From: Squalus acanthias
Lineage: Eukaryota
Assembly (NCBI GenBank): GCA_030390025.1
Contig: CM059431.1
Span: 98,892,001-98,956,000 of the forward strand
Direction: 5' to 3'
Length of the DNA stretch: 64,000 nt
Under the pieces are notes generated by a model. It did no database searches. It saw only the letters and a program-made list of their open reading frames with translations, and was not told where the DNA came from. The stretch's first letter is position 1, and each line of letters opens with the position of its first letter. The position numbers and the translations under genes were made by a program. Below are positions 1 to 64,000 of the stretch, one piece after another.

Positions 1-341
1 GGCTAATGCTTAAACATATTTAACCCTTCCTTCTTGAATTTTCATTGAGGAAAAATTTAACAAAAGAGGCTTTGATGATGGGACTAAATTTCCCAGCAGG
101 AACCACTTGGTGCAAGGAGCTGTTTGCGCTGTGTCGCATCACATTCCATCAGACCAACTGGCATCAGCCATGACCCCATAACCAAAATGGAGACAACAGA
201 ATAGTCGCAACGCGGTGAAACGACAGGCCTAAGTCACTGTTGCCTCTCCTTCCCACCATTCTGTATTGAGCAGCTCAGTAGTTGGGTGCTTGTACGTCTG
301 TATCGCACTAAGACGGTTGGGTAGAATCCATGCTTATTCTA

Positions 342-551
<210 letters not shown>

Positions 552-639
552 TCAAAATACAATGGGCAACACAATATTGATGGCTATTTCAAAATTATTA
601 TTTTGTATTGCGCTTTGGCAATTCTCAGAATCCCCAGTG

Positions 640-775
640 CAGATAGAGGCCATTTCGGCCCATCGAGCCTGCATATCCCACCCTATCCCCGTAACCCCAT
701 GTATTTAATCCCCCCTAACACTAAGGGTCAATTTATCATAGCCAAATCAACCTAACCCGCACATCTTTGGACTGT
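640..775 (-). mobile_element. HE1/V-SINE-like fragment with CR1-type tail
   Basis: Minus strand acagtccaaagatgtgcgggttaggttgatttggctatgataaattgacccttagtgt. Confidence 0.6.
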
Positions 776-2061
776 CAAATCAAGCTCAGCCAAATCTACA
801 AGCATCACTCGAGAGCAACTCCAAACTTCTCTCCAACACAAGCCACCTCCTCCGATATTCTTCTACCATACCTTCCATCCTCACCTCACACATTAAAGTA
901 CAAGGAAATCATGCACTTTTGTCCAAAATCAAGGCTTCAGTCTGCTCCCTTCCACTGTCCTCCAGCCACACTCCAGCCCTCCATCACCCGATCCCTTTCC
1001 CTCATACTCTAGTCACCACCCTCTATCCCGGCCCTCAAAATCACATCATGAAATACACAACTAATTTCCTCAATCCCCTCCAAGCTCCTGTCCACCCAAC
1101 CTTCATTCCTCAGCCCCTTGCTCACTAACAAACCTGTCCCCTACCTCCTTCAAAACTATAGTCATTATCCCTCTCAAAAAAAAATCCTCAACCATTCCAT
1201 TCTCAAAATTCATTTGGGAGAAATTCCCATATCCAGCACTTCAATTCAAGCAACTTGAAGGGTCAGAACGTGCAACAATGTACAAGTGAGGATTACAAGA
1301 ACGTGTTATCTTTAGGATTTCGAAGAGGAACATAAGTTCTCCCCAATAAGAACTTTGACTCATTTCCTCGCTCATAGAAGCCGGACACTGTAGGCTGCAG
1401 TCTCATTCACCAACACAAACGCCACCACTTCAGATAAACTGCATACATCCCAGAGCTGCCCCATTCACCAACACAAACACCACTTCCGACAGCCTGGATA
1501 CCAATCTGAAAAAAAGCCAGCGCTGGACAGATGCTATGTACTCACTCAAACCGTCTCTCGTTTAATGTGCTGGTGCACATGGCAACTCCAGGCTCCCTGA
1601 ATTACCAACCTTTCAGTCCTCCCCTCCCAAATACACCAAGTCAATGCCCAGAACATCTGCCTCTTCCAATAATGCCAAGTAACTGGTGACCTGAACGTGC
1701 TCATATTACCAACATCCACCTCTGACAAGTTCTCTCTCCAAGAGGGACTCATTGGGATACTGTCATTGTTCAAGACCTTTGCGAGGCTACAGTAAGATAA
1801 GCCATACGGCTTTTCTGGCTGTACATTAAACCACCCCTAGTGCCTTCATTAGCACCGCGAGTCAAGAGCTACCACAAACCCACATCTCATCACCACCACT
1901 CGCCTTTACAGTGCAACAGATACACATATGCTGTAAATGATTAACTATTAAAAATACTAACAGGGTAGCAATTTAAACACAGCAGATATTCTCATTTCAA
2001 ACTAAGTATTAGAGTATGTGCATGTGTTTGTTGGGAGAGGAAAAACATGGGAGAACATTTA

Positions 2062-2169
<108 letters not shown>

Positions 2170-3405
2170 TTAGACACTTGAAATGAGCAACCAAACCCAG
2201 AGGGAAATCTGCCATCATCCCTTTCATCAGCAGACCCAGATTTAATTTGCAAATATAACATATCTTGTAGAGTGAAGCCCAAGAGAAATGATAAAAAAAA
2301 CCTTATTACTCATGTAAAAACAAGAGTGTCCAGTCACCTGAAAATAGACACGAAGGAAACTTAATTGTTTAAAAGATAAAATTTGACATTTACACTGCAC
2401 AGTGCATGACATTTCTAAACCCTCTCAGAATCCAAAGCTGGTAGTTTCATTCCATGCAATGGACACACAGAAATGAAGCAGCCTCGCCAGTCAGTCAGCA
2501 CAACTGTTCCAGCCACATCGAAGTAGTTGGCAGCTCAGTGGAGACAAGAAAGATTCAGATTGCTGTCTGGAACAGTTATTTCAGTCGTATAAAAAAATTC
2601 AATTCAAAACAATTATAAATTCAAATTTAGCCCAAATTCTCAAACTTTTTTTGGATTCAAATCATTGAATCGAATCACTAATCCAGCCCGTCTCCAAATG
2701 AGCTGCTTGTGTCTGCCACCGCAGAAGGGAAGATCCCATAAATGGAAGTATTTTAACAGGACTACTGATGGTAGCAATGTCTAACTGCCCATTAACGGAT
2801 GTGCACAACTGGAATCAGTCAATCGTCTTGCTGCCCATCCCCTTTAGGGCAAGAGTGCCTAAACCCACTGCCTTTGTGCGCCCCATGAATGTGCGTCTTG
2901 GAGCCTCGGATAAAGTTCAATCCACGTTCCTGTTCATGGTCAATGTCTCAAGTTGCTGTTAGATCTCAGCGTTCTGATTTGGGATTCATCCACCAACGAG
3001 GCCCTTTCCAAACCTCCAGGCCCATGAAACTCAAACCAGACAAACCAGTGAGCGCAAATAGGGCTTTGCTGCCTGGATTTCAAGGGCTGCAGGTGCCCAT
3101 AAGGATGCGGGTTGGATGCATCTGTTTTAAAGATCTACCGCACTCCCACTCTGATCAGAACAAGACTGCAGAGAAAACAGCCTCACCTCCTGCCATGTAG
3201 AGTGTATCGCTGTTAACAGACTGGTTCGTGCACCGGTGTTACTGGCAGCTGTCTGATATATTGAGTAACCTCCAGGGCACCTAAAAATCTGCTACTGCAG
3301 TAAGCAATTGACGTTAAAGCTGTTGAAATCAATGCAATGGAATGCTGACTTTACAAGATAATTCTATGCCACTCAATAGAAAGAAAAAGTTCCAAAACAA
3401 TTCAC

Positions 3406-3790
3406 GGCCAATGAATTACTTTTGAAGTGTAGTCACTGCTGTAGAGAAATGGTAACCAATCTGCACACAGCAAGATCCCACAGACAGCATTCAGATAGAT
3501 AAGTTAATTTTTTTTTAAAGCAGTGTTAGTTGAGGGAAAAAATATTGGTCAGGACACCAGAGAACTCTGCTCTTCTTTGAATAGTGCCATGGGATCTTTT
3601 GTGTCCAACTGAGAGGGCAGACAGGCCTCGGTTTAACGTTTCATCCAAAAGACGGCATCTCCGACTGCACAGCGCTCCCTTAGTACTGACCCTCCGAAAG
3701 TGCAGCGCTCCCTCAGTACTGCACCAAATTGTCAGCTTAGATCGTGTGCTCAGGTACTGGAGTGGGACAGAGGTGAGAGGCTACCAAGGG
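3406..3790 (-). mobile_element. Deu-domain SINE (partial, small internal duplication)
   Basis: atagtgccatgggatctttt...cctcggtttaacgtttcatccaaaagacggca core. Confidence 0.8.
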
Positions 3791-3954
3791 GGCCAAACAG
3801 ACCCCGTGGAGCACGTTAAATGTTATACAAACTGGCACTGTGATCAGTGTCGATCTCAGCAGAGTTGCCAACTTGAAAATTAACAGCAGGACCTCGATGG
3901 AAACAGTGGGAGCTGCAAACAAAGGGCATAAAGTCAATTCACTCAAGGCCAACA

Positions 3955-4148
3955 ACGTGTATTTATACAGCGCCTTTAATGTAGGAAAACTTCCCAAGAC
4001 ACTTCACAGGAGCATTATCAAACAAAGTTTGACAGTGAGCTACATAAGGAGATATTAGGACAGGTGACCTAAAGCTTGGTCAGAGAGGTAGGTTTTAAGA
4101 AACGTCTTAAAGGAGAGAGAGGTAGAGAGGTTTAGGGAGGGAATTGCA
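3955..4148 (-). mobile_element. L2 3' end fragment
   Basis: Reverse complement resembles the 41.5-41.75 kb L2 tail. Confidence 0.65.
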
Positions 4149-4187
4149 GTCAGTTTGTCCGTTCAAATCAACAGCAAACTGCGTTTA

Positions 4188-4577
<390 letters not shown>

Positions 4578-5175
4578 TTACAAAATGCCTCCATTCCTTT
4601 ATGGAAAAGCTTGTGGACAGACACTGGTGAGCGAGGGGGGGGGGGGGGGGGGGAGGAGAGCAGGGCAGTAATTGTCAAGAAGGAATTCAGTAATGTTTAA
4701 GTTTGGTATTCTCTCTCAATAATACCAGCCCAAATTGCAGATACGGCATGATTCAGAGAATTCGGACCCCTCTTGACATGCTGTACTGGCGAGAAGGACA
4801 ATTATATATTGTTTTTGAGTGGTTGAGCTTCAGAGAAATCACACGGGTTTTATACAGGACAAGACAGGCAGATGCTCGCGAGTGCTGGTGTTTGGATAGT
4901 ACAGTACACCAACCCCCTCACCACACTAATGGGACTTAATAAAAATCCAAATGATTGCAAGAATTAAGGAACTTCCAACTACCTCCCATCCCTGGTAAAA
5001 TTGAAGATAACCTATTGTGTACAGTGGGTCGCATTCAATTACAATGAGTCTGCTTGATTATTTGTTTTAGTTGCTAAATATAGATCAATCATACTCCAAT
5101 TTGTTGGCTGTTGCCAACAGGAGTGGTGCAATCAAAAGGCCTGGAGAAAAGGAGATTTTCAATTTGTTTCAGTAC

Positions 5176-5239
5176 CTGTACGATACCAAGAGTAGCTGAT
5201 GTCACAGGATCGGAGAAATCACCACCAGGGGGAGAGACA
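5176..5239 (-). CDS. ATP6V1A: ATP6V1A exon 11
   Basis: [21 protein letters not shown]; cag| and |GTACT; 64 nt. Confidence 0.97.
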
Positions 5240-5389
5240 CTGCAATAGAAGACAAAATGAGTTAGGGGGTGAAGAAAGCAGCTAATAATTTTAGCAGTCA
5301 GTTGTTCTCGATGCAACTTCAATTATAGAAGTGCTGAAGGAAGCATTTGTAATAAAAACTAAAGAGCAGGTAGAGAGCAATCAAGCAAA

Positions 5390-8300
5390 AGAGTGAGAGA
5401 AAGAGAAAAAAGCGAGAGAGAGAAAGCGGCAGCGGGACATAAAGCAGAGCGCGGAGGAACAGTGCGGACCTAATCGGAGGCGGCGGCTGAACCTTCCCCG
5501 ATTTCCAAAAATACCAAGGTGTGATGTCACAGGACAGCAGGTGAGTGATTGGCTGGTGAGTATTAAGGTTTTGTTTTCTCTAAACTAAGACAGTGGTTTA
5601 TACCAGGAGCGGGAAACTATAACAGTGTATTAAATTTAGAGCTCAACTAGTTCAACTAATAGAGGTATGGCAGGGCAGCTCAGTCCCGTGATTTGCACAT
5701 CCTGTGCCATGTGGGAAGTCCTGGACGCCCACGTGTGCAGGAAGTGTCGCCAGCTACAGCAACTCGAGCTACGGGTTTTGGAGCTCGAGCGGCAGCTGGA
5801 GTCACTACATTGCATCCGCGAGGCTGAGAAATACTTGGAAAGCACGTTTCTAGAAGTGGTCACCCCGCTGCCTCAGAATGTGCAGGCAGAGAGGGAATGG
5901 GTGACCACCAGACAGGGGAGGAGGACCAGGCAGGTAGGGCAGGAATCCCCAGAGTGCATCGCGCTCGCTTACCGGTTCACAGTTCTGGAAACTGGTGGGG
6001 GGTGATGGCTTCTCTGGGGAGAGCAGCCAGAGCCAAGGCCATGGCACCACAGATGGCTCAGCTGCACAGGGGGGTAAGGAAGAAGAGTGGAAGAGCAATA
6101 GTGATAGGGAATTCATTGGTTATGGGAACAGATGGGCGTTTCTGTGGACGCAGGCGCGCCTCCCTGGTGCCAGGGTCAAGGATGTCATTGAGCGGCTGCA
6201 GGACACACTCACTGAGGGGGGAGGGTGAACAGCCAGAGGTCGTTGTCCATATCGGTACCAATGACATAGGCAGAAAGAGGGATGAGGGTCTGCAGGCAGA
6301 CTATAGGAGCTAGGAAGAGATTAAAAAGCAGGATCTCAAAGGTAGTAATCTGTGGATTACTCCCAGTGCCACATGCTAGTGAATACAGGAATAGGAGGAT
6401 AGAACAGATGAATGCGTGGCTGGAGAGATGGTGCAGGTGGGAGGGCTTTAGCTTCCTGAGGCATTGGGACTGTTCCTGGGGGAGGTGGGACCTGTACAAG
6501 CCGGACGGGTTACACCTCAACGGAGCCAGAACCAATATTCTCGCGGGGAGGTTTGCTAGTGTTGTTGGGGAGGGTTTAAACTAGCTTGGCAGGGGGGTGG
6601 GCACCAGCATATAGGAGTAGAAAAGAGGAATAAGGTGCATAAAAGAGTGAGTGTGTTGGATAGTACTAGAGATGAAAGTAGTACCATATTAGATAGGAGC
6701 AGACTAAGAAAGACTATGAAAAATTCAAAAATGGGTTTAGAATGCATGTACAGAAACGCACAAAGTGTGGTGAATAAGGTTGGTGAGCTACAAGCACAAT
6801 TAGCTGTATGGCAATATGATGTTGTGGCAATAACGGAAACGTGGCTTAAAAACAGAGAGAACTGGGCACTTAATATTCAAGGGTACAAGGTGTTCAGAAA
6901 AGATAGGGAAGGAAAAAAGGGAGGTGGGGTGGGTAGTGTTGGAAAGGGAGGATGTTCTTGAGGGGACAAGGACAGAATCCATTTGGTTAGAGTTGAGGAG
7001 CAAACAGGGTATGATCACGCTATTGGGGATATTCTACAGGCCTCCAAATAGTGAGAGGGAGGTAGAGGAGCAAATCTGCAGGGAAATCGCAGAGATATGC
7101 AAGAGCTATAGAGTGGTGATATTGGGGGACTTTAATTACCCAAATATCGATTGGGATAATGCTAGGGTAAAGGGAAAGGAGGGGGAGGAATTTCTGAAAT
7201 GTGTTCAGGAGGATTTCCTTGACCAGTATGTTCTTGGCCCAACTAGGAAGGAGGCATTGCTGGATCTGGTGCTGGGGAATGAGGTGGGCCAGGTCGACCA
7301 AGTGTCTGTGGGAGAACACTTGGGTGCGAGTAATCATCGCATCATACAAATTAGTTTAGCAATGGAGAGGAGCAAGGAACAATCTAGAGTGGAACTTCTA
7401 AACTGGAATAGGGCTAACTTCAATGGGATGCAAAAGGATCTAGCCAGGGTAAAATGGAACCAAAGACTGACAGGAAAAACTAATGGAACAATGGGTGATC
7501 TTTGAGGAGGAGATGTTCCAAGTACAGGCTAGGTACATTCCAACAAGGGGGAAGGGTAAGGGAACCAAAGCAAGGGCTCCTTGGATGACAAGGGAGATAG
7601 AGAAGATGAAGAAACAAAAAAAAAGGTGTATGATGCATGTCAGGTGAATTCTTCAAGGGAGAACCAGACCAAATACAATAAGTTGAGAGGCGAAGTGAAG
7701 ATGAAATTAAGATTGGCAAAGCGAGAATATGAGAGTAGAATGGCGGTTAACATAAAAGGGAACCCAAAAATCTTCTACCAGCATGTAAACAGTAAGTGGG
7801 TAGTAAGAGGTGGGGTGGGGCCTATTGGGGACAAAGGTGGTGATATATGCTTAGAGGCGCAGGGCAAGGTTAGAATACTCAATGAGTGCATTGTATCAGT
7901 GTTTACTAAGGAGGTGGATTCTGACAAAATATTGGTAGAAGTGGAAAAGGTAGAAGCAATAGAAGGGGTGAAAATTGATAGACAAGATGTACTAGAAAGG
8001 CTGGGCATGCTTAGAGTGGACAAGTCGCCTGGTCCAGATAGCTTGCATCCCAGGTTGCTAAGGGAATTGGGGGAGGAGATAGCAGAAGGGCTTGCCATAA
8101 TTTTCCAATCTTCCCTAGATGAGGGGGAGGTGCCTGAGGATTGGAAAGTGGCAAATGTGACACCCTTGTTCAAGAAAGGGTGCAAGGACAATCCTAGTAA
8201 CCAAAGGCTGGTCAGTTTAACATAAGTGGTGGGTAAAGTTTTAGAAATAATAATGAAGGAAAAAATTATCGGGCACTTGGAGAGGTTTAAGCTAATTAAG

Positions 8301-9563
8301 GAGAGCCAACATGGCAGATCGTGTTTGACTAATCTAATTTTTTGACGAAGTAACAGGGGGGATTGATGAAGGGAATGCAATGGATGTTGTCTACATGGAT
8401 TTTAGGAAGGTGTTTGACAAAGTACCACATAGAAAGCTGGTTAACAAAATTGAGGCTCATGGAATAGGTGGGTCAGTGACAGCTTGGATAAGGAATTGGC
8501 TTAAGGATAGAAAACAGCGAGTTGTGGTAAATGGCTGTTTTTCAGACTGGAGGATGGTAGACAGTGGTGTTCCCCAAGGGTCAGTGCTGGAGTCACTGCT
8601 TTTTGTGATATATAAATGATCTGGATATTGGAATAGAGTAGAATTTCTAAATTTGCTGATGACACCAAACTTGGGGGTGTGGCAAACAGCGAGGATGATA
8701 CCAATCGACTGCAGCAGGACATAGAAAGGCTAGCAGAATGGGCAGACAAGTGGCAGATGGAATTTAATAGAGAAGTGTGAGGTGATGCATTTTGGCAGAA
8801 GGAACAGGGAGAGGCAATATACACTTAATGGCACAGTTTTAAAGAGTGTGCAGGGACAGAGGGACCTGGGAGTTAATGTGCACTGGATGTGGCAGGACAT
8901 ATTGAGAGAGAGTGTGGTTAGCAAAGCATATGGGATCTTGGGCTTCATAAATAGAGGTATTGAGTACAAAAGTAGAGAAGTTATGCTGAACCTTTATAAA
9001 GCACTGGTTAGGCCACAACTGGAGTATTGCGTCCAGTTCTGGTCACCACACTTTAGCAAGGATATGAAAGCCTTGAGGGGGGTGCAGAGGAGATTTACCA
9101 GAATGGTTCCTGGGATGGGAGAATCTTAGCTAAAAGGACAGGTTGGAGAAGCTGGATTTGTTTTCATTAGAGCAAAGGAGGTTGAGGGGTGATTTGATAG
9201 AGGTGTACAAGATTATGACGGGTTTGGATAGGCTAGACGGGGAAAGGTTGTTCCCACTAGTTGATGGTACAAGGACTAGGGGACACAGATTTAAGGTTTT
9301 GGGCAAGAGATACAGGGGGGACGTGAGGAAAAGCTTTTTTACGCAGCGAGTGGCGAGGACCTGGAACTCGCTGCCGACGAAAGTGGTGGAAGCGGAGACA
9401 CTCAATGTTTTCAAGGGGAGACTGGATAGGCACTTGAGGGAAATAAACTTGCAGGGCTACGGGGATAGAGCGGGGGAATGGGACTGACTGGATCGCTCCA
9501 GAGCGCCGGCACGGACTTGATGGGCCAAATGGCCTCCTTCTATGCCGTTATGACTCTATGACT
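5390..9563 (+). mobile_element. Near full-length CR1-type LINE, inactivated, antisense in ATP6V1A intron 10
   Basis: 5' UTR; ORF1 5667-6584 (CxxC..CxxC, coiled coil, SGNH-esterase-like VHIGTND and DGLHLN; frameshifted); ORF2 ~6731-9487 (APE motifs ITETWL and GDFNYP; RT motifs GVPQGS and KFADD; stops and frameshifts); TATGACTC-type terminal repeats. Confidence 0.93.
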
Positions 9564-10633
9564 AATGTGAGAAAGAAAAAGATGGACACATATATACAAT
9601 TATTGAGTTCTGAAATAATGTAAAGAAATGGTTTTAGCACAAGAATATGTTAAACATTAGATTTAGGATATTCTCAGATTGTGAAAACCGCTCACAATCA
9701 GCAAGCTGTAGAAGATCTGGAGCGGTATGTTAGAATAAAGTCTCTCTCGCTCTCTAATTATCACCTACCTTTCAGTGTGACACGGTCTCTAGCTTGGACA
9801 CCAATACAGTGTCTAATACCGTGTTGGAGATTTGAAAGTGCGCCACATGCCATGGCCCTCATTTCTTTCTTACGGGATTTTAAAGTATCCTGAGAGAACT
9901 GTACACAGCTGCCCGATGGGTGACTGCATAAAACTGGCAGCTTATACCCTCCGGCATCAGAATGTGGGACATGCCTCAAAGTGGGAATAACAACTGAACC
10001 GTTACCAAGCAGCACATCAGACTCCTGACTGCCTGTTCCACTCCTAGCTAGCTGAGGGAGGGTTTCTTATTGTTTTGCATCTGTGCTTAACGGACATCAA
10101 CCTCAGCGCCACTGATGTAGCTGATCAAGACCCTGATTAAAGCAACTTAGATATGCAGAACCCAAGAATTTCCAGCTGGTTTCTTCGGTGCTTCATTTGT
10201 GTAGATGTGGGAAGTGAGATGTTTGAAAATTGTGCAAGATCCAAGAGAAGGTTGGGAATGATGGCTACTATTCTGTGATTTAAGCTCTTAGCTCTAAGAA
10301 ACTCCAAGCAATTAAGGCAAATTCCTCTCGCAGTGTGCATCAGTACTTTTCCAATCTCATTTCATTTAGTATCATTTCCCACATTACAACAGTGACTACA
10401 CTCCAAAAGTACTTAATTGGCTGTAAAGCGCTTTGAGACATCCGGTGGTCGTGAAAGGCGCTATATAAATGCAAGTCTTTCTTTTTTTATCGATACAGAC
10501 TATGATTAAACGATGACCATGAAGAGGTGTGCCGCATATTTTTATCCAAAGAACAAACCACCAAGCAGCCTCCCGGCAGAACAAGTCTCCACGCACACGG
10601 GGCTGATGCTTCTAGTTCCTGATTAAATACTTA

Positions 10634-10801
<168 letters not shown>

Positions 10802-10860
10802 TTAAGCATTTGGATAATATCAGTCTGCTGAAAATACAGATCCAAGTCAAATTAGCTCCA

Positions 10861-11065
10861 CAACACAAAAGCAAAATACTGCGGATGCTGGAAATCAAAT
10901 AAAAACAGAAAATGCTGGAAATACTCAGGTCAGGCAGCATCTGTAGAAAGAGAAACTTTTTCCAGTTCCGACGAAGGGTCATCAACCTGAAACGTTAACT
11001 CTGTTTCTCTCTCTACAGATGCTGCCTGACCTGCTGAGTATTTCCAGCATTTTCTGTTTTTATTT
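10861..11065. mobile_element. Penelope-like element end (family B), fold-back, with 13-bp flanking direct repeat CAAATTAGCTCCA
   Basis: Arms 10897-10956 and 11003-11065; direct repeats 10848-10860 and 11066-11078. Confidence 0.75.
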
Positions 11066-11463
11066 CAAATTAGCTCCAACTGTTTTTTTGTGGAAAATGG
11101 AATATGCGAGCAACAAGTTTTGGATCTGCCTTAGATATCCTCTCGGCTAAGAGATGCCAGTCACTCCGGTAAGCAGTCCAAGTATCTTGCCTTCAGAAGT
11201 GAGCCCATACTGCTCAATATCTAATCGTAGGATAGCGTAACCCAGGGTGTAACAATTACAAAAGGTTATCATGTCTCACACAAGAGGTTCTCCAATCTTT
11301 ATAATAGGCATCTTACGTACATCTTACTGTGGGAGTTAAGCATTAACGATTCAAAACCAAGCCTCGTCTCATCTCGGGTCAATGCAGTCTGCCTTTGGAG
11401 GGATTGGAGAGTTCCGGCCCAGATTGCAAGGGCGTTTCATTGTTACATACTCGGTACCCGCTA

Positions 11464-11778
<315 letters not shown>

Positions 11779-11889
11779 TTAAAAAAAGGTGTCAAACGGG
11801 AGGAAACAGTTAATGTTGTGCCATTTTCTGTTATAAACATTTCGAAGCCTGCATCGTTTCATTAAGTTATAATAGAGTGCACAATGAGC

Positions 11890-12545
11890 AGATCACCAGC
11901 TATGCACTTCTGCAGGGGTCAAGCGAGATGGTAGAAAGACACCAGCCCAAAGCTTTAGATGATGTCACCAAAGTGTAGTATGTGATTTAGGATATGGAGG
12001 GGGTCCAAGGATGGATCTTTGGGGTACTCCTGAGGTGACAGAGCAGGCATGGAAAGAGAAGCCTTTGGCTATGATTAGTGACCAAGAATGGAGCCAAGCA
12101 AAGACAGTCCCAAGAAGCTGGAGCAGGATATATTCTGGAGCACAGAGGTTGCAGGAGGATTCTGTGATGAACTGTCGGAGGCTGCAGAGAGGTCAAGGAC
12201 GAGGAGGAGGGACAATGCACGACCGTCTCAGAAGAAGATGTTAGTTACTTTGGTTAGGGCCGTTTTGGTGATGCGAGAGGGGTGGAAACCTGATTGAAGG
12301 GATCCAAACATGGAGCAGAGAGAAATGGGCACGGATCTGGGAAGCAACAGTACACGAACAACATGGAAAAGGCAAGCGAGGTTGGAGATAGTACAGTACA
12401 TAGCAACAAGAAAAGAGTCGAAGGTGAGTTTTTAAAGGAAGGGGTGATCACAGAGGTTTTGAAAGATAGGGAGAAGAGTGCCTAAGGAGTGGAAACCATT
12501 TAAAATAAAATGAGGGTCAGGAAGGGAAGTTTGGTGATCAGGAGT
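11890..12545 (-). mobile_element. Diverged L2 RT fragment
   Basis: ggggtccaaggatggatctttggggtactcc is the reverse complement of GVPQRSILGP-like coding sequence. Confidence 0.6.
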
Positions 12546-12597
12546 TTACTTTACAAGCATGTCTTTAAAAGCAACCAAGTTTAATCATTAAGTTCAA

Positions 12598-13050
12598 TAG
12601 CAAAATACTGCAGATGCTGGAATCTGAAATAAAAACAAAAAATGCTGGATATATTCAGGTGGTCAGGCAGCATCCGTGGAGAGAGAGAAACAGAGTTAAC
12701 ATTTCAGGTCTGCGACCCTTCGTCAGAACTGGAAAAAGTTAGAGATGTAACAGATTTTAACCAGGTGCAGAGGCAGGGAAAGGTGGGGGGGGGGTGGGGG
12801 AGGAATGAACAAAAGGGACAGTCTGTGATAGGGTGGAATGCAGGAGTGATTAAATGCTGCAAATGGGTATGGCAAAATCATCAACAGCTGCCGTCTGGAA
12901 AAAAATAGGGGCAGAGGTTATGGTCTGAAATTGTTGAACTCGATGTTGAGTCCATAAGGCTGTAAAGTGCCTAATCGAAAGATGAGGTGCTGTTCCTCGA
13001 GCTTATGTTGGAACAGTGCAAGAGGCCGAGGACAGAGGTCAGAGTGGGAT
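12598..13050 (-). mobile_element. Penelope-like element 3' fragment (family B)
   Basis: gcaaaatactgcagatgctgg...caggcagcatccgtggagagag motif with a hammerhead core on the minus strand. Confidence 0.75.
12694..12730 (-). ncRNA. Minimal type I hammerhead ribozyme motif
   Basis: aguu CUGACGA a ggguc-gca-gaccu GAAA ug UU aacu; core intact. Confidence 0.6.
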
Positions 13051-13146
13051 TAAGCAGTAAGTTATCCATCGGAGAGCTGGGGAGGTTTCTACCATCTGCT
13101 TGCCACCCCAGCAAGTGAGTGCAGTGTTATCTTTGGGCAAGAGCTA

Positions 13147-13371
<225 letters not shown>

Positions 13372-14127
13372 CTACAAGGGGCAAGAGAAATAAGGCACAT
13401 TAGCACCGGGATTGATCTAAACAATGAGTGTGGAGAGAGAAGAGGGATTCAGCCTGATCGTTCTGGATCTGCAGGCTTCAGGCAATGCCGATACGGAGCT
13501 GTAATACTGCTTTTTGGTTAAATAGCGAATCAGTAAAACCTGCACCCTGCTATCACTAATTCAGCTCCCGCCATCTTTGCCCAACAGGGAAGGGTGGAAT
13601 AACGTGAGCTAAATGGAACACAGAATAGAGCAAAACTCAATAATTGCATGTCACAACTTTGACGGGAGATTACAAATGCTAAGAGACCAGACACAGGAGT
13701 CACTTCTTGTCACAGTAGGTGAAGGATTTAAAACAGACTCTCGTGTATCCCTTTTCACCTCTACGCTAGAGTCATTGGGAAAACGTGTTGGGGAGAGGCA
13801 TTCCTGGGGGATTGGTCTGAGTGGACGAAAAGCTGCTTTCATCTAGTCTAACTTTTGCTGAACTTGCTGAGGAGTTTATAAAAAAGACTTGCATTTATAT
13901 AGCACCTTTCACGACCACCAGACGTCCCAAAGCGCTTTACAGCCAATGAAGTACTTTTGAAGTGTAGTCATTGCTGTAATGTAGGAAACACGGCAGCCAA
14001 TTTGCACACAGAAGGCTCCCACAAACAGCAATGTGATAATGACGAGATAATCCGTGTTAGCGATGTTGATTGAGGAATAAATATTGGCCAGGACACCGGG
14101 GATAACTCCCCTGCTCTTTTAAATAGT

Positions 14128-14266
14128 CATGATGTGGAGATGCCGGCGTTGGACTGGGGTGGACAAAAATGAGAAGTCGCACAACACCAGGTTATAGTCC
14201 AACAGATTTATTTAATTTTACAAGCTTTCGGAGCAGTTCGCTCCTTCGTCAGGTAAGTTTAGCTTA
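14128..14266 (-). mobile_element. Penelope-like element end (family A) with 12-bp TSD CTTTTAAATAGT
   Basis: Direct repeats 14116-14127 and 14267-14278; contains a hammerhead core; family assigned from recall. Confidence 0.75.
14218..14256 (-). ncRNA. Minimal type I hammerhead ribozyme motif
   Basis: uuac CUGACGA a ggagc-gaacu-gcucc GAAA gc UU guaa: helix I (4 bp), intact core, helix II (5 bp), palindromic AAGCUU. Confidence 0.7.
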
Positions 14267-14590
14267 CTTTTAAATAGTGCCATGGGATCTTTTACGTCTA
14301 CCTGAAAGGGCAGACGGGGCCTCGTTTAACGTCTCATCCAAAAGACGGCACCTCCGACAGTGCAGCAGCACTGCACTGGAGTGTCAGCCTAGATTTATGT
14401 GCTCAAGTCTTTGGAGTGGTTATGCTGAATTCTCACAATATTGTAGCATTTTCTTAAAAGTATTTACAAACGTAGCTTCCAATCCTTTGCTACCAATTTT
14501 GGAGTGTTTTTTTTGAAGACATAGAAAAAAAAATAGGAGCAAGAGTAGGCCATTCGGCCCTTCGAGCCTGCTCCACAACTTTAAACTAAC

Positions 14591-14753
14591 CTCTGGGAAA
14601 TCTCTCAGTACTTCAGACATCTCATTGCCACGTTCCCCACATCCAACGTAGATGATCACATCACTGTTGGAGTACTTTGAGAGCGACTGTGAAATCACGG
14701 TCTTTCCACAACCAAAGGCACCTGGGATGGCCGTGGTTCCACCTTGCACGCAC
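14591..14753 (-). CDS. ATP6V1A: ATP6V1A exon 7 (P-loop GAFGCGKT)
   Basis: [54 protein letters not shown]; aag| and |GTTAGT; 163 nt. Confidence 0.98.
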
Positions 14754-15710
14754 CTTAAACACAAGAAAAGGACAAAGAAAAACAAGTGAATCCACTATTA
14801 ACTGACTCTTCAGTCAATGTAGGCAGAAATGTGAAAGCATTCCTTCCCACAAAATACATATTTGGCCTGCAGGTCAAGTACAGGCATTCAGGACTTCTAG
14901 ACGTCAGTATATAAAAGTTGGTGGGACAGTGTAACGTGTTGTTTAGGGTCCATTAGCTCTTCCAAGAGACTCTCTCCACACACTGCTGCACTAGACCACC
15001 ACCAGGCTATAATGCAGAGGATTGGGGGGGGGGGGGGGGGGGGGGAGAAGCCTTAAAAACAAAAAGAGATTACACCTTAAAATGGCTTGAATTACCATGC
15101 ATGTCTCCCATGTAACCAGCACTATTCCCATAATATGGGGTCCTCATTTTAACTCCCTGAAAGGCCCGATGGGACTGTGCTCCTCACAAGTGACGGTCAT
15201 TCTACAAGAGAAGAAAGTTGCTGAGGGGGCGGGGAGGAGAGAGAGAGAGAAAAGAACAAAAAAAGTGTGGGGAAGTGGGCAGCCTAATTGCAAACATCAG
15301 TTGAATGGTTATTCTACACCAGTCATCGCCTGCACCGATTCCTTATATCAGGACGCACAGCATTTGCTACGAGTGTTACAATCCATCTGGCACTGCGCCA
15401 GACAATCAGGAAATTTCATAGACTTCAAGACCTGACCTTCGGTGTCCAGTACAAAAAACAGAGTTTGCCTCTCTCTCTCGTGGAATTGCAGCCTCTGTGG
15501 CCCAGAAGCTAACTTGGCATCAGTCATATAAGAGACAAACTGGCTCCTGATCTCAGCATCATGTGGCAGCAACTTAAGGGATCACTGCATTTTATACCAT
15601 CTGTCTGATGCACGGCATGAAAAGAGGCTGCAGCTGAGGATTCTGACAAAGTCCGGGGTTGGACTTTCCAACATTTCAAACCAAAGTGCCATTGATTGAA
15701 GGTAAACTCA

Positions 15711-16577
<867 letters not shown>

Positions 16578-16599
16578 ATGGAGTTTAAGTCACTTCTTG

Positions 16600-16930
16600 G
16601 CCTGACCCCTACCCGTCTCTAACCTCCTCCAGCCTTACATTCCCCCCACCCCGAACTCTCCATTCCTCGGACTCCAGCCTCTTGCGCATCTCTTTTCCCC
16701 CCACCCCCAACCCCTTTGCCCCACCATTGGAGGCTGTGCCTTCAGTCACCTAGGCCCATGCTCTGGAATTTCCTGCCTAAGTTTCTCTGCCTCTTCAGCT
16801 CTCTTCCTCCTTTAAGACTCTCCTTAGAACCCACTTTTGGTCACCATTCCTAAAATTTCTTATTTTTGCTTTCACCTTTGCGAAGTACCTTGGGATTTTT
16901 TTGTATGTTAAATACAAGTAGTTGTTGTAC
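16600..16930 (+). mobile_element. L2 3' end fragment
   Basis: gccttcagtcacctaggccc...ctctggaatt and aaatacaagtagttgttg tail; similar to the 41.3 kb copy. Confidence 0.7.
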
Positions 16931-17046
16931 CAAAGTATAAGTGAGATGTATACATCATCCAGTTTTGTGAAACATATTTGTAACTGATAAATCCAGAACA
17001 CATTTGATTCAGATTTATGGAATAAATGTAATCTTCAAATACTTAC

Positions 17047-17184
17047 AGAGACATCATAGTGCCCTGGTGGGGCGACATACGTGACAGTTCCTCTGTTTTT
17101 TGGAGGAAGCATGATCTTGTGCTTAATAAGAGAATTCTCAAACACGAAGCCGTATATATCTCCACCAGTGATGTGACTACCAAC
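17047..17184 (-). CDS. ATP6V1A: ATP6V1A exon 5
   Basis: [46 protein letters not shown]; cag| and |GTAAGT; 138 nt. Confidence 0.97.
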
Positions 17185-17314
17185 CTGAAAATAAAGAACA
17201 CAAGTTACAGCTCAAAGCATAACTAAGAAAACTATTTTTGGAACTCTTCAACCTATAAATCCCAGTCTCCATTACTTAAGACGTTCACTAAATGTCACAA
17301 ATGCAAGTTCTTGT

Positions 17315-18160
17315 TATCGTCCAGCTGGGTGGGACTGCACTCGTCTGGCTCCATTCTTATCTATCTAATCATAGCCAGAGAATCACCTGCAATGGCTTCT
17401 CTTCCCGCTCCCGCATCGTTACCTCTGGTGTCCCCCAAGGATCGATCCTTGGCCCCTCCTATTTCTCATCTATGTGCTGCCCCTCGGCGACATCATCTGA
17501 AAACACAGCGCCGGTTTCCACATGTACGATGACGACACCCACCACCACCTCTCTTGCCCCCCTCCACTGTCTCTAAATTGTCAGACTGCTTGTCCAACAT
17601 CCAGCACTAGATGGGCAGAAATTTCCTCCAACTAAATATTGGGAAGACCGAAGCCATTGTCTTCGGCCCCCGCCACAAACTCCGTTCCCTAGCCACCGAC
17701 TCCATCCTTCTCCCTAGCATCTGTCTGAGGCTGAACCAGACTGTTCGCAACCTTGGTGTCATATTTGACCCTGAAATGAGCTTCCGACCACATATGCCTG
17801 CTATAACTAAGACCGCCTATTTCCACCTCTGTAACATCGCCCATCTCCGCTATTGCCTCAGCTCATCTGCTGCTGAAACCCTCATCCATGCCTTTGTTAT
17901 CTCTAGACTTGACTATTCCAACACACTCCTGGCTGGCCTCCCACATTCTACCCTACGTAAACTTGAGGTCATCCAAAACTCGGCTGCCCGTGTCCTAACT
18001 CGCACCAAGTCCCGTTCACCCATCACCCCTGTGCTTGCTGACCTATATTGACTCCCGGTTAAGCAACACCTTGATTTAAAAATTCTCATCCTTGTTTTCA
18101 AATCCCTCCAAGGCCTCGCCCCTCCTGATCTCTAAACTCCTCCAGCCCCACAACCCCCAC
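17315..18160 (+). mobile_element. L2-type LINE RT fragment
   Basis: SGVPQGSILGP; NFLQLNIGKTEAIVFG...HAFVISRLDYSNTLLAGLP...IQNSAARVLT, a typical L2 C-terminus. Confidence 0.88.
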
Positions 18161-18627
18161 AGATTCTCTTAGTCACACCTGGCTCTGGCAATGGCTACAA
18201 AATTTAGATTGGCAACACTGAAAATGGGCAGACCGTGTACACATGCTGCTAATGATGAATCACCTTCATTGCATTTCTAACACTAGTTTTTAATCTGCCA
18301 TTTGCAAATTATTTGGGAACAGAACTAGCTGTACATTAGGTTTATTCAAATTACTACCAGATCTCCCATAGTGTCACACACCATTTAGAGACCACGCTTT
18401 ATATGTAACACGCAATCTGTTATGTACTCGCAGCTCTCCCTTAGCATTGTGCACTGAGCGAGAAGTTACCCTATTTTAGAACAATAGGGTGCTTATGCCA
18501 AATAGGGACATCAGTGCCACTGATTTACAGTTATTGAATGAGAAATTCTCAATTGAATGTGGAATGGGACCTGGGGTTTGGTTCACTGGTGTCGGTCGGC
18601 AGTGACCGGGGGAAGGGCACCGAGAGC

Positions 18628-18768
18628 TGGCAGTATTGGCCTGCTCCGCCCCGCCCCGGCTCCCCGCCCCGCCGGCTCCCCACTCCGCCCCGCCCCGGCT
18701 CCCTAGCAGCACCTCCCCGGCTCCCCGCTCCACCTCGCCAGCAGCACTGGCCTGCACCTCCCGCTGCA
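18628..18768 (+). repeat. GC-rich low-complexity repeat (CCCCGCCCCGGCT) in ATP6V1A intron 4
   Basis: Recurring ccccgccccggctc units. Confidence 0.75.
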
Positions 18769-19379
18769 GACATTAAATTTGCAGTTTTGATATTGGTTCC
18801 TGGATGTGTGGCTCTGGTTCCTGGCTCAGTGTCTGTCTCTGTGCGTCTAAAAGTAATTAGAATTACATTTTCTAACCATCAACAGAATACCAGTGTTAAC
18901 TAGTGGCTATTTACTTTGAAAACAGTTTAAATTTTTACCTGAAAACAACTTCTAAAATTCTTCCTCTAGCTTTTCTTCAAACAAATAGGTTTTGTTAAAG
19001 ACAGAGTGAAACAGTTTATCATTTGGCTTAAATGCTACCGAGGTATGTGGGGAAATTGTATACACAGCACATACTCAGACTGCGGGAACTGCCTTCAGCT
19101 GACAGTCACTGCTCTGGGCAAAAGAAAAATCATATCCAAACCCAGGTTTCTGGGACAGGCTGAGACCTTTACACAAAACGGAGGTATAACAAGACACAAA
19201 GCAGTTGATGAATGTAATCATGTTATTGTAAAGCACTGGAGATTGCCAGTCCCTGTGAAACTTGCCTCAAAATCAATCACTGCCTTCAAGGAGGAGGAAA
19301 AAAGTTGGAACAAGACAAATCACTGGAGAGATTATTCAATATTGTCTTGTATTACAACATTGAGTTTGTTTGGCTCAAT

Positions 19380-19955
19380 GTGTCAGCTTGGCAGTAGGGG
19401 GCACTCTCCACTGAATTAGAAGCAGGCGGGTTCAAGTACCACGCCAGGATTTGAGAACATAATCTAGGCTGACACTTCAGTGCAGTACTGAGGAAGCACT
19501 GCACTGTCAAATACAACTTATTTCGTACAAGATGTTAAATTGATGCCCTGTCTGCCTGCTCAGGTAGGAGTAAAAGATCCCATGGCGCTACTGAAAGAAG
19601 AGCAGGGAGTTCTCCTGGTATCCTGGCTAACAATACCTCCCTCAATCACCACCACCAAAAACAGATGAATTGCTCATTCATCTGCTGTTGCTGGGACCTG
19701 GCTGAGTTCAATTGGCTCCCTCAACAGTGACTGGTGGATGAAGGAACAGGGGACGAAGGGATATGGAACATGGTGGGTAAATGTGACTAGGACGATTTGC
19801 TTGAGCGGAGAGTAAATGCTGACATGGACTGGTTGGGCCAAGTGGCCTATTTCTGTCTTGTAACTTCCATGTATTTCACGTCAAAAAAGTAATCCATTGG
19901 CTGCCACATACTTTGGAACATCTAGAGGCACGAGATAAATGCAAGTTATTTCTTT
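19380..19955 (+). mobile_element. Diverged Deu-domain SINE with an internal CR1-like tail (~19733-19880)
   Basis: ggttcaagtacc B box, taaaagatcccatggc core, aaatgcaagtt tail. Confidence 0.7.
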
Positions 19956-20125
19956 CTTAGCTACCGAGGAAGATATTAAATCATAACATTGCAGCAGAAT
20001 AATGCATGGATTAGAATTCTGTTACTGTATCACAATGCATGTAACAATTAAATTGGATGTTTAATAAGAGGCGGCCTGTCTGAAAGAATTGATTGAGTTA
20101 AATCTTACTTGCTGAAAGCTCTTAC

Positions 20126-20340
20126 CCGCATATTCTTGGAAGGAGTAAATTCCCACTTCAAGTTTCTACTCAGAGCATTCACATTGACACCACGGGGGAT
20201 GTAAATACTCTGCGTCAGATCATTGATGTCCTTTAGAGGTCGCTGGATCCCGTCAAAGATGGCTCCCATGATGCCGGGCCCCAACTCCACAGAAAGGGGT
20301 TTCCCTGTACGAAGCACAGGATCTCCAACAGATACACCAG
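20126..20340 (-). CDS. ATP6V1A: ATP6V1A exon 4
   Basis: (S)[35 protein letters not shown]...FTPSKNMR; tag| and |GTAAG; 215 nt. Confidence 0.97.
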
Positions 20341-21236
20341 CTATTGGGTGGGAGCTCAGGAAAATACTGCTTCAAATATTCCTGAGAAAAAGATTAAGCG
20401 TAATCAAGTTTCAGGAACGGCACTGTGTGCCTGCAGCCCACCCTCGCTCATTGTTTAAGCTCACGCACAAAAAGAAACTACTTGAAAAAGTTACTGAAGG
20501 GCAACTGTTGCCCATGGAATAATTTCACAGAATAGGTGGCGGCCTTCGGTCGTAGGGTATTTTTTTCCCCTTGTCACCTGGTTTTTCTCTATTTTTCTGC
20601 CTCTCCCAGGAGATGAAATGGCTGTTTGGGGGGGGGGGGGGGGGGGGGGAAGGGGGGGAAGGAAAGAGAGAGAGAGAGAGAGATGAGTGTGTGTCCGGTC
20701 ATGGTGCTCCAGCCATGAGTGTGGGGCAGGCTTGATGGACTAGCTGGTCTTTTCCTGCCAGTCAGTTTCATATGTTCAGAAGGACAGGGAGGAGAGGGGA
20801 TAAAGAGATCAAAAAAACTTCATTTAAATGCTTCTAAAAAGAAACTATTCCTTGCCCAAGGCAAATGTGATTCTTAATGGTGTATAACGTTACAGTATTC
20901 TGGGGAGTTACAGGAAAAACATGCAGATCCTTTCCTCAGGCAATAAGTCGGGTTGCGTTTGAGATGAAGTACGTAGTCTGTAGAGGAACAGTCTTGAACC
21001 CCCCCCCATTTGGCCTTTTCTCATCACACGCTTGTTTATCTGTTCGTCGCTGGACCATCCTCTCCTTCAATCACATCATGTGCTGCAAGATTCATTTTAT
21101 CTAGTCAGCCGCCTTCCAAGGGCCACTGGGAATGGGCAATAATGCAGCTTTTTCCAACGTCGCCCCCATCCCAAAAATATAGTTCTACCGAGCATCTCAC
21201 TCAGGTTTATACGGCTAACCAATAAGGAAAGGATAC
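20341..21236 (-). other. Likely U12-type (GT-AG) intron, ATP6V1A intron 3
   Basis: 5' splice site GTATCCTTT; TTTTCCTGAGC with its A 16 nt from the 3' end; no conventional polypyrimidine tract. Confidence 0.75.
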
Positions 21237-21365
21237 AGGTTTCTTCATAGACTTGGATTGTAGCCATATCTCCCTCCAAGCGGATAATCTCACCAACCAG
21301 CTCAGAGTGACCTACACGAACTAGCTCATACATTGCTGCTCCAGCCATATTGGAGGCGGTGACAA
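21237..21365 (-). CDS. ATP6V1A: ATP6V1A exon 3
   Basis: (V)[42 protein letters not shown]; cag| and |GTATCCTTT; 129 nt. Confidence 0.97.
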
Positions 21366-21691
21366 CTGGAAAACACATGGAAGAGAGAAACAACAAACGA
21401 GTAAATTCATCGTCAGAAGCACGGGAATTTTAACAGAACTTTCCATTTAAATCTAAATAGTCAAGGTTTCCAAATGGCAGTTCACTGCAGATAGGGAACA
21501 GAATCATTTAGTCATATTTACAATTGATTTGCAAAGTTTTAAAAGAAACACTTTTTTTCTCCCAAGAAATGGAAATGGATTACAAAAACCCAGGAGCAGA
21601 TCCTCGCCCTTGAAATAAGAGGGAGGTGAGGAATCTGATGAATATAGAGGCATTGTAGTACGATACTTCTTGGTCAAACCCTGTATGTTAA

Positions 21692-22177
21692 AAAGACTTG
21701 CATTTCTACAGCGCCTTTCACGACCACCGGACGTCTTAAAGCACTTTACAGCAAATGAAGTACTTTTGAAGTGGAGTCACTGTTGTAATGTAGGAAACGC
21801 GGCAGCCACTTTGCGCACAGCAAGCTCCCACAAACAGCAATGATAACAATCAGATAATCTGTTTTAGTGATGTTGGTTGAGGGATAAATATTGGCCAGGT
21901 CACCGGGGATAACTCCCCTGCTCTTCTTCGAAATAGTGCCATGGGAACTTTTACATCCACCTGAGAGAGCAGATGGGGCCTAGTTTTAACATCTCATCTG
22001 AAAGACGGCACCTCCAACAGTGCAGCACTCCCTCAGCACTGCACTGGAGTGTCAGCCTAGATTTTTGTGCTCAAGTCCCTGGAGTGGGATTCGAACCCAC
22101 AACCTTCTGACTCAGAGGCGAGAGTGCTACCCACTTTTATTGGGGGGGGGGGGGGAGACTTGTATTCACTGAGCCAC
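21692..22177 (-). mobile_element. tRNA-derived Deu-domain SINE (SacSINE1-like), near full length
   Basis: Minus strand: A box GTGGCTCAGTG, B box GGTTCGAATCC, Deu core GAGGTGCCGTCTTTCAGATGAGATGTTAAA, tail AAATGCAAGTCTTT. Confidence 0.85.
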
Positions 22178-22312
22178 CCCAAAAATTGTATTATTTCCAG
22201 GCAGCAGCGGAATTCACCAGGACAACTGAAGACCTTTAGCAGACACAAAGGAGAGTGTATTTTACACACCAACGCGGTTGTTTAGCAAGCCGCGAATGAA
22301 TGAATTGCTCAC

Positions 22313-22394
22313 CGGGGCCAGAGACACCATGAACATATCCAACCATAGTCTCGCGGTCCTCATCCTCTATCTTGGGAAGTTTGCTGAAATCCAT
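22313..22394 (-). CDS. ATP6V1A: ATP6V1A first coding exon (exon 2; acceptor at 22405/22404, 10 nt of 5' UTR)
   Basis: ATG at 22394; [27 protein letters not shown]; donor |GTGAG; 82 coding nt. Confidence 0.97.
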
Positions 22395-23308
22395 CTTGAT
22401 CAATCTGAAACGATTTCATAGTAGACAGTATATAAGTAAATAAACTGGAGATAACTGAAAGCCTTGTAAATTACAGGCTCAAAACTAAGTTTTAAAAAAA
22501 AAAAACTGTACATTTCTTTTCAAACTAGTTAGCTTTAAAATATGTATTGTGTACTGATACACTGTTACAAGCAATGTTGGTTGTGCAGGTCCAGTGTAGG
22601 GTGGCTGGATCATGTAATCACTAAACAGAAAAATAATGAAATCTCAGGATATAATCAAAGTTACAAAACAAAAGTAAATTTTGCAGTCACCGCACACTTG
22701 GCTGACACACTGGACAGTTAAGCGTACTTTTCTCTGGGCTTACTGCGGTACAAATGGATCAGATCACAATTGATTGAAGTGATGTGGACATTCTCAACAA
22801 ACTGTACGTTTATTCATAAATAAAATTCCAGCTTCACCTACAATGCCCTCTAGTGTACAGCTCCTCTTCTGCAGGTTCAGAAGCATCCTCATTTGCAGAG
22901 CCAAAAAGTGACTAAAATTCTGCTTTTATTGCACAAGATTCTGGGATTACCACAGGTTGCCAGGTCATAAGTCGAACTCCGACATTATGTATCCAACAAT
23001 GCTGACAGCTTTTAAATCAAAGTTAAGAGATAGCTTCTAGTTGGTTACAACATAGTTCTTCTGCAAGCCAAGCCTCAATTCACACAGGCTAACGGGGTTA
23101 ACTGGTTTCTCGGTTGTTCAGGCAATCTTGGTTTAATTCCCAGTAGCAGTGAAATACTTACTCCCCAATCCAAAGAGAGACACTAAATTGACAATGAAGC
23201 CAGGAAGATGGCTAGTGTAGCAGAAGAAAATTTCAAACTCTTGCATTTTGAAGGCTAGGATCAAGGCGCTTGTCAAGCAGGGTACATCAAGCTGCTTTAT
23301 CCCGCGGC

Positions 23309-24218
23309 CAAATGTAATATTTCCAGGTTTGCTGACGACACGAAACTAGGTGGGATTGAGTGTTATGAGGAGGATGCAAAGAGGCTTCAAGGCGATTTAG
23401 ACAAGTTGAGTGAGTGGGCAAATACATGGCAGATGCAGTATAACGTGGATAAATGTGAAGTTATCCACTTCGGTAGGAAAAACAGAAAGGTAGAGTATTA
23501 TTTAAATGGTGATAGATTGGGAAATGTTGATGTACAAAGGGACCTGGATGTCCTTGTACACCAGTCACTGAAAGCAAACATGCACGTGCAGCAAGCAGTT
23601 AGGAAGGCAAATGGTATGTTGGCCTTCATTGCAAGAGGATTGGAGTACAGGAGCAAGAATGTCTTACTAGTTATACAGGGCCTTGGTGAGACCACACCTG
23701 GAGTAGTGTGTGCAGTTTTGGTCTCCTTACCTAAGAAAGGATATACTTGCCATAGAGGGAGTGGAGCGAAGGTTCACCAGACTGATTCCTGGGATGGCAG
23801 GACTGACGTATGAGGAGAGATTGGATCAACTAGGCCTGTATTCACTAGAGCTTAGAAGAATGAGAAGGGATCTCACTGAAACGTATAAAATTCTGAAAGG
23901 GCTAGACAGACTGGATGCAGGGAGGATGTTTCCCCTGGCTGGGGTCACAGTCTCAAGATACGGGGTAGGACATTTAGGACTGAGATGAGGAGAGGGCGGT
24001 GAACCTGTGGAATTCTCTACCACAGAAGGCTGTGGAGGCCAAGTCACTGAATATATTTAAGAAGGAGAAAGATAGCTTTCTAGACACAAAAGGCATCAAG
24101 GGGTATGGGGAGAGAGCGGGAATATGGTATTGAGATAGAAGATCAGCCATGATCATACTGAATGGCAGAGCAGGCTCGAAGGGCCGAATGGCCTACTCCT
24201 GGTCCTATGTTTCTATGT
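23309..24218 (+). mobile_element. CR1 LINE 3' fragment
   Basis: FADDTKL, WQMQYNVDKCEVIHFG, QFWSPYLRKDI; tail cctatgtttctatgt. Confidence 0.9.
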
Positions 24219-27200
24219 CCAGTTTAAGTGGCCTGATCTTGGGAATGTCTTGACTTCCACAAGGTGAGTAATGGTCCATTTGCTGGCACTGATGTCACCT
24301 TGATTGGAACTAAGTTCATGCATGACGGCTATTTTTCCAAGAGCACTCACTGGAGGGGTTAATACTCCAGAGATGCTTTGAAAAAAAACAGGAAAGCTAA
24401 ACTTTCACCATCTGCAAAATACAGAGAGGAGGAAACCTAAGGAAAAGATTACACAGCACCCTAAAATAAAATACAATGTAATGAAACAGAAATGTTATAA
24501 TTACTACAGTATTAGATATAAAACACGACAGCACTAGAGAGAAAGCGGAATACAATTTCTACATAATCATGAAAACTTCAGGATTACCTCCTCAGACTTT
24601 ACACATCCCAACAACATTCTATCTGGATTGACAATTTACCACCATAGAACGCAACGCTGCTGACAGTTTGTAAATCATCACCTCCAAGTTCTCCCTGATC
24701 CATCTTGTTGGTATATTTAGCACCAGGTACGTTCGTATACACCTGTCTGCACCAACAGAGGCTCTTGTAAATGTAGCAATCCCATGAAGATACTGGCCCT
24801 GAAACTCCTGGGCAGTGGGGCAAAATTTCCAGATGTGTCCCTGGCCCCATCCCAAATCCAAGGATGAAAGTCATTTTCATAAGGCTTGGAAGAGGAGGTG
24901 CCATGTCATTTATAGTGTTACTGGGGCTGCGGTCTCAGACCTGGGGAGGGAAAGATGGTGGGAGGTGGACAGGAATTTCACTGCAGCATCTTGCAGGATC
25001 GGCCTGGTCAGCTTCAGACGGCCAGAAACTTCTCAATTTTAAAACTTTAAAGCTGCCGCTTTCCCCAATGGCAAATCGATCGCATTTGAACTGGAGAAAC
25101 CAGCTGTGGGCCCCACTTCCACCAGGCTGTGGTCCTGGCACACTAGGAATTTCAGGCCCACTTTATGTTTTAAACATCCAATTATCCCCCTCGCCCACTA
25201 CTCCTGAAGTCCTTGCTGGAATATCTCCCACGGCTGCTGGCTGTCCTCCAGTACCTCAAAATGGCCAACATTCAAGTGCAAGACTGACATCTGCAAGTCA
25301 ACAGTGGGGAATATCTTGGTGAACTCAATCCTGTCCTGGTCCGATGTGTACACATGCACACTTCCCACACAGTGATCAGGACCAGGAATCCTGGCCAATT
25401 TCACCCTCCCTAACCAATGGTGCGGACACCAATTAAAGCAGTCCAACAGCTGTCCAGGATAAGATCAGCCAACTCAACACAGAGCTCAGGAATTGAACCT
25501 GGGACCTCTGGTCTGCAGGGATCAGATCAGCTACTCACAATCTTCATCAGCTAGGCCATCAGTGCAGCTTGGAAAATCAAACTTAAAGGGAATTGATTCC
25601 TTACTACATTTAGTTCTTTGGCCAGCTACAGTGATGAACCGATTTGTACAAAACACTACTGAGAAAACAGGATACGATTGCAGGTAGACAGGAACCCAGC
25701 TCCAGCAGGTACAGCTTACTGATGCACATAAATTTCGCCTCGATGGGCCAATAGGAGCTCCAGCCCCTTTTCACAGGGTAGATACTACTTACGATTTCAC
25801 CAATACGAAATTAAGACAGTTGTTAAGTTTCCGCAAGTCCGAACTATAACAGAGAATGCCAGCTTTCACAGAGCGGTCGGTGTATCAGCTGCAAGTGTAG
25901 AATGCTCTACTGTCCAACACCTCCATTAAGGTTTCCAACAGCAGAGACTCCATCTCTTGGGAATTCTGCTAGTTTCAGTTTCCAAATTATAAATGTCATC
26001 AATTTGAACTACCTCAGTTTCCTATTAGCCAGCCAATTCATTGTTAAGTTTACAACATCCTCCTTTATCCTATGAGCGTTTACTTGAGACTCAAAGGACG
26101 GGACCCTGTGACTATTCTAATACTTTCTGGAGAAATGAAAAAAAAATACAATCCCCTTTCACCTCGCACACCAATTTTGTTGACATGCCAAATTTATTGG
26201 TTTAAACGAAAGACAGTGCGTGTTCACTCTGGTTAGATTCTCTGATATTTCCTCCATTGTGCTAAAAATTAAAAAGGCAAAAAATACACCGAATCAGGAA
26301 CACCCCAGTGTTAACCAAAATCCAAGCGAACTGAAGTTTATTTCCTGCAAAGGGTTATTAGAATATGGAATACATTACTACAAGTGGCTAATTCAATCGC
26401 AATGTTTAAGAGGGAGTTAAAACACTTGAAGAGTATTAGAGTGTATGGAGAAGAACAAGCCAACGCGACTGTACAGTAGATAGCTCCAGTGTGACATAGT
26501 CACAGTGGCCTCCTGCTGTGCTTACTTTTCAATGATTAATTGGTTAACACTCTCGGACACAGCAAATCTCAATGACCCCTCCCCCAGCCGCTCCCCCCAC
26601 TTGTCCAGGATATTACTAACCCAACAATTTGAGTGAAATATTCCATATAGCATGAGTTTTATGCATGACTATAATGTACTTCTAAGTAACACCATAACAC
26701 AACATTTAAATTATGCATTTGCATCACTACCACAAAATCTGTACGACCAGACACCAACCACCCCACGCACAGATCCACCAATGTACACCATGGTTGCGGA
26801 TCACAAAGTCCTTTACATCAAAGGAGCTTTATATCAAAAAGCACAGACATTTTGTAAAATCTACCGTCCACATTGTTAACAAACTAGTTGTCTGGTGAGT
26901 GGAAATTTTCTAAATTTAGTTAAAATAGTGAAATACTAATCCTGAGGTCACAAATCCATGCAGCATTTAAGAACAGTATCTAACGTGCCCAATATAAAAA
27001 CCGAGTCCGATAGAAAGTCCGTTCCCAAGTTGACCGAGTTACTTAATAACCATGTTGGTTAGGATCTTGGTGCTGAATATTTATAGAAGTTTACTGAAAA
27101 TCCAAGATTTGTTTGAATATTAGAGGGCTTATAATACTTTTACAGGTACATTAATTAATTAAATGCAGACAATTTCAAGTATGTTGGTTTTTGGAAATAA

Positions 27201-28344
27201 GCCAGCATAAGAGGAAGACTAATAGTTTGATAAAAATCTTGAAAGTACTTAACTTTGAGGTGACCCGTTACATGCTCGCAGACAGAACCGTGGCAAGTCT
27301 CTTGCGCAGGTCAATGATGCCGTTAATTGGAAATGCTTTCACTGTGGCCTGTGTAATATTAGCAACATTTTGCAGAGCAAAAATCTTATTCAAGGAGATT
27401 TATTTGCAACACCAAAAATTGCCAGCTTTGAACCTTCATTCTACTGAACAATAAGACATTTAACAGCACTATAGCAGAAGAACAAAAGCCATTTATACAG
27501 CCCCCCCCCCCCCCCGACATAGAACGGCTAAGGATTTAACAAGGGAGAGAGATCAGGACACCAAACAGATAGAGAAGAATTAAGGGGGAGTGAACTGATC
27601 ACACTGCTGAACACTTAATATGATGCGTTTTAAGAAAGGAATAGACATAGCATGGTGATTAGGTTTGTAATTAGACAGAATGCTAGCGTGTAGGGAGACA
27701 GTGCCTGAAAGATGGCAGAGTGAGGGATAAGCTGCAAACCAGGGTCTGAGGAACAGAAGGTGCTTTCTAAACATGCAGCACGGTCTAGACATATGGCTGG
27801 AAAGGACCGCACAGGTAGTGATGAGACTGCAGACATGTTTGAAAATAAGGGCAAGGGCTCTGTAGTCGATATGCTGATTTGCACATTAAACTTTCAAGTA
27901 CCACTTATTTGCAAGCGTTCTTTTCATGGTGATTACAGTTGCTTAGACTGGATAAATTGGTAACACTTTAAAATTGATTTCACTATTAGCCAGGAGGTTC
28001 TGCTTTCTACTATCTATGAAAATAACGGAGGTGTTTTAAACTCAACATCTTAATAAATGAATGCTTCAATAATGGCATCCGCTTGCCAAGTGGCTAGTTT
28101 TGCTTAGAACACAATTACTCCTCAGTATTTTAATACAGATTTTGCATTTCTCCCCTCAGGACAGTGGGTGGCTCATGTCTACCAAGATTCACAAATTCAG
28201 TCAAACTAATCGAAGATGGTCCTTTACCTCATCCTTCGCTGGAGATTAAACTACATGCAATATAAACAAGTCACATCAAAATTGACCCCCATTTTTTGTT
28301 TGCCCTGTATAAATAATTTATTGAATGTAGAATTTTGAGCAGAC

Positions 28345-29350
28345 CAAAACCATCGAGGGTTACAGCACAAGAGGTCATTTGGTCAACTGTGCTGGCCTTT
28401 TGCTCGAGCAGCCAAAAGTAATCCCACTGCCCTGCTCTCTTCCCCATAACCCTGTATCTCTTCCTCTGCTTTGAATGTTTATCCAAATGTTCCCATAAAA
28501 TATGCAATGATCTCTGCCCCAACTCGTTCTTGTGGCAAAACATTCCATGCTCCAACCCTCTGTTTAAAAATAGATTCTCCTAACCTTGCTCCTCATTTTA
28601 AATTAATGAGCCCTCATGACTGACCTCCCAACCAGAGAAAATAGTCTTTCCCTATTCACTATCAAAATCTTTCCTAGTTTTAAAATCTCCTATTTTCTGC
28701 TCCAGTAGAAATTGTCCTAATAGGACCAGAGGTACAGGCCTAGGCCATTCAGTCCCTCGAGCCTGTTCAGCCATTCAATGAGATCATTGCTGATCTGTAA
28801 CCTAACTCCATGTACCCACCTTGGCTCCATATCCCTTAATATCTTGGCTAGCAAAAATCTATCAATCTCAGATTTAAAATTATTAACTGAGCTAGCTTCT
28901 ACTGCTTTTTGTGGGAGAGAGTCCCACACTTCTACCACCCTTTGCGTGCAGAAGGGTTTTCTAACTTCTCTCCTGAATGGCCTGGCTCTGATTTTAAGGT
29001 TATGTCCCCTTGTCCTAGACTCCCCTGCCACCGGATAAAAGTTTCTCTCTATCTACCCTATCAATTCCTTTCAAAATCCTAAAAACCTCAATCAAATCAC
29101 CCCTTAACTTTCTATATTCCAGGGAATACAAGCCTAAGTTTATGTATCTCCTCAAATGGAGCTTCCCTTCCCCAGAATCACCCTGGTGGATCTAAGCTAT
29201 ATGCGCTGTATGGCTTTAATGCCCTTTCAATAATGGGGTGCCCAAAACTATACAAAGTACCCCAACTTTGACCTAACAAATGTATCATTACTTCTTTACC
29301 TTTTTTCTTAACACCTCTATTTATAAAGCCCAAAATACTGTTGGCCAGGA
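28345..29350 (-). mobile_element. Two adjacent CR1 3' fragments
   Basis: Minus ORF SRTRGHNLKIRARPFRREVRKPFCTQRVVEVWDSLP; two 3' tails near 28350 and 28720. Confidence 0.8.
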
Positions 29351-30091
29351 CCAGAACACATTTTGGTGGTATCATTATCTTTTCCTGTCCCTAAAATTTT
29401 CTACCTTTTTTAAAAAATCCCAAAGCAAACTGTGAATACATCAAAAATATTTATATAGCAGCTACAAGTAGAGTTAGTTTAAAATTGGAATTGTAAATAG
29501 GAACGTGTACTATGTTAGAAAGAGACTAGCTTTTTCTAAATGACAGTAACATTCTAAGGGGAGGTTGAAAATCGAGAAAACTTGCCTATTAACAGGCGCC
29601 ACCTCACCGAAGGCCATCTCCCATTAACAGGAGGACAAAAATCAAACTTTGGTCGCTGAAATTTCAAAACAGAAGCACTGCAAAGAGTGTAAGGAAAGGG
29701 TTAATTAGACAGTCCTGAAGTCTGCTAAAGTTATACTATTGACTTCTCTTTATATTGTACTAATAGTAACCTTTAGTCGTTGCCTGTTAAGCAGGAAGTT
29801 TAAGTCAATTTAAAGTACCACTGGACCAGTGAGCCTGGGCTGACCGTAAAGCAATGGTCAGTTTGGTCACTTCAGTAAACCGAATGAAAGAGACATGCCA
29901 CTGCATCCTGCAGAGAACTTTAATCAGTTGATAGTGTGCAGGAAAAGCAGTTATGTTTGCAAAGGAACACACCTGGGTTGACTGGTATGAAATCATTCTG
30001 AATCAAAGACAGACTTGTAATTAAAACTTTCACTTGGTAGAATAGCAATTATATATAACGAGAGTGAAACTATCAAGAAGATAACAAACTA

Positions 30092-30565
30092 GAGCCATCC
30101 TTTGTTTCTTAACCTGTCCCATTACCATCTCCTTTTGCCTTGAATATCTCTTAACCTCTCCTGCCTTCCAGCCTATCACAGACCTTCCCTTTTGTTCTTT
30201 CATCTCCTCCCCCCTTTCCCAGCCCCTACACTTGCTTAAAAATCTGTTCCATTTCCTGCTTTTTTCCAGTTCTGACGAAAGGTCATCGACCTGAAACGTT
30301 AACTCTGTTTCTCTCTTCACAGATGCTGCCTGACCTGCTGAGTATCTCCAGCATTTTCTGTTTTTATAACAAACTAGGAGTTGTACCAGTCTACGGAAAA
30401 ACTCATTAAAACTAAAGTTATTGATAAGGGATAAGTCAACTAAATTCTCCTTATTATGGAAAAGCAGTTCTGACAAAAGGTCATCGACCTGAAATGTTAA
30501 CTCTGTTTCTCTCTCCAGATGCTGCCTGACCTGCTGAGTATTCCCAGCATTTTCTGTTTTTACTC
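30092..30565 (+). mobile_element. Penelope-like family B, two tandem terminal units (30092-30367 and 30466-30565)
   Basis: Repeated agttctgac.aaaggtcatcgacctgaaa.gttaactctgtttctctct..cagatgctgcctgacctgctgagta. Confidence 0.75.
30268..30304 (+). ncRNA. Minimal type I hammerhead ribozyme motif
   Basis: aguu CUGACGA a agguc-auc-gaccu GAAA cg UU aacu; palindromic AACGUU. Confidence 0.7.
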
Positions 30566-32564
30566 TATTATGGAGTTGTATTTTAACTTTTATACAGTGA
30601 TGTAATGCAGAATTGTGTGGATTGTCACGCGGAGGGAGTAAGAGAAATGTATAAAAACTGGCCGTTTGTAATGAGTATTTAGATTCATAAAGGCCCAAGA
30701 TACTCAGCTCAGAACTGTAACACTTTTGAATCCTCAACTAATTATTATTAGGTCTGGTTGCAAATATTACCTTAAGTACTGTTACATGTACTGTATGCTT
30801 AGTAAATCTGTAATACCCGATATTCAGTGTACAAGAACCTTATTGATTTGAGGGGTAATATATAACTAAAAGCACCTATTCTCCCACAAGAAACCAACTA
30901 AATGTACTGATAGACCAGTTATACTATACGACTGGTATTGATGCAGAGCTGTTTCACGGAAACAAAGGCCTAGGATTCCTGCCACCACAATTCCTTCCCC
31001 TCTCCCCTCTGACCCCAGCCACATTTGCAGCCTTAGGGTCTTTGGGAAGCGAGCTCAGAGGCCTCTGCGGAAACTTGCTGAGGCAGGGCTTTGGTGCCGT
31101 CGCAGTGGGAGAATGAGATGGCCAGCGAGCTGCTTGATCAAAAACATTTTTAAATTTTCAAATTTTATTAAGGCTGCAAATAGTGACACCACAAGTCCCG
31201 GGCAGAATGGAGATGATTGGGTAATTCCCCAGTCAAACACACCTGCTGTAATTGACGGATTGATTTTACACACAGAATTTGTATTGTGTAACTACCCTCT
31301 ACTCACTGCATTTTGCTGGAGAAATAATCCTACTTTTATCGGGAGAAGTTGCTGTAGTTTCGGTCACGAATTCAGCTTATGTAGTTCGTAGAGTCTGTGT
31401 TTAAATAGACTTTTTGCTGTAAATCCCAGCCCCCACATCCAACTCAATGACTGACAGTGGTGTCAATACTCGGTCCGTTTTATTAATGGGACCTGTGGTG
31501 GCGACACTCTGAAAGTACCTGCAATAGGCACATTCGCAGTTTTTAAACCCACGGTCCCCTCCACTGATCACTGGACACGGAGACCGAATAGGCAGGCCCT
31601 GCGCCCGGTGTTACAAGAGTGCAAATGCAAGAATCAGCATGTCCCTTGTTTTCATCTCTTCACCATGACACCCACACATGGCAGGCACAGCATCTCCCCC
31701 ATCCCCCTCCGGACAAGCTGCCTGCTGAAAACTGCGGCAAGGCAGGGATGCAGCGGAGTGCGTCTCCATGTTACTTTCTGCCTCCACGCACCCCAGCTCT
31801 TCGGGGGAAAAGAAAGAAAAAAAATTCCACCAGGAGTAAAGGAATCAGATGGAAAGCCTAGGCCCGAGTGTGTAGTCTAACTTGGGAGTGAAGCACCAAG
31901 ATAGAATTCGAGCAAGTGCTACAAGACCATTTGCAGGAGGTTGTCTCACCTGTACACTAACCACAACCAGTGCACAGCCTAGAAACTTTTTAAACGTTAA
32001 AACTATATCAGCAAAGAGCACACTGCCTTGCCGAGTTCGCCAACATTACAAATTAGCCAGTATTTGGGCACAGGTGAGAAGAGTTCTGCTTCGGCCAGCC
32101 AGAGCGCTCTGTATAAGTCAACACTGCTGGCTCTATCAATCCCAGCACGCGTCAGTCTCAAACAGATATCTTCAATTAATGAGTTATGGTGCAACAAAGA
32201 AACCTAAATCTGCCTAAATTTTATTTTGAATCATGAAAAGCATTAACAGATGCAGAGGAGAAATCTAGACAATCCAATTAAAAGGTAAGAACTAATAATT
32301 TGATATTAGCTTATTTAAATTAGAAGTGAAAAAGAGGGGTGAATGGCGGAACAGGCTAGAGGGGCTAAATGGCCTACGCCTGTTCCTATGTGAATATAAA
32401 CTTTGCCAACACTTATGAAACCAAGTGTTATACAGAGTATGTACTGTACAAACTGGAAAGCAAAAATTGCAGCACATCTTTGTTACATTTGTTTTGAAGT
32501 ACCAAATGTTTACGATACTGTGCATTTTCAATTACTGCAGCTGAACTGACCTAGATAATAATAG

Positions 32565-33274
32565 CCTGGGGTTTCCTCCGCATATATGCCCAGATACACA
32601 CACACAATCTGGGCATAAACAAATTACATGGCTTAAAAGATCGTAGAATTTTGGGCGTAACTGAGCTAGCGCGCAATTACAACACGCCCAAGTCGCCTTG
32701 ATCTTTTACATCCGTCCATCAAACCCTCCGTCCGAACAAATCTCCACCCACAAAACTGGCCGCACGTCCCAGACTCTCAAATGTGAGTAGCACCAATTGG
32801 GCTTGTTCGGGAGTCTCCCAACAGTGACGAGATTTTCAGATGCAGCACGAAAGTGTCATTTTTCTGGTTCTTTAATTGCAATTCTTTGCCTGCTTTTTAA
32901 AAAAAATTATCCTTACTGAGATCTGCTCTCTATTATTTGTTTCTTTTAATGCATTTTTATGGCAAATCAGAAGTCACATTAAAAACTGAAAAGCTACCCC
33001 GAATGCAGGTTCGTACATGTTGTGCCTGATGTGCATGCATGATGGTTGAATGAGTTGAAACTGAAATTTCAAGACTCAAGAAACAGACTGGTATAGGTTC
33101 GGCATTTCCTTGGGCTCCGATTGTTTCAGCTGGTATATGCCAATTTACACCCATTTTGATTTGGGGCGTATTCTAATGAGATTGGGAGGATGCTTGGGCG
33201 TTTTGCAACACTGGCAAAATGGGCACGATTTCAGGTGCAACTTCCAGGTTTGTGCCCATGGAGGAAACTCCAGG
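32565..33274. mobile_element. Old non-autonomous DNA element (MITE-like)
   Basis: 15-bp terminal inverted repeat CCTGGGGTTTCCTCC / GGAGGAAACTCCAGG (1 mismatch); AT-rich centre. Confidence 0.55.
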
Positions 33275-33913
33275 ACAACTTATTTAAGAGCACAATGATA
33301 AAGCTCCCTAGATAGCTGGGCTAATTGAGGTAGCCAAGCCATGAAGACTAAGAAGGTCTCCAGATTGATTCCTGATCCGTGCTGTTAGCTCACCTCAAGT
33401 GGAACCACTGTAGATGTGCAAATAGCCAGCATCACAATTTAAGGAAGGAAAAGAAGCACATGCAAAGTTCTTGCTTCTGCTTGCTATCCGGTGACACTCA
33501 CTAAATGTGCACTGTGGATGTTGGGCGATGACAGGAAAGGTTTGGCTGTAATTGGTACCCTCTAACACCAGTCAAATAGCCTATCAAAGCTCACTGTCTT
33601 AGTTCACGTCAAGAATAGCCACATGGATGCCCAAAGTCGATGGCTACCAGATCAAGACCCCAGTAAGGAAAGTTGTTTTTGAAATTTGGGAACACAATTA
33701 TTTTCCACCCATAAATTACCTAAGGTGGTGACGGTGGTCTGTAATTGTTTTTACAACTGAGTGGCATGCTAAGCCACTTCAGAGGGTATCGAGTCAGTCA
33801 CGTAGCATAGACGAGTCACAGGCAGGCCAGACCGAGTAGGGGGTGGCAGATTCCCTTCCTTGAAGAACATTAATGGACCAGTTGGGTTTGTACAACAATC
33901 CAGGAACATTACA

Positions 33914-34272
33914 ATGTGTACCATCTACAAAATGCATTGCAGCAACTTGCCAAGGCTTCTTCGACAGCATCTCCCAAACCCCTGACCTCTAACACCTAGA
34001 ATGACAAGGGTAGCAGACGCATGGGAACACCATCACCAGCAAATTCCCTTCCAAGTCACACACCATCCTGACTTGGAAATATATCGTCATTCCTTCATCA
34101 TCGTCGGATCAAAATCCTGGAACAACTCCTACCTAACAGCACTGTGGGAGTACAGCAGACTGTAGCGGTTCAAGGCGTCAGCTCACCACCACCTTCTCAA
34201 GGGAAATTAGGGATGGACAATAAATGCTGGCCTTGCCAGCGATGCCCACACCCCATGAATGAATAAAAAAAA
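33914..34272 (+). mobile_element. 3' fragment of the same LINE family as 46577-47736
   Basis: High similarity to 47385-47736; A-rich end. Confidence 0.85.
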
Positions 34273-35274
34273 AGTATTTTTTTTCTGGTACCTAGCCAAC
34301 AGATTAATTCAATTTTGCAAGTTGGCATGGTTGGATTTGAACTCACATCTTGGCTGCCACTCCAGTACCATAGCCACTACACTGCTCTACCCACTAATGC
34401 CTTCAGGAGGGAGGGTAAGGAAGAAATTATGGGGAAAAAGAAAAAAAAAATGCATCTACACCTAGAAAACAAAGCTCCACCAAATAAGCACGTTCCATAG
34501 CCTGACACCGTTGATAGTTCAGCAGGAGCTGGAACGCTCGGAGAGCAAAATGGTAATGTCATCCTGCTGCAGTCTTCTGACATTGGGCAGAACAGAACAG
34601 AGTTTCTCTTGTCACACTGTTGTAGTATTTAACATGTATGCTGTAGCTGGCCAGCTAAGAACACAAGATAGCCAGGCTGCAGCTATTGAAACAAAAGTTG
34701 GCTCCAACTAGATCACCTCAACTTAAAATCAATCCCAAGTATTAGTTTGGAGATTAAATGTGTTGGTTCTGCTCTAACGTCTGGATTCAACTCCCCACAT
34801 CGTCCAATGGACAATCATAACATGCACTGAAGCTGCTCTTTACACATAACAGGACAAGTCCAGCTCCTTGAGTCAGGGGCAATACTAGCAAATATGACAT
34901 CAGCTACAAGTCACAAATAATTGACACCGAGTTCCAGTGCAATTGCAGGTCCGTGACACATGACACTTCAATGTTCTGAGGCCACAGAACGTCAGAACCA
35001 CCTAATTCAATACAGCGCAACTCATAAGTCACACCAGCTTATATAGCTGACCCATGTCAGACCTAACCAACGAAGCTCCAAGCTGACACTGGGTACCAAG
35101 CATTCCATTCCCAAACAACATTTCAGTGAGCACAAAATTTCTACCCAGCTAAAAACACATACCAATGAACAGCTTTTACACCCAAAACAATTGCATCACT
35201 TAGTTGGAAGAGATAAAAGCTTGAAAACAATTTAAAAACCTATTTCAAAATTTTAAAAATGTGCATCTCCTGTG

Positions 35275-35710
35275 GTGTATACAGCACAGAAGGCTGCCAC
35301 TCGGCCCATCGTGCTTGTGCCGGCTCTTTGGTAGAACTCTCCAATTAATCCCACTCCCCCCTGCGCCTTCCCCATAGCCCTGCAATTTGTTTTCCCGCTT
35401 TAAGTATGTATCCAATTCCCTTTTGAAAGTTATTATTGAATCTGCTTCCACCGCCCTTTCAGGCAGCGAATTCCTGATCACAACAACTCGCTGTGTTAAA
35501 AAAAATGTTTCCTCATGTCGCCTCCGGTTCTTTTGCCAATCACCTTAAATCTGTGTCCTCTGGTTACCGACCCTCCTGCCACTGGAAATAGTTTCTCCTT
35601 ATTTACTCTATCAGAACCATTCATGATTTTGAACACCTCTATCAAATCTCCCCTTAACCTTCTCTGCTGTAAGGAGAACCACCCCAGTTTCTCTAGTCTC
35701 TCCACAGAGT
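35275..35710 (-). mobile_element. CR1 3' fragment
   Basis: RRLRGDLIEVFKIM...TRGHRFKV; CR1 tail. Confidence 0.85.
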
Positions 35711-37704
35711 AGAGTTAAGAGGCTGGGGATAATATTGAGCTAAGGTGTGGAGATGTAATTGAGTCCCTGTTTCAAGTCATACATTCGGTCTTTATTTTTA
35801 TGTAATATTTTAATGTGTGCATATAAATTACAGTTATTTCCCATTATATTGGAAGATTAGTGTAGAGTCAGCTACAGGCCCTTCCAAGTCTTCATTTTAA
35901 GCCCCGGGTTGGAATGTAGCTTTTAAGTTGATACTCCAGCATCGTACTCACGTGTGAAGTCTTGAGATTCAATTAACACTGCAGCGTGTATAATTTCTGG
36001 GAGATTCTTGAAACTGACCAATGTCTTAAAAAGCCCCACTCCCTCTCCCACAGAAAATAACACTTTGAACTGAACTCAAGATTTCACATTCTATTCAAGC
36101 TAAATAAATCACTCATTACTAAGTGGGACAAAGTCTCTCCATGGTCAATTAACATTACTCCAAACTAGTCAAAATTAGGTTCTTTTGCATTAAGAGAAGA
36201 CAAAATGTGCAGGAGGAGATTAATTCTTTACATAACCTAAAATTTAGGAAAAAATGTACTCGTGCAAGACATACAAAGATGACTGTATTATACAAAGAAT
36301 AAATATTAGCACATGACAGCTAATGTAGTACATACCAGGAAAGTTACCAACATTTAATCATTTAAAAATTGTACCAGTCGTCAAATGCAATGAAAATCTA
36401 TAATATAAAATTACTTAAACTAGAAGAATTTGTGCAAAAATACTGGTTTTATTAAAATATGCTAGATGGGCCCTAACTGAAAGATGAATACCCCAGCCTA
36501 TTTTTTTCATTTCAATGGTTCAAATCATGGTTCCCAAGTACTAGGATTGCAGGAGGGATTACTATTTTGTTCATTTTCCTTATCCTTCACTTTTGAACTA
36601 ATACCAAGTTAGCTGTAGGTTTCATGGAGGCTATCCCATTGTAACTGCTTCACCAGTTTTGCAGGCAATTAGTCAGACACCAAGAATGAGCCAATTCCAA
36701 GACTTTCCAAACACTGAGTTCTCATCCCTCCCTCATCCCCCACAATCGAACTTTCTGGAAAATGCTCAGTTTCCAGTATGCCCATTTTTATAAGGTATCA
36801 GGTAAGAATTTCATAAAGGGAAGTTTTTCCAATTAGGAACTTTGAGCAAAAAATAAACACTGTGCACTTGTACAACATTTTGCTTCTCTTAACCACATCC
36901 TACAGCAGAGGGGGTGGGGGGGGGGGGAGATGAAATAGTTAAGGAAAGCTAAAATTCTCGAAGAATTTCATAAAAAGGTGCACAAATTATTAGGGTTGGG
37001 GTATTCTTTTAGTCACTACACCATCTCGAATACTTTAACTTGATTCCTCACTACCAGTATTCAAAAGCCTCCTTAAAAAAAAAATTCATTCTCATTTGTG
37101 CTTTTGACCACCCTCCCTTCCTTTTCCTTTCTTGATGTCCCCATTATTCTGCTTTAAACATTCAGGCTTTAAAAAAAAAGCATGGAGCCGTACACAAATT
37201 TTTAATTGAGAATCTGAAATCCAATTTCCATTCTATGTTCGGTGATCCATTTTATAGATAAACCACACAAATTGTAAGAAGTCACAAATCCATGTTATAT
37301 ACACCTATGTAGGCTTATATATTGACATCATGTAGAAACTAATTTAAGATTACACATTGATACCATATTAGCAAAAAAGTTGTGTATAACTCTACCAAAT
37401 ATTTTATACCGATCTCAAAGTAGAGAATCATCATCAAAACTTTATATATTTACAAGCGAGGCCATTTCAGAATGAAATTCCTCCTTAAACGTTCGCTCCA
37501 GTATCAGATGTACAATAGGGAGTTGCTCAATGCATGCATGTCTTCCTTCATGAATTGCAAAACTACTGTTTCACTTCCCAATACTGGTGCAAGTCACTGC
37601 TCAACTCCTCCATCTCTCCCTCCCTACCCTCCTTGGATGATTGATGTAGTTATGCAGTGATACAGTAGACCCTCAGCCAATTCACCTGCCAGTTACACGC
37701 AGAC

Positions 37705-38030
37705 GTGTAGATGCCGAGAGGCTGTTTCCCCTGGCTGGGAAGTCTAGAACCAGGGGTCACAGTCCCAGGATAAGGGGTCGGCCATTTCGGACTGAGATCA
37801 GGAGAAATTTCTTCACTCAGAGGGTTGTGAATCTTTGGAATTCTCTACCCCAGAGGGCAGTGGAGGCTCAGTCGTTGAGTATATTCAAGGCTGATGATCA
37901 GCCATAATCTTATTGAATGGCGGAGCAGGCTCGAGGGGCCGTATGGCCGACTCCTGCTCCGATTTCTTATGCTCTTATGATAGATTTTTGGGCTCTAGGG
38001 GAATCAAGGGATATGGGGATCAGGGAGGAA
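37705..38030 (+). mobile_element. CR1 3' fragment (rearranged)
   Basis: ttcttcactcagagggttgtgaatctttggaattctctacc and gaatggcggagcaggctcgaggggccg tail. Confidence 0.8.
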
Positions 38031-38389
38031 GGAAATGGAAAGAGGAGAGATGGGGAAAGAGAGGAGAGGGATGCATCGGGCCGAGGATGTGGGGGGAGTC
38101 GGGCGGAGGTTCAGGGGGAATCGGGCCGAGCAGTGACGCTCTCAGTTTGACAGGCGCCTGGTTACCTTCCTATTTATTTCCCGCATAGCACAAACGGGGG
38201 GGGGGGGGGGGGGGAGAAAGAGAGAGAGAGAGAGGAGGAGGAGGAGGAGGAGCTGCTGTTGAGATCAGCTATCCACCCCCCTCACCCAGGGGCTGTGCAG
38301 CCGGCGGCAACCCCAGGCTCGGCCGATCGGCCTGCGGACTAAAGTCAGACACCCGCCCACAGGGGTGTTTTATAAGGGACCCTTCCTGT

Positions 38390-38730
38390 GCCGGGTGCGG
38401 GGGTTGGGGTGAGGTGGGCCGGGCGGGGGTGAGGTGGGCCGGGTTGGGGTTCAGCTGGGTCCGGGGGCGGGTTGAGATGAGATGTGAGCCGGGGGCGGGC
38501 CGGGGTTGAGCTGGGCCCGGGTGTTGGGTTGTGGGGGTCCGGGGTGAGGTGAGCCGGGGGTTGGACCCGGTTTGAGGTGGGCCCGGTGTGAGATGGGGTG
38601 GGCCGGGTTGAGGTGAGGTAAGCCGGGCCGGGGTGAGGTGTGAGATGGGGTGGGGTGGGGTGGGCCGGGTTGAGGTAAGGTAGGCCGGGTCCCGGGTGAA
38701 GTGTGGGGTGAGGTAAGCCGGGTCCGGGCA
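38390..38730 (+). repeat. Degenerate G-rich tandem repeat (GGGCCGGG(G/T)TGAGGT-like) at the start of ATP6V1A intron 1
   Basis: More than ten recurring gggccggg / tgaggt units. Confidence 0.85.
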
Positions 38731-38737
38731 CCTTTAC

Positions 38738-38800
38738 CTGCTCCGCTCCGCTCCCGCCTCTCGCACTCCTGCAGTCCGCTGACAGTCAGCTGACACCCGC
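38738..38800 (-). other. ATP6V1A: Putative non-coding exon 1 of ATP6V1A (5' boundary approximate)
   Basis: CAG|GTAAAG donor on the minus strand at 38738/38737, just downstream of GC box, ETS-like and NRF1 motifs in a CpG island; exon 2 has its own acceptor, so an upstream exon is required. Confidence 0.65.
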
Positions 38801-39720
38801 CTCCTGCGCATGCGCGTACTCGGAAATGCAGGAGGGGCGGGGCCACAGTAAAAGCACTTTTTTTTTAAACTCGCTTTTATTGTAATATTATTATCCCGGG
38901 CGGAGACTAAAATCTCAAAAAGTGCAAATAAATCACAAATAAAACAGTCACCGCTTTGTGTTTAAATAATTTAAGGTGCATCGACGTCACTTGTAGGTGA
39001 CGTCAGCAGATTTTTTTCTTCCATTCCCAAGATAATTTTTTTTCAGAAAAAAATGCAAATTCATTTAAAATTTGATTCTTTCCAGAGGTGTAAAGTGTTT
39101 TAAAAGTTGATTATATCTTCCCCCCCCCATTGATAAATTACAAATAAATTCTTCCCGGGTCACGTGATCGCAGGGTTCGAGTTAAAAAAAATCTTTTTTT
39201 TTAAATAATAAAACGATATAACACAAATACGATGCTAACGGACTTTTATTCAGAATTCACTTATACGCGAAGACGGATTAAAACAATAAAAATTTGAAGC
39301 AGGAGCGCGGGGGGTCAAAAGGTCATATAGGCACGTTTAAATAGTTTGCGTGTTTTGAAGGAGGTTAAATATTAAAATATATATATATATATTCTTGTTA
39401 AAAGTGAAAAAAGAAGCGAATTTTAAACCGCCGGTGTTTTTGGTGCGAGTTATTATTTCTGACAGGATGGGTTCGGCTTCGGGCTTCGTGCTCGGCTCCA
39501 CTCGGTTGGGGTTCGGCTCCACTCGGCTGGGCTCGGGCACCGCTCGGCTCCACTCGGGCCCCGGCGGCGGGGGGGGCGAGGGTCAGAGGTCAGAGGTGGC
39601 AGTGGGTGGCGCGGAGCGAGTGGCATGTGTTAGAGGCTGAGGAGGAGTTGGGCGATTAGCTTCATCCCCCGCCGCCGCCGCTGCTGCTCGGTCACCAGGT
39701 GAAGACGGACAAGCGCCCGC
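38780..39720. promoter_or_regulatory. Bidirectional CpG-island promoter shared by ATP6V1A and NAA50
   Basis: GTCAGCTGAC 38785-38794; NRF1-type TGCGCATGCGCG 38805-38816; GC box 38834-38843; CRE TGACGTCA 38998-39005; CLEAR-like GTCACGTGAT 39159-39168; DR2 39312-39325; DR1 39580-39592; CpG-rich flanks. Confidence 0.85.
39468..39560 (+). repeat. Short tandem repeat (CTCGGCTCCA-like) upstream of NAA50
   Basis: ctcggctccactcgg-like unit occurs three times, plus degenerate units. Confidence 0.75.
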
Positions 39721-39721
39721 C

Positions 39722-39729
39722 ATGAAGGG
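39722..39729 (+). CDS. NAA50: N-alpha-acetyltransferase 50, coding part of exon 1 (ATG AAG GG)
   Basis: Kozak-like cccgccATG, donor |GTGAGT at 39730; joins exon 2 in frame to give MKGSRIELG. Confidence 0.93.
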
Positions 39730-40827
39730 GTGAGTATACCCGGCCCGGCCTTGGGGAAGCGGCGGGAGCTGCGCGCCGGACTTCTTTAGTCAAGTTGTTG
39801 CTGGAGTTTGGGCCTCCCTCCCGCGGCCTCTCACTCCGGGTGCTGCATTCACAATCTGGATTACAGACTAATCCCGCAGTACAGTCACCCCGGGAGAAGC
39901 CTCCTTCCTTCCATTATAATACTTTTCATAATGGGTCAAGAAAATCACTTCCCACCCCCCGCCCCCCAACAGCCAATAATTGGCTGAAACAGCTCATTTT
40001 AGGCCAGTGATTTCTGACTTGTATATTTGCACATTGACAGACTGGAAGTTTGGAGTGTTTCACTTGGTGCTGTCTGTCTTTCTGTGAATTTTTTTTTTGC
40101 ACTGGGAATGTAATCCTATTTTTTAGACATCAGATTATTGTGTAACTTTCCAACTGTCTGCTTGCGCCCAATGTGGGCAGCAAAAACAAATTCACTAAAC
40201 CTTTTTTTTTGGTTGGGGGGGGGGGACGTTTCCTATCTGAAGCCTAAGGACACTTGTGTAGCGTTTTACGACCCCCATTTGGAACAAAATCTGAAATGTC
40301 AATCACTAACATTCGGAGGGTGGTGAAGTTTGCACAGAAACCTTTTCAATTTAACTTTTAAAAAGTAACAGCAAGTTTTTGCCGCTTTTTTAAAAAAACT
40401 TTCAAAAGTGCTTCTAACCATTTTGTCAGACGGTCATTTATTTAAACTGCTGCTTTTAATATTTTTTTTCTGTAGCAGCAGTTATATTAAAGCAATGGTA
40501 CAATTTGAGACAAAACTTTCATTGGCTGTAAAGCGTTTTGGGAACGTCCTGAGGTCGTGCAAGGCGCTATATAAATGCAAGTCTTCCTTTTTCTATCTTT
40601 CGAATGATTATCCTGAATTGTAAGGACATGCCATTTGTATTAAATTGAAAAATCTAAAAAAAGTTTGTCCAGCAATGTTTCTGAGCCCACACTCTAATTT
40701 GTTTTATTGTGGAGTAAAAGGAAGGGGAGGATTGGGATTTGTGAAATTATGTATATTTTTGGTAATTTGAGATTGAAAAGAGGATATATAATGTTCTGTC
40801 ATGTGTTTATTCAATTTTTTTTTAAAT

Positions 40828-41170
40828 GTGGCAGCACAGTTAATTAAAGCCCGTGTGTAACTGGACAATGCAGACTAGGAGGTTCGAGGTTTGATTCCCA
40901 GCCTGTATTCAGTTGATCGGTCTTAGCTGGGGCATCAGTAGAAGAGTTGCAATGGATGCAGCACCACTGAGCCAGGGAGGGGGAAATCGGCTGGGATTCC
41001 TCTTGATTGTTGTCCAGTGATTGCTGCTGGAAAGTGAGATTGTAATATTCCCCACACTTACCATCGAGGGTCACACATGGAGGGTGGCTGTTTGTACCAG
41101 GGTGTACCCAGCACCCGTGAAACTACTCAGCAGGAAGTGATGCTTTCAAGGGAGAAGGAGGAACGGGGAG
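40828..41170 (+). mobile_element. Old, diverged tRNA-derived SINE (related copies ~33310-33680 +, ~25310-25560 -, ~53560-53830 -)
   Basis: B-box-like ggtttgattccc; shared motifs gggagggggaaatcggc and tccagtga..gctggaaagtg. Confidence 0.5.
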
Positions 41171-41332
41171 AAATTTGGCACAGTAAAGTGGGAAAAATTG
41201 TAATCCATAAATCATTTTGTGTTTATCCTAAGTCATGACCAGCACTGGAGTTTTATGTATCTCCAAACAAATGAGAATGAGTAAATAAATCCTGAGTGAG
41301 TTATTAGTATGGGAAATCCAGAGTACATGGTT

Positions 41333-41555
41333 ATTTTAAAACTTCCTGTCCTCGTGTTCAAATCCCTCCATGGCCTCGCCCCTCCCTCTCTCTCTCACCT
41401 CCTACAGCCCCACAACCCTCCGAGAACTCTGCGTTATTCCAATTCTGGCCTCTTGAGCATCCCCGATTTCCTTCGCCCCATCATTGACAGCCGTGCCTTC
41501 AGCTGCCTGGGCCCTAAGCTCTGGAATTCCCTCCCTAAACCTTTCCGCCCCTCTA

Positions 41556-41598
<43 letters not shown>

Positions 41599-41750
41599 CT
41601 TTAAGATCCTCCTTAAAAATTACCACTTTGACCAAGCTTTTAGTCACCTGTCCTAATAGCTCCTCCTTTGGCTCGGTGTCAATTAGGCTCCTGCGAAGTG
41701 ACTTGGGATGTTTTCCTACATTAAAGGTGCTACCTTAAATGCAAGTTGTT
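41333..41750 (+). mobile_element. L2 3' end fragment with (CT)n microsatellite
   Basis: VFKSLHGLAPP...RAFSCLGPKLWNSLP; tail aaatgcaagttgtt. Confidence 0.8.
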
Positions 41751-42324
41751 CCCAATTGTAAACAGCGAGTTGCCTCATCTCTTGGTAATGAGAGATAGTG
41801 TTCTAGTACTGCAAAAGGCACAATAAATACTAAGTATGTAAATCCCTGATCACTTTTTCAAAATCCCTCTCCTAAAGTGAGCTAGTGATGGGAAATGGAA
41901 GGCAGGATGGGCTCAGGATCGAGACGGGTTAATGGAAGTGATCAGGACAGGGTCACGAGTATGGCATTACAGGAAGTATCGTGTTAGCGGGACAACTTGC
42001 TAGAAGCATTTGGGGGAAAAAAGTACTTGAACAGAAGATGGTGTGGCAAATGGTGAGTCTGAGAAGTGGGTGTCCTCGACATAGTTCTTGTACGTGACAG
42101 AGGTGCTATTCAGGAAGTAGAAATAGTAGAACTGTTGGGTCATGCCACATTGCTCTGACTTGGGAAACAGCGCAGAATGAAATCAAACCTGGTATTTAGA
42201 TGTACGAAACATGAGCTACACAAGGATAAATCTGTTGAGGACAAATTGACATCCTTAAAAACATTTTGGGGCCATTCGGGAGAATGTTTCCGAGAGCAGC
42301 CAGGGCAGAGTAAATAAATTTACC

Positions 42325-42620
42325 CAGAGAGTGGCTGGAATGTAAATATAAGGTAGTCACTAATAAATCCAATAGGGAATTCAGGAGAAACTTCTTTACC
42401 CAGAGAGTGGTGAGAATGTGGAACTCGCTACCACAGGGAGTGGTTGAGGCGGATAGCAGAGATGCATTCAAGGGGAAGCTAGATTAAGTATATAAGGTGT
42501 AAGATCTTTTAATCTAACAGCTATTTCTTACAAAGGGAGAAAGGAAAAGAAGGAAATCCTGATAGGGTGAGATAAAGTAGGGTGGAGGAGGCTCATGTGG
42601 CGCATAAACACCATCTGATT
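42325..42620 (+). mobile_element. CR1 3' fragment
   Basis: ttcaggagaaacttctttacccagagagtggtgagaatgtggaactcgctacc. Confidence 0.75.
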
Positions 42621-42626
42621 CTGTGT

Positions 42627-42800
42627 AAATATACTGGAAATACTCAGCAGGTCAGGCAGCATCTGTGGAGAAACAGAAGTCAAGTCGGTTGACGTTTCAG
42701 GTCTAAGACCTTTCCTCCTGAGACATCAACTGACTGGCTTCTCTTTCTCCACAGATGCTGTCTGACCTGCTGAGTATTTCCAGCCATTTCTGTTTCTGCT
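42627..42800. mobile_element. Penelope-like family B fold-back remnant
   Basis: Inverted arms 42634-42701 and 42717-42783. Confidence 0.7.
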
Positions 42801-44284
42801 TTTTGTAAAGTTGGATCAACGTGGAGATTCAACAAAAAGTTGCAAAGCCAGTGGAGGAAAGGAGTGGGTGATCTATGAGCTGACTGCAAAACTCTATAGA
42901 TACGGGGGTTGCTGAGAGAAGTGGGAAGGGGATATAGCAGAAGATGTGAAACGTAATGTCAAGTGAATTCCAATACTAAGGTAGTCAGGGAGGAAGTTCC
43001 AGCCTTGTCGATCTTTGGCTTCACTGAAACTAAGATCTCGTCCACACAGCTAGAAGTTGTAAATAGCCCCATTATAACGTACTTCTCTCTGGTGCAGTTT
43101 TAATGTGTGACCTGGTTCCTTTCCAAACTGAGCTGCAGCGAGATGCAATTCAGGAGCAGCTGAAGTAAGTTTAATTGTTTGGGTGTTTTATGAGATTATT
43201 TTGAAAAGTATTTGGAAGTTACTCGATTAGAATTGTAGAATGCATTTAGCCCGTGATTATACTGTCGATGTTACTCTGCTCATTCACAACTGGCAACATC
43301 TTGTTTCTACGGCTTAGCTACAAATCCCGCTCTTCCAAACCGGAGAGAGCGCTGATCCCATTTGGTAAACTTCATATGTACTGACAGTGCGAGCAGAACT
43401 AGCACACTCGAAATATTTGGATCAACCTCGACTTAAGTTTATAAACTGCCCAGGAGATCGGGCAAACTACTGGACTTGCACTGCATGTGGAGTTAAGCCA
43501 CAGTGTCAGGCACTATCCTCCAGGGGTCTCCAATATTTAGTTGCAGATTTGAGGAATTTATTTTAATCATTCTCGGGAAGAGGGCGTCGCTGGCAAGGCT
43601 GACATTTATTGCCCCATCCTTCGATGCCCTGGATACAACGGAGTGTCTTGCTGGGCCACTTCAGAGGGCAGTTAAGAGTCAACCACGTTGGTGCAGGACT
43701 GAAGTCACATAGGCCCAGACCGGGTAAGGACGGAAGATTTCCTTCCCTAAAGGTTATTAGTGAACCAGTTGGGTTTTTATGACAATCCATCATGGTAACT
43801 TTTACTGATCCCAGTTTTTTTTATTTCACGAATGAAATTCATGCGACTGGTTCAACGCCTAGTACAGCAAATTGTGGAACGAGGGAGATATTTCAGCTCG
43901 GGGATAAAGACCCCATTAAGATTTGTTTTTGTGTGCCTCTTAAATTGGTCTGAGAATCATTAATACTGCAGTTCTGATTCCAACATTCTGCTGAATTTTT
44001 TTTAAAATCACAAACTATGTCCCGACCGCCTCAGCAGGCTGACATTTTGCAGGCAAGTTGCCCAAACAGACTGCAGCTTTATATTCTCGTCTAGGTGCAG
44101 TGTGCTACACTGATTTGTCATGGGCTCATTGTCAAACCTGGAAATTCGAGGTGATCGTTGCCAAGGTAGGAATAGCTGTATCATGGAATCAATTACACAG
44201 TTGGAAAATTCAAAATAAAAAGGACTATACACTGAAGTTGCATCCTAATGCATGCGGCTGCTTTTTAACATTGAATTTCAGTTA

Positions 44285-44790
44285 CGTAGCATTTACAGCA
44301 CAGAAAGAGACCATTCAGCCCAACTGGTCCGTGACAGTATTTATGCTCCACACCAGCCTCCTCCCACCCTACTTCATCTAACCTTCCATTCCTTTCTCCC
44401 TCATGTGTTTATCTAGCTTCCCCTTAAAGCCATCTGTGCTATTCACCTCAACCACTCCCTGTGGTAGCGAGTTCCACATTCTCACCACTCTCTGGGTGAA
44501 GAAGTTTCTCCTGAATTCCCTATTGGATTTATTGGTGACTATCTTATATTTATGGCCCCTTGTTTTGGTCTCTCCCACAAGTGGAAACATCTTCTCGCGT
44601 CTACCCTATCAAACCCCTTTCATATTTTTAAAGAGCTTTATTGGGCCTTCTCTTTTCTAGAGAAAAGCGCCCCAGTCTGTTCAGTCTTTCCTGATAGTTA
44701 TAACCTCTCCGTTCTGGTCTCCTCTTTGTAAATCTTTTTTGCACCTTCTCCAGTGACTATATGCTTTTTGTAACGTGGAGACCAGAACTG
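44285..44790 (-). mobile_element. CR1 3' fragment
   Basis: MFPLVGETKTRGHKYKIV...FFTQRVVRMWNSLP. Confidence 0.85.
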
Positions 44791-45716
44791 TCACCTTGTG
44801 TTTTGCCGCAGTCGTCTTCAGTATTAACTATAACCCCCAAATTGGTGTCATAATACAGAGCCACATAGACCAAGAAAGAGAGAATTTTGTAAGTGTGTAT
44901 ATCCTAATGTTGCACCAATATCTTTGCTGTGAAGGTGTGACTGTTGATTTCCCTGCCTGTTGCTACTCTGAGGTTGTTGCCTACGACTTGAAGTGGGCCC
45001 AGCCAATTTGTCTTTCCCACATATGTGGTGTCAAGTAAGTGTGTACTGGTGTGATGACATGGAAGGTATGGAAATTGTGATGCTCCATTTTTGTCGGTTG
45101 CTGTAGTGTTACATTGGATTGAATGGAAACATGAGCTTGACCACATGAAAAGTAATGTAACATGTTTGAAACTGGAGTCGCGGTTTCAGCTTGTACGAGG
45201 GTGGTCTTTTTTGATTGTGTTCTGTATGTTTAAAAAAAAAAGAGGCAATATTTGATTCTGTGCTTTGTGTTGGAACTATGGGCATCACCGCAGCTTTTAA
45301 TCTTTCAATGGGGGAGTGAACAATCAAAATTGTTGGGATGTGAAAGTGACTACTCTACTTGCATGCTGGAGAACATAAGAGTTGACTTGTTTTACAAAAG
45401 GTTCGAAGAGCTTCCTGTGATTAAATGCTACATCCAGCTTTTGTATGTTCCCTGGGCCACAAGTGACTGGTGCTATTGGGCCTGTTAGTTGCAAGAAAGG
45501 CTCTGTTTTGAATTATCGAACCATATAGCACAGAAGGAGGTCGTTCGGCCCATCATCCAAGGTCTTGGAAGAAAGTAGTTTTGATCCAGGCTAAAGGGTC
45601 TTGTTCAAATTTCTGTCTTCAAGTGAAGGTATTTAAGATCAGTCTCCCAGTAGTTGAATGGACCAAGGTGTATTGTGATGTAAATCAAACGTTATGTATT
45701 TCTTACAGTGCCTTGT

Positions 45717-45962
45717 CATAGAATCTTACAACAGAGGAGGAGGCCATCCTGCCTGTGCCGGCTCTTTGAAAGAGCTCTCCAATTAATCCCACTCCCCTGC
45801 TCTTTCCCCATAGCCCTACAAATTTTTCAAGTATTTATTCAATTTCCTTTTGAAAGTTACTATTGAATCTGCTTCCACCGCCCTTTCAAGAAATGCATTC
45901 CAGATCATCATAACTCGCTGTGTAAAAACATTTCTCCTCATCTCCCCTCTAGTTCTTTTGCC
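45717..45962 (-). mobile_element. CR1 3' fragment
   Basis: Similar to the tails at 35.3, 57.0 and 60.2 kb. Confidence 0.8.
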
Positions 45963-46047
45963 TTGGTAATGGTGAAAATGGTTCCACAGATTGGAAACCA
46001 GCTACTGCCTGATGGGGTTGAGTTGTTTTATTCTCACTTGGAGCCGA

Positions 46048-47997
46048 TCACGACCTCAGGACGTCCCAAAGCGCTTTACAGCCAATTAAGTTCTTTTGAA
46101 GTGCAGTTACTGTTGTAATGTAGGAAACTCAGCAGCCAATTTGCACACAGCAAGCTCCCACAAATGGCAATGGAATAAATAACCAAATTTTTTTTTTTTC
46201 TTCGTTCATGGGATGTGGGCATCGCTGGCAAGGCCAACATTTATTGTCCTTGAGAAGGTGATGGTGAGCCGCCATCTTGAACCGCTGCAGTCCGTGTGGT
46301 GAATGTACTCCCACAGTAAGGGAGGGAGTTCCAGGATTTTGACCCAGCGACGATAAAGGAACGGCGATATTCTGGTTGAGGGATAAATATTGGCCAGGAC
46401 ACCAGGGACAACTCCCCTGCTCTTCTTCAAAGTAGTGCAGTGGGATTTTTTTCTCTCCACCCAAGGTGTCAGAAGGGGCCTTGGTTTAAGGTCTCATCCG
46501 AAAGATATATACATCACAATACACCTTGGTCCACCCAACTACTGGAAGACTGATCTTAAATACTTTCACCTTGAAGTGAGGTGAGAATTGCTGCCCTTGA
46601 CATCAAGGCAGCATTTGACCAAGTGTGGCATCAAGGAGCCCGAGTAAAACTGAAGTCCATGGGAATCGAGGAAAACTCTCCACTGGCTGGAATCATACCT
46701 AGCACAAAGGATTGTGGTTGTTGGAGGTCAATCATCTCAGCCCCAGGACATCGCTGCAGGAGTTCCTCAGGGCAGTGCCCTAGGCCCAACCATCTTCAGC
46801 TGCTTCATCAATGACCTTCCCGCCGTCATAAAGTCAGAAGTGGAGATGTTTGCTGATGACCGCAGTATTCAGTTCCATTCGCAACTCCTCAGATAATGAA
46901 GCAGTCCATGCCTGCATGCAGCAAGACCTGGACCACATTCAGGCTTGGGCTGATAAGTGACAGGTAACATTCTCGCCACACAATTGCCAGGCAATGACTA
47001 TCTCCAGCAAGGGAGAGTCTAACCACCGCCCCTTTACATTCAACGGCATAACCATCGCTGAATCCCCCACCATCAACATCCTGGGGGTCACTATTGACCA
47101 GAAACTTAACTGGACCAGCCACATAAATACTGTGGTTACAAGACCAGGTCAGAGGCTGGGTATTCTGCGGTGAGTGTCTCACCTTCTGACTCCCCAAAGC
47201 CTTTCCACCATCTACAAGGCACAAGTCAGGAGTGTGATGGAATATTCTCCACTTGCTTGGACGAGTGCAGCTCCAACAACACACAAGAAGCTCGACACCA
47301 TCCAGGACATCATAGCCCGCTTAATTGGCACCCCATCCACACCTTAAACATTCACTCCCTCCACCACCATACCGTGGCTGCAGTGTGTACCATCGACAAG
47401 ATCCACTGCAGCAACTCGCCAAGGCTTCTTCGACAACACCTCCCAAACCCGCGACCTCTACCACCTAGAAGGTCAAGAACAGCAGGCGCATGGGAACACC
47501 ACCACCTCCAAGTCACACACCATCCTGACTTGGAAATATATCGCCGTTCCTTCATCATCGCTGGGTCAAAATCCTGGAACTCCCTCCCTAACAGCACTGT
47601 GGGAGTACCTGCACCACACGGACTGCAGCGGTTCAAGAAGGCGGCTCGCCACCACCTTCTCGAGGGCAACTAGGGATGGGCAATAAATGTTGGCCTTGCC
47701 AGCGATGCCACATCCCAGGAACGAATAATAAAAAAAGGCAGCAATTTGAACAAGACCCTTTAGCCTGGAGACTCAACAACTTTCTTCCAAGACCTTGGAT
47801 GATGGGCCGAATGGACTCCTGTGCTGTATGATTCTATACTTCAAACAACAGAGTCTTCCTTGCACCTCCGACAGTACAGCACTCCCTCAGTATTGCACTG
47901 GAGTGTCAGCCTGGATTTTCTGGTCAGGGTTCTGGAGTGGGGCTTGAACCCACATTTTCTGATTCAGGCAAGAGTGCTACCCACTGAGCCACGGCTG
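46048..47997 (-). mobile_element. Deu-domain SINE split by nested insertions (pieces ~46048-46187, 46372-46505, 47862-47997)
   Basis: The pieces concatenate into the sequence seen at 21.7 and 54.0 kb. Confidence 0.8.
46577..47736 (+). mobile_element. 5'-truncated CR1/L2-group LINE of a second family, with A-rich tail
   Basis: ALDIKAAFDQVWHQG, GVPQGSALGPTIFSCFINDLP, MFADD; same 3' end at 33914-34272 (+) and 46188-46371 (-). Confidence 0.88.
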
Positions 47998-48039
47998 GTA
48001 CATGTTTTAGTTGGAAGAAAAGCTCTTATTTCCATCACA

Positions 48040-48480
48040 ATGATACCGCAGCTAAAAGGGTTAAATTATGAAGAAAGGTTGCATCGACTAGGCTTGTATT
48101 CCCTCGAGTATAGTAGATTAAGGGGTGATCTAATTGAGGTGTTTAAGATGATTAAAGGAGTTGATAGGGTAGATAGAGAGAAACTATTTCCTCTGGTGCG
48201 GGGGAGTCCAGAACAAGAGCGCATTTCCTTAAAATTAAGTCAGGAAGCACTTCTTCAGACAAAGCATAGTGGAAATCTGGAACCCCCCCCCCCAAAAAGC
48301 TGTTGAAACTAGGGGTTGAAAAAGTTCATAACTGAGGTTGATAGATTTTGTTGGGTAAGGGTATAGAGGATATGGAGCAAAGGCAGGTAGATGGAGTTGA
48401 GGTACAAATTAGCCATGATTTAATTGAATGGTGGAACAGGCTCGAGGGGCTGAATGGCCTCCTCCTGTTCCTGTGTTCCT
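48040..48480 (+). mobile_element. CR1 3' fragment
   Basis: GLNYEERLHRLGLYSLEYSRLRGDLIEVFKM; tail cctgttcctgtgttcct. Confidence 0.85.
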
Positions 48481-49078
48481 ATTCACTACTGATATGATCA
48501 GGATGTTCTATTTGGCAAACACTGTTGGGTTACAACTAATTGTTTTTTTTTTAAACTGCGCATTTTAATGGAGACCAAAGTTTTTTTTAGTAACAATATT
48601 GGAGAGTAGGGCAATTATGGCCTTATCCTAGAGCATTCGTTTAACTGAACATTGCCTAATTTTCTGCTACAAGTTGGATATATGGATTCTATTCCATGCA
48701 GTCTCACTTGGTTGTGCAACAGTAATCTGTAAGGCTCCTTTATGTAAAATTATAACACTAAAATTCTTAAATGTTAAAGTGCATTCCAAATATTTCTAGC
48801 ATGAATGCATCTCTTGCACCTTCCACTGCGGATTTTAAAAATCTGCCTCGGGATGCGACTTACAGGGATGTTTTATGGCAGTCTTTTCAAGTCACCGCTG
48901 AGATAATGGCAACTTAAAGAAAACACTTGCAGTTGTCCAGCACCTTTCACAGCCTCAGGATGTTTAAATTACCGTACAGCCAATGAATTACTTTTTGAAG
49001 TGTAGTCACTGTTATGTCAGCAAACTTAATTTGTTCTGCAAATGCTGCAAGGAAACTTTCTTTAACTTCTTACCTCTT

Positions 49079-51703
49079 AGGAGATGGTGTAGCAGTATTG
49101 GTAAAGGAGAATGTTACAGTGCTGGAGAGGAAGGATGTCCTGGAGGGCTCAAGGACAGAATCTATATGGCTAGAGTTAAGAAGTAATAGAGGTGCCATTA
49201 CACTAGGTGTATTCTGTAGACCACCAAATAGTGGGAAAGATATGAAGGAGCAAATTTGCAGAGAAATTACAGAGAGGTGCAAGAACTATGGAGTAGTAAT
49301 AATGGGGGACTGCAACTATCCGAACATAGACTGGGATCGTAATAGTGTTAAGGGCAGAGAAGGGGAAGAATTTCTGAAGTGTTCAGGAGAACTTTCTTGA
49401 TCAGTATGTTTCTGGACTGACGAGGAAGGAGGCATTGCTGGATCTGGTTTTGGGGAATGAGGTAGGTCAAGTAGAGCAAGTGTCAGTAGGTGAATGTTTA
49501 GGGAACAGTGATCATATTATCATAAGGCTTAGATTAGCTATGGAAAAGGACAGGGAGCAATCTAGAGTAAAAATGTTTCACTGGGGGAAGGCCAATTTCA
49601 GTGGGATGAGAACGGATCTGGCCCGGGTAAACTGGAATCAAAGATTGGCAGGCAAAACTGTAATGGAACAATGGGCTGCCTTTAAAGAGGAAATAGTTCA
49701 GGTACAGTTGAGGTACATTCCCACTAGGGGGAAAGGCAGGGCAACTAAAGTCAGGACTCCCTGGATGACGAAAGAGATAGAGAATATGATGAAGCAGAGA
49801 AAGAGCGCGTATGACAGATGTCAGGTTGCAAATACATCTGAGAATCAGGCTATATTTAGAAAGGTCAGAGGAGAAGTGAAAAAGAAAATAAGAGGGGGCA
49901 AAGAGAGGGTATGAGAATAGAATGGCAGCCAACATAAAAGTTAATCCAAAAATCTTCTATAGGCATATAAATAGTAAGAGGAGGGATGGGGCCGATTAGG
50001 GACCAAAAAGGAGACCTATGCATGGAAGCAGAGGGCATAGCTGAGGTACTAAACGAGTACTTTGCATCTGTCTTCACCAAGGAAGAGGATGCTGCCATAG
50101 ACATAGTAAAGGAGAAGGTAGTGGAAATACTTGATAGGATAAAAATTGATAAAGAAGAGGTATTAGAAAGGCTGATAAGTCACCAGGAGCAGATGGGATG
50201 CATCCTCGGATGCTGAGGAAATTGAGGGAGGAAATCGCGGAGGTACTGGCCATAATATTCCAATCCTCCATAGATACGGGGGTGGTGCCAGAGGACTGGA
50301 GAATTGCAAATGTTACACCATTGTTCAGAAAAGGGTGTAAAGATAAACTCAGCAAGTACAGGCCAGTCAGTTTAACCTCAGTAGTGGGGAAGCTTTTAGA
50401 AACAATTTTGTCCCTGATTACTAACAGTCACTTGGACAAGTGTGGATTAATTAAGGAAAGCCAGCACGGATTTGTTAAAGGCAAATCGTGTTTAACTAAC
50501 TTGATTGAGTTCTTTGATGAGGTAACAGAGAGGGTTGATGAGGGTAATGCGGTTGACGTGGTGCACATGGAGTTCCAAAAGGTGTTCGAGAAAGTGCCAC
50601 ATAATAGGTTTGCCAGCAAAGTTGAAGCCCGTAGAATAAAAGTGACAGTGGCAGCATGGATATGGAACTGGCTAAGTGATAGGAAACAGAGTAGTGGTAA
50701 ACGGTTTTTCGGACTGAAGGAAGGTATACAGTGGTGTTCCCCAGGGGTCGGTTCTAGGACCACTACTTTTCTTGATATATATTAATGACTCGGACGTGGG
50801 TGTACAGGGCACAATTTCAAAATTTGCAGATGATAAAACTTGGAAGTATAGTGAACAGTGAGGAGGATAGTGATAGACTTCAGGAAGACATAGCCTGGTG
50901 AAATGGGCGGACACGTGGCAGATGAAATTTAACACAAAAGTGTGAAGTGATACATTTTGTTAGAAAGAATGAGGAGAGGACATCTAAACTAAATGGTACA
51001 ATCCTAAAGGGGTGCACAAACGAGAGACCTGGGGGTACATGTGCACAAATCGTTGAAGGTGGCAGGGCAGGTTGAGAAAGCAGTTAAAAAGGCTTACGGG
51101 ATCCTGGGCTTCATAAATAGAGGTATAGAGCACAAAAGTGTGGAAATTATGATGAACCTGTATAAAACACTGGTTCGGCCCCAACTGGAGTACTGTGTCC
51201 AATTCTGGGCATCACAGTTTAGGAAGGATGTGAAGGCCTTAGAGAAGGTGCAGAAAAGATTTACGAGAATGATTCCAGGACTGAGGGACAGTTATGTTGA
51301 TAGACTGGAGAAGCTGGGAGATTTGGAGCAGAGGAGATTTGATAGGTGTACAAAATCATGAGGGGTCTGGACAGAGTAGATAGAGGGAAACTGTTCCCAT
51401 TGGTGGAAGGGTCGAGAACCAGAGGACACAGATTTAAGGTGATTGCCAAAAGAACCAAAGGCGACGTAAGAAAAAACTGTTTTACGCAGCGAGTGGTTAA
51501 GATCTGGAATGCACTGCCTGAAAGGGTGTTGGAGGCAGATTCAATCATGGCTTTCAAAAAGGAATTGGATAAGTATCTGAAGGAAAGAAATTTGCAGGGC
51601 CACGGGGAAAGGGCGGGGGAGTGGGACTAGCTGAAGTGCTCTTGCAGAGAGCCGGGATGGGCCGAATGGCCTCCTGTGCTGTAACCATTCTATGATTCTA
51701 TGA
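49079..51703 (+). mobile_element. 5'-truncated CR1 LINE (ORF2 endonuclease/RT remnant) in NAA50 intron 1
   Basis: Broken ORF2 frames (LDLVLGNE, QHGFVKGKSCLTNL, LEYCVQFW); ends in (ATTCTATG)2. Confidence 0.93.
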
Positions 51704-51889
51704 AGAGCAATGTGCCATCTCATAACGTTACTTTTCTGTCCCCTGCCATTATGTCAGGCACAGACAGACTTAAACTTCACTCGCCTTCCAAGATTTGAAG
51801 AGTTGCTGTAATAGGTTCTGACGATTAGTAGTTTCCATTAAATGACTAAGGAAATTTAAAAATTGCTGTACATCCTTTTACATTATATA

Positions 51890-52505
51890 GAATTACATAG
51901 CATTTACAGCACAGAAACAGGCCAACTGGTCCGTGCCGGTGTTTATGCTCCACACGAGCTTCCAGCCTCCTGCCACCCTATCAGCAATGTTCCCCCTAAT
52001 TTCTTTAAGTGTGCGGCCCCTTTTAATTGGATGCGTAGCCCGTTCAAATTTTCGCGCCTGCGCGGTTTCTTCCCTCTAGAAGCTGCTGAGCGATCTGCGC
52101 GGGGCTTCAGACAACTGAGCGGTTGAGCAGCTTAGCGGGATTGTTGCCTATCAGCATGTCCTTCTGTTCCTTTCTTGCTTGTGTGTTTATCTAGCTTCCC
52201 CTTAAATGCATCTACGCTTTTCGCCTCAACCACTCAATGTGGTGGGAAGTTCCACATTCTCACCACCCTCTGAGTAAAAAAAGTTTCTCCTGAATTCCCT
52301 ATTGGATTTATTAGTGACTATCTTATATTTATGGCCCCTAGTTCTGGACTGCCCGACAAGTGGAAACATCTTCTCTACGTCTACCCTATCAAACCCCTCT
52401 ATCAGGTCATCCCTCCGCCTTCTCTTTTCTAGAGAAAAGAGCTCCAGCCTGTTTAATCTTTCCTGATAGTTATAACCTCTCCGTTCTGGTATCATCCTTG
52501 TAAAG
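51890..52505 (-). mobile_element. CR1 3' fragment interrupted by a MITE
   Basis: Minus ORF LELFSLEKRRRRDDLIE...SRTRGHKYKIV; tail split at 51985-52146. Confidence 0.8.
51985..52146. mobile_element. hAT-like MITE with 8-bp TSD CCTATCAG
   Basis: TSD 51977-51984 and 52147-52154; imperfect TIRs CAATGTTCCCCCTAA / TTAGCGGGATTGTTG; related to 62512-62675. Confidence 0.7.
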
Positions 52506-53029
52506 GATGAATGTGTTTCTTTAGTACTGTAATGTGTTTCTGTTGCCAGAGCAGCCATTACCTAAAGGATGCTCAACAATTAAATCTCGGATACAGTATT
52601 TCAAAGCAGCCATTAGTGATTCACCTCGTTGGTATAGGCGTTGGGACATTGCTTGCAGTAGCTGTCAAAAACTGCTTTAATAACTTGTGCCTCATGGGTG
52701 TAGGCCTGTACTTCAAAACTGGACACAATTCAGCCCAAGTTAGCACATTTGGCAATCTCATTCAGAGCTGATGGGTGTTGGAAGTTGAAAGGGGGGAAAC
52801 TTGCTATTTTGTGAGTGTGAAGATAGCCACTTCAATTTTGCTCTCCAGGTGCATAAAGCTGGAGCTGTCTGGGCCTCAGGAGACTCTGCAAACCCTTTTA
52901 CAACTCTGTACTCTCGTACAGCACTCGATCTTCCTGTTGGCACGAAGTCATGTTCCCAACAGCAGATTAAGAATTATTAATTTGGTGTGCTATATCACCT
53001 GTCTCCACAACTCCACCCAATTGGCTTGG

Positions 53030-53508
53030 GTGTCAGCCATGGCTCAGTGGGTAGCACTCGCACCTCTGAGTCAGAAAGTCCAACTCCAGTGACGAGCACA
53101 AAATCCAGGCTGACACTGCAGTGCCAGTACTGAGGGAGAGCTGCATTGTCGGATGAGGTGGATGTAAAAGATTCCATGGCAATATTTCAAAGGTCGCACA
53201 ACACCAGGTTATAGTCCAACAGTTAAAACTGTTGGACTATAACCTGGTGTTGTGCGACCTCTCAATTTTGTCCACCCCAGTCCAACACCGGCATCTCCGC
53301 AATATTTCAAAGAGCAGGGCAGTTCTTGATGGCCTGTCCAGTATGTCCTCCACCAACATTGCTGTTTGTGGGAATTTGCTACGCAGAAGTAGGCTGCCGC
53401 GTTTCCAACATTACAACAGTGACTGCGCTTCAAAAATTACTTCATTGGCTGTAAGGCGCTTTGGGATGTCTTGAGATCGTGATTGTCGCTATATAAATGC
53501 AAATCTGT
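53030..53508 (+). mobile_element. Deu-domain SINE carrying a Penelope-like fold-back insertion
   Basis: Head tggctcagtgggtagcactcgcacctctgagtcagaa; tail cgctatataaatgcaa; insert 53193-53298. Confidence 0.85.
53193..53298 (+). mobile_element. Penelope-like element end (family A) with inverted 5' part and 14-bp TSD GCAATATTTCAAAG
   Basis: Direct repeats 53179-53192 and 53299-53312; reverse complement matches 14135-14205. Confidence 0.75.
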
Positions 53509-54017
53509 CTGTCTTAGAGAATGCCAGAGAGATTGTGATGCCCAAAGATTCTAGCCTGACTGTGTGGGGAAAGTGCTTTGTCGAATCCAAAAGCTCACCA
53601 AGTAGATGGTCAAGCTGTGCCCAACTCGCTGCCCATAGTGCTTCCCTTGGACCATATGTGGGCAATCTCTTGGTTTCCTCCTAATTGCAGTCTGCCAGTG
53701 CGTTCCATGAGATGGTGGCAGGTTGATCCCTAACCCGATCAATGTGAATCAGGGAAATAAAGACCCAATCTGGGGACAAGAACAGTCTAGTTGCTGAGAC
53801 TGAACCAGAAGGAAGTCTTATAAATCTACAGCACAGAGCCCAAGCATGACTGCACACTGTGCAAATAACATACAAATGTAAGACTGTGTTGTAACTGAAC
53901 GATTATATTAAAATTGTTCAGTAAAGGGATACTCTGCTAAAGTTGTGGCTAAGATGTAAAGCATCAGCTTCTTCCTGTGCACCTGGTTGTTGTTTGCCTA
54001 ACCTGGTCGAAAGAGAG

Positions 54018-54400
54018 AGAACTTGCATTTATATAGAGCTTTAGGACGTCCAAAGTGCTTTACAGCCAGTGAAGTGAAGTCACTGTTGTAATGTAGGAAA
54101 CGCAGTAGCCCATGAGATACTGACCAGATACAATTTTTTTGGTTGATGTTGGTTGAGGGATAAATATTGCCCAGGGGAACTCCCCTGCTCTTCTTCGGAA
54201 TAGTGCTGTTGGATCTTTTACATCTATCCAAGAGGGCAGACAGGGCCTCGGTTTAACGTCTCATCTGACAGTGCAGCACTCCCTCAGAACTGCACTGAAA
54301 TGCCAGCCTTGATTCTGTGCTCGTGTCTCTGGAGTGGGACTTGAACCTACGACCTTCTGACTCGGCAAGAGTGCTACCCACTGAGCCACGGCTGACACCT
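54018..54400 (-). mobile_element. Deu-domain SINE
   Basis: Colinear with the 21.7 kb copy, including the tRNA-like head. Confidence 0.85.
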
Positions 54401-55389
54401 TGCCTTGATGAGCATGAAATAGTTCAATTTCCATTCATTCTGCTCCTACCTAATTTTCCTGTTTTTTTTTAAATAGAGTTAGCTCCTTAAAATATTGACA
54501 TCAGCGTTTGGCATCAGCATTAAGCAATCAGCAGTTCAACCTTCACATATAGAGTTGCATGCCTTGCTGCTCATTGGATCTGAAGTATGTTTCAGAACAA
54601 GCCTCTTGAACATTTACTGTAGTTTTTAAAAGATGTCTCCTAACGGGGTGATGATCTCTGTGCTGTGCTGCGTAATGCAGAGACCTGACTGATTCATAGA
54701 CCCTTTCCGTGGGTCTACGATGCTATCGCCCAGATTGCTTGGGGTTTTATTCACACTCGGGAGTGCAGTCGACAGTGGGAGAGCGCATCTGCTGTCCCTC
54801 ACGCTCCTATAGCATCATGTGTGCGATGAGTTTCAGGAACACCAGTTGTTTGAAGTCCTTACTTGTTTCAAGGTGCTTGGCATTTCATTGCTTCAAGTTT
54901 GAGCACCGTCAGATGGTGAAGGAGGGAAACCTATTCCTGTCAGCACTGATGAGTAAAGAAATTGAAATCCCATAGCTCGATACTATTTTAACACCAACAC
55001 CTGTTCAGACTATCTAAATGGTGTCCTTTAACAGCTGTCACAGCAAGCATAGTAAATCATTCTAACATATAAAGGCTAATTTTATTTGCAAGGTACCAAG
55101 GCAGTCTCGTCAGCTTGAAGTTTCGAACTGTCAGACATGTGTATTGTGTCCAGTATTGACCACCTAAGCTCCGAATTAGCGATATTCATAAATGTGGATA
55201 CAAAACTTCAGAGAAAATGGAAAAATAGAGAAATATCAGTAGAAGTGGATTTTTCACTTGGATCTATTCAGAATAAACCAACTTTTAAAAATAGGATTCA
55301 AAGATATTTTTTTAAATGTTGATTGACTTCAACACAATTCACATGTTCCTTGTTTTGTGAGTGAGAGGAAGCATCATCTTACCTCCTGG

Positions 55390-55688
55390 ATATGGTGATG
55401 CAGTGGTTGTGTTACTGGACTAATAATCCAGAGAAAGTGATTCAAGTCCCATCGTGGCAGTTGGAGAATTAGAATTCAGTTAAAATCTGAAAGTAAATAA
55501 AAAGCTGATCTCAGTAGAAGTGACCGTGAAGCTATCGGATTGTCGTAAAAACCCAACCGGTTCACTAGTGTCCTTCAGGGAAGGAAACCTGCCGTCCTTA
55601 CCCGGTCTGGGTCTATATGTGACTCCAGTCCTGCACCAACATGGTTGACTCTTAACTGCCCTCTGAAGTGGCCTTGCAAACCACTGTC
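55390..55688 (+). mobile_element. tRNA-derived SINE of another family (copies at ~43565-43830 and ~33720-33903, both minus)
   Basis: A/B-box-like head; shared body ggattgtcgtaaaaacccaaccggttcacta...ttaactgccctctgaagtggcc. Confidence 0.7.
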
Positions 55689-55872
55689 AAGAATTAATAT
55701 ATTTAAAAAATTGCCTTGTAGGTCAGAAATTGTAGCAGGGTTGAATAGGGGTTGACAACTGATAGCTAAACAGCTTCACGGAATGGCCTCTTTCTGTGTG
55801 GTAAGTTTCTATGATTCTAATTGATGTATCACTCCGGGCGCAGTTATATGAAATATCTTTGTTTTGTTTCAG

Positions 55873-56009
55873 TAGCCGGATTGAGCTCGGAGATGTAACT
55901 CCACACAACATTAAACAGCTGAAAAGGTTAAACCAAGTCATCTTCCCTGTAAGTTACAACGACAAATTCTACAAGGATGTGCTGGAGGTTGGAGAACTTG
56001 CAAAATTAG
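55873..56009 (+). CDS. NAA50: NAA50 exon 2
   Basis: SRIELGDVTPHNIKQLKRLNQVIFPVSYNDKFYKDVLEVGELAKL; cag| and |GTAAAA; 137 nt. Confidence 0.97.
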
Positions 56010-56999
56010 GTAAAATTTGTGTTTTTTGTGTGTACTCGTGTCTGCAGTATCTACTGCTAAGTTCTTTTTAAAATAAATCGTCGGTACTTTGCTAGGAAAT
56101 GTTCTGCCTGGATTGGAACCTCTGCTGGGACCACGTTTGAAGAGTTAACCGAGTTTGTATGGGGGCTCAAATATCCATTTATCTGGCCATGCAGGTTTTG
56201 ATTCTCCTCTCTGGGAGGGTATTTTGCAGATCGGGGAGCAAGAGACGCACAGTACTCTTGGATAACAGCAGGGCATTGGAGAGCTGCATGATGTACAGAA
56301 AACTTCCCATCAAAGTGCTGGGTAACAGCGAGTAGAAACTGCTTGTCATTTGCTCGCAAAAATAGACGATATGTGAAATCCTTTCCTTGCAGTCGGTTAA
56401 AACCAGGTCAGAAAAGGCAGCTCATCGGGATCGAGGGCAAACTGAGTCACTTCTTGAAGGTGATGCAATGCAGAGAAATTCACAGAAAGGATTCTTGTAC
56501 ACCAAGCCGCTTCAGAAAATGCTTGTTCCTGCCTGGGATCTGAGCCACAAACTTGTCTTAAATCCTTTCATTTTCTTTCAACCCCAACAATAAAAAATAA
56601 AATAATCGTGCTACTGCCATGCAATCAGCTAGGCTTTGGAAGGGTGTGTGTTCTGGACACTTTTAGTATCTAACCAATTGCATGTTGCGCCTGTGCTGCA
56701 GACCAACCTCTGTCCACGTTTCTACCACAATGAATATTTTAGCTTTTGAATGCTATACCACATGTATGTTTCTGTTGCCTGTATGCCAGAGATGGAATCC
56801 AGATTGCATTGTGTAGGTCTGCAGAGGGCTTTCTGCTTCTGTGCGTACTTGACTCTTAGTTTCAGAAAGCCAAGCTCACTGCTTGTATTCTGTAGGTAAG
56901 TTATTGCCTGTTTGTTACAAAGAATAGCAAAAGCAAACCATGAAATGTGGTCACTGCTGCAAGCTAAAAGGAAACAGCTAAAGGGGTGGGAGGAGGCTC

Positions 57000-57235
57000 G
57001 TAGAATCATGGAATGATACAGCACAGAAGGAGGCCATTTGGCCCATCATGTCTGTGACGGCCCTTTGGTAGAGCTGTCCAATTAATCCCACTCCCCCCTG
57101 CTCGTTCCCCAGAGCCCTATAAATGTTTTCCCTTCAAGTATTTAGCCAATTCTCTTTTGAAAGTTGCTATTGAATCTGCTTCCACCGCCCTTTCAGGCAG
57201 CGCATTCCAGATCTAAAAAAATGATTCCTCATGTC
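57000..57235 (-). mobile_element. CR1 3' fragment
   Basis: tacagcacagaaggaggccatt tail motif. Confidence 0.75.
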
Positions 57236-57999
57236 GCAGGACCATAAACACTGGCACAGAGCAGTTGGGTCGAATGGTCTGTTTCTGTGCTGCAAATTCT
57301 ATGTAACTAAAGGCGTGAGCAAGAGCTGTAACCAGAACGTGAGCTCATTTAGAACCACAGACGGCCACATTGGAAGTGCATATTTTCATAGGTCTTTTGA
57401 GTTGCTCTCTGATCTTTTAGTTAAAAATGTAGAACCAGATTCCCTCCCTCTCAGCAATGGGGTTTGCATGTATCTTGGCTTGAGCTGTAGCAGGAAGAAA
57501 GATAAATAGAGGCAAATGATCCATTATATACCCCTGGGGTTTTGGCCAACTGTATAGCTCTGAAATGCGCTAGATTTTGGGGGCCTGATAGGCAAAATAG
57601 AGTTAGTTTAAATCAGATGCTGATGTCTGAATATTCAAAGTAGTATTTCAGTGACCAGATTTGCAGTTCCTTGTGCATTCACTGAAAAGATGGAGTAATG
57701 GAATGCTTCAAAAGTAAAATAAATGAAACGCACTTCCAAGATATTATAGTCACTTGACTACTCAAAGTTGAGGCTTAAGTAACTGGGCACTAGTTTGCAT
57801 TAAACTTCTGGTCTGCCAACCCAGGAAAAGTTAGTGTATTTGGTGTGTGTGTGCCCCCACACCTTGTTGGTGGTCATTGATTAAACCTACACGCTAAGGT
57901 TGCTGTGTGTGGAAGCACATTGGAGTATGTATACATGGGTTTTGGAGTGAATTTGGTGATCAGGTTGCCCATCTTGTATTCTAGCTGTCAGTACTCTTG

Positions 58000-59130
58000 G
58001 AATCATAGAATGGTTACAGCACAGTAGGAGGCCATTCGACCCGTCGAGCCCGTGCCGGCTCTCTGCAAGAACACTTCAGCTAGTCCCACTCCCCTGTCCT
58101 TTCTTCGCAGCCTGCCAATATTTTTCCTTCAGGTACTGATCCAACTCCCTTTTGAAAGCCACGATTGAATCTGCATCCACCACCCTTTCAGGCAGTGCAT
58201 TCCAGATCTTAACCACTTGCTGCGTATAGTTTTTCCTCATGTCACCTTTGGTTCTTCTGCCAATCACCTTAAATCTGTTCCTTCTGGTTCTCGACCCTTC
58301 TGCCAATGGGAACAGTTTCTCTCTATCTACTCTGTCCAGACCCCTCATGATTTTGAACACCTCTATCAAATCTCCTGTCAACCTTCTCTGCTCAAAGGAG
58401 AACAACCCCAGCTTCTGCAGTCTATCCACGTAACTGAAGTCCCTCATCCCTGGAATCATTCTCGTAAATCTTTTCTGCACCCTCTCATCTTTCACATCCT
58501 TCCTAAAGTGCGGTGCCCAGAATTGGACACCATACTCCAGTTAAGGCCGAACCAGTGTTTTATAAAGGTTCATCATAATTTCCTTGCTTTTGTACTCTGT
58601 GCCTCTGTTTATGAAGCCCAGTGTACCGTATGCTTTTTTAACCGCTTTCTGTCTGTCTTTTACACCACGTCAACCGCATTGCCCTCATCAACCCTCTCTG
58701 TTACCTCATTCAATCAAGTTAGTTAAACATGATTTGCCTTTAACAAATCCGTGCTGGCTTCCTTAATTAATCCACACTTATCCAAGTGACTGTTAATTTT
58801 GTCCTGGATTATCATTTCTAAAAGCTTCCCCACCACCAAGGTTAAGCTGACTGGCCTGTAGTTGCTGGGTTTATCCTTACACCCATTTTTGAACAATGGT
58901 GTAACATTTGCAATTCTGCAGTCCTCTGGCACCACCCCGTATCCAAGGAGGATTGGAAGATTATGGCCAGTACCTCCGCAATTTCTACTTTTACTTCCCT
59001 CAGCATCTTGGGATGCATCCCATCCAGTCCTGGTGACTTATCTACTTTAAGTACAGCCAGCCTTTCTAGTACCTCCTCTTTATCAATTTTTTATCCCATC
59101 CAATATCTCAACTACCTCCTCTTTCACTAT
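58000..59130 (-). mobile_element. CR1 LINE fragment with internal deletion near 58650, similar to the 49-51.7 kb copy
   Basis: Minus-strand ORFs VPEDCRIANVTPLFK and QKRFTRMIPGMRDFSY; CR1 3' tail. Confidence 0.9.
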
Positions 59131-60169
59131 GATTTAAGTTTGAGCCCAGCTGTTCAATGCAAATCTTCCACCAGTGAATGTTTTTTATAAGCCAGGAGAG
59201 TTTGAACACTTTGTTCTCCCAAGTAGTGCATGTGATCTTTAATGTTCACCAACAGTTGGGCGGGACGTTGGTTTCATGTCTTATCTGAAGGACGGCATCG
59301 CTGACAGTGCAGCATTCCTCGTTTCTCCATTGGCGTGTCGGCCTCAGTTATGAACTCAAGTCATGAGATGCCACCCTCTCCCCTCAATGAATCTCTCAAG
59401 ACGTCAATCCAGACCCTTTAGGGATGGGGGTCATGGTTGAACTCTCTGGTACTGGCTCGCTTGCTCCAGAGGTGGATGTGGTCTTGAAAGATGAACTGAC
59501 ATCGGTCTACTCTGGTTTAGAGAGAGAATCCCAGGCAGATAGAGTGGGCGGACAGGTACTGAAGACATCTTGTATGTCTGACTACCCTGAGCTATTTTAG
59601 TTTGAAACCACCAAATCCTTGTCGGTGCTTGTTAATGTTGCAAGGATACTTGACGTGCAAACACGGTTACAGGATGTCACTGTTTCTGTGCTACTGTTCC
59701 GATAGGGGCTACGTACAGTTTTCATAGAGAATTTAAATAGGATACGCAAGAATGAGTGGTCACATGACTGCACAATAGCAATCTGTAGCAGAGTCCTAAA
59801 AGGGCAGCTTTTATTGATTGACTCCGTACGTTTCCATGCAGTGACTACAAAGCCAGCCCTATCCTCACTGCATACTGAAATGTTAACAGAAGGGGCCATT
59901 CAAATCTGCAGGAGCGCGCATGCATTACTGATCACAGACCATCTGTGGTGCAGCAGCTTCTCGTGGCATTTAAACAGCATTCATTGCTGTGAGAAATGAG
60001 CAGTTCTGCTTGGTCCCCAAGTACTATCTAAATGGGATTTCTATTGGTATTACGTTAAAGGGGGAAGAAACGCTGGAAGAAGAAATACTTCCCCGTACAA
60101 GTGCTTCCCCATCTCAAAAATTGTCCTAATATTTACTAAAAAATATATTTCCTCAATTTTATAGCGCTT

Positions 60170-60535
60170 AGAATCATACAGCACAGAAGGAGGCCATTCA
60201 GCCCATCGTGCCTGTGCCGGCTCTTTGAAAGAGCTATACAATTAGTCCCACTCTCCCCCCCCCCCCCCCCCCCCCCCCCAGCCCTGAGAATTTTTCCTTT
60301 TCAAGTATTTATTCAATTCCCTTTTTGAAAGTTATTATTGACTCTGTTTCCACCGCCCTTTCAGGCAGCGCGTTCCAGATCACAGCAACTCCCTGCATTT
60401 AAAAAAAAAAAAATTCTTCTCGCCTGCCCTCTGGTTCTTTTGCCAATGACCTTAAATCTGTGTCCTCTGGTTACCAACCCTCCCGCCAGTGGAAACAGTT
60501 TCTCCGTATCTACTCGATCAAAACCCCTCATATCA
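60170..60535 (-). mobile_element. CR1 3' fragment with expanded C run
   Basis: FDRVDTEKLFPLAGGLVTRGHRFKV; tail. Confidence 0.8.
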
Positions 60536-61148
60536 TTGCTTATGAAGACTAACATTTTTGCACCTCACCGCCTCCCTCAGCTACTTCCCTGCCTCGTCAG
60601 CATCTGATTCTGCCTCTTTAGTAGCTGCGGATTTTGGACCAGCCTTGGGGCTGGCTTCCTTCTGCAAGGCTGAGTGCGCAGCAATAGTTGCCTGGAAGGA
60701 GGCTTTGCAGGATCTGGGGACTCTGGATGCAGCAGTCCAACGTGCCAATTCCAATTGAAGTGATTGGGATTCCCATCGGCAGTCACCATAACCTGCAGCG
60801 GAGGAGAGATTTGAGAGGCAAAAATAATGGTCTTGAGGGAGAACCGAAACTGTAACATGTAGGATATTTTTTAGAAAAGATCAGTTATAGGAGAGATGGT
60901 TAATGCTTTACACACAGTTTAATTTTTTTTTAAGTAAAGCAAAGCATTATATGTTCAGAAAATGTGCATGCACTATGTAGTGTTGGGGAAATACTGCATT
61001 TTATTGTATGAATTTTATTTGGGCATTTCTTCTTCTGTTTTGAAAAGTGATTTTTCCAGCAGTACACTTGGAAATGTTTATATTTTTAGTGTGGCATGGT
61101 GGCTGAATGGCGATGTATAAAAATAACTTTTATCTTGTTTACTTGCAG

Positions 61149-61268
61149 CATATTTCAATGACATTGCAGTGGGTGCAGTGTGCTGTAGAGTGGATCATTC
61201 GCAAAACCAAAAGCGATTGTACATCATGACCCTGGGATGCCTGGCACCATACCGCAGGCTAGGAATAG
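61149..61268 (+). CDS. NAA50: NAA50 exon 3 (GNAT motif A region; later exons outside the window)
   Basis: (A)YFNDIAVGAVCCRVDHSQNQKRLYIMTLGCLAPYRRLGI(G); cag| and |GTAAG; 120 nt. Confidence 0.97.
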
Positions 61269-61349
61269 GTAAGCTCGGTGGGAAGATTGCAAAAGGAAAG
61301 TCTCCCCTGGTGCGTTTGTAATTCTTACAGTTCTTAACTAATAAGACTA

Positions 61350-61778
61350 GGTTGCATAGACTAGGCTTGTATTCCCTCGGTATAGAAGATTAAGGGTGAT
61401 CTAATTGAGGTGTTTTAAGATGATTAAAGAAGTTGATAGGGGAGAGAGAGAGAAACTATTTCCTCTGGTGGGGTGTTGAGGACTAGGGGGCATCACCTTA
61501 AAATTAGAGCCAGGCTGTTCAGGGGTGATGTCAGGAAGCACTTCTTCACACAAATGGTAGTGGAAATCTGGAACTCTCTCCCCCAAAAAGCTGTTGAGGC
61601 TGGGGGGGGGGGGTCAATCAAAAATTTCAAAGCTGAGATTGATAGTTTTTTGTTAGACAAGGGCTATTAAGGGTTACGGAACCAAGACTGGCAGATGGAG
61701 TTAAGATACAGATCAGCCATGATCTGATTGAATGGCAGAACAGACTGGAGGGGCTGAATGGCCTCCTCCTGTTCCTAT
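61350..61778 (+). mobile_element. CR1 3' fragment
   Basis: RTRGHHLKIRARLFRGDVRKHFFTQMVVEIWNSLP; tail. Confidence 0.85.
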
Positions 61779-62511
61779 AAATTCTTGCAAGTTTTTGCTG
61801 GAGATGATATTTCCACAACTGTATTTGAAAGTTCCTGTTGGTGTGGAGAGTTATGGTTCTGCTACTATGTAAAGGAGTAGAAATACTAATCGGAAATTCT
61901 GTATTTGATTATTGTAGTGTAACAAACTTGAGCTAATTTTTCTGGTGTTTTGTGCTCTCGCACCAGGTGCATGCATGTTGAAGAATTCAAATGGTGGTCA
62001 ATAAAGTCCCTGTTTAAAATCTTGTTAACACTTCAGAGGTGCAGATGTGTTCTGGCTCTGTTCATTGCTGATCTCCAAGTGAAATGCATTCTGCACTGGG
62101 GCTGTTTTGAACCATGTTGGATACATTTTTGCTGCTCTTGGATTTCAACTGAACTGTACCGAACAATGTTTTAAAATATATTTAACACTAATAAAATGCC
62201 CATGGCATCGCCCCACAGTGAGTTAATAAATATATACGGTCTTTTAAATACAAGATGGTGACAGAGTTGGGAGAGGGACTTGAGAAACTGGCTTCATGGC
62301 ACCACCTAATGGCCATGGCGTGCAACTTTGTTATAAGCAACTGTTTACATAGAGGATTTCCACTCTAAATGTTTACATATGCAGTTTCAATATTAAATAT
62401 TGACAAAAGCATGACTGAATTGTGACAATAGGATACATGCACCTACACAAGATTATTAATAATATAGATTGGTACTGTTCTAATATGACTCTGGATTGCT
62501 AGGTTGGTGCC

Positions 62512-62675
62512 CAGTGTTCCCTTTAATTTTTGGGGGGTACGTGGCTCCTTCAGGGGGCTGCGCGGCCCATTCAAAATACCACGCTTGCGCGGTTTTTCCC
62601 CATTTAAAGGCCGGTGAGCCAGCTGTGCGGGAGTTCCAGAGCGCTGCATGGCCGCGCAGCTCAAAGGGAACATTG
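62512..62675. mobile_element. hAT-like MITE, same family
   Basis: TIRs CAGTGTTCCCTTT / AAAGGGAACATTG; flanking GTGCC repeat; body similar to 51985-52146. Confidence 0.7.
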
Positions 62676-63114
62676 GTGCCTAATTATGGCAAAATGCCCA
62701 TAGAGGAGTTGGGTCACAGATCAACCATGATTTCATTGAATGGCGGGAACAGGATCGAGGTGCTAAATGGTCGTCTCCTGTTCCTGTGTTCCTAAGTCTT
62801 GTTTCACAAGTTTAAGGGATGTTTTTGAAGTGACTGACTGATTGCCGATTAAGGGAATGCAGTAGGTGTGTATATGGATTTTTCAGAATGCATTTGAGAA
62901 AAGAAGCTCTGGTATCTTGCAGAATCATTTGCAGGATTTCAGTTCAAAGCTTTATCCACCAGATGTCAATCATTTACATATTTTTATAATATCTATTTAG
63001 CATTTGCTTTTCCTCTTGTCCTTGTCATTGATCCAGAAGAGGACTAAACATGTTGGTAAGTGGATTGGTTGCGGGTGGATTTAGATTAGTTGGTGAATGG
63101 GCAGATGCTGCTTT

Positions 63115-63328
63115 ACAAAGAATTTACAGCATAGAAACCAGCCATTCGGCCCAACTGGTTTTTGCTCCACATGAACCTCTCTCCCCTACTTTATCTCACC
63201 CTATCAGCTATCGGCGTAACCTTCTATTCCTTTCTCCCTCATGTGGTATCCAGCTTCCCCTTAAATGCATCTATGCTGTTCGCCTCAACCACTCCCTGTG
63301 GTAGCGAGTTCCACATTCTCGCCACTCT
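63115..63328 (-). mobile_element. CR1 3' fragment
   Basis: Similar to the tails at 44.3 and 51.9 kb. Confidence 0.75.
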
Positions 63329-63792
63329 TGTATACTTGAGATATGAATGCAAAGATTATATATTCCAGTGTGCAGTTTAGTAATGAAATGTAAGGGTTAA
63401 AGATTGGATATTGCTGCCCATTCATGGTCAGTGGGCATGAAATCTGGCCCAAAGTTAAACCTGTTTAACAGCTGAATGCAGGGAATGTGCCAAATGTTTG
63501 TTGCTGGGATAGTACTGTGATTGAAGCATTCGGAAATGGCACTGAACACATCGGAAAGTTTCTGCATGAGACAGGATCAATAGACAGAAAGGTGCCACAG
63601 AGATAGTTGATGCACAGTTTCCTTGGATTACTTATCAAAATATCTTGACTCCTTTTTTAAAATCACTGAAACAAACCAAATATTGCTCAATAAAGCCCCG
63701 ATACCTCCACGGACAGAGGAGACTTGGATTACAATGATTTGGACAGGTCCAGGTTTGATCAGACTGATTGCTGCATCCAAACCCGTTTGTTA

Positions 63793-63890
63793 TAAAAACA
63801 GAAAATGCTGTAAACGCTCAGCAGGCCAGGCAGCATCTGTGGAGAGAGCAAGAGAGTTGATGTTTCAGGTCGATGAGCTTTTGTCAGGAC
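63793..63890 (-). mobile_element. Penelope-like family B end, degenerate
   Basis: aaaacagaaaatgctg...ggcagcatctgtggagagag motif. Confidence 0.65.
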
Positions 63891-64000
63891 GGTTTATGCC
63901 TTCTAATTCCATAAGCTGTTGAGTCCTGTCTAATGATTTTGGCAGTGAGCAGAGCGTGTAGAGTGAACTGCAACACCGGCTGATCACTAAATTCATCAGG

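What the first reader, a model, noticed from the sequence alone, without database searches (positions are those of the whole stretch)
53179..53312. One Penelope-like element inserted twice at the same site of a Deu-SINE: possible SINE-targeting retroelement
Seen: two separate Deu-SINE copies (13882-14420 minus, 53030-53508 plus) are interrupted by the same foreign sequence (...ctgttggactataacctggtgttgtgcgac...tccaccccagtccaac.ccggcatctcc). The orientation relative to the SINE is the same, and so is the position, between gatcccatgg and agcaggg. The TSDs in SINE sense are ACTATTTAAAAG (12 bp) and GCAATATTTCAAAG (14 bp). Both end at the same consensus base, and each carries its own locus-specific substitutions on both sides. 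The inserts also differ in structure (simple vs fold-back). Uninterrupted copies at 21.7 and 54.0 kb show the empty site (gcactatttcgaag or gcactattccgaag). Inference: these are two independent insertions made after the SINE copies diverged, implying a preferred target inside the conserved Deu domain, so an abundant SINE would act as a landing pad. Only two cases are visible, and the Penelope assignment is from recall.
Basis: partly seen in the sequence, partly recalled or inferred. Interest (0 to 1): 0.78.

Follow-up and report, generated by a model that had tools for sequence, protein, structure and literature searches.

The report
Penelope retroelement with sequence-specific hot spots
Two old SINE copies in this window were each hit independently, at the same base, by a young and very abundant Penelope-like retrotransposon that strongly prefers a short DNA motif found in this SINE and also in two LINE families.

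Summary
Window 14128-14266 (-) and 53193-53298 (+) are 3' pieces of one element. Each interrupts a SINE copy at the same base and is flanked by its own 12- or 14-bp duplication.

The element is a true Penelope-like element (PLE). [quoted passage not shown]

The two insertions are independent, and the site is a real hot spot:
- 137 of 3,705 sites (3.7%) are filled in a SINE variant that is 3 bp shorter.
- 44 of 68,288 sites (0.064%) are filled in the common form.
- The motif AGAGCAGGG follows the PLE end 668 times in sense and 4 times in antisense.

The target is not the SINE as such. A LINE ORF site sharing AAG|AGCAGGGG is filled in 334 of 20,016 cases, and a second LINE site in 243 of 5,964. 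Together these sites hold only about 2-3% of PLE copies.

Verdict: the element prefers a motif and a nick spacing; it does not target the SINE as such. It is a new variant of a known kind, of moderate interest.

The parts
14128..14266 (-). PLE insert 1: a 5'-truncated direct copy of the last 139 nt of the element (subfamily with ...CTTCTCATTTTTG...CAACG...CTCCACATCATG). It contains the hammerhead-like core.
   Evidence: It is 100% identical over 135 nt to another genomic copy and matches the 3' end of the full copy in L058.
14267..14278 (-). Left target-site duplication of insert 1, ACTATTTAAAAG.
   Evidence: exact 12-nt match to 14116-14127 (row W1).
14116..14127 (-). Right target-site duplication of insert 1, ACTATTTAAAAG, followed by AGCAGGGG.
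13882..14420 (-). SINE copy 1 (short-form site), interrupted by insert 1.
   Evidence: the two halves lie at 14420-14267 and 14127-13882.
53193..53298 (+). PLE insert 2 (other subfamily: ...CCTCTCAATTTTG...CAACA...). The inverted arm runs from 53193 to about 53224 and the direct arm from about 53225 to 53298. The inverted arm lacks the last ~40 nt of the direct arm (the 'tail').
53179..53192 (+). Left target-site duplication of insert 2, GCAATATTTCAAAG.
   Evidence: exact 14-nt match (row W2).
53299..53312 (+). Right target-site duplication of insert 2, followed by AGCAGGG. Its first bases, GCA, could equally be element sequence (microhomology).
53030..53508 (+). SINE copy 2 (short-form site), interrupted by insert 2.
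21691..22087 (-). Uninterrupted SINE copy with the common long-form site, CACTATTTCGAAGAAGAGCAGGGG (empty).
54045..54337 (-). Uninterrupted SINE copy with a long-form site, CACTATTCCGAAGAAGAGCAGGGG (empty).
58560..58610 (-). Empty copy of the second LINE hot-spot site, GGGC|TTCATAAACAGAG|GCACAGAGTACAAAAGC.
   Evidence: motif at 58598, minus strand. Compare.

Best explanation
Both inserts are independent, 5'-truncated integrations of a young, autonomous, extremely abundant Penelope-like element (one ORF with RT plus a C-terminal GIY-YIG nuclease).

Proposed mechanism (inferred):
- The element's nuclease/RT complex nicks the two DNA strands about 12-13 bp apart, which produces the duplication.
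- Each 3'-OH then primes reverse transcription.
- The bottom-strand product gives the direct arm, which ends in ...CATCTCC(R)CATCATG(ACC).
- The top-strand product starts about 35-40 nt further inside the RNA and gives the inverted arm. This explains why some copies look simple and others fold back.

Target choice (shown): integration strongly favours an AT-rich 12-13-bp stretch ending in AG and followed by (A)GCAGGGG or GCAKAGAG. The SINE carries such a site. It is well spaced only in a variant lacking one AAG, which then matches a LINE ORF site over GG|CA-N8-AAG|AGCAGGGG-N-GTTAT.

The SINE is therefore one of several motif-defined landing pads, not a dedicated target.

Shown: element identity, independence of the insertions, hot-spot counts, orientation specificity and the spacer effect. 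Inferred: that the element's protein reads the motif, and that both strands prime.
For: Element identity:
- The L058 ORF is 916 aa with RVT_1 at E 1.2e-8.
- The C-terminus carries C-x4-C-x2-C, then VVYLIRC...YIGET...NEHR, with a GIY-YIG hit of 22.3 and 21.5 bits against a cutoff of 22.6.
- 298 relatives were found. Many invertebrate ones carry precomputed PF01541.
- L058 shows a partial tandem (pseudo-LTR) plus an inverted 5' bit.
- L023 is a fold-back with arms of about 650-865 bp (about 650 bp seen within the locus).

Abundance and youth:
- 42,788 exact 27-mers.
- 57,779 first-look nuclease candidates. The 150 scored were 98-99% identical, and many had open frames of 921 aa.

Independence:
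- In 21 of 36 filled SINE loci the two duplications are perfect (11-14 nt). They carry locus-specific variants, and all 21 insert lengths differ.
- In 14 of 20 LINE-A loci the duplication is a perfect 13 nt, with 14 different insert lengths.
- SINE flanks of filled copies are only 85.4% alike on average and do not form a clade.

Preference:
- 668 sense against 4 antisense.
- GCAGRGG: 968 against 44.
- Occupancy: 137/3,705, 44/68,288, 334/20,016 and 243/5,964.

Published mechanism:
- Frangieh 2024 (PMC11167929, main text read) reports that an anole PLE nicks and extends both strands and starts RT at two internal sites that define the 'tail'.
Against: - Hot-spot sites hold only about 2-3% of the roughly 47,000 3' ends, so most insertions lie at sites for which I defined no motif.
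- None of the 9 best-BLAST copies was in a SINE.
- In one search's listing, 0 of about 71 junctions were in the SINE site (my manual count).
- Occupancies rest on exact-match patterns and ignore diverged sites.
- A few filled sites are segmental duplicates (seven on C17; L059/L060).
- The GIY-YIG hit is just under Pfam's cutoff.
- No hammerhead was found by Rfam.
- No experiment or read evidence shows the nick positions or their order.
- The left half-site is poorly conserved between hot spots.
Confidence: 0.75

Rival explanations
1. A single ancestral composite: one SINE copy received the insert once, and the SINE-plus-insert unit was then amplified.
For: Both filled window copies share the 3-bp-shorter site. 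One other locus (C1:249858044) has the same 3' junction string as window copy 2. A few filled sites are segmental duplicates.
Against: - The duplications match within a locus but differ between loci.
- All 21 perfectly duplicated loci have different insert lengths and 5' junctions.
- Two PLE subfamilies are involved.
- SINE flanks are about 15% diverged, while the PLE copies compared are 97-100% identical.
- The filled copies are not a clade: the tree needs 5 label changes for 5 empty copies, against a shuffled mean of 4.8 (low power).
Confidence: 0.02
2. Dedicated SINE targeting: the element evolved to recognise this SINE's conserved core as its landing pad.
For: At least 181 filled SINE sites, orientation-specific. 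The SINE stretch CATGGCACTAT resembles the element's own unit junction CATGACCACTAT.
Against: - The common SINE form is filled only at 0.064%, against 1.7% and 4.1% for two LINE ORF sites.
- SINE sites are about 0.4-0.6% of all copies.
- An L2-like tail with the same right-hand motif is also hit.
Confidence: 0.08
3. Microhomology is the main determinant: ends of the nicked target anneal to the element RNA (CACTA or CAT at the 3' junction, AAG against GAGAAG at the inverted arm), and this annealing, not protein recognition, selects the sites.
For: Junctions show 2-5 nt of overlap. GACCACTA in many SINE junctions is element read-through sequence. In L070 the right junction reads CACTA where the left SINE copy has TACTA.
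Against: - At the second LINE site one fixed target nick is joined to at least five different element end points, so annealing register is not decisive.
- Overlaps of 2-5 nt cannot give 100- to several-thousand-fold enrichment.
- Microhomology does not explain the 57-fold effect of a 3-bp spacer change away from the junction.
Confidence: 0.1
4. Retention bias: insertions land broadly but survive mainly inside neutral repeats, giving apparent hot spots.
For: All the hot spots lie in interspersed repeats.
Against: - The positions are precise to the base, and the strand asymmetry is 167:1.
- Two SINE variants of equal neutrality differ 57-fold.
- The LINE-B position homologous to the LINE-A site is unused in all 100 rows listed.
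Confidence: 0.03

Closest known systems
Canonical endonuclease-positive Penelope-like elements (Penelope/Poseidon, Neptune, Nematis clades), as described in Craig et al. 2021, PMC8557442 (passages read)
   Same: [quoted passage not shown]
- Cysteines inside the nuclease core.
- Partial tandems forming pseudo-LTRs.
- An inverted 5'-truncated copy next to the insertion.
- A 30-40-bp 'tail' present at one end only.
- Target duplications of variable length.
- A hammerhead-like motif near the 3' end.
- The C-x4-C-x2-C linker fits the CX2-5CxxC motif named there for Neptune and Nematis.
   Different: The biases named there are 'moderate target preferences' and microsatellites. Here the element recurs at defined non-repetitive sites inside other retrotransposons, enriched 100- to several-thousand-fold and sensitive to spacing. 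Clade placement by phylogeny was not done.
PAc, the Poseidon element of the green anole, studied in vitro (Frangieh et al. 2024, PMC11167929; main text read)
   Same: It nicks and extends both strands. [quoted passage not shown] That matches the direct and inverted arms, the missing ~35-40 nt on inverted arms, and the several end points on one target nick seen here.
   Different: PAc prefers AT-rich DNA (5'-ATT-3'). No long motif or fixed genomic hot spot was reported in the text I read. Here everything is inferred from genomic copies, not from assays.
Site-specific retroelements: R2 in 28S rDNA, and the EN-lacking PLE-X families of spike moss in 28S rDNA (Craig et al. 2021, passage read)
   Same: Repeated integration at one base position of a multicopy sequence, in one orientation.
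   Different: In those elements essentially all copies sit in the one site. Here hot spots hold only about 2-3% of copies, and there are several unrelated host sequences.
GIY-YIG homing endonucleases such as I-TevI and I-BmoI (abstracts seen in the listing; general properties quoted in Craig et al. 2021)
   Same: A small GIY-YIG cleavage module tethered to a separate DNA-binding part, long recognition sequences and sequential nicking. This is a plausible model for reading about 35 bp with a spacing requirement.
   Different: They make double-strand breaks for DNA-based homing and have no reverse transcription. No sequence match to solved structures was found (0 hits).

Membership tests
Penelope-like elements (EN+) | Reverse transcriptase domain in the single ORF | tested here: met
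   RVT_1 at E 1.2e-8, 35.4 bits (cutoff 29.6), on the 916-aa ORF of L058.
Penelope-like elements (EN+) | GIY-YIG nuclease C-terminal to the RT in the same ORF | tested here: met
   Pfam GIY-YIG scores 22.3 bits (L023) and 21.5 bits (L058), just under the 22.6 cutoff. The motifs VVY...YIG...R...NEH are read directly. Many relatives at 31-40% identity carry precomputed PF01541. No fold test was done.
Penelope-like elements (EN+) | Pseudo-LTRs from partial tandems, with an inverted 5'-truncated copy | tested here: met
   L058 reads inverted piece, partial upstream unit, then full unit. L023 is a fold-back. 7 of 9 random copies are fold-backs.
Penelope-like elements (EN+) | [quoted passage not shown] | tested here: met
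   Inverted arms start at the reverse complement of ...GCGAC(C/T)TCTCA(A/T)TTTT, so they lack the last ~35-40 nt (CCACCCC...CATCATG) that end the direct arm.
Penelope-like elements (EN+) | Hammerhead ribozyme motif | tested here: inconclusive
   Rfam gave no hit at gathering or at E up to 10. My manual reading is helix I, CUGANGA, helix II, GAAA, then a palindromic AGCU. On 15 variants, 97.8% of cells are paired and 2 of 9 pairs show compensatory changes. One extra A follows the core.
Neptune/Nematis-type PLE | CX2-5CxxC motif in the linker upstream of GIY-YIG | tested here: met
   C-HGKL-C-KT-C lies about 35 residues before VVYLIRC. The motif definition comes from Craig 2021. Phylogenetic placement was not tested.
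Strictly site-specific retroelement (R2-like) | Nearly all copies in one target site | tested here: not met
   668 + 383 motif-site junctions, against at least 42,788 3' ends.
Deu-SINE (host of the inserts) | tRNA-derived head | tested here: inconclusive
   ARAGORN finds 0 and Rfam 0 in the window. Box-A-like and box-B-like strings are visible by eye in copies.
Deu-SINE (host of the inserts) | Central Deu domain matching the family consensus | not testable with these tools
No repeat library (Repbase or Dfam) is on hand.

The most novel reading that the evidence does not exclude
This vertebrate Penelope-like element carries a protein that reads a long (about 35 bp), asymmetric, spacing-sensitive DNA site, not merely AT-rich DNA. 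Its best sites lie inside the reverse-transcriptase ORFs of resident LINEs and in a SINE core that mimics one of them. On this reading the element habitually homes into other retrotransposons, which are safe havens, and may disable them. With tens of thousands of near-identical copies, the genome would be a natural high-resolution integration map of a site-selective, double-nicking, RNA-templated inserter.
Probability: 0.3. Interest if true: 0.75.

Novelty: new variant of a known kind. Interest (0 to 1): 0.55.

Why it matters
Little is known about how Penelope-like elements choose and enter their targets. The text I read offers one in vitro system (anole) and reports an AT-rich preference.

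This genome offers tens of thousands of very young copies with base-precise junctions. They show three things:
- Defined hot spots enriched 100- to several-thousand-fold.
- A natural spacer experiment: a 3-bp change alters use 57-fold.
- Junction anatomy that fits priming from both strands at two RNA start sites.

That makes target recognition by the PLE nuclease and its zinc-finger linker directly testable. It also bears on the interest in RNA-templated insertion enzymes. For genome annotation, it explains why SINE and LINE copies here are repeatedly split at the same base.

Tried and rejected
- **Rfam** on the window (gathering) and on L023 + L001 (E up to 10): no hammerhead, only one irrelevant weak hit.
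- **ARAGORN** on the window: 0 genes.
- **PDB by sequence** with the nuclease end: 0 hits.
- **Earlier findings of the scan**: nothing, by sequence or by words.
- **Public runs**. I laid contigs of 4 runs on window 13400-15000 to look for an empty allele or an empty ortholog. Contigs stop at the SINE border (13883-13905) and none bridges the locus. The many 'skips' come from other SINE copies. Polymorphism and age could not be judged.
- **Unbiased sample of 3' flanks**. By my manual count, the listing gives about 76 places in C1:0-5.3 Mb, of which about 71 are junctions. About 22 fall in recurrently used repeat positions, 1 in the LINE-A site and 0 in the SINE site. That chromosome end is not representative: one search lists five LINE-B hits there and then none until 54 Mb. 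I therefore draw no genome-wide fraction from it.
- **Tree of filled against empty SINE copies**. Only 5 empty copies were available, so power is low. Rows dropped: L060 (a duplicate of L059) and copies without a match spanning positions <=30 to >=110 of the SINE right half or without AGCAG(G/A) near the site.
- **Exact-match duplication finder**. It misses duplications with a mismatch or with junction overlap. The 15 of 36 SINE loci and 6 of 20 LINE loci that it did not resolve include loci whose 5' junction lies outside the locus, and loci with trimmed or deleted target (L033, L035, L045, L063, L071, L072).
- **Considered and rejected**: template-switch chimeras (they cannot produce flanking duplications of SINE sequence), and gene conversion between SINE copies (the inserts differ in structure).
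- **Literature**: three searches found no report of PLE hot spots in SINEs or LINEs. Subscription journals, for example Arkhipova 2006 and Pyatkov 2004, were not readable here.

Full report
**1. The observation**

On the minus strand a SINE copy (14420-13882) reads ...GATCCCATGGC-ACTATTTAAAAG. A 139-bp insert follows (14266-14128), then ACTATTTAAAAG again, then AGCAGGGGAGTT.

On the plus strand a second, diverged SINE copy reads ...GATTCCATG-GCAATATTTCAAAG. A 106-bp insert follows (53193-53298), then GCAATATTTCAAAG, then AGCAGGG. This second insert is a fold-back: an inverted arm from 53193 and a direct arm ending at 53298.

The 27-nt 3' motif shared by the inserts occurs twice in the window, with none in 100 shuffles. 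The 30-nt inner motif occurs three times, the third being the inverted arm.

One detail was missed. The five uninterrupted SINE copies in the window read GAAGAAGAGCAGG or a near variant at this place. Both filled copies lack one AAG.

**2. What the insert is**

The window lies in a 3.71-Gb assembly. The 27-mer at the insert's 3' end occurs 42,788 times, exactly.

Longer copies extend upstream into an open frame that reads C-x4-C-x2-C ... VVYLIRC ... YIGET ... NEHR. Its Pfam GIY-YIG hit is just under the curated cutoff: 22.3 bits in L023 and 21.5 bits in L058, against 22.6.

A full copy (L058) has a 916-aa ORF with RVT_1 at E 1.2e-8. It shows the layout typical of Penelope-like elements: an inverted terminal piece, a partial upstream unit (pseudo-LTR) and then the full unit, here inserted in a 20-bp satellite.

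The nuclease domain alone gave 57,779 first-look candidates. The 150 that were scored were 98-99% identical to the query, and many had open frames of 921 aa. A protein search found 298 relatives:
- The best named ones come from sharks, at 80-94% identity.
- More distant ones come from echinoderms, ticks and bivalves, at 31-46% identity.
- Many relatives carry a precomputed GIY-YIG domain.

The window inserts are 5'-truncated copies of an autonomous, very young element, not a separate small element.

Two subfamilies exist, differing at a few diagnostic bases near the 3' end. The two window copies belong to different ones.

Rfam finds no hammerhead. By eye, the region has helix I, CUGANGA, helix II, GAAA and a palindromic AGCU. 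On 15 variants, 97.8% of cells pair and 2 of 9 pairs carry compensatory changes. I treat this as suggestive only.

**3. Independent insertions or one copied composite?**

I examined 36 filled SINE loci: the 2 in the window and 34 from the genome.
- In 21 of them the two duplications are perfect (11-14 nt) and end at the same base, just before AGCAGG.
- They carry locus-specific variants: TTTCGAAG, TTTTGAAG, TTTCAAAG, TTTTAAAG, TTTGAAAG, TTCGAAG and AATATTTCAAAG.
- All 21 insert lengths differ, from 106 to 1,442 bp, and the 5' junctions vary among them. Some are direct truncations and others are inverted arms of different reach.
- The other 15 include loci whose 5' junction lies outside the stored stretch, one-mismatch duplications, and cases with trimmed target.

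The SINE flanks of 22 filled copies are on average 85.4% identical to each other (range 71-96%). That is about the same as filled against empty copies, at 84.2%. PLE copies compared elsewhere are 97-100% identical.

A maximum-likelihood tree is star-like, and the filled copies are not a clade. It needs 5 label changes for 5 empty copies, against a shuffled mean of 4.8. With only 5 empty copies the power is low.

**4. Is the SINE position preferred?**

Pattern counts over the whole assembly answer this directly.
- The PLE end followed within 4-30 nt by AGAGCAGGG occurs 668 times.
- The same pattern with the reverse-complement motif occurs 4 times.
- Every genomic AGAGCAGGG is CCCTGCTCT on the other strand. 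The 4 therefore measures chance, and the excess is about 167-fold and strand-specific.

The SINE site (CTATT, 3-9 nt, AGAGCAGGG) occurs 71,993 times, and 3,705 of these are the short form.

| SINE form | Filled by the PLE | Sites | Share |
|---|---|---|---|
| Short (lacks one AAG) | 137 | 3,705 | 3.7% |
| Long (common) | 44 | 68,288 | 0.064% |

Seven of the 44 long-form cases are one segmental duplication. About 47,000 PLE ends lie in 3.71 Gb (twice the forward count; at least 42,788). An average oriented position is thus hit about 6e-6 times. By my arithmetic the short form is enriched several thousand-fold and the long form about a hundred-fold.

In the window, the only two short-form sites are the two filled ones, and the long-form sites are all empty. 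With at least 181 filled SINE sites genome-wide, two in one 64-kb window is a rare draw. I expect about 0.3 such windows in this genome (my arithmetic). It is not a local duplication: the two SINE copies are diverged, lie in opposite orientations, and carry different PLE subfamilies.

**5. It is not the SINE as such**

Half of the 668 (334) lie in a LINE, inside its reverse-transcriptase ORF. The site is GCCGTGG|CATAGAATAYAAG|AGCAGGGGGGTTATGC, and 19,682 copies of it are empty, so 1.7% are filled.
- The duplication is CATAGAATAYAAG, perfect in 14 of 20 loci examined.
- Those 14 have 14 different insert lengths.
- One locus carries its own variant on both sides.

Aligned at the two nicks, the LINE site and the short SINE site (CCCATGG|CACTATTTCGAAG|AGCAGGGGAGTTATCC) agree in 25 of 38 positions. 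The shared pattern is GG|CA, eight bases, AAG|AGCAGGGG, one base, GTTAT. The long SINE form breaks this spacing by 3 bp.

A few insertions lie in an L2-like tail at ...ATGGGGAAAG|AGCAGGGGAGTGGG.

A second LINE family is hit 15 nt upstream of the homologous place, at GGGC|TTCATAAATAGA(G)|GCATAGAGTACAAAAGC.
- There are 383 junctions by a 13-mer criterion.
- 243 of 5,964 strict 27-mer sites are filled, or 4.1%.
- Four loci examined have 12-nt duplications and four different insert lengths.
- In all 100 rows listed, the position homologous to the first LINE site is unused. It reads AGCAAGGAAG there instead of AGCAGGGGGG.

More generally, GCAGRGG lies 10-28 nt after the PLE end 968 times, against 44 for its reverse complement.

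All these sites together hold only about 2-3% of PLE copies. None of the 9 best-BLAST copies lay in a SINE; their duplications were 6-12 nt at varied sites.

**6. How it most likely works**

Shown by the counts: an orientation-specific preference, precise to the base, for an AT-rich 12-13-bp stretch that ends in AG and is followed by (A)GCAGGGG or GCAKAGAG, with a strong dependence on spacing.

Inferred: the element's protein, through the GIY-YIG module together with its cysteine-rich linker, reads this site and nicks both strands 12-13 bp apart.

The junction anatomy fits priming from both nicks.
- The direct arm ends at several neighbouring points: ...CTCC(R)C, CATCA, CATCAT, CATCATG, CATCATGACC, CATCATGACCAC.
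- The longer ends are read-through into the next unit, as the tandem junction in L058 shows.
- The inverted arm regularly begins about 35-40 nt further inside.
- This corresponds to the 'tail' and the two internal RT start sites described for the anole element. That element also nicks and extends both strands in vitro (PMC11167929, main text read).

Small overlaps of 2-5 nt at the junctions are common. They cannot explain the enrichment or the spacer effect.

**7. Comparison with what is known**

Craig et al. 2021 (PMC8557442, passages read) describe 'moderate target preferences' for the Drosophila Penelope nuclease and microsatellite bias in several clades. They also describe rDNA-specific insertion in nuclease-lacking spike-moss families. 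They note that the CX2-5CxxC linker was proposed to mediate bias in Neptune elements.

The element here has that linker. What differs is the kind of target: defined, non-repetitive positions inside other retrotransposons, with very high enrichment but without exclusivity.

Three literature searches turned up no report of this. Older subscription papers could not be read.

**8. Verdict**

The insertions are independent and the site is preferred, but the preference is for a motif with a fixed spacing, shared with LINE ORFs, and it applies mainly to a minority SINE variant.
- It is a new variant of a known kind.
- Interest is moderate, 0.55. Its value lies in the unusually clean natural data on PLE target choice and integration anatomy.

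Noticed in passing
window 46173-46372 (minus-strand SINE copy at 46048-46505): This SINE copy is interrupted at a different position by a ~200-bp insert ending in a poly(A) run. The insert looks like another SINE family (...GGACAATAAATGTTGGCCTTGCCAGCGATGCCCACATCCCATGAACGAAGAAAAAAA). Its PLE target site is the long form and is empty.
   Followed up: partly
window 14168-14179, as laid (table 3): At the subfamily-diagnostic bases, contigs of two other organisms (runs X19, X20) show almost only the copy-2-type letters. Runs of organism A show mostly the copy-1-type letters. The copy-1 subfamily may be a burst specific to this lineage. This rests on word depth of contigs only, so it is weak.
   Followed up: no
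G000:C17:48.79-54.66 Mb; G000:C1:253.92/254.20 Mb (L059, L060): On C17, seven filled SINE sites share an identical junction, which looks like a segmental or tandem duplication. L059 and L060 are a duplicated pair whose PLE inserts now differ in length (277 against 187 bp), so one copy changed after duplication.
   Followed up: partly
L058 (G000:C9:131049000-131054500): A full-length PLE with an intact-looking 916-aa frame sits inside a long array of a 20-bp satellite (CCTACATTAACATGGTATAG and variants). The duplication and junction overlap there are ACC/CCTACATT.
   Followed up: partly
G000:C1:0-5.3 Mb (listings): This chromosome end holds five filled LINE-B sites, and then none until 54 Mb. 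The density of LINE-B sites is about 2.5 times that of the next 40 Mb, so the region is unusual in repeat content.
   Followed up: no
window 45803 and 28438 (minus strand): Two empty copies of the L2-like tail site...GGGCTATGGGGAAAGAGCAGGGGAGTGGG, which is hit by the PLE elsewhere in the genome.
   Followed up: no
L049, L032, L034, L044, L076: One group of PLE copies has CCGACGA instead of CUGANGA in the hammerhead-like core, together with a changed helix II (GGAGT...). If the motif is a ribozyme, these copies would carry a changed core base.
   Followed up: no
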